Of a stretch of DNA of 29,524 nt, positions 1 through 29,524 are shown piece after piece; the first letter of the stretch is position 1; the number at the start of each line of letters is the position of its first letter. The notes under the pieces were generated by a model, which saw nothing but the letters and a program-made list of their open reading frames with translations, was not told where the DNA came from and did not search any database. The position numbers and the translations under genes were made by a program. The DNA comes from an uncultured Gammaproteobacteria bacterium (GTDB lineage Bacteria; Patescibacteriota; Microgenomatia; Curtissbacterales; GWA2-41-24), in contig CAYMGH010000003.1 in the NCBI GenBank assembly GCA_964389935.1, positions 1-29,524 on the forward strand, read 5' to 3'.

Positions 1-851
1 TTATCGGTATAGATAACTTCAATGATTATTATGACCCAAAAATCAAAAAGAAAAACTTAAAGCAAGCCTTAAAAAATAAAAAGTTTAAACTCTACCGCAA
101 AGATATTTTAAATTACGATAAATTGGAGCAGATTTTTAAAAAAGAAAAACCGCAAGAAATTGTTCACTTGGCAGCAAGGGCAGGAGTCAGGCCTTCCATA
201 GAAAACCCAATGGTATATGTAAATACCAATGTCCTTGGCACCGTTAATCTCCTAAAACTTGCTGTCGATTTTAAAGTTGGGCAGTTTATCTTTGGCTCTT
301 CATCATCAGTATACGGAAATTCCAAAAGATTGCCTTTTTCGGAAGAAGACCCTTGTGACAAGATAATTTCTCCATATGGCGCTTCCAAGAGAGCCGCAGA
401 ATTTTGGGTTGAAACTTTTTGGCGAGTATACGGTCTTAAATCAATAATCTTGAGATTTTTTACCGTCTACGGTCCGAGAGGAAGACCGGACATGGCTCCG
501 GCACTTTTTACGAAAGCAATTTTAGACAGAAAAACAATAAAACAGTTTGGAGATGGTTCGAGCAGCCGCGATTACACCTATATAGGTGATATAGTTGACG
601 GTATCGTCAAAGCTTTACAAAGAGATTCTAATTTCGAAATTTTTAATCTGGGAAACAATCATTCGGTGTTATTAGCCGATTTTATAACAAGTATTGAGAA
701 TGTAATCGGCAGGAAAGCAAAAATTAAAAAACTGCTAAAACAACCCGGAGATGTTGAAAAGACATGGGCAAATATAGAAAAAGCGGAAAGATTATTATCA
801 TGGAAACCGAAAGTTGGTATTAAACAGGGAATCTATAAATATCTCAAATAA
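1..851 (+). CDS. NAD-dependent epimerase, UDP-glucuronate 4-epimerase-like SDR (5' end outside the window)
   Basis: The frame is open from base 3 (IGIDNFNDYYDPKIKKKNL...), upstream of the ORF-track start at 123. Motifs HLAARAGVRPSIENP, YGASK (YxxxK) and RFFTVYGPRGRPDMA are typical of this subfamily. Confidence 0.85.
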   Translation, partial: IGIDNFNDYYDPKIKKKNLKQALKNKKFKLYRKDILNYDKLEQIFKKEKPQEIVHLAARAGVRPSIENPMVYVNTNVLGTVNLLKLAVDFKVGQFIFGSSSSVYGNSKRLPFSEEDPCDKIISPYGASKRAAEFWVETFWRVYGLKSIILRFFTVYGPRGRPDMAPALFTKAILDRKTIKQFGDGSSSRDYTYIGDIVDGIVKALQRDSNFEIFNLGNNHSVLLADFITSIENVIGRKAKIKKLLKQPGDVEKTWANIEKAERLLSWKPKVGIKQGIYKYLK

Positions 852-1612
852 TTTTTTGCCTTCTTAGATTTTTTACCAAATTCTTTGTCCAAACTTAAGA
901 TTAGTTTAGTAATTGGCGATTTGTAAAATTTGTTCAAAAAAATTGTATTTGGAATTACGCAGTGTCCACCGATTGGTCCATCTTTAAATTCAAGAATAGG
1001 CCTCACTACAGCAGGTTTTGATTCTTTATAGCTTTCATTATAGATTTGATTAAATTTTTTGTAGACATTATCAAAATTAATTTTCATATTTTTACAAATT
1101 TTAAAAGCCATTTTATTGAAAATAATATTCCAAGCATAGTAAGTGGTATCTAAAAGCTTAGCTACTTCAGATTCGAGTGAGCTATTAAATTCAAACGTCT
1201 TAATGCCTATTGTATTAAAATGTTTCCTCGCCAACTCTTTTGAATGTTTATTTACGGGTCCAATCACTTTTGTAAAATTTAAAATATCTCTTTTTAACTT
1301 TGGATGCTTTCCCATAACTGGTGAGTGAACTATGTTTTTGTTAGTATTGCCATAAATATTTTCGGTCGTCTTTGGCATGACAGTCGAATGTATAATTGTA
1401 AGGCTTGGGTTGTTGAGCCTAATTTGCCTAACTGCAACCTTTTCGAAATTTTTGGAATATGGAATACATACATGAAGAACATCAAGTCTCGTCCGTTTTA
1501 TTTCATCAAATTTTACGTCTTTTTTTAAAACAAGGTATTTCTTTTCAAGGATGCTTGAAATCGCACTCCCTACTTCTCCTATTCCCAAAACACCAATTAT
1601 AGATTTTTTCAT
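833..1612 (-). CDS. Short (259 aa) UDP-glucose/GDP-mannose dehydrogenase-family protein without the C-terminal UDP-binding domain
   Basis: Rossmann GIGEVG, VCIP, HSTVMPKTT, HSP, SEVAKLLDTTY (Lys152) and PIGGHCVIPN (Cys218). The protein ends about 40 aa after GGHC. Confidence 0.7.
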   Translation of the reverse strand: MKKSIIGVLGIGEVGSAISSILEKKYLVLKKDVKFDEIKRTRLDVLHVCIPYSKNFEKVAVRQIRLNNPSLTIIHSTVMPKTTENIYGNTNKNIVHSPVMGKHPKLKRDILNFTKVIGPVNKHSKELARKHFNTIGIKTFEFNSSLESEVAKLLDTTYYAWNIIFNKMAFKICKNMKINFDNVYKKFNQIYNESYKESKPAVVRPILEFKDGPIGGHCVIPNTIFLNKFYKSPITKLILSLDKEFGKKSKKAKNYLRYL

Positions 1613-1618
1613 GCCGAT

Positions 1619-1627
1619 ATTATATCA
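1619..1627 (-). promoter_or_regulatory. Extended -10 promoter (TGATATAAT) for the short dehydrogenase, probably leaderless
   Basis: Perfect TGn-TATAAT on the minus strand ending 6 nt before the ATG at 1612. Confidence 0.6.
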
Positions 1628-1635
1628 TCGGTAAC

Positions 1636-1641
1636 TATAAT
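1636..1641 (+). promoter_or_regulatory. -10 box (TATAAT) candidate for the 1680-8152 operon
   Basis: Perfect hexamer in the 67-bp divergent gap; no clear -35. Confidence 0.4.
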
Positions 1642-1679
1642 TACTGCTTTATATCAAAGTTTATTTAACAATCAATTCA

Positions 1680-2882
1680 ATGAAAAAAAGGACTATTTCT
1701 ATTGCTGATCTTAGGATATCAAAAAAAGCAAAAAGATATATTCTTCAGACGTTAAACGAAAACAGGTTATCTTACGGGAAATTTACTCAAAAGTTTGAAA
1801 CTCAATTTGCTAAACTTCACAATAGAAAGTATGCCATTGTATCAAATAGCGGCACAAGTGGACTTCAGGTTGCTATACACGCGCTAAAAGAGCAGTCGGG
1901 ATGGGATGATGGTGACGAGATTATCGTTCCTGCTATTACTTTTATTGCTTCATCAAACGCGATTATTCACAATAATCTAAGACCGGTGTTTGTAGATGTT
2001 GAATCAAATTATTACTGCATTGACCCAAAAAAAATAGAAGAGGAAATCACTAAAAAAACTAAGGCGATAATGCCCGTTCATCTTTTCGGCCAAAGTGCTG
2101 ATATGGACCCAATCATGAAAATTGCCAAAAAGTACAATTTAAAAGTAATTGAAGATTCATGCGAGGCAATGTTTATTAAATACAAAGGTGAACCGGTTGG
2201 ATCTATGGGTGACGTAGCCGTTTTTTCAACTTACGTTGCTCATATCATAGTAACCGGAGTGGGCGGCATAGTGACAACAAATGACGAATCACTTGCAACA
2301 ATTATTAAAAGTTTGATATTCCATGGAAGAGACAACATCTACCTCAAAATCGAAGATGATGATACGAGTGATAGAGTAAAGCTAAATTCTCTAATTGAAA
2401 GACGATTCCAGTTTCATCATGTTGGTTATTCCTATAGAATTACGGAGATGGAAGGCGCGCTTGGTTTGGCAGCGCTTCAAGAAAAAAATAAAATAATCAG
2501 AAAACGACAATGGGCCGGAAAAGAGATTACGAAATCACTTAAAATGTTCTCACAATTGTTTGAACTGCCAAAAACACGCAATGGTTCAGAACACATATAC
2601 ATGTTTTACCCAATTGTTATTAAAAATAACAGGATTGAGAAGGAAGATTTTCTTCTATTTTTAGAGGAAAATGGTGTAGAAACCCGTCTTTTTATGCCAC
2701 TTTTAAATCAGCCCATATATAAAAAAATTTTTGGAGACACAGAAAATGAATACCCGATTGCTAAACAACTTGTAGATAAGGGCTTCTTGATTGGCTGCCA
2801 TCAATACCTCAAAGAAGCTGATATAAAGTATTTAGGCAATTTGTTTAAAAGATATTTAAATGATGAAGGACTTTTGGCATAG
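1680..2882 (+). CDS. DegT/DnrJ-fold PLP enzyme with His at the Schiff-base Lys position; ColD/E1-type sugar 3-dehydratase-like
   Basis: SGTSGL, PVHLFGQ, IEDSCEAM and FSTYVAHIIVTGVGG (His188, codon CAT at 2241-2243, where aminotransferases have K). The later GRDNIY segment lacks the Cys cluster of E1. Confidence 0.75.
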   Translation: MKKRTISIADLRISKKAKRYILQTLNENRLSYGKFTQKFETQFAKLHNRKYAIVSNSGTSGLQVAIHALKEQSGWDDGDEIIVPAITFIASSNAIIHNNLRPVFVDVESNYYCIDPKKIEEEITKKTKAIMPVHLFGQSADMDPIMKIAKKYNLKVIEDSCEAMFIKYKGEPVGSMGDVAVFSTYVAHIIVTGVGGIVTTNDESLATIIKSLIFHGRDNIYLKIEDDDTSDRVKLNSLIERRFQFHHVGYSYRITEMEGALGLAALQEKNKIIRKRQWAGKEITKSLKMFSQLFELPKTRNGSEHIYMFYPIVIKNNRIEKEDFLLFLEENGVETRLFMPLLNQPIYKKIFGDTENEYPIAKQLVDKGFLIGCHQYLKEADIKYLGNLFKRYLNDEGLLA

Positions 2883-3825
2883 AAAACGAGTTTTAGTAAC
2901 TGGTGGGACAGGTTTTATCGGCTCATATGTAGCCGAAATTTTGCTGAAGAAAGGATCAGATGTTTCAGTAACAACATTGGACGACAACTTTGAAAACATT
3001 TCAGGGTTTAAAAAAGATCTAAAGATTTTACGGGCAAATTTAACGGATTTTAAAGATGCAAAAAGAGTAACTAAAAGTAAAGATGTAGTTTTAAACCTTG
3101 CTTCTAAAGTGGCCGGCATCCAGTACAATGTTAATCATCCTGTTGAAATGTTTGAAGATAACATATCTATTGCAAAAAACGTTATTAGCGCTGCCTATCA
3201 AAATAACGTAGGAAGGTTGCTGATAGTAAGCTCGGCGTGCGTTTATTCAAGTGATAGCAGGGTACCCAATATAGAGCAAGAAGGGTTTTTAGGTGATCCT
3301 GAGTCTACTAACTTAGGATATGGCTGGGCAAAAAGGGTTTCTGAACTCCTAGGCCGATTCTATTTTCAAGAGTATGGGTTTAAAATCGCAATCGCCCGCC
3401 CTTTTAATGCCTACGGACCTAGAGACAATTTTGATCCAAGATTTTCACACGTAATACCCGGAATCATCAAAAGAGTTTTCGATGGAGAAAATCCGTTAAT
3501 TGTCTGGGGCAGTGGAAAACAAACAAGATCGTTTATTTATGCCGAAGATTTTGCAAAAGGTCTTCTTAGAACTGTTGAAAAATATTGTGTTTCTGATCCC
3601 GTTAATATTGGTTCAAGTGAGGAGATCACTATAAAAGATTTGGCATATCTGATAGCAAGACTTTCAGGAAAAAAGCTTAAAATTAAGTTTGACAGGAGAA
3701 AACCTGACGGCCAGCCAAGAAGAATGGGTAGTGTCAAAAAAGCAAAAACTAAATTGGGATTCGAGTCCAAAACCTCTCTAAAGGAGGGTTTGGAAAGGAC
3801 AATAGAATGGTACAAACATCTTTAA
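2860..3825 (+). CDS. GDP-L-fucose synthase/ColC-like SDR epimerase-reductase
   Basis: TGGTGFIGS, NLASKVAGI, SSACVY (Cys), GYGWAK (YxxxK), PFNAYGPRDNFD..SHVIPGII (His), VWGSGKQTRSF, KPDGQPRR. Confidence 0.75.
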   Translation: MMKDFWHRKRVLVTGGTGFIGSYVAEILLKKGSDVSVTTLDDNFENISGFKKDLKILRANLTDFKDAKRVTKSKDVVLNLASKVAGIQYNVNHPVEMFEDNISIAKNVISAAYQNNVGRLLIVSSACVYSSDSRVPNIEQEGFLGDPESTNLGYGWAKRVSELLGRFYFQEYGFKIAIARPFNAYGPRDNFDPRFSHVIPGIIKRVFDGENPLIVWGSGKQTRSFIYAEDFAKGLLRTVEKYCVSDPVNIGSSEEITIKDLAYLIARLSGKKLKIKFDRRKPDGQPRRMGSVKKAKTKLGFESKTSLKEGLERTIEWYKHL

Positions 3826-4505
3826 TAATTTTAACAAGAAATGAAATAGAAGGATTAAAAGCCTTAATCAGAAAAATACCTTTTGAAACGGCAGATGAGT
3901 ACTTTGCTATAGATTATAAATCGACAGACGGAACTTTAGAGTTTTTTAAAAAACACCAGATAGAAATTGTGGCACAAAAAGAACCGGGCAGAGGAAAAGC
4001 ATTCGAACTTGGAGCCCTTAGAGCTAAAGGCAAGTACTTAGCGTTTTTCAGCCCTGATGGAAATGAAAATCCTGCCGATATTCCAAAGCTGATAACACTT
4101 CTTAAAAATGGTGCTGATTTGGCAATTGCTTCAAGATTTATGAAAGGCTCCAGAAATGAAGAAGATGATAAGGTTTTGAAACCGAGAGCATGGGCAAATA
4201 GAATGTTTAGCTTAGCAGTTAGAGTTTTTTGGGGTGGAAAAGTAACAGATTCGATTAATGGGTATAGAGCAATAAGAAAAGATGCTTTAAAAAAACTTCG
4301 TTTGGACGCTTCAGGTTTTGCGGTTGAATATCAGATGACGATTAGAGCATTGAAGCTTGGACTAAAGGTTTCTGAAATTCCAACCATCGAGGGAAACAGA
4401 ATCGGCGGACAAAGCACTTCTTATGCAATACCAACTGGATTAAAGTTTCTGGGATATTTACTCCGGGAAATTTTTATAGGCAAAAGTTTTCTTCATGGCA
4501 AATAA
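3807..4505 (+). CDS. GT2 glycosyltransferase, polyprenyl-phosphate (DPM synthase/ArnC-like) type
   Basis: 232 aa; IILTRNE, DYKSTDGT, SPDGNENP, IASRF, TDSINGYRAIR, EIPTIEGNRIGGQS. Confidence 0.75.
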   Translation: MVQTSLIILTRNEIEGLKALIRKIPFETADEYFAIDYKSTDGTLEFFKKHQIEIVAQKEPGRGKAFELGALRAKGKYLAFFSPDGNENPADIPKLITLLKNGADLAIASRFMKGSRNEEDDKVLKPRAWANRMFSLAVRVFWGGKVTDSINGYRAIRKDALKKLRLDASGFAVEYQMTIRALKLGLKVSEIPTIEGNRIGGQSTSYAIPTGLKFLGYLLREIFIGKSFLHGK

Positions 4506-6057
4506 GCCTCTGATTCTCGTTTTTGTCTGGTCTTTAATCTTTATCTTTTTCACAACACTGTGGATTGTTATCGATAATAAACCTCCTGCGCAGGATCAGG
4601 CATATTATTTAACTGGTGCCGAAAGTCTTTATCAAACTTTGAAAGATGAGGGCCTTCTGGGTTTTCTTTCTCAAACAACTACTGTCCTTGGACGCAAAGC
4701 TCCCCTAATTTCAATTAGTCCGATTCCCCTATACGCTATCTTTGGTCCATCACAAAAGATTGCTCTAAGTGTTAATATCATTTTTTTTGTACTTTTTGTT
4801 ATATTTTTCTATCTGCTAATCCGAAAATTGCACAACTCCTATATTGCTTTTTTAAGTATTCTAATTGTTTCAACAATGCCTATTTTTTACGGGCTCGTGA
4901 GAAATTTTTTTGTAGAATTCGGACTAATGACACTAGTAATTATGTGGCTGTACTTTCTCCTAAAGACTGATTCCCTTGCAAATAAAAAATATTTGGTATT
5001 TTTGGGCATTGTAAGCGGGCTTGGAATGTTAATGAAATTTCATTTTTTTATCTTCACCGCTTTGCCCTTTTTACTAAAGGGTTATCAAAATTTCAAAAAA
5101 TATAGAAATCCTAGAAAGATCGTCACAGCTATTTTGTTAGTTGGCTTCCCCGCCTTTATTGTCGCTGGACCGTGGTACTCCCAAAACATTCTGACTGTAC
5201 TCTGGCACGCAAAAAGAGCAACCGATCCGCAACTATTAGGCGATTACTACTATGGCAATCCTTTTACTATCGACGTGATTTCGAGATACTTTACTGATCT
5301 AATAAACTATGCGGTTTCACCGTATTATATAATCCTGTTTTTAATTTTTTCCTTAGCAGTTATTTTGACTAAGAAGAAAATTAAAATTCACGGAGCTCTA
5401 TTAAGTTACTTTTTTCTTCCTTTCATTGTTTTCTTTTTTGGTCCGAATAAAGACTATCGATTTATGCTACCTTTGGTCCCATTTTTAGGTTTTTTGATTG
5501 CCTATCTATTTACTAAGGTTTTGGGAAAAAGCTACAAGTTAGCATTTATTTCTGTGGCTTTTCCAATTTTAGTCTTTGTTAATAGCTCTGTAGCAAATAA
5601 CTTTGTTTTAAAAGAAAAAATTTCATTAGGCCCACTTCTATTTTATGGAAGTCGAGTCGGTTATGCAGAGAAACCAGAGTCTGATTACTTTCCAAACGAG
5701 CAAGTTATTAACACAATTAAAAGAGAGTCTTTTAAAGCACCGTCAATACTTATTAGCGCGTCTGAAGATAGATATCTCAATATAAATAATTTGCAATACT
5801 ACAATATTAAAAACGGCTCACCTTTTGAAATAAAAACTGTCTCTTATCTTAAAGATGTAGAAATCGACGACGTAACGATGATGGTTAATATGGGAGATTT
5901 TTTGGTAATGAGGGTAGGAGTAACAGATAGACCTAAAGACATTAATATATATAATGAGTCAATTTTAATGAGTTTGGATAAAAGTGTATGGTCATTAATC
6001 TCATCAGATATTACCTTTCCAGATGGTGGAAGAGTCTTGATATTTAAAAAATCATGA
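4495..6057 (+). CDS. Multi-pass membrane GT-C-fold (ArnT/PMT-like) glycosyltransferase
   Basis: 520 aa with many hydrophobic segments; PPAQDQAYYL after the first TM; FFVEFGL, GLGMLMKF, PWY and KDYRFMLP motifs; soluble C-terminal tail. Confidence 0.7.
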   Translation: MANKPLILVFVWSLIFIFFTTLWIVIDNKPPAQDQAYYLTGAESLYQTLKDEGLLGFLSQTTTVLGRKAPLISISPIPLYAIFGPSQKIALSVNIIFFVLFVIFFYLLIRKLHNSYIAFLSILIVSTMPIFYGLVRNFFVEFGLMTLVIMWLYFLLKTDSLANKKYLVFLGIVSGLGMLMKFHFFIFTALPFLLKGYQNFKKYRNPRKIVTAILLVGFPAFIVAGPWYSQNILTVLWHAKRATDPQLLGDYYYGNPFTIDVISRYFTDLINYAVSPYYIILFLIFSLAVILTKKKIKIHGALLSYFFLPFIVFFFGPNKDYRFMLPLVPFLGFLIAYLFTKVLGKSYKLAFISVAFPILVFVNSSVANNFVLKEKISLGPLLFYGSRVGYAEKPESDYFPNEQVINTIKRESFKAPSILISASEDRYLNINNLQYYNIKNGSPFEIKTVSYLKDVEIDDVTMMVNMGDFLVMRVGVTDRPKDINIYNESILMSLDKSVWSLISSDITFPDGGRVLIFKKS

Positions 6058-6923
6058 ATTACAAGTATTTGATTTCAAGTGGTACAAGAAGGAGAGTTTT
6101 GAGGCACGTCGAAAGAACTCTTGCTGTTTCTAACAAAAGACCTGCTGAGGAAATAACGGATGCTTTACTTTCCTGGAAAAGAGCTAAAGAACATCTTTTG
6201 GATCTCGAAAAAATTTTAGGCTCTGTAAAAGGAAAAAAGTTATTGGAAGTCGGCAGTGGATACGGGTTATTTTTGACTTTGAGCCTTTTAAAAGGTGCAA
6301 AATCAATAGGTTTGGAGCCGGCTAAAAACCGCTCTTACACCCTCACCTCCGAAGTAAGCATGGAAATTTTAGAAAAAGCCGGTTTTTCTAAGAAACTGGT
6401 CAAGTCTGGCTTTGGTGAAAGACTTCCGTTTGCCGACAATTCATTTGATCTAATCGTCTCATTTTACACTCTCGAACACGTAAAAAATGTTGAGAAGGTA
6501 ATCGAAGAATCAATAAGAGTTTTAAAACCTCGTGGATATATTTATTTTGTCGTTCCAAACTATGGATCTTTTTGGGAGGGTCATTATGGCATACCATGGG
6601 TGCCCTATATTTCCAAAACTCTGGCAAAATATTATGTTAAGTTTTGGGGAAAGAAAGGCAAACTTCTTGAAGAGTTACAGTTGGTAAATGCTTTTGCTCT
6701 TCAAAGAATTGCAGAAAAGCTACCAGTTGAAATAGTTGATATGGGAAAAAATCTTTTTGGTAAAAAGGTTTTAAGATTAAAAAGAGATTCTATTGGAACT
6801 TTAGGATCCGCTTACGGAATAATCCACTTTTTAAAAAGCTTAGGAATCTTGAAAATCTTTATCAACTTGGCTAATCTCATTAATGCTCAAACGCCGATAA
6901 TATTTATAGCTAGAAAAACATGA
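6054..6923 (+). CDS. Class I SAM-dependent methyltransferase
   Basis: LLEVGSGYG, ERLPFADNSFDLIVS, TLEHV, RVLKPRG; ATGA overlaps at both ends. Confidence 0.85.
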   Translation: MNYKYLISSGTRRRVLRHVERTLAVSNKRPAEEITDALLSWKRAKEHLLDLEKILGSVKGKKLLEVGSGYGLFLTLSLLKGAKSIGLEPAKNRSYTLTSEVSMEILEKAGFSKKLVKSGFGERLPFADNSFDLIVSFYTLEHVKNVEKVIEESIRVLKPRGYIYFVVPNYGSFWEGHYGIPWVPYISKTLAKYYVKFWGKKGKLLEELQLVNAFALQRIAEKLPVEIVDMGKNLFGKKVLRLKRDSIGTLGSAYGIIHFLKSLGILKIFINLANLINAQTPIIFIARKT

Positions 6924-8152
6924 ATACAAAAGATCTTTCATCCACTTTTGGTTTGGATCTTAATTATTTTATAAAAGGCGGCGCCTGGCTAACTTTTTCT
7001 GCGGTCGCGACGGCGCTGGGCGGAATTATTCTTTCAACTCTTTTCGCAAGACTTTGGCCTCCTGATGTTTTTGGACAATTTTCATTTCTAACGGCAGCGC
7101 TGGGTTTTATGAGCTTGACCGTCCTACCTGGGATGAGCCAGGCAATAACTCAGGCATCCGCTGAAAATAAAGACGGCACCTACCCAGCGACGATCAAAAT
7201 TTTGACAAGGTGGTCGACTCTTGGAACGGTTTTATTGATCGGAGGATCTTTATATTTCTACTTTAGAGAAAATTCTAACCTGGCCGCTGCAACTTTTGTA
7301 AGCGCACTGGCCTTTCCAATAAGCTCAATATTCTCGCTGTATAATGCTTATCTTTCTGGTAAGAAAAAATTTAAAAACGTAGCTATTTTTACCGTAATTG
7401 CCCAGTTTTCGTCAATTGGTGCAACAGCCCTAGCGCTTTTATTTTTCCCCAGCCTTTTTGCTGTGGCTCTTTTATCTTTCTGGTCAACTGCAATTGTTAA
7501 TGCAATTTTGACTTTTGTCACCCTGAGAAAAGTCGAAAACGAAAAAGTTGACAAAAAATTATTAGACTTTGGCAAACATTTAAGTTTTTCTCAAATTTTT
7601 CCAATAGGCGCAGAATACTTCGATAGATTCCTAATTCCAATTCTTTTAGGTTTTTCAGCAAACGCAGTTTACGCTTTTGCAATTATTATCCCGATGCAAA
7701 TCCATAATTTTTTAAAAATATTCATCAATCTAGCGCAACCTAAAATAACTGAAATTGGCGACAAAAATCTGCAAAAAGATTTAATTAAAAAGTGCCTCCA
7801 ACTTGAACTATTAATATTAGGGATCGTACTTGCGTACATATTTTTTGCTCCATTTATTTTTGATTTGCTGTATCCTGGCTATAAAAAGAGTGCCCTTTTA
7901 ATTTCACAAATTTTTTCACTTAGCCTACTGTACTTCCCCAGCAATCTTTTTGGTTTGGCCTTAGTTAAAAAGAGGAGTGCAAAATCTATTTATATGAGCA
8001 ATAGCGGGTATGCACTAATAAGTATTTTTTCTTTGTTAGTATTAGTGCCTACATTGGGTATTTTAGGTGCTGTTATTGCAAAAATAATAGCAAGATTTTC
8101 AAGTGCTATTATGCAAATTTATTTATTCAAGAGACTTAGAGTTAATAATTGA
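6920..8152 (+). CDS. wzx: Wzx-type oligosaccharide flippase (MATE-like/polysaccharide exporter)
   Basis: 410 aa, about 12 hydrophobic helices; ARLWPPDVFGQFS near the N-terminus, FDRFLI..LG..ANAVYAFA mid-protein, LLVLVPTLGILGAVIA near the C-terminus. Confidence 0.75.
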   Translation: MNTKDLSSTFGLDLNYFIKGGAWLTFSAVATALGGIILSTLFARLWPPDVFGQFSFLTAALGFMSLTVLPGMSQAITQASAENKDGTYPATIKILTRWSTLGTVLLIGGSLYFYFRENSNLAAATFVSALAFPISSIFSLYNAYLSGKKKFKNVAIFTVIAQFSSIGATALALLFFPSLFAVALLSFWSTAIVNAILTFVTLRKVENEKVDKKLLDFGKHLSFSQIFPIGAEYFDRFLIPILLGFSANAVYAFAIIIPMQIHNFLKIFINLAQPKITEIGDKNLQKDLIKKCLQLELLILGIVLAYIFFAPFIFDLLYPGYKKSALLISQIFSLSLLYFPSNLFGLALVKKRSAKSIYMSNSGYALISIFSLLVLVPTLGILGAVIAKIIARFSSAIMQIYLFKRLRVNN

Positions 8153-9160
8153 AAACATTTTAATCAGCCTTTTATCATACGTATGTTCGAGATTTACCCT
8201 GGCAAAACCTTTTTGCGCGATATTAGTTCTTTCTTGTTCATTTTTTAAAAAATACAGGACTTTTTCTTTCAAATCTTTTAAATCTTTGTAGCAAACAATT
8301 TCTTTTTCTACTTCAAATAAATTAGTCAAATCTTTTCTAAAATCACTTAGTAAAAATTGCTTGGCCCCTGTCACCTCAAAACACCTAAGATTTGCGCCCT
8401 CAGTTTTTTTCGATTTGGCTTGGTGGATGTTAACTATCACTTTGCTCCTGTAAAAGACATTGAGCATTTCACTTTGATTCAACCATTTTCCTCGAAAGTG
8501 ATCTTTTAAACTGCTTTTCGCCCACATTGAATTACCCCAAATATACAGAGGCATACCTTCAAGACTTGCTAATATTTTTTCCCTATCTGGAGAATATGAA
8601 CCTATGAAAGTTATCGGGTAAAGCTTTGTAAATCTCTTCTTTGGAGGAACTGTTTCTGCGGCGAATGGTAAATAATTAACATTTTCAAATCCTTTCTTTC
8701 TCAATTTGGAAATTTCATAGGCGTCGCTTTGAAAAGCAAATTTATATGCTTTAATTGAAGTGATTATTTTTGTATCATTGTTGAAATAATCTGGGTACCA
8801 GTTAATGGTTATTAATCCCTTCCTGTTAAGATAACTTACCGTTTCCGGTTGAATCAATTCACCTTTTACTACAAAAATTGTGGAGGCATCTATTTTTTTT
8901 GCTTTATTTATCAGTCTGGTGTTAATATTTTGGATCGCAATTTCGCGTGTAAAAGGTAAGATTTTAGATATCAGAAAAAATATTTTCTCTGTCAGATTTG
9001 TTTTCCTGTAATCAAATTCAAATGCTTTAAAGCCAAGTCTTTTAAGTGCGGATAATATCGGCTTCCTAAAAGAAGAGTTGTCAGGAACTACTAATAGCAT
9101 ATTTTTGTTTTTAATTTTCTTGAGTCTAGTCGAAAGACTTTTCGATCTTCTGGAAAACAT
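8123..9160 (-). CDS. CgeB-like glycosyltransferase (GT-B, Glyco_trans_1_2 type)
   Basis: NWYPD, YLPFAA, ITFIGSYSPDRE, YRSKVIVNIH, ANLRCFEVTGAKQFLLSD, HTYDKR. Confidence 0.75.
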   Translation of the reverse strand: MFSRRSKSLSTRLKKIKNKNMLLVVPDNSSFRKPILSALKRLGFKAFEFDYRKTNLTEKIFFLISKILPFTREIAIQNINTRLINKAKKIDASTIFVVKGELIQPETVSYLNRKGLITINWYPDYFNNDTKIITSIKAYKFAFQSDAYEISKLRKKGFENVNYLPFAAETVPPKKRFTKLYPITFIGSYSPDREKILASLEGMPLYIWGNSMWAKSSLKDHFRGKWLNQSEMLNVFYRSKVIVNIHQAKSKKTEGANLRCFEVTGAKQFLLSDFRKDLTNLFEVEKEIVCYKDLKDLKEKVLYFLKNEQERTNIAQKGFARVNLEHTYDKRLIKMFSIINSKSLE

Positions 9161-9185
9161 AACTTAGAATTCTCACATCAAGCTC

Positions 9186-9941
9186 TTAAGTACTATGAGG
9201 GACGTTATTCCTTTGAATTGAGAGGGATGATTTTTTAGTAGCAACAAAATAAATCTCGGAGCATAATTCGGGAAAGTCATTTCCAACAATATAGAGTGCA
9301 TCTATAATCTTTTTGGGCCATTTTAACATCTGGGCATTAGAGAGAGGCTTTAAGAATATACCGGTCCTTATAATAGTTTTAAGATTTGCCGCCTTAATGT
9401 CTCTTGCAAGGGTTGACCTTATATAAACTCTCCGGTGGCCAACTTGAATATCATGATCATCTAAATCAGTTCTATTTTTGATAATATGCATAGCCTGACC
9501 AATTCTCCTATTTAAAGAATCAGCATTCGGGACAACAATATGAATTCTTCCATTGGGCTTGAGCCACCTATTGGCTTTTTTTAGAATTCTAACCGGTGAA
9601 GATACATGCTCGAGAACTCTGGTCATGATGATGTCGTTATACTTTATTCTAGATTCGAAGTCTTCAAATAGACTCTTGAAAACTTTTACATTTTGAAGAT
9701 TTTTATTGTCAACCATTTTGATATATCTGCGCGATGCTTCTACAACATGCACCGATTTAAACTTTCTTGATAGAATTTCTGTCATCAAACCGTCTGCGCT
9801 ACCTAGTTCTAAGACATCAGGGCCCTTTGCATTACTCAAGATTTTTCGAGAGCCAAATTCTATTAAGAATTTATCAAAACTTTTTTTGGCAGAGTATAAT
9901 TTTGAGACCTTATCTAGTCTCTCCTTTTCACTTAGTTTCAT
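9186..9941 (-). CDS. Class I SAM-dependent methyltransferase
   Basis: VLELGSADG, VVEAS, VLEHV, WLKPNGRIHIVVPNA, GHRRVY. Confidence 0.85.
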   Translation of the reverse strand: MKLSEKERLDKVSKLYSAKKSFDKFLIEFGSRKILSNAKGPDVLELGSADGLMTEILSRKFKSVHVVEASRRYIKMVDNKNLQNVKVFKSLFEDFESRIKYNDIIMTRVLEHVSSPVRILKKANRWLKPNGRIHIVVPNADSLNRRIGQAMHIIKNRTDLDDHDIQVGHRRVYIRSTLARDIKAANLKTIIRTGIFLKPLSNAQMLKWPKKIIDALYIVGNDFPELCSEIYFVATKKSSLSIQRNNVPHST

Positions 9942-10961
9942 TCAGATTTTGAATCTTTCCCAGACTCCTTTATGTTGTTTTAACCAATCGAATTCTCTTT
10001 TGATGCCCTCCGCAAGGTTGGTTCTGGGTTGCCACCCGAGCATTCTTTTTGCGAGTGTATTGTCAAGCCACATAACTTTCAACTCAGCAGGTAATCTTAC
10101 TCTCCTGTGCACATACTTAGAAAAATCTCCTTCATGAACATTTTCGTGGATAATTTTTATTTGGGGATTAATATTATTCACCACAATGCGGGCAAGGTCG
10201 TTAATTGATGTGGCTTTGCCTGTTGAAACATTGTAAGTGTGACATCCGGATAGGTTTGATTCCAAAACGCGATTGTGGAGAGACACAACATCCTCTACAT
10301 AAATAAAATCTCTCAGTTGTTTACCGTCTCCAAATATAATAAGAGGTAGACTTTCAAAAGCTCTTTTCAAAAAGATCGTAAGAACTCTTCCATACCACTC
10401 ATTAGGACCGTACACTATAGAATAACGAAGATTGATAATGGAAAGTTTATAATCGTTGGCAAAAATATTTAGATATTTTTCAGCCGCAAGTTTTGAAGCC
10501 CCATAAGCCCAATTTGGGTCTGTAGGCGATTTCTCGCTTGATGCCTTTTTTAGAATGTTTTGCCCATACACGCAGGCTGAGGAAGCATTAATGATCTTAG
10601 GTATTTTGTTTTCGATAGCTGCTTTTGCGACATTTATTGTACCTAATAAATTAATATTAACGTCCAAGGTTAAATCCTTATTGCCTTTTATAAGTTCAAG
10701 TTGCGCTGCCTGATGAGATATTACATCAAATCCCCTGCTAGCCTCCTTTAGTCTTTTATAGTTTAGAACGTCTCCTTTAATAAAATTGATTTTTGATCTG
10801 ATCTTTCCGAGGTTCTCTAGTCTTCCAGCTGATAAATTGTCGTAAACGGTTATTTGGACACCTTTTTTGATTAATGATTTTGCAATGTGCGAGCCGATGA
10901 ATCCAGCGCCTCCGGTTATGAAAAGTCGTAAACCATTCAATTTAGGGGGGTTAGTTTTCAC
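9942..10961 (-). CDS. NAD-dependent epimerase/dehydratase (UDP-hexose 4-epimerase-like SDR)
   Basis: ITGGAGFIGSH, YDNLSAG, HQAA, ASSACVYG, YGASK, RYSIVYGP, GDGKQLRDF. The GTG start overlaps the HAD stop. Confidence 0.85.
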   Translation of the reverse strand: MKTNPPKLNGLRLFITGGAGFIGSHIAKSLIKKGVQITVYDNLSAGRLENLGKIRSKINFIKGDVLNYKRLKEASRGFDVISHQAAQLELIKGNKDLTLDVNINLLGTINVAKAAIENKIPKIINASSACVYGQNILKKASSEKSPTDPNWAYGASKLAAEKYLNIFANDYKLSIINLRYSIVYGPNEWYGRVLTIFLKRAFESLPLIIFGDGKQLRDFIYVEDVVSLHNRVLESNLSGCHTYNVSTGKATSINDLARIVVNNINPQIKIIHENVHEGDFSKYVHRRVRLPAELKVMWLDNTLAKRMLGWQPRTNLAEGIKREFDWLKQHKGVWERFKI

Positions 10962-11523
10962 TTTGCTTCACCTTTAAATAATCCATACGCGAGTTACTAG
11001 AGACTTGTTCATCATCTTGACTGTTGCCAATCATTATAAAATCTCCATCTTGAAAGTCTGTATAGTGAGATCGAATAATAGCCATACCATCGACATTCGG
11101 TTTCAATTTCCTGACACTTTCTAATGAAACAATCAAATCGAAGTAATTTAAGAGTTTAATTTCCGACAATATTTTGGTTATTAAGGGCTTTGAGTTAGAC
11201 GAATATATAACATACATTTTACTAGGGTTTTTAGTTATAAAGTCGATCAAATTTTTATTTGCCGAGTATTTTATTAAATTATTTAATTCCAGAGTTGCTA
11301 ACAATTTATCTAGAGTTTTGGTCTTTGAATTGGTATCACTTTTATAAGCATTTATAGCCTCTTTTAGCGATTTATGTTTTTTACCACCCAAGATTTTATA
11401 TTCCGAAAAAAAACTATTTTTTAGATTTAGCCAATCTATTTCAAGGTTTATCAGTGTCCCGTCAAAATCTAATACGATAACTTTTTTCCTTCTTAATTTC
11501 TTGTCAATATAACGTTTACTCAT
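10951..11523 (-). CDS. HAD-superfamily hydrolase/phosphatase
   Basis: Motif I DFDGTL, motif II SSN, motif III KP, degenerate motif IV IGNSQDDE. Confidence 0.8.
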   Translation of the reverse strand: MSKRYIDKKLRRKKVIVLDFDGTLINLEIDWLNLKNSFFSEYKILGGKKHKSLKEAINAYKSDTNSKTKTLDKLLATLELNNLIKYSANKNLIDFITKNPSKMYVIYSSNSKPLITKILSEIKLLNYFDLIVSLESVRKLKPNVDGMAIIRSHYTDFQDGDFIMIGNSQDDEQVSSNSRMDYLKVKQSEN

Positions 11524-12475
11524 TAAAGTAGACTTCTTCCCAATAACGAGACATGACTGTTCCGTTTTTGGGAGTTAATTCTTTTTTGGAAATTTTCATG
11601 CCTAGATCTATTTTTAAATAAAGTAGAGGAATATTGACTCCGTTTTCAAAAGTTAATATGGAACCAGCACCAAATTTTGGGTTTATCTCGACAAGATAAA
11701 TTTCATCTCTTTCTTTCAAAATTTGTATGTTTGCTGGCCCGTTAAGTTTAAAAATTCTGCTTAAACGTTTTGCATAGTTAATTATTTTTGGGTCACTCAC
11801 GATTTGTCCCTGGAAAGACTGTCCATTTTTAACCCTTAATCTGAGTCTTGGAACTGCGGTTACGAATTGGTCTTTTTCGGTGTTCAAAACGTCTATAGTA
11901 AATTCCTGAGCCTTGATGTATCGTTGAATGATTGGATTTTGAACTTTTCTGAAGAAAAACTTTAATTCTTTATAGCTATCTAATCTCCATACGTCTGCTG
12001 TACCGGAACCAACGGATGGTTTGATTATTAGTGGAAAGTCATTCTTTTTTACATCCCTTATATCGAAAAAAGTTTTTGGATAACTTACTTCTTCTTTTAA
12101 GCATATGTCAATCATCTTCTTTTTATTGATGACATTTAATAAAGAAGAATATTTGCATATAAAAATTTTTACCCCTTTTTGTTTAAATAAATTTTCGTTT
12201 TTGGATAAAATTCTCAAACCTTCATTTAAAACAGGAGGGAAAATATATTGAATATTATTTTTGATGCAGTAATTGAAAAGGAATTCTATGAAATTTTTAT
12301 TACTGAATTTAGGTACTATTAATTTTTCATCTGTCAAACCGAAACCTGAAGAATAATTATCACTATCGGCGGCGATTATATGAACCGGTATTTCTTTTTG
12401 GCTCGCCAGTGATTTAATAACGCCTATAGATGGACTGGAACCTGCTGTTAATACTAAGATTTTTATTTTTTTCAC
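11516..12475 (-). CDS. ATP-grasp protein (short carbamoyl-phosphate-synthase-like form found in glycan loci)
   Basis: IIKPSVGSGT, IQRYIKAQEFTIDVL, GPANIQ, VEINPKFGAG; GTG start. Confidence 0.8.
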   Translation of the reverse strand: MKKIKILVLTAGSSPSIGVIKSLASQKEIPVHIIAADSDNYSSGFGLTDEKLIVPKFSNKNFIEFLFNYCIKNNIQYIFPPVLNEGLRILSKNENLFKQKGVKIFICKYSSLLNVINKKKMIDICLKEEVSYPKTFFDIRDVKKNDFPLIIKPSVGSGTADVWRLDSYKELKFFFRKVQNPIIQRYIKAQEFTIDVLNTEKDQFVTAVPRLRLRVKNGQSFQGQIVSDPKIINYAKRLSRIFKLNGPANIQILKERDEIYLVEINPKFGAGSILTFENGVNIPLLYLKIDLGMKISKKELTPKNGTVMSRYWEEVYFNE

Positions 12476-12503
12476 TAGCTAGACTTCTTTTAAGAATTGT
12501 TAA

Positions 12504-12512
12504 ATAATATCA
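12504..12512 (-). promoter_or_regulatory. Extended -10 candidate (TGATATTAT) for the ATP-grasp/HAD block
   Basis: TGn plus a 5/6 hexamer in the 58-bp divergent gap, 28 nt upstream of the GTG at 12475. Confidence 0.4.
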
Positions 12513-12533
12513 TCATTTGAGAACAAAAAGTAC

Positions 12534-13643
12534 GTGAACATTAAATTCGTTGATCTTGTTCGAGAAAACAAGCAGCTAAAGTCAAAGTTATTGCCTATCA
12601 TAGAAGAAGTCATTGATAAGGCTGATTTTATTTTAGGGAAATATCTTGAGAAGTTTGAGCGAAATTTTGCAGCCTACTGTGGTAAAAAATATGCTATTGG
12701 TGTGAATTCGGGAACAGACGCGCTTAGGTTAGCGCTGATTGCTTACGGCATCGGAGAAGGCGATGAAGTAATTACCGTACCGAATGGTTACTTTTCTACA
12801 GCTATGGTAATTTCTCAAATAGGAGCGATGCCTGTATTTGTTGACGTTGATCCACAAAATTATTTAATTGACGTAAGCAAATTAGAAAAAGCACTAACCC
12901 CAAAAACAAAAGCAATTGTGCCAGTTCATTTATATGGTCAAGCTGCAGAAATGGATACAATAATTAGCTTTGCTAATAAGCACGATTTGATCGTCATTGA
13001 AGATGCTTGTCAGGCACATGGGGCAGAATATAAGGGCAAAAAGGTACCGATTGCGGAAACCGGTGCTTTTAGTTTCTATCCGGGCAAAAATCTAGGATGC
13101 TTCGGGGATGGAGGAGCTTTAGTTACGGATAATCCAACAATTTATGATAAGATTCTTTATTTAAGAAATGACGGAGCAAAAAATAAATACATGCATAAAA
13201 TGTTTGGCTTTAAAAGCAGATTGGATAATTTACAAGCAGCTATATTAGATTTGAAATTGCCATATTTGGACAGATGGAACCAAAAAAGGATCGAAAATGC
13301 CAATAAATATTCGCAGTTCCTCGGTGTAATAAAAAATATCAAAATACCTAAAAGGTATAGCGACCGATCACATGTCTATCATCTTTATGTTATTGAGTGC
13401 AAAAAAAGAAATGCCTTGCAAGATTATTTAAAAAAACACGGAATAGAAACGGGAATTCATTATTCTATCCCAATCCATCTCCAAAAACCTTATAGAGATA
13501 TGGGTTACAAAAAGGGCGATTTCCCAATAACTGAAAAGAGAGCAGCTTCTGTATTATCATTACCGATGTTCCCAGAATTGAAAGAAGTAGAAATAATTTA
13601 TGTGGTAGAAAAGATTAAAAGCTTCGTCCTGAAAAATTATTAA
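12534..13643 (+). CDS. DegT/DnrJ/EryC1/StrS aminotransferase (FdtB/QdtB-like)
   Basis: MNIKFVDL, NSGTDAL, PVHLYGQ, IEDACQAHGA, FSFYPGKNLGCFGDGG (Lys185 intact, codon 13086-13088), SRLDNLQAA. Confidence 0.9.
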   Translation: MNIKFVDLVRENKQLKSKLLPIIEEVIDKADFILGKYLEKFERNFAAYCGKKYAIGVNSGTDALRLALIAYGIGEGDEVITVPNGYFSTAMVISQIGAMPVFVDVDPQNYLIDVSKLEKALTPKTKAIVPVHLYGQAAEMDTIISFANKHDLIVIEDACQAHGAEYKGKKVPIAETGAFSFYPGKNLGCFGDGGALVTDNPTIYDKILYLRNDGAKNKYMHKMFGFKSRLDNLQAAILDLKLPYLDRWNQKRIENANKYSQFLGVIKNIKIPKRYSDRSHVYHLYVIECKKRNALQDYLKKHGIETGIHYSIPIHLQKPYRDMGYKKGDFPITEKRAASVLSLPMFPELKEVEIIYVVEKIKSFVLKNY

Positions 13644-13663
13644 CTGCGGGAAATCATAGTAAA

Positions 13664-14053
13664 ATGCCAATAAAAGTAAAAAAAATAAAACCTGAGTTTA
13701 TTGACGCAAGAGGATTTATCAACAGAATCATTGACCAAAAAAAGATACCAATTAGAAGTATTCTGATAATTTCAAGCAAAGCAAAATCTGTTCGAGGAGA
13801 TCACTACCATAAGAAAGATAGCCATTATGTTTACTGCCTTTCTGGGAAATTCAAATATTCATCACGAGATAGACAAAGTTCTAGTAAAAAAATCGACTCT
13901 GTGGTCCTTGTGCCTGGAGACTTAGTTTTTACTAAACCTATGCACTGGCACTCCATGGAATTTTTGGAAGATACGGTATTTTTAGCATTTACTACCGAAA
14001 CAAGGCAGCATAATAAATACGAAGCTGATACTATAAGAGAAAAAAATTTATAG
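13664..14053 (+). CDS. Cupin-fold sugar isomerase/epimerase (FdtA/RmlC-like)
   Basis: 129 aa; DARG, RGDHYH..HY, P..WHSMEF; sits between the aminotransferase and the C-methyltransferase. Confidence 0.7.
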   Translation: MPIKVKKIKPEFIDARGFINRIIDQKKIPIRSILIISSKAKSVRGDHYHKKDSHYVYCLSGKFKYSSRDRQSSSKKIDSVVLVPGDLVFTKPMHWHSMEFLEDTVFLAFTTETRQHNKYEADTIREKNL

Positions 14054-14057
14054 ACAT

Positions 14058-15305
14058 ATGAACCCTAAAGTAAAAAAATCATTTTCCTGCAGAGCTTGTT
14101 CTAATAAAAAAATGGTTAAAGTATTATCTCTGGGAAAATCACCTCTTGCAAATTCTTTTCTTAAACCGAAAGAGTTAAAGCTGCATGAAGATTTCTTTCC
14201 CCTAGAGCTGAAGCTGTGTAAAAATTGCGGCCTTGTTCAGCTCGCGCATATCGTAAATCCCGACTTAATGTTTAGAAATTACCTCTACGTATCTTCTACT
14301 TCTAAATCCTTCGTTGAACATTTTGAAAAATTTGCGCAAAACATTTACAACAGGTTTGCTTTAATTGATAAAGATTTAGTAATCGATATAGGAAGCAACG
14401 ACGGCATTTTGCTGAAACCTTTCAAAAGACTTGGCGCTAGAACTTTGGGTGTTGACCCTGCAAAAAACGTTGCTAAAATTGCCCGCAAGTCTGGCATCGA
14501 AACCGTTGTTGATTTTTTCAATTCAGGTGTCGCAAAGCGAATTTTAAAAAAGTACGGCAAAGCCAAAATAATTACAGCCTGCAACGTTTTTGCCCATACC
14601 AACGATTGGGATGAATTTGTCAAAGGTGCAAAAATTCTGCTCACCGACGACGGAGTACTCATAATTGAGTCTCCTTATCTTTTAGACTTCATCAAAAAGA
14701 ACTTATTCGATACAGTCTATCACGAACACTTGTCTTATATAGCTCTAAATCCATTGGTTGAGTTTTTTAATAGGTTCGAAATGATTATCTTCGATGTACA
14801 GAAGGTTAGTAGTCACGGAGGTTCCATCAGAGTTTTTATCAAAAATACCAAAGGGCCCTACAAATTAGAGAGAAGAGTTAATCAATTTATGAGGAAAGAA
14901 AAAAGCAATGGCCTTGCTTTAGCTACAACATATAAGAAATTTTCAAAGAAGATCGAAATGAATAAAAAGTTGCTGGTAAAAATGCTTAATAAGCTAAAGT
15001 CCGAAGGTAAAAAAATAGCAGGATATGGAGCTCCGGCAAAAGGCAATACTCTTTTGAATTATTTCGGCTTAGGCCCCAATATAATAGATTACATTGTCGA
15101 TGATAACCCTCTAAAACAAAACTTATATACCCCCGGGGCTCATATCCAAATTTCATCTCCAAAGAAACTGAAAAAAGACAACATTGATTTTCTTTTTATT
15201 CTTGCTTGGAATTTTGCAGACTCAATTATTGCAAATAATTCTTTCCTCAGGAAAAAAGGTGTAAAATTTATCATTCCTGTCCCTATTCCAAGGATTATAA
15301 AGTGA
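14058..15305 (+). CDS. NDP-sugar C-methyltransferase with N-terminal Zn site (TylCIII/NovU/TcaB9 family)
   Basis: C11-x2-C14 and C54-x2-C57, PLANSFL, DIGSNDG, NVFAH (H180), YHEH (221-224), HGGSIR, YGAPAKGNTLLNY. Confidence 0.85.
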   Translation: MNPKVKKSFSCRACSNKKMVKVLSLGKSPLANSFLKPKELKLHEDFFPLELKLCKNCGLVQLAHIVNPDLMFRNYLYVSSTSKSFVEHFEKFAQNIYNRFALIDKDLVIDIGSNDGILLKPFKRLGARTLGVDPAKNVAKIARKSGIETVVDFFNSGVAKRILKKYGKAKIITACNVFAHTNDWDEFVKGAKILLTDDGVLIIESPYLLDFIKKNLFDTVYHEHLSYIALNPLVEFFNRFEMIIFDVQKVSSHGGSIRVFIKNTKGPYKLERRVNQFMRKEKSNGLALATTYKKFSKKIEMNKKLLVKMLNKLKSEGKKIAGYGAPAKGNTLLNYFGLGPNIIDYIVDDNPLKQNLYTPGAHIQISSPKKLKKDNIDFLFILAWNFADSIIANNSFLRKKGVKFIIPVPIPRIIK

Positions 15306-16357
15306 GAACTGACAAGATACACGAAGAGGACCTGGCAAATATCGCAAAGTCAATCAACAAATTGTCCAGAAAAATAGAGGGGAGAACTTTTCTAATTACT
15401 GGAGGTTCAGGATTTATAGGTAAGTATCTTGTTCGAACTCTTCATTTTTTAAATACTTCCAAATTAAAAAGCAGGTGCAGAATTATTTCTGTTGACAATT
15501 ATATCACCTCCTCGAGCAAACACTCTTGGTTAACCAAAAGCGGTAAGGTTGAATTTGTTAAGCATGATGTAAGCAAACCTTTCAAAACCAGTGCTGATGT
15601 TGACTATATTATTCATGCTGCCGGAATAGCATCACCCGTATACTACGGAAAATATCCTCTCGAAACAATTGATATTGCAGTTAATGGGACAAGAAATATG
15701 CTTGACTTAGCAAACAACAAAAAAGCAAAAAGTTTTCTTTTCTTCAGTTCAAGTGAAATCTATGGAGATCCAAGCGCAGACTGGATTCCAACTCCAGAAA
15801 CTTATAATGGTAATGTTTCATCTATTGGCCCAAGAGCCTGTTACGATGAGTCAAAACGTTTAGGCGAAACTTTATGTATGGCTTACTATAACCTGTTTAA
15901 AACACCAATTAAAATAGTCCGTCCATTCAATATTTTCGGACCCGGGATGGATTACAAAGATCATAGAGTAATTCCAAGTTTTATCTACAGGGCCATAAAC
16001 AATAAAGATATTTTAATACACTCGAACGGAGAGCAAACGAGAACTTTTTGTTACGTATCCGACGCAATCAGCGCCTTTTTTAAAGTGCTGCTTTCAGCAG
16101 AAAACGGACAGATTTACAACGTAGGCAACAGTGATAACGAAATATCGATGAATAGATTGGCTATTTTGATGGGCAAAGTTATAGACGAAAAGATAAAAAT
16201 CAAAAATGTTAAATATCCAAAAAATTACCCAAGGGAGGAGCCCTTAAGAAGATGTCCTGATATCACGAAAATAAGAGAGAGATTGAATTACTCTCCTAAA
16301 ATTAATTTAGAAGAAGGTTTGAAAAGAACATTTGTATGGTGTGAGGAATTCTGGTAA
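15302..16357 (+). CDS. UDP-glucuronate decarboxylase (UDP-xylose synthase)-like SDR
   Basis: TGGSGFIG, HAAGIASP..Y, SSSEIYGDP, ETYNGNVSSIGPRACYDESKRLGETL, GEQTRTFCYVSD, EEPLRRCPDI; GTGA overlap with the upstream gene. Confidence 0.75.
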   Translation: MRTDKIHEEDLANIAKSINKLSRKIEGRTFLITGGSGFIGKYLVRTLHFLNTSKLKSRCRIISVDNYITSSSKHSWLTKSGKVEFVKHDVSKPFKTSADVDYIIHAAGIASPVYYGKYPLETIDIAVNGTRNMLDLANNKKAKSFLFFSSSEIYGDPSADWIPTPETYNGNVSSIGPRACYDESKRLGETLCMAYYNLFKTPIKIVRPFNIFGPGMDYKDHRVIPSFIYRAINNKDILIHSNGEQTRTFCYVSDAISAFFKVLLSAENGQIYNVGNSDNEISMNRLAILMGKVIDEKIKIKNVKYPKNYPREEPLRRCPDITKIRERLNYSPKINLEEGLKRTFVWCEEFW

Positions 16358-16409
16358 CTCTGGATAATTTAACTTCAGTTTAGACTAAGAATATAGTGAT
16401 GAGAGGTCT

Positions 16410-17450
16410 TTAAGTGATTACTTTTAGCAAGGGTTTTACTAACAATTGTGGCTTGAGATATTTGTCGTAATGATTGAAACTTCCGCTTGCAATTCTGTCT
16501 CTCGAATATTGATTTTTAAGGAGTAGTTCTATTGCAAGAGATAATTTTTTAGGATTTTTGCCATTAACTAGCATTATGTTCTTGCTATTTGTAAAAAGTT
16601 CCCTGATTGCTTCTGTGTCTGCAGTGATAACAGGTTTATCGCAAGCAATTGAATCGTATACTTTGTTTGGTATGACAATATCAGCCTTAGAACTCCCACC
16701 AAAGATACCCAAGCAGATCTTTGCCTGACGAATTTCATCTGCTAATTTTTTAAGAGGTAACCAATTTATAAATTCCACGTTTTTAAGTCTTAGTTTTTTG
16801 GACAAGTCTTCAGTTGATTTTCTTTTTTGTCCATCCCCTACCATTTTAAACTTTACTCTTGGAAGAAGTCTTGCTGCTTTGATAATTATCTCTGTACCTT
16901 GCAAAGGCTGATAACTTCCGTAAAAAAATACATCGGTCTTGCTTTGAATTTTCCTAGGGTAAAAAATCTGATTGTCTGAACCGACATATATAACAATCAA
17001 CTTGCTTTTTCTTACTTTGTAAAGACGCCAGTAAAAATCCGCGTGAGCCTTAGTATCGGCAATGACATAATCGGCAAGTTTTATCCCGAGCCAATCCAAA
17101 AAATAAAAAAATTGTGCACGTAAAGAATATTTTTTAACCACTTCCCTATCGAGAACATAAGTTTCGTAAGTTGAGGTAAAAATATCATAAAAAACTTTTT
17201 TCTTGAAAATTTTACCTAATAAAAAAGCGAGAGGTACATCGTAATGGCCTGGGAATCCAACTATGATGGCGTGGCACTGATTTTTATGTTTGATAAAGTA
17301 TTTAAGAAGTTTTATATAACGAGAGAAAATTAAACCCGAAGCCTCGCACTGGTAGACTTTGACACCATTTGCTTTTAAACCTTTAACAATTATACGGTTT
17401 CTGGCGTAGTCTGGATCGTATGAACCAAAGTAGCAAACGCTTTTAAACAT
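16410..17450 (-). CDS. GT4 glycosyltransferase
   Basis: FYGSYQPLQG, MVGDGQ, LGIFG..KADIVIPNKVYDSIACDKPVITAD. Confidence 0.8.
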   Translation of the reverse strand: MFKSVCYFGSYDPDYARNRIIVKGLKANGVKVYQCEASGLIFSRYIKLLKYFIKHKNQCHAIIVGFPGHYDVPLAFLLGKIFKKKVFYDIFTSTYETYVLDREVVKKYSLRAQFFYFLDWLGIKLADYVIADTKAHADFYWRLYKVRKSKLIVIYVGSDNQIFYPRKIQSKTDVFFYGSYQPLQGTEIIIKAARLLPRVKFKMVGDGQKRKSTEDLSKKLRLKNVEFINWLPLKKLADEIRQAKICLGIFGGSSKADIVIPNKVYDSIACDKPVITADTEAIRELFTNSKNIMLVNGKNPKKLSLAIELLLKNQYSRDRIASGSFNHYDKYLKPQLLVKPLLKVIT

Positions 17451-18498
17451 TTTTTAAAACTGATATTTCCTTTTCGATAAGCTTATTTTGATCGAATTTT
17501 CTTTTTATTCTCGAAACTGCATTGCGTGACATTTTTCTATAGAGTTTCTCGTCGGATAGCAACAGTTGTACCTTGCTGGCAAAGTCTTTTTGGTCAAAAT
17601 TTGTGATAAACCCTTCTTGCCCGTTATTAATCACTTCTTTGGCAGTCGGAAAATTAGTCACTACTGGAACCAAACCTGCCGCCATTGCCTCTAGCAGAAC
17701 TTTTGGACTTCCTTCGTGGAATGAGCAGAGTAGAAAAATTGAGAATTGAGCAAGGATTTGAGGCAGTTTGTTGTTGGCGACGGGTGGAATAATATGAAGC
17801 CTTATTTTCTTCTTGTTGGCTAATGAAACATACTCTTTGACAAGAGATCCTTGACCAATAAAAGTTATTTCCCTATATTGTTTGGGCAAAAAACTTAAGG
17901 ACGTAATTAAGAATGGCAAATTTTTCTGTTTTTCGAAGCGTCCTACAAATACTAAACCTTTTTGTAAATGAGTAGTTGGTTTAAATAATTTCGTATCCAC
18001 CCCGTTTGGTAAATAAACAAATTTTTTCCCGTTCAGCCGATTAAACTTAGATTTAGTCGCTATAAAAACTTTTTTAGCTTTTAAAAAAGCTAGTGCTTCA
18101 AGAATGAAGTATAGAGGTGCGTAGAAAATCTTCTCTTGTAATTTTACGAAACTGACGTAGTCATATGCCCAATTAAAAACGAATGGTTTAGCAAGAAAAA
18201 AGGCAGAAAGACTGCTTACTAACCCGAAGCCCCGAATTACATCACACTCTTTAATTTTTTTGCCATGGATTATTGGCAGACATAAAGCGTAGATGAGTCG
18301 ATGGAAACCAGTGGTGTTGGGGACCAAAACAATATTTACTGGTAATTTAACTTTTTCGTTAGCATAAGAAAAAACATAAATCTTTTTAAAATTTGGTGCG
18401 TATATTTTTAAATAAGTTTCAATAAACCTGACATCCTGGCCGCTTTGCTTCATTTGGGTAAAGCTTTCGCCAGGAGATAGAAAAATTCCTAGATTCAT
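17443..18498 (-). CDS. GT4 glycosyltransferase
   Basis: LPNGVD, FVGRFEKQKN, SFHEGSPKVLLEAMAAG (E-x7-E). Confidence 0.85.
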   Translation of the reverse strand: MNLGIFLSPGESFTQMKQSGQDVRFIETYLKIYAPNFKKIYVFSYANEKVKLPVNIVLVPNTTGFHRLIYALCLPIIHGKKIKECDVIRGFGLVSSLSAFFLAKPFVFNWAYDYVSFVKLQEKIFYAPLYFILEALAFLKAKKVFIATKSKFNRLNGKKFVYLPNGVDTKLFKPTTHLQKGLVFVGRFEKQKNLPFLITSLSFLPKQYREITFIGQGSLVKEYVSLANKKKIRLHIIPPVANNKLPQILAQFSIFLLCSFHEGSPKVLLEAMAAGLVPVVTNFPTAKEVINNGQEGFITNFDQKDFASKVQLLLSDEKLYRKMSRNAVSRIKRKFDQNKLIEKEISVLKNV

Positions 18499-19748
18499 TT
18501 CAGTAACTGAACATATAACTTAAGATACATTTTAAGAGGAATTATCTCAAATTTATTCTTTAGCCTTGTGTATTCCCTTTTAATGTTGTCTTTATATTTT
18601 TTCTCGTTGTCTAAAATATCGATAATCGCTCCGGCAAGATTTTCTGCGGTCGGATTAATTACTCTACCGGTTATTCGATCATCAATGATCTCAGGCAGAC
18701 CACCAAAATCAGAAACAACAACCGGGATACCAACTGCTAAAGCTTCCAGTGCAACTCTACCAAAGGCTTCGGGATAAATTGAGGGCATAACAACCAGCGA
18801 AGAATCTTTATAAAAATCCATTAAATCATTATGGTCTATGCCGCCAAGAAACTTTGAATTTTCCCTAAAATCTTTGTTTTTTTGAGCCCGCTCAATTAAA
18901 TTTTTTGAATCTACGGAACCTGCGAAGATAAAGGTAACTTTTCTTTTTTTAAGAATTTTGATGGCAGCTTCAATTAGTAGCTCAATACCTTTACCTTTTG
19001 AAAGTTTACCAGCAAAGATTACGGTTTTCTTTTTTGATGGTAAAACCTTGGGACTAGTAAAATTAGCCGTATTGTAAATAACGTGAACATCTTTAAAGCC
19101 ATTTGCCTCAAGGTATTTCTTTTGAGAATTACTTATCGCGGTTATTTTGTTTGCCCTTTTAGCAAAAAACTTGATGATATTGCCGGTAATTCTTGACCAG
19201 ACAGCACCGGCAAAAGAGTAAAATAACACAAACGGGTTTTTGCTTGTGTAATTATTGTAAAACCATAAAAAATCTGAAGTTAAATATTCCCAAAAACTAC
19301 AAGCTTTGAGCCTGTTTGGATTAAAGAAACATTTACCGATTGAACAAAGTATCTGTTTGTCTCGGCTTGTAATGATCGTAGGTTTTCTAGTTAAGAAGCC
19401 TACGATGATAGATGCAGGTATTAGAAATTTGCCATGGATATGAATTATGTCCGGATTCTCCTTTTTAACAATCCTGTAAAGATGATAGGTAGAACTCAAA
19501 AAGAAGATTGGATTATTTTGCCAAATCGGATTTACAACGCTTCTTGAACTTTTCAATTTTTTGAAAAATGGAATTCTAACCACTTTAACCTTGTGATAAT
19601 GTTCTTCAGTTTTTGCTCCGTAGTTAATGGTCACTATAACTACTTCAATGTTGTTTTTTTTAAGAGCTTTTGCCAATTCATAAACGCTCCATTCACTGCC
19701 ACCTGGTGTAAAAGGATAAAAATAGTCTGAAACTAAAAAGATTTTCAT
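18495..19748 (-). CDS. GT4 glycosyltransferase
   Basis: YFYPFTPGGSE, FAGKLSKGKG, PSIYPEAFGRVALEALAVG. Confidence 0.85.
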   Translation of the reverse strand: MKIFLVSDYFYPFTPGGSEWSVYELAKALKKNNIEVVIVTINYGAKTEEHYHKVKVVRIPFFKKLKSSRSVVNPIWQNNPIFFLSSTYHLYRIVKKENPDIIHIHGKFLIPASIIVGFLTRKPTIITSRDKQILCSIGKCFFNPNRLKACSFWEYLTSDFLWFYNNYTSKNPFVLFYSFAGAVWSRITGNIIKFFAKRANKITAISNSQKKYLEANGFKDVHVIYNTANFTSPKVLPSKKKTVIFAGKLSKGKGIELLIEAAIKILKKRKVTFIFAGSVDSKNLIERAQKNKDFRENSKFLGGIDHNDLMDFYKDSSLVVMPSIYPEAFGRVALEALAVGIPVVVSDFGGLPEIIDDRITGRVINPTAENLAGAIIDILDNEKKYKDNIKREYTRLKNKFEIIPLKMYLKLYVQLLK

Positions 19749-20506
19749 TTAGAGGCTTCTACCTGAAAGCCGCTGCAATTTTCGGGATGTAATTTTTGCA
19801 TTTTTTCCTTCCAGATTGCTAATTTTTTGTACAGTGAAAGAGAAATACCTCCTACTAGATCTATAAATCCAACAAATGGTGTGTCGTAAGAAACTGAAGT
19901 AATATTCTGAACTTCAAATCCTGCTTTTTCTAATTCTTGCCTTATTGTTTTTTTTGTATATTCAATTTTATGATCCGGGTCAGAATACGAGAATATGTTG
20001 TATTTTCTTTGGAGTTTTTTCCAATTTGTATCGATGTTGGGAATTACAACAATAATTTTACCTTTTTTTTTAATAACTCTTCTTACTTCTTTTAAAAGTT
20101 TTTGTCTGTTTACAATATGCTCAAGCACGTCAAAAAGAATAGCCAAATCAAAAACGTGGGTTGGGAAATCAATTTTTTTCTCCAAATTTCCTTTTTTAAA
20201 TTCGACGTTCTTTATTTTTCCCTGTAAGGCGCTTTCATTTGCTATCTTCAAATTTTTTAAATCTTTATCTATACCTATTATTTTCTTAACAAATGGTGCT
20301 ATTTTTAGGGCATGTTGACCTGAACCACATCCAAGATCTAAAACTAGCATATTTTTATTCAAAAATTTTCTATAAAACAATTTTTCTTTACTTATGAGGT
20401 GCTTCGGATGAATCGGAATTTTAGACTTCCCGGTTAACTGAACTAACCTTATTGATAGAGCCGACAGATACTCTGATTTTTTAAGTAATAGTATTAGAAA
20501 TTTCAT
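19745..20506 (-). CDS. Class I SAM-dependent methyltransferase
   Basis: VLDLGCGSG, IGID, FDVLEHI, VRRVIKKKG..VVIPN, DPDHKIEY. Confidence 0.85.
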   Translation of the reverse strand: MKFLILLLKKSEYLSALSIRLVQLTGKSKIPIHPKHLISKEKLFYRKFLNKNMLVLDLGCGSGQHALKIAPFVKKIIGIDKDLKNLKIANESALQGKIKNVEFKKGNLEKKIDFPTHVFDLAILFDVLEHIVNRQKLLKEVRRVIKKKGKIIVVIPNIDTNWKKLQRKYNIFSYSDPDHKIEYTKKTIRQELEKAGFEVQNITSVSYDTPFVGFIDLVGGISLSLYKKLAIWKEKMQKLHPENCSGFQVEASK

Positions 20507-21612
20507 TTGTTCATATCTTTAACTACCTCAGTGTTTAAATCGTACGTCTTTTCCCAAGAAAATTTATCCTCTACTGTCTTTTTAGCCTCCTTACCAATAG
20601 ATCTTGATAGATTTGGATTTTTTATCAACATCATGATTGTTTTAACCCAAATATTAATATTCGAAAGTGTTAAAGCATACCCATTCTTACCGCTAGTTAT
20701 TATTTCTTTAAAAACAGCTATATCGGAAGTTATAACAGGTTTTGCAAAAGACATAGCTTCGGTAACCACTAAACCAAAGCCTTCCTCAAAAGAAGGAAAC
20801 ACAAAAATATTCATTCTGGAAAGCCAAAATGCTTTGTCTTGACCGTATGCTTCTGTAATAAAAATAGAGTTTTTTAGCAGACCTCTAGTTTTTAACTCTC
20901 TTTTCATTTCATTCGCCAAAGGCCCCGGCCCTATTACAACTAACTTCAAATTTTTGATTTCATCTTTACATCTTGAAAAAACTTCAATGAGAAATAAAGG
21001 ATTCTTTCTTTTCACTAAAACCCCCATGAATAGGATAACCGGGTCCTGTGCAGACAAATACTTGGATTCCTTAGGTGCTCGATCCCATTTGGTTTGCGAA
21101 TCTAGCGATCCCCCGTATGTGACAACTATTTTTTTTGAAGAAATCCCAAATCTTTTAAGAAGTCTTCCCTTCATGTAATTGCTCTGAACAATGATTCTAC
21201 TCGATATTTTGAATAACTCTTTTTCGATAGGAAAAAATAGACGCGAATCATCAACAGTTACTGCACTTACAAGAATAGGCACGTCGGGATAAAAAAAATG
21301 GAATATCAACCCAGCAATTCCCAGAAAACGAGGCGAGTGAATTCTTAAGATATCGAACTTTTCCTTTTTATAAATCCCAAAAAGATATGGAAGACAAATA
21401 AAACTATACAACCAGGGAGGAACAACATGCTTTAGAAAAGAATATGTTACATAAAAGTTTTTTAAATTTTTGTCGTAATTTCTATTCTTAGGTAGATAGA
21501 TAAAAACTTTTATACCTCTTTTGGCAAAACCTTTTAGAGTTTGATGGTCATAGATTTCCCCTCCCAGTTTGGAAGTTGGTGAAATTCCAAGTTGCGGTGA
21601 ACAAATTTTCAT
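20503..21612 (-). CDS. GT4 glycosyltransferase (likely start MKICSPQ at 21612)
   Basis: GGEIYD, FMGVLVKRKN, PSFEEGFGLVVTEAMS. The ATG at 21612 forms an ATGA overlap with the upstream stop, so it is preferred to the track start at 21648. Confidence 0.85.
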   Translation of the reverse strand: MKICSPQLGISPTSKLGGEIYDHQTLKGFAKRGIKVFIYLPKNRNYDKNLKNFYVTYSFLKHVVPPWLYSFICLPYLFGIYKKEKFDILRIHSPRFLGIAGLIFHFFYPDVPILVSAVTVDDSRLFFPIEKELFKISSRIIVQSNYMKGRLLKRFGISSKKIVVTYGGSLDSQTKWDRAPKESKYLSAQDPVILFMGVLVKRKNPLFLIEVFSRCKDEIKNLKLVVIGPGPLANEMKRELKTRGLLKNSIFITEAYGQDKAFWLSRMNIFVFPSFEEGFGLVVTEAMSFAKPVITSDIAVFKEIITSGKNGYALTLSNINIWVKTIMMLIKNPNLSRSIGKEAKKTVEDKFSWEKTYDLNTEVVKDMNK

Positions 21613-23147
21613 ATTGATTTTACTCTGTAGATTCCGTAAGCTCCGCAATCTAGTTCAAATATCAAGTTTAAATTTAAAGACGAAAGATAATTTTCCATTT
21701 CGGATTCAGTGATAGCTCCCTGCGTCCAATAATTGCTTGGGTATTTTACGTTTAAATCAGCCTTGCGTCTAGTAATATTATTTGCTAAAAATTCCTCCAA
21801 AGAGGATAGCTTCAGTTCGTTACTTGTTAATTTCCCCTCATGTTTTACCAAATAAGGAAACTGGGGGGAATATTTTTTAAGATTATCGCTTGAGAGAAAA
21901 TAGAAGTCTTTACTGTACGTGTATGTCGCGAAGGCAAACATTGCTTCCAAAGATTGAAAAAGAACAAGCTGATTTCCCAATTTATAGGCACAATTTCTGT
22001 TCCAACTATAGTTTTTAGTTATGTTTACCGTTCTGGTGGCTAACAAATTAAATGTTGTTGTTATGAGGGTAAAAAACAAAACCGGAATCAAAATTAAATA
22101 TTTCAATTTCAATCTAGCCAAAAATTCATAGATATAAAAAGTTGCACACCCAATCACAAGAAAGGTCACAGGCCATAAAAGGGCAAGTGTTCTTGCGCCG
22201 TAGGGAATGTACGATGAAATTAAAACCAAAATAAGACATGAAAGGTAAATTGATATCAATTTTAAGTTTTTGTTTGCAAAAACGATTACCAGAGTTATCA
22301 GCGAAGATAAGAGGATAAAGGGATGTGCAGAAAAAATCGCAAAGTACTCTTTCCAGATTATGCCAAACGCATCAGGGGCTAGTTGTCCTGAAAAAAACTT
22401 TATAATCAAACCGAAATTGGATTGGAAAGATTGGGGAGTTTGTCCTACTGGGAACAATTTACTCATCAGAAAATATGCCGTAAAGGAAAAACCCAAAGAA
22501 ATGAACAAGTAGAAGGCTTTTGTGATATTTTGTTTTTCTATTTTCCAATTTAAAGCAGAAAAAATTATAAAATAAAACCCGAATACCGCAGAAAGAAATA
22601 AGCTTGTAGGGTGCGCGAATATAAAAAGGAGACTTGGGAAAAATATTTGTGTAAATGTTACTTTTTTTTCGCTTTGGATAAAACCTAAAATTATAAAAAA
22701 CAAAAGTACTTGGAATAAACTAGGTACAACCCAATAAAAACCATGATATGCCCCTGATCCATGGTAAAAAGCCAAAAAAAACAAGGACAGTGCAGCTAAA
22801 CTTTTATTCGTTTCTATTCTTTTTAAAAAAAACACCAGGGAAAATGGAATTAACAAAGAGCCGATAAAAAAGTTTGCTTTAAGCGCGGCCTCCGGGTCTC
22901 CGGTTAATTGTGTTAGGAATTTCAGGAAGCCGGAAAAGTAAAAAAGCCTAAAATCTTCAAAAGAGCTTATCTGAGGAAACCTGTTTGCTGCTGATAGATA
23001 GTAATAGGAATCATCAGGTTCCGGAGGCACGTTTCTACCGTTAAAAAGCATCCATACAAAAAAGAATTTGTAAAAAACGAAAAAAATAACGGCGGATAGT
23101 ATTAATTTATTTTCCTTTAGGGTTTTTATTATTTTTTTAAAGGCCAT
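21609..23147 (-). CDS. Multi-pass membrane protein, putative GT-C glycosyltransferase/ligase
   Basis: 512 aa, 10 or more hydrophobic segments, PPEPDDSYYYL after the first TM, soluble C-terminal region. Confidence 0.5.
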   Translation of the reverse strand: MAFKKIIKTLKENKLILSAVIFFVFYKFFFVWMLFNGRNVPPEPDDSYYYLSAANRFPQISSFEDFRLFYFSGFLKFLTQLTGDPEAALKANFFIGSLLIPFSLVFFLKRIETNKSLAALSLFFLAFYHGSGAYHGFYWVVPSLFQVLLFFIILGFIQSEKKVTFTQIFFPSLLFIFAHPTSLFLSAVFGFYFIIFSALNWKIEKQNITKAFYLFISLGFSFTAYFLMSKLFPVGQTPQSFQSNFGLIIKFFSGQLAPDAFGIIWKEYFAIFSAHPFILLSSLITLVIVFANKNLKLISIYLSCLILVLISSYIPYGARTLALLWPVTFLVIGCATFYIYEFLARLKLKYLILIPVLFFTLITTTFNLLATRTVNITKNYSWNRNCAYKLGNQLVLFQSLEAMFAFATYTYSKDFYFLSSDNLKKYSPQFPYLVKHEGKLTSNELKLSSLEEFLANNITRRKADLNVKYPSNYWTQGAITESEMENYLSSLNLNLIFELDCGAYGIYRVKSI

Positions 23148-23179
23148 CTCTGTGATTATTTACAAGTTGAGTAGAACAA

Positions 23180-23185
23180 ATTATA
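23180..23185 (-). promoter_or_regulatory. Possible internal -10 box upstream of the 23147 membrane-protein gene
   Basis: TATAAT on the minus strand within a 47-bp gap, the largest co-directional gap in the window. Confidence 0.3.
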
Positions 23186-23194
23186 AATGTCATT

Positions 23195-24004
23195 TCATGC
23201 AAACTTGAACATTTTATTTAGAAAAATTTTTAGACGAGCTGGGAATAGATAAGTTGAGATATAACTTCTTAAAAGAATCGGGAGATAACCAATCCCCAGC
23301 TTTTGCTCTTTAAAGATTTTTTTGCGCAGTTTAAGACTATTTTCGTAAATTTTCTCAATTGCCCTTTGTGATCTTCGTTCCTTCTGACTTCTGAAAAGCA
23401 GCAAGTGTTCGGGAATGTTTGCCATTTTATAATCTTTAGCCCTTATTAAGAATTCAAAATCTTCAACATAATCCCATGTTTCGTCGTACCCTTTTAATTT
23501 TCTAAAAACCTCTTTTTTTGCAAACCATGTTGGGTGAAGAAGAGGTATCAACCAAAAAAGCTCTTTTTTAATTTCTTGATCTGTCGTGGGTTTTTTTATT
23601 TTCCCAATATTTTTACCGCCCTCATCGATCACTTCAACAAATGAACCGCAAATATCAACCTGGGGATTCTTTTTCATAAAATCCATCTGCGTTGCAAGTC
23701 TTTCTGGTTTTGAAACATCATCCGCATCCATACGGGCAATGAAGTCGCCCTGAGCTCTTTGGAGGGCTTTGTTGAGTGATGCTGCAAGACCAAGGTTTTT
23801 CTTATTTTTAATCAGTTTTATCCTTTCGTCGCGAAGAGATTTTAAATATTCCCAAGAAACATCAGTTGAAGCATCATCTACGATAATAAATTCAAAGTTT
23901 TTATAGGTCTGCTTTAGGATACTTTCGGCTGCCTCTTTTAAAAATGGCATTCCGTTGTAAACGGACATGATGACACTAATTTTGGGATTCGATTCTGCTT
24001 TCAC
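23195..24004 (-). CDS. GT2 glycosyltransferase (soluble GT-A)
   Basis: ISVIMSVYNG, IIVDDASTD, NLGLAASLN, ARMDADD, HPTW, VEDFEF; GTG start. Confidence 0.9.
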   Translation of the reverse strand: MKAESNPKISVIMSVYNGMPFLKEAAESILKQTYKNFEFIIVDDASTDVSWEYLKSLRDERIKLIKNKKNLGLAASLNKALQRAQGDFIARMDADDVSKPERLATQMDFMKKNPQVDICGSFVEVIDEGGKNIGKIKKPTTDQEIKKELFWLIPLLHPTWFAKKEVFRKLKGYDETWDYVEDFEFLIRAKDYKMANIPEHLLLFRSQKERRSQRAIEKIYENSLKLRKKIFKEQKLGIGYLPILLRSYISTYLFPARLKIFLNKMFKFA

Positions 24005-24011
24005 AGAGCTA

Positions 24012-24017
24012 ATTATA
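24012..24017 (-). promoter_or_regulatory. -10 box (TATAAT) for the GT2 gene, probably leaderless
   Basis: Perfect hexamer ending 7 nt before the GTG at 24004. Confidence 0.5.
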
Positions 24018-24028
24018 TCTGGATTCGT

Positions 24029-24046
24029 AAAAGTTACATAACTTTT
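24029..24046. repeat. Perfect 8-bp inverted repeat AAAAGTTA-CA-TAACTTTT, candidate operator
   Basis: Seen directly, between the two divergent -10 boxes. Confidence 0.5.
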
Positions 24047-24061
24047 GTGTGCTTACTGCTT

Positions 24062-24070
24062 TGTTATAAT
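24062..24070 (+). promoter_or_regulatory. Extended -10 promoter (TGTTATAAT) for the two plus-strand GT-C genes
   Basis: Perfect TGn-TATAAT ending 25 nt upstream of the ATG at 24096. Confidence 0.6.
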
Positions 24071-24095
24071 AACTTCTTAATATCCTTCATTTTTG

Positions 24096-25613
24096 ATGAG
24101 TAATAAAAATTCACCGAAAACTTCTTCAAAATATTTTTATCTCCTTCTTGCTTTCCTCCTCGGGCTCGTTCCCTCAATTTCTTTTATTCACATGTTTGCA
24201 AAAGATTTTGTCGGTTATTACCTTTTGTCCGAAAGTTTTAGTCTTTACCATTCGTATGCATTTGTGAATGTGGTAGGTTACGGCACGACAGAAGCAGGAC
24301 TGCAGGCACGTGCACCAGTTTTACCACTCCTTCTGGTATTAAGTAAATTTGTATTTGGTAGTACCTTGCTGGGTGTATATTTACCCATTTTGGTTTCCAG
24401 ATTACTCGTAACCCCACTTGCCTTTCTCGTTTCCAGTTTCCTTCTACCTCTTCCTATTGCCTTCCTAGCTTCATCGATGACTATTTTTTTTCCAAAACTG
24501 CAAACATTTTCGCTCTCTGCCTTGGAGGCAGATAGTTTCGTACTTGTTTTTTATTTATCAGCACTTTTGTTTTATTTGCTGTTTAATAAAACAAGTAAAA
24601 ACTATAATTTGTTTTTAAGCGGCCTGTCTTTAAGTTTATTAAGCCTACTTAAAGAAACCGGTTTCCCAATTTCTGTTGGGTTCATTTTCGCCATTTTACT
24701 TGACAGAATATTTAAATTAGGTAGTGATCATGGGGTCAGCCTCAAGAGCTTTTTGTTATTTCTAGCACCCTTTGTACTGTTGGTCTTTCCGTTCTTTATT
24801 TATACACTTCTTAAAGACGGCAGTTTATATTTTAGCGCTGTTACAATCGATAGAAATATTAAGTATCTGCCTGACAATCTGCCGGTACTTTTTCAATCTA
24901 TACCTTATTATTTCTTGGGGATAGATGGTGTCAATTTGTTTAATCATACAGCTAAAAGTTTTTCTATCAATTTACTGATTCTAATTTTATTTTTAAGAGG
25001 CTTTTGGTATTTTTTTGCGAAAAGAAGCTTTACATTAATATTCCCTATCTTATTTACTTTTTTAGCATTAGGAATTTTAAACACATTATCAATTGGAGGG
25101 GACTCTCCGTGGAATTTTGAGCTAATTACAATTCTTGCCTTTGTTATGCCAATTGCTGCAATTTTTATTTTTAAAGGCTTGTTAATAATTATAGACATTG
25201 TTGTCTCTCGAGTGAATATTTTAATCAAATACAAAAGTTTGATATATCTTGCCTTGTCTATGGTACTGATGATTAAGTTTATTAATAATTTTTTTTCTAA
25301 GCCGTATACTTTAGACTATGCAGGTGACTACTACGTAAATATGAAAACTGTTATTTCTAATTCCAAAATATTCCCCAAATTTTCTTTTGAAAATGACCCT
25401 GACGGAAATATAATTGTCGAAGATTTGTCTCCACTTATCAATCACATGAGAAATGAGTATCGATCTGAAAAAGTAGATGTTTTCACTCTAAGGTTCAAAC
25501 TTCTAACTAGCGGCGTTGTCTCTCTGGGACTTATTTATGCCTTACTGGAAAATTTAAATTCCGAAAAATACTTGTCATTGCTTAAAAAAAGCCTTCGGCG
25601 TTCTTTAAAATAA
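24096..25613 (+). CDS. Multi-pass membrane protein, putative GT-C glycosyltransferase
   Basis: About 505 aa (ATG at 24096, in-frame TTG at 24093); KDFVGYY after the first TM, RAPVLPLLL, LEADS, LLKETG; about 12 hydrophobic segments. Confidence 0.55.
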   Translation: MSNKNSPKTSSKYFYLLLAFLLGLVPSISFIHMFAKDFVGYYLLSESFSLYHSYAFVNVVGYGTTEAGLQARAPVLPLLLVLSKFVFGSTLLGVYLPILVSRLLVTPLAFLVSSFLLPLPIAFLASSMTIFFPKLQTFSLSALEADSFVLVFYLSALLFYLLFNKTSKNYNLFLSGLSLSLLSLLKETGFPISVGFIFAILLDRIFKLGSDHGVSLKSFLLFLAPFVLLVFPFFIYTLLKDGSLYFSAVTIDRNIKYLPDNLPVLFQSIPYYFLGIDGVNLFNHTAKSFSINLLILILFLRGFWYFFAKRSFTLIFPILFTFLALGILNTLSIGGDSPWNFELITILAFVMPIAAIFIFKGLLIIIDIVVSRVNILIKYKSLIYLALSMVLMIKFINNFFSKPYTLDYAGDYYVNMKTVISNSKIFPKFSFENDPDGNIIVEDLSPLINHMRNEYRSEKVDVFTLRFKLLTSGVVSLGLIYALLENLNSEKYLSLLKKSLRRSLK

Positions 25614-25616
25614 TTC

Positions 25617-27053
25617 ATGAAAAAGATTGGCTTGCCAGTTTTAATTGTAACGATTGCTGTGATACTGAGATTGTGGATGCTTAATGGTGGAGATGTTACT
25701 GATGATGAAAAACATTACATAATAGACGCGCAGCGCCTTCTTAATAAAGATCCTTACATTGCTATAAGATACCACCCGTTTAGACATCCGGAACCAAGCA
25801 TAGGACACCCCTTTTTGTATCAGGAAGAACAGGCTATAATATTTAAGCTTTTAGGATTATCGGTTTATACTTCTCGACTCCCTAATGCCATCTCCGGGAT
25901 TGCTATAGTTATTGTTTTATTTTTATTTACAAAGCAGTTGGGCGGCAGAGTCGCAACTTTAGCGGCATTCTTCGCTGCAATACTTCCAATGGCTGTTAGG
26001 TACAGCAGAAATGCTCAACTTGATACCGTTTTTACGCTCTGGATTACAATATCTGCTCTTTCTATTTGGAGATATCTAAATGAGGGCAGAAAATATTGGC
26101 TTTTGATTGCCGGAGTCTCTGCTGCATTCACTATTTCTACAAAGCTGAACGGGGTTTATATAGTTCCAATGATTATTTTACTTTTGACTTTCGCAAGAGA
26201 TGTAAAGCTTTCAAAAAAATTTGTCGGAAAAGTCCTGGTCGAAGCATTATGGGTGGCAGTGCCTACAGCAATTATCTCATTTTTATTAAATGATCCTCTT
26301 GCATATTTGGATGGAATCATTCGCCCTTCCTTTGAGGCTTATAGTTTCTTTTCAAAAGAGTTTTTTACTCAGAGAATTCCTTTTCTTTTTTCATTTGGAT
26401 CTATATACCCATTTTTTAAAGCAAACTTTTTACTTTTGTCACCAGGATTTCTTTTTACCACAATTATAGCTTTATATTTTTTAATATTTAGAACAAAAAA
26501 TATTGTTCGCATATTTTTGCTTTTATGGATTTTGCCCTTTTTAAATTTATTTATTATTCATGGATTTCGCATGGATGGAGTGTATGGATGGATACCTTTA
26601 ATCCCTCCTGTAATCTTGGCCGTTTCTTACTGGATAAATCATTTACAGAGGAAATACGAAAACTTGCTTATCTTTGGAAAAATTATTTTTTTAATCCCAT
26701 TTCTGTTTTTGTACGGTTTGTCTTTTGCACCTTTACCTTTTAAGGATTTCCCTCTAAATCACAATAGGACCATTAAACAAAATTTCTATCAAGATATAGT
26801 TGAAAAGGTTAATGAAATAACGCCTAAAAATGGAAGAGCATTTTTTTTACCACAAGCATATTATCCTCTATATGCTTTGAGAACTGACATTTCATGGGCT
26901 TACTATGGGGATTTGGCGAATTTTGATGTATTAATTGTTGATAACCCTATCCACCTATTGTTGGTCAAGGACAAAATAAAATTCTTGGAAAGTCATGTCG
27001 CTTCTCAAGATGGTGAGAAACTAACTCGATACATTTTTGTCCGCAAATTGTAG
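25617..27053 (+). CDS. GT-C fold (ArnT/PMT-like) glycosyltransferase
   Basis: 478 aa; LRLW..VTDDEKHY, GHPFLY, SRLPNA, SRNAQLD, STKLNG; many TM segments. Confidence 0.75.
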   Translation: MKKIGLPVLIVTIAVILRLWMLNGGDVTDDEKHYIIDAQRLLNKDPYIAIRYHPFRHPEPSIGHPFLYQEEQAIIFKLLGLSVYTSRLPNAISGIAIVIVLFLFTKQLGGRVATLAAFFAAILPMAVRYSRNAQLDTVFTLWITISALSIWRYLNEGRKYWLLIAGVSAAFTISTKLNGVYIVPMIILLLTFARDVKLSKKFVGKVLVEALWVAVPTAIISFLLNDPLAYLDGIIRPSFEAYSFFSKEFFTQRIPFLFSFGSIYPFFKANFLLLSPGFLFTTIIALYFLIFRTKNIVRIFLLLWILPFLNLFIIHGFRMDGVYGWIPLIPPVILAVSYWINHLQRKYENLLIFGKIIFLIPFLFLYGLSFAPLPFKDFPLNHNRTIKQNFYQDIVEKVNEITPKNGRAFFLPQAYYPLYALRTDISWAYYGDLANFDVLIVDNPIHLLLVKDKIKFLESHVASQDGEKLTRYIFVRKL

Positions 27054-27082
27054 ATTATGCCCGACTTTAAATTTGTGCTAAT

Positions 27083-28465
27083 TTAGACAGACTTATTTTT
27101 CTTTAACTCAAAAGCTTTAAAGATCAAAATTGGCAGAGATAATAGGACGAGAGGGATATAACTTATTCCCCAGTAGTCATCGTATGGCGGTGTGCCAATC
27201 TTTAGTATTGCCAGGGCCATGCTGAGTGGAACAAGAGATATTACAACAATTGGGAAAGAAATGGTTTTTCTGATGACGAATGTCAAAGTTAAGGTAACTA
27301 ATGCGGCAAAACTTAAGAGGAAGGGTCTAAAATTAAAAACCAAGTATTCCCACGATGCGTAAGATAGAGTCTGCAGAAGAAAGAAGGTGCTCAATGGGTG
27401 ATCTCTGGGTTGAAGAGATTCTAAACTAACTCCAGTGTATCTTGAAACTTGAAAATAATGGAGTGACCAAAATATAAGAAAGGCTAGAAGAGCCGCAAGT
27501 AATTTCAAAGCTGCCTTGAAATTACTATACAAAATTAGCAGAAGTAAGATAGTAAGGAGGGGTATAACAAATATTTCTCTAATTGTTATTGATAACAAGA
27601 AAAAAAGTGAGGAAAAGTTGTAATTTTTCTTTAACAATGAGTATATCCCAAACGTAAAAAAAATTAATCCCCACCATTCTATTTCCAAAAATGCAACGTC
27701 TCGAGCAGCAAAATGGAAATAAGGGAATACTAGATACACTGATAATACAGCGAGAAAAGAAGGAAGAAAAATTTCTGCTAATTTAAACGATATGAAGAAA
27801 AATCCAAGTGAAAGAGCTATAAATAGCCAGTAAGATGTTGGACCAGCTGTGCCTGGTAAGAATGCCCAAATATAAGCAAATGTAGGTAAACGCCAACCCC
27901 AAACCTGCATCGGAATTGTAAATTTTCTTCCATCTTCCGTAATAGCCTTCTCGAAGGCCGAATAGTAGTTTTTCCCACTTTCTACTAAATAAGCAACTTT
28001 TAAGAAGGATAGTTGATCGTTAAAATAAGTTCTTGGTTTTGGCTCAGCTGAAATTACCTCACGGAGCTTACTGCTGTTTGTGAAGGATGTCACAATGAAT
28101 GCGGACAGTATTGATAGAACGAGTAATTTACTTGCATCGAACCTTCTAAAGATAGCCGTTATCAGAAGGGCCGACACAAAGGAATAAATAGGGATCATGA
28201 ACTCTCGTTTTTGATGAACAAAAATTGTTACGAATAAGAATAGAGAAATAACGTAGATTAAAATAAGCATTATAGCTTCCTTTGTTTTTAACCCTCTTAG
28301 GAAAAGAAGCAGTATATTGGTTAGAAAAAGAGCAAAGGTGAAAACAGAAAAGAAATAATCCAGTTTGCTTGCCGGGTTAAGTGATCCTAAAATTAATAAT
28401 GAGGATACAATCGCAAAATTGAGAATATTATTTATCGAAGGAACCTTCAAATTCGTTTTGTCCAT
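27083..28465 (-). CDS. Multi-pass membrane protein, putative GT-C-like
   Basis: 460 aa, mostly hydrophobic; a loop with YFNDQLSFL and WGWRLPTF; IREIF; DDYWG near the C-terminus. Confidence 0.45.
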   Translation of the reverse strand: MDKTNLKVPSINNILNFAIVSSLLILGSLNPASKLDYFFSVFTFALFLTNILLLFLRGLKTKEAIMLILIYVISLFLFVTIFVHQKREFMIPIYSFVSALLITAIFRRFDASKLLVLSILSAFIVTSFTNSSKLREVISAEPKPRTYFNDQLSFLKVAYLVESGKNYYSAFEKAITEDGRKFTIPMQVWGWRLPTFAYIWAFLPGTAGPTSYWLFIALSLGFFFISFKLAEIFLPSFLAVLSVYLVFPYFHFAARDVAFLEIEWWGLIFFTFGIYSLLKKNYNFSSLFFLLSITIREIFVIPLLTILLLLILYSNFKAALKLLAALLAFLIFWSLHYFQVSRYTGVSLESLQPRDHPLSTFFLLQTLSYASWEYLVFNFRPFLLSFAALVTLTLTFVIRKTISFPIVVISLVPLSMALAILKIGTPPYDDYWGISYIPLVLLSLPILIFKAFELKKNKSV

Positions 28466-28492
28466 ATACGTTAAGAATCGGAATTTTAAATA

Positions 28493-29524
28493 TTAATTTT
28501 TTGATGAGAGAACCCTCATATACAGACCATAAGTTTTATCTGAGATTTTGTCCCAAGAATAATTTTGCTGACTGATTTCCTGTGCTTGCTTTTCCATTGA
28601 TTTGTGTTTTCGAAGTGCTTCTTTGATTCCTTCTGATAAGCTTTTGATATTATCGGGTTCTGTTAAAACTCCGTTTATGTGATTTTTAATCATCCCAGAA
28701 AGATCACCCACATCTGTTGCTACCACAGGAAGTCCCGCCGCCTGAGCTTCAAGTACAGTGATGGGTTGGCCTTCAGAAGAAGAGCAAAGAACAAAAACGT
28801 GGGAGCTTTTGTATTCTCGAATTAAATCGTCGCCGATTTTTTTACCAACAAACCTAATGTGTTTTACAATGTTTAGTTGTTTTGTTAGTTTTTTCAAATT
28901 TTTTTCTTCATTACCATATCCCACAAGTGTCAATTTAGCTTCAGGCACTTCTTGAATAACATTTTTCATTGCTATGATTAGATCGTCCACTCTTTTGATA
29001 GGGTCAAACCTTCCAACCCAAAGTATTTTGGGATATGTTGCTTTCTTAACATTTATCTTGACGAACTTGTCAATATCGATTCCGTTCGGAATCACTTCTA
29101 TGTTTTTATTAACGTTTTTTATTTTTTTAAATGCCTCCGTTACAGAAATCACAGCATCGTATTTAACCTTTGTGAGAATAAACCACTCCAAAATTCTTGA
29201 GGGTGTTAATTGCCACCTATTTTCAAAAAGCCTGGTTCCGTGAACAGTGATTAGAATAGGAATGCCTTTGACTTTACTAGCTATTTTTGCGAATAGTGCA
29301 GGTAGAAAGGGATGAACATGAATAAGATCATACTGACTGTTCACAATAAAAGGAATTAACCTTAATGAAAAAATTATTTTTGATAAAGCACTTTCTGGTT
29401 TAGCTTTTGAGCCAAGTTTGATGATATGCAAATATTTATATTGTTTTAAATTATCCTTACCATTTTCTCTAGTGAGAATATCAATTTGAAGATTTTTAGT
29501 TGACAGTCTTTTTGAAATTTCCCA
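28493..29524 (-). CDS. GT4 glycosyltransferase (5' end outside the window)
   Basis: The frame stays open to the window end (WEISKRLSTKNLQIDILTRE...), upstream of the track start at 29431. IPNGID, WVGRFDPIKR, SSEGQPITVLEAQAAG. Confidence 0.85.
   Translation of the reverse strand, partial: WEISKRLSTKNLQIDILTRENGKDNLKQYKYLHIIKLGSKAKPESALSKIIFSLRLIPFIVNSQYDLIHVHPFLPALFAKIASKVKGIPILITVHGTRLFENRWQLTPSRILEWFILTKVKYDAVISVTEAFKKIKNVNKNIEVIPNGIDIDKFVKINVKKATYPKILWVGRFDPIKRVDDLIIAMKNVIQEVPEAKLTLVGYGNEEKNLKKLTKQLNIVKHIRFVGKKIGDDLIREYKSSHVFVLCSSSEGQPITVLEAQAAGLPVVATDVGDLSGMIKNHINGVLTEPDNIKSLSEGIKEALRKHKSMEKQAQEISQQNYSWDKISDKTYGLYMRVLSSKN

Follow-up and report, generated by a model that had tools for sequence, protein, structure and literature searches.

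A mini-dehydrogenase of 259 aa, encoded near the start of the 29,524-nt stretch of DNA analyzed here (the window), is, as judged from sequence and a predicted structure, an intact member of a large half-size family and not a truncation, and by the same evidence it belongs to the UDP-sugar 6-dehydrogenase superfamily. The reading preferred here, with a probability of roughly one in two, is that of an intact two-domain NAD+-dependent sugar dehydrogenase that would use Cys218 and Lys152 to oxidize a probable NDP-hexose for a surface glycan. To our knowledge, every characterized nucleotide-sugar 6-dehydrogenase has three domains. In the textbook mechanism, the C-terminal domain binds UDP or GDP and a Glu/Asp pair hydrolyzes the thioester, while the central domain of the full-length enzymes forms the dimer interface and carries the catalytic Cys.

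Results

The coding sequence is complete and begins with ATG. It overlaps the 3′ end of the convergent SDR epimerase gene by 19 bp, and its stop codon (positions 833-835) falls within this overlap; thus, no frameshifted continuation is possible, as an earlier note on this DNA had stated. The same note's description of the ORF, with GxGxxG, STV.P.TT, Lys152, and Cys218 in GGHC, was confirmed by reading both the translation and the DNA (Table 1). The final ~12 residues, which overlap the convergent gene, are unconserved and have low pLDDT. A strong promoter of its own, which had also been claimed, was not recovered: a sigma-70 scan of positions 1613-1679 found no site on the minus strand, and sites in this region were fewer than in shuffles. 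The promoters of the mini-dehydrogenase and of the ColD/RfbH-like gene are presumably located in this intergenic region. Visual inspection of this very AT-rich DNA showed nothing beyond a weak TTGATT-16-TATAAA and, 5 nt ahead of the start codon, a TATAAT.

Table 1. Features of the mini-dehydrogenase gene and its surroundings in the window
Feature	Coordinates	Strand	Basis
Mini-dehydrogenase CDS, two domains	833..1612	-	ORF list, homolog lengths, hhalign, AF2, Foldseek
GIGEVG, residues 10-15, Rossmann dinucleotide-binding loop	1568..1585	-	G10, G12, G15 in 124-125/126
STVMPKTT, residues 76-83, counterpart of the UGDH strand-loop ESTVPPGTT, with its conserved Thr	1364..1387	-	HMMER alignments to 3ojl, 4r16
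HSPVMGKHP, residues 96-104, in place of the H-x-P-E-R / N-P-E-F-L-x-E-G loop	1301..1327	-	hhalign columns
KLLDT, residues 152-156, long central helix with catalytic-type Lys152	1145..1159	-	hhalign K152/T156 = K202/N206
Loop Y191-N192-x-(G)-Y195 ... R204-P205, family-specific, conserved	998..1042	-	Conservation, hhalign
GGHCVIPN, residues 215-222, catalytic-type Cys218 in WecC/Cap5O-like GGHC	947..970	-	Reverse complement read directly
Convergent SDR gene, cut by contig end, UDP-glucuronate 4-epimerase-like	3..851	+	PDB phmmer: 5u4q 215 bits; 6zl6/6zla 166 bits
Divergent intergenic region, 67 bp, AT-rich, between mini-dehydrogenase and ColD/RfbH-like gene	1613..1679	.	Sequence
Divergent four-gene module	1680..6057	+	Pfam, NCBIfam, synteny

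Family size and distribution

A word search returned 554 homologs, the best 120 of which span 207-282 aa with a top identity of 60%, and a full-library search yielded 1230 clusters (50% identity) at E ≤ 1e-3, including 901 at ≤ 1e-10. Hundreds of homologs are ~245-260 aa in length, and among the best 150 of the 1230 clusters, 131 have representatives of 200-310 aa. Ten longer representatives were checked, a set that left out six of 311-334 aa, and proved to be HNH endonuclease, intein, or hexapeptide acetyltransferase fusions, or to carry N-terminal extensions; none contained PF03720. The earlier note had asked whether the closest homologs might be full length, and close and distant ones are in fact all short. 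Carriers of the short family include CPR bacteria, DPANN archaea, and phage contigs. When the mini-dehydrogenase was compared with 50,697 phage genomes by tblastn, just a weak match to a full-length Staphylococcus gene was obtained, and neither the short family nor "EsV-1-83" was the subject of any publication found in a literature search. In the preferred reading, this two-domain branch of the UDP-glucose/GDP-mannose dehydrogenase superfamily is both large and ancient.

Fold and domain border

Curated models recognize the protein below their thresholds: TIGR03026 scored 45.8 bits (E = 3.6e-12; cut-off 189.8), the NCBIfam WecC models 15-21 bits (cut-offs 459-750), PF00984 20.3 bits (cut-off 25.4), and PF03721 a sub-threshold 13 bits. 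For 34 family members, 30 matched PF00984 at E ≤ 0.01 and 13 matched PF03721. A profile of the family, searched against the PDB, retrieved 4r16 at 2.8e-14, followed by the Klebsiella UDP-glucose 6-dehydrogenase (UGDH), Cap5O, and Cj1441, with only UDP-sugar dehydrogenases and one KtrA Rossmann match being found; in PHROGs, the sole match was the full-length UGDH phrog (1.4e-12). The hhalign alignment to full-length UGDHs (98.5% probability) covers residues 7-249 and ends at the border between the central and C-terminal domains. An AlphaFold (AF2) model with a pLDDT of 93.4 depicts a self-contained two-domain protein, for which the leading Foldseek matches are all UDP-sugar dehydrogenases (E~1e-12, TMq 0.75-0.77). 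Its Rossmann NAD-binding domain is compacted to ~145 aa versus ~190, or ~45 aa below the canonical size, and is aligned over its whole length by both hhalign and Foldseek. The shared length of the homologs, the end of the alignment at the domain border, and the confident model all support the earlier view of a stand-alone short form.

PF03720 matched none of the 34 members, and no stand-alone PF03720 domain was present among the 2178 ORFs of 160 related loci. In the host genome, this domain occurs only in a separate 434-aa, TuaD-like UGDH (476 bits; TIGR03026, 443.8 bits), which is located on contig C46 (L001:550-1851) and is followed by an SDR and GMD. A split gene with a separate C-terminal domain is therefore ruled out for the host genome and for the 160 loci, and a C-domain gene that might supply the partner subunit suggested previously was not found: the genome has none besides the UGDH, and none lies near the 160 loci. 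A PF03720 protein occurs in 11 of the 13 carrier genomes of the class, versus 59% overall; given this co-occurrence, the short form is not a simple replacement, and substitution for a missing UGDH is ruled out. Of the other carriers, G017 (99% complete) encodes the short form with no full-length partner detected and has no informative neighbors, and G037 (87% complete) has the layout of the window with no PF03720 protein detected.

Active-site residues

Conservation was counted in an alignment of 126 diverse family members. At the end of beta-2, position 32 is Asp in 114 sequences and Glu in 7 more, suggesting a preference for NAD over NADP as cofactor. S76 is found in 121 members and T77 in 112. 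Lys152 and Cys218, the latter aligned to C258 of the genome's UGDH, are each present in 126 of 126, with H217 in 121, and the relative P0176 carries an intein directly ahead of the catalytic-type Cys. Since many further positions are also conserved at >90%, these motifs reflect more than chance. The constancy of the Lys, the Cys, and the GxGxxG glycines, together with the site of the intein, speaks for selection on catalysis.

The H-x-P-E-R / N-P-E-F-L-x-E-G loop of UGDHs serves in sugar binding and supplies a catalytic Glu. Columns of the hhalign alignment to the genome's own full-length UGDH pair P98 with P148, V99 with E149, and H103 with E153; position 99 is Val or Ile in 114 of 126 members, and H103 and H96 are found in 124 and 106, respectively. 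The canonical Asn at Lys+4 is replaced by Thr156 (T in 119/126), and the canonical Asp at Cys+4, which WecC/Cap5O-type enzymes possess, by Asn222 (N in 120/126, Asp in 3). None of the four canonical residues, namely the Glu of P-E-F/R, the second Glu, the Asn, and the Asp (Glu149, Glu153, Asn206, and Asp262 in the host UGDH), is thus kept; Val99, His103, Thr156, and Asn222 stand in their places. The earlier observation that the ER and EN motifs are replaced (HSPVMG, KLLDTT) therefore holds, with "PER/PEF" changed to "PVM" and "K...N" to "K...T" in both HMMER and hhalign alignments. The loop from Y191 to P205 is longer than in full-length enzymes by a 10-residue insertion (hhalign) and is well conserved (Y191 in 118, N192 in 116, Y195 in 107, R204 in 117, and P205 in 121 of 126), making it a candidate replacement substrate-binding site.

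Gene neighborhood

The 6zl6/6zla structures matched by the product of the convergent gene are of the B. cereus UDP-GlcA 4-epimerase, and in 15 related loci, as well as in G037, an SDR of this subtype is no more than two genes away from a mini-dehydrogenase. The divergent module encodes a DegT-fold RfbH/ColD-like enzyme with His at the PLP-Lys position (FSTYVAHIIVTGVGG read in translation), a GDP-fucose-synthase-like SDR, a GT2 of the polyprenyl-phosphate glycosyltransferase type, and a PMT_2/ArnT-like GT-C; this layout beside the mini-dehydrogenase recurs in L002, L004, and G037. The profile search and neighborhood survey proposed in the earlier note returned homologs of the same length in glycan gene clusters: in the loci examined, the short family is always found among surface-glycan genes. 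Neighbors in 77 genome and 77 viral loci include SDR nucleotide-sugar enzymes, Wzx, Wzy_C, and glycosyltransferases. UDP-GlcNAc 2-epimerase is a further neighbor, in 17 genome loci as well as several phage ones, as are DegT enzymes, which lie no more than two genes away in 9 of 156 loci. The adjacent SDRs are UDP-GlcA 4-epimerase-like, UXS-like, GDP-Man 4,6-dehydratase, and GDP-Man 3,5-epimerase subtypes, with one UXS-like subtype immediately adjoining the mini-dehydrogenase in all 13 viral loci that carry it.

On a tree of 156 family members, neighbor labels required 47 changes, compared to 62 in shuffles and a possible minimum of 10. Such labels cluster weakly and form no clean specificity clades, so assignment of a substrate from neighbor type was rejected: being only loosely tied to the phylogeny of the mini-dehydrogenases, context points to no single substrate. 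For the earlier proposal of a substrate not attached to UDP, the GDP-linked option gains some contextual support. The neighbors are ordinary soluble nucleotide-sugar enzymes, so that an NDP-sugar is favored, not disfavored.

Comparison with known enzymes

The best sequence and fold matches are WecC/Cap5O (3ojl/3ojo) and Pyrococcus horikoshii 4r16. These UDP-N-acetyl-D-mannosamine dehydrogenases share with the mini-dehydrogenase the GGHC catalytic-Cys motif, His-x-Pro, the ESTV-P-TT strand, and the Lys of the central helix, and their substrate is made by UDP-GlcNAc 2-epimerase, a neighbor of the short family. In contrast, they are 418-431 aa long with PF03720, have an N-terminal domain longer by ~45 aa, and are only 17-18% identical; at the positions of Val-Met and Thr in the short family, they carry Glu-Arg and Asn, respectively. 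The Ugd/HasB/TuaD group (Klebsiella 3phl/3plr, C. jejuni Cj1441 7kws, human 2q3e, and the host UGDH) is alike in its N-terminal and central fold (TMq ~0.75), has the catalytic Lys and Cys at equivalent positions, and is linked by context through UDP-GlcA-using enzymes, but has GGSC and a C-terminal domain where the mini-dehydrogenase has GGHC and ends.

The GDP-mannose dehydrogenase AlgD (PDB 1mfz), a 436-aa, three-domain enzyme of the same superfamily, is a weaker fold match (TMq 0.59) with no specific sequence signature in common, although genes for GDP-mannose 4,6-dehydratase and GDP-mannose 3,5-epimerase adjoin mini-dehydrogenases in several loci. The beta-hydroxyacid dehydrogenases, comprising HIBADH and glyoxylate/tartronate-semialdehyde reductases (2gf2, 5je8, 8z0x), have a like architecture of ~290 aa (Rossmann plus 6PGDH-C-like helical domain) and a catalytic Lys on a long helix (Foldseek E~1e-10); they differ in having TM-scores of 0.59-0.70 with high rmsd and neither a catalytic Cys nor a GGxC loop. 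Short UGDH-like proteins of Campylobacter phage F379 (256 aa) and Microbacterium phage Fireman (262 aa), available as BFVD models, are close to the mini-dehydrogenase in size and similar to it in their two-domain fold (TMq 0.64-0.67, E 1e-9 to 1e-11, identity 15-18%) and are probably separate short branches; no characterization of either was found in the literature search. Both are annotated by similarity alone and were absent from the tblastn matches of the mini-dehydrogenase.

Discussion

We infer that the mini-dehydrogenase would use NAD+ to oxidize a sugar, probably an NDP-hexose, at its primary alcohol, proceeding via a thiohemiacetal and thioester on Cys218 with Lys152 as catalytic base and giving a uronic-acid-type precursor for a cell-surface glycan pathway. 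In the window, its most plausible partner would be the convergent UDP-glucuronate-4-epimerase-like enzyme, and the substrate may be held by the family-specific, conserved His96, His103, Tyr191, Asn192, Tyr195, and Arg204. Against this reading, three of the six canonical active-site residues consistently differ (Glu to Val/Ile99, Asn to Thr156, and Asp to Asn222), the UDP-binding domain is absent with no substitute in cis or nearby, and the context names no single substrate in a host that already has a full-length UGDH. A Glu161Gln variant of human UGDH was crystallized with a trapped reaction intermediate (title of PDB 3khu); together with the replaced Glu, Asn, and Asp, this suggests that the full four-electron reaction with hydrolysis may not follow its usual course.

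These substitutions, the loss of the UDP-binding domain, and the new invariant His, Tyr, and Arg would also fit the same fold having acquired another job, a possibility to be taken seriously even though it is on balance unlikely. The substrate would then not be nucleotide-held; candidates include a free sugar, a sugar phosphate, and sugars linked to polyprenyl phosphate or bound in a glycan. Alternatively, the chemistry would stop at the aldehyde or thiohemiacetal, transfer the thioester to an amine, or run in the reductive direction. The co-occurrence of a normal UGDH in the same genome, the lipid-carrier module of GT2 and GT-C (ArnC/ArnT-like) alongside in the window, and the nearby DegT-type enzymes all fit, but it is not easy to see why a two-electron enzyme would need a Cys that is strictly invariant, the neighbors are overwhelmingly soluble NDP-sugar enzymes, and the confident model has no membrane segment or lipid-binding feature. 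A related proposal, which can be put forward only tentatively, is that of a distinct enzyme class, as opposed to a trimmed UGDH, in which the Cys-Lys-NAD core acts on a lipid-linked, glycan-bound, or phosphorylated sugar, or in which the thioester is resolved otherwise; it may, for example, undergo aminolysis to give a uronamide, or an aldehyde may be released and then transaminated.

It is improbable that the protein is a minimal UDP-glucose 6-dehydrogenase, redundant with the full-length Ugd but reserved for this cluster and supplying UDP-GlcA to the adjacent 4-epimerase. The nature of that convergent neighbor, the invariable pairing with the one UXS-like SDR subtype in the viral loci that have it, and a module composition that parallels Ugd plus Arn would be consistent with such a role, as would G037, though that genome is just 87% complete; however, the host has its TuaD-like enzyme on C46, none of the sugar-contacting Glu/Glu/Asn/Asp is retained, the neighbors in many loci are instead GDP-mannose enzymes or UDP-GlcNAc 2-epimerase, and GGHC resembles WecC/Cap5O and not Ugd. 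Far less probable still is a non-catalytic or regulatory subunit that modulates the full-length UGDH, or some other enzyme, by forming a heterodimer with it: the dimerization domain is kept and a full-length family member accompanies most carriers, but the invariant Cys, Lys, and GxGxxG argue for catalysis, and phage contigs and G017 lack a detected full-length partner. As for a recent truncation or pseudogene, suggested by short length alone, the homologs are all short, the convergent gene overlaps the stop, conservation is strong, and the fold is predicted with confidence; this reading is ruled out by how lengths are distributed in the family and by the end at a domain border.

More than 1000 sequence clusters thus dispense with the C-terminal domain and the Glu/Asp pair yet retain the NAD loop along with the Cys and Lys, in glycan clusters of CPR bacteria and DPANN archaea, organisms with surfaces about which very little is known, and in sugar-modification cassettes of phages. 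If, in the preferred reading, uronic acids are made, the short family would define the smallest catalytic unit of the class, and annotations as "hypothetical protein" or "fragment" in thousands of genomes would be corrected. If instead another job is true, a new step of glycan biosynthesis would be added; and if the family forms a distinct class, it would carry out a new reaction of surface-glycan biosynthesis with a wide distribution across CPR bacteria, DPANN archaea, and phages.

Gene structure and fold

The evidence shows that the mini-dehydrogenase is an intact, strongly constrained member of the UDP-glucose 6-dehydrogenase (UGDH) superfamily, encoded among nucleotide-sugar enzymes. The window is contig C3 in its entirety, from a source genome of 933 kb that is 88.8% complete. 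The ORF and every motif listed in the earlier note were found in both translation and DNA (see table), and its view that no frameshifted continuation exists was borne out: the convergent SDR gene overlaps the ORF by 19 bp, its 3′ end covering the stop codon, so the frame cannot continue. The strong promoter that it proposed was not recovered; a sigma-70 scan of the 67-bp divergent spacer (1613-1679) returned zero sites, inspection of the spacer by eye revealed weak AT-rich promoter matches only, and the whole region has fewer sigma-70 sites than its shuffles.

Features of the window and of the mini-dehydrogenase, with conservation among 126 diverse representatives (50% clusters) and equivalent residues (hhalign columns) in the genome's own UGDH
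Feature	Position	Strand	Conservation	Own UGDH
Convergent SDR gene	3..851
Mini-dehydrogenase ORF, 259 aa, ATG start	833..1612	-
Four-gene module (DegT-fold, SDR, GT2, GT-C; Arn-like layout)	1680-6057	+
ATP-grasp gene	11516-12475	-
GIGEVG	residues 10-15
GxGxxG, three glycines			124-125/126
Asp	32		114/126, plus Glu in 7
STVMPKTT	residues 76-83
HSPVMGKHP	residues 96-104
Pro	98			Pro148
Val	99			Glu149
His	103		124/126	Glu153
Glu	149		123/126
Lys, within KLLDT	152		invariant	Lys202
Thr	156		119/126	Asn206
Tyr	191		118/126
Asn	192		116/126
Arg	204		117/126
Pro	205		121/126
GGHCVIPN, read back from DNA	residues 215-222, nt 947-970	-
His	217		121/126
Cys	218		invariant	Cys258
Asn	222		120/126	Asp262

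As a single sequence, the mini-dehydrogenase matches the central (PF00984, 20.3 bits) and N-terminal (PF03721, 13 bits) UGDH domains below threshold, and it scores 45.8 bits against TIGR03026, for which the cut-off is 189.8. Among matches to the short-family profile, the P. horikoshii UDP-ManNAc dehydrogenase 4r16 ranks first (2.8e-14), ahead of Klebsiella UGDH, Cap5O, an archaeal NDP-GalNAcA dehydrogenase, and Cj1441. Profile-profile comparison against four full-length UGDHs, one of them the genome's own, gives a probability of 98.5%; the alignment pairs residues 7-249 with 1-290 of those enzymes and stops exactly where the C-terminal domain starts, and the Rossmann domain of the full-length enzymes is ~45 residues longer. 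An AlphaFold2 model from the family alignment (pLDDT 93.4, pTM 0.89, disorder confined to the last 9 residues) placed UDP-sugar dehydrogenases 3ojl, 4r16, 3phl, and 7kws at the top of a Foldseek search of the PDB (E~1e-12, TMq 0.75-0.77), whereas two-domain beta-hydroxyacid dehydrogenases ranked below them. Taken together, these results establish that the mini-dehydrogenase comprises the N-terminal and central domains of a nucleotide-sugar dehydrogenase.

Short length as a family trait

A word-indexed search recovered 554 relatives, the closest among the matches listed being 60% identical; the best 120 are 207-282 aa long, with 118 at 230-275 aa. A phmmer search covering all 1.84 billion cluster representatives, without a length filter, gave 1230 matches at E<=1e-3, of which 901 reach <=1e-10 and 207 reach <=1e-30, and 131 of the best 150 are 200-310 aa. 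These lengths uphold the earlier proposal of a stand-alone short form and make truncation of this copy scarcely credible. The C-terminal UDP-binding domain, PF03720, is absent from all 34 aligned family members, which match PF00984 (30/34) and PF03721 (13/34). It occurs once in the window's genome, within a normal 434-aa UGDH on contig C46, and a C-domain HMM run against 2178 ORFs of 160 related loci matched three full-length UGDHs only. A split gene with a separate C-domain partner was therefore rejected for this genome and for the 160 loci.

Ten longer representatives were scanned for domains, and none contains PF03720. Four (P0147, P0153, P0201, and P0229; 450-475 aa) are C-terminal fusions to an HTH and HNH homing-endonuclease module, one (P0176, 657 aa) carries a LAGLIDADG intein, and the others have extensions without domain assignment, apart from P0264 (374 aa), a fusion to a hexapeptide-repeat (LbH) acetyltransferase domain that hints at a pathway with an amino-sugar N-acetylation step. 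The P0176 intein is inserted immediately ahead of the catalytic Cys (GGH/C...HN/C), so that Cys doubles as the +1 splice residue; this placement fits an important, conserved site. The HNH fusions and intein are signs of mobile-element traffic through the gene in phage-like DNA.

Active site

From full-length UGDHs the short family retains Cys as the nucleophile, along with the Lys and the STV Thr; conserved replacements affect Glu in the P-E-F/R motif, Asn at Lys+4, and Asp at Cys+4. Replacement of the canonical ER and EN motifs, as claimed in the earlier note, is evident in the aligned columns (Glu149 to Val99 and Asn206 to Thr156). In human UGDH, a Gln variant of the P-E-F/R Glu was crystallized with a trapped intermediate (PDB 3khu title). 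Upstream of the catalytic loop lies a second loop specific to the family, Y191-N-x-G-Y ... R204-P205, which exceeds its full-length counterpart by ~10 residues; it is a candidate replacement substrate-binding element.

Distribution

At least 559 short-family loci are present in the genome collection, and carriers among the matches listed include Microgenomates-type and Parcubacteria-type CPR bacteria, Saccharibacteria-labelled MAGs, Woesearchaeota, Nanoarchaeota, and Bathyarchaeia. IMG/VR contributed 174 loci, many in real phage context (gp32-like ssDNA-binding protein, helicase) within sugar cassettes. Protein-atlas neighbours are 223-258-aa "hypothetical" clusters with mostly viral labels, and source names of relatives are "hypothetical protein," "EsV-1-83," or the COG-derived "UDP-N-acetyl-D-mannosaminuronate dehydrogenase."

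Within the window's class, strong matches are patchy (13 of 301 sampled genomes), and PF03720 is present in 177 of the 301, including 11 of the 13 carriers (exceptions: G017, 99% complete, and G037, 87% complete). Genome G068, flagged as unpublished, counts only as one of the 177, and no finding depends on it individually. As an accessory gene, the short form occurs together with full-length family members and does not stand in for them. Strong matches at G215:C2:98526-99260 and G288:C42:10562-11302 each have one in-frame stop (TAA and TGA, respectively) and may be pseudogenes, sequencing errors, or cases of recoding. A second ORF group in this class (G031, G209, G249, G110, G126, and G042; mostly ~273-291 aa, one 369 aa), matching the mini-dehydrogenase profile only at positions ~4-185 (60-68 bits), may represent a further short family built from Rossmann and central-helix parts.

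Gene context

All 29.5 kb of the window form a glycan-biosynthesis island. Its convergent SDR is closest to UDP-glucuronate 4-epimerases (5u4q, 215 bits; B. cereus enzyme 6zl6, 166 bits). In the divergent module, the DegT-fold protein is RfbH/ColD-like (best score, RfbH model, 242 bits), with His occupying the PLP-lysine position (FSTYVAHIIVTGVGG), the SDR is GDP-fucose-synthase-like (204 bits), and the remaining genes encode a GT2 and a PMT_2/ArnT-like GT-C. Since the genome also encodes a GDP-mannose 4,6-dehydratase (C46, 433.6 bits), the product of the module may be a colitose-like 3,6-dideoxyhexose, and the module's layout suggests delivery via a polyprenyl-phosphate carrier. The six-gene layout recurs in loci L002 and L004 and in G037 (G037:C74). 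Contig C46 (loci L001, L162, and L163) is the genome's canonical sugar-nucleotide block, with a cut RmlD-like gene, the UGDH (TuaD-like), an SDR, and the dehydratase. Elsewhere in the island, an ATP-grasp "carbamoyl-phosphate-synthase-like" protein (PRK12767 models, 184 bits), flanked by a 190-aa ORF without assignment and an SDR, could couple a sugar acid to an amino acid or amine.

The genes most often accompanying the mini-dehydrogenase over 77 genome loci encode SDRs (50 loci), glycosyltransferases, Wzx (34), and Wzy_C-TPR proteins (25), followed by UDP-GlcNAc 2-epimerase (17) and a 160-aa cytidylyltransferase-like protein (14). Sub-clustering of 116 neighbouring SDRs, with representatives identified against the PDB, gave UDP-GlcA 4-epimerase-like (36 members, 9 adjoining the mini-dehydrogenase), GDP-mannose 4,6-dehydratase (19, 4 adjoining), GDP-fucose-synthase-like (14, 3 adjoining), UXS-like (13, all viral and all adjoining), and GDP-mannose 3,5-epimerase (6, all adjoining) subtypes. 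Neighbour type clusters weakly on a FastTree of 156 family members, in which a small clade beside the window's clade is consistently linked to the epimerase-like SDR. Viral loci of the L089-L116 type (e.g., L116:6001-9000) represent one phage lineage, in which UXS-like and GDP-mannose-3,5-epimerase SDRs flank the mini-dehydrogenase and a conserved series comes after it, made up of DUF366 and four small ORFs (112-166 aa, no Pfam match).

Proposed function

In the simplest mechanism, the mini-dehydrogenase would use Cys218 for NAD+-dependent oxidation of a sugar C6 alcohol, yielding a uronic-acid-type precursor for which the window's 4-epimerase-like enzyme would be the natural consumer. We place the probability of this prediction at about 0.5 and not above, because the nucleotide-binding domain is missing, the Glu, Asn, and Asp are replaced, and a normal UGDH is encoded in the same genome. 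These same features leave room for another class of substrate or for modified chemistry, a tentative alternative. Less likely than this are simple redundancy with that Ugd, which is improbable, and truncation; so too is a role as a non-catalytic partner, which is very improbable, the catalytic Lys and Cys being invariant.

Full-text literature searches and a review yielded no publication on the short family, and the PDB yielded no solved structure of a member. Cultured Campylobacter and Microbacterium phages encode 256-262-aa fold-level look-alikes, named by similarity only. The short family belongs to a known superfamily and is a conserved, uncharacterized minimal architecture with an altered catalytic set.
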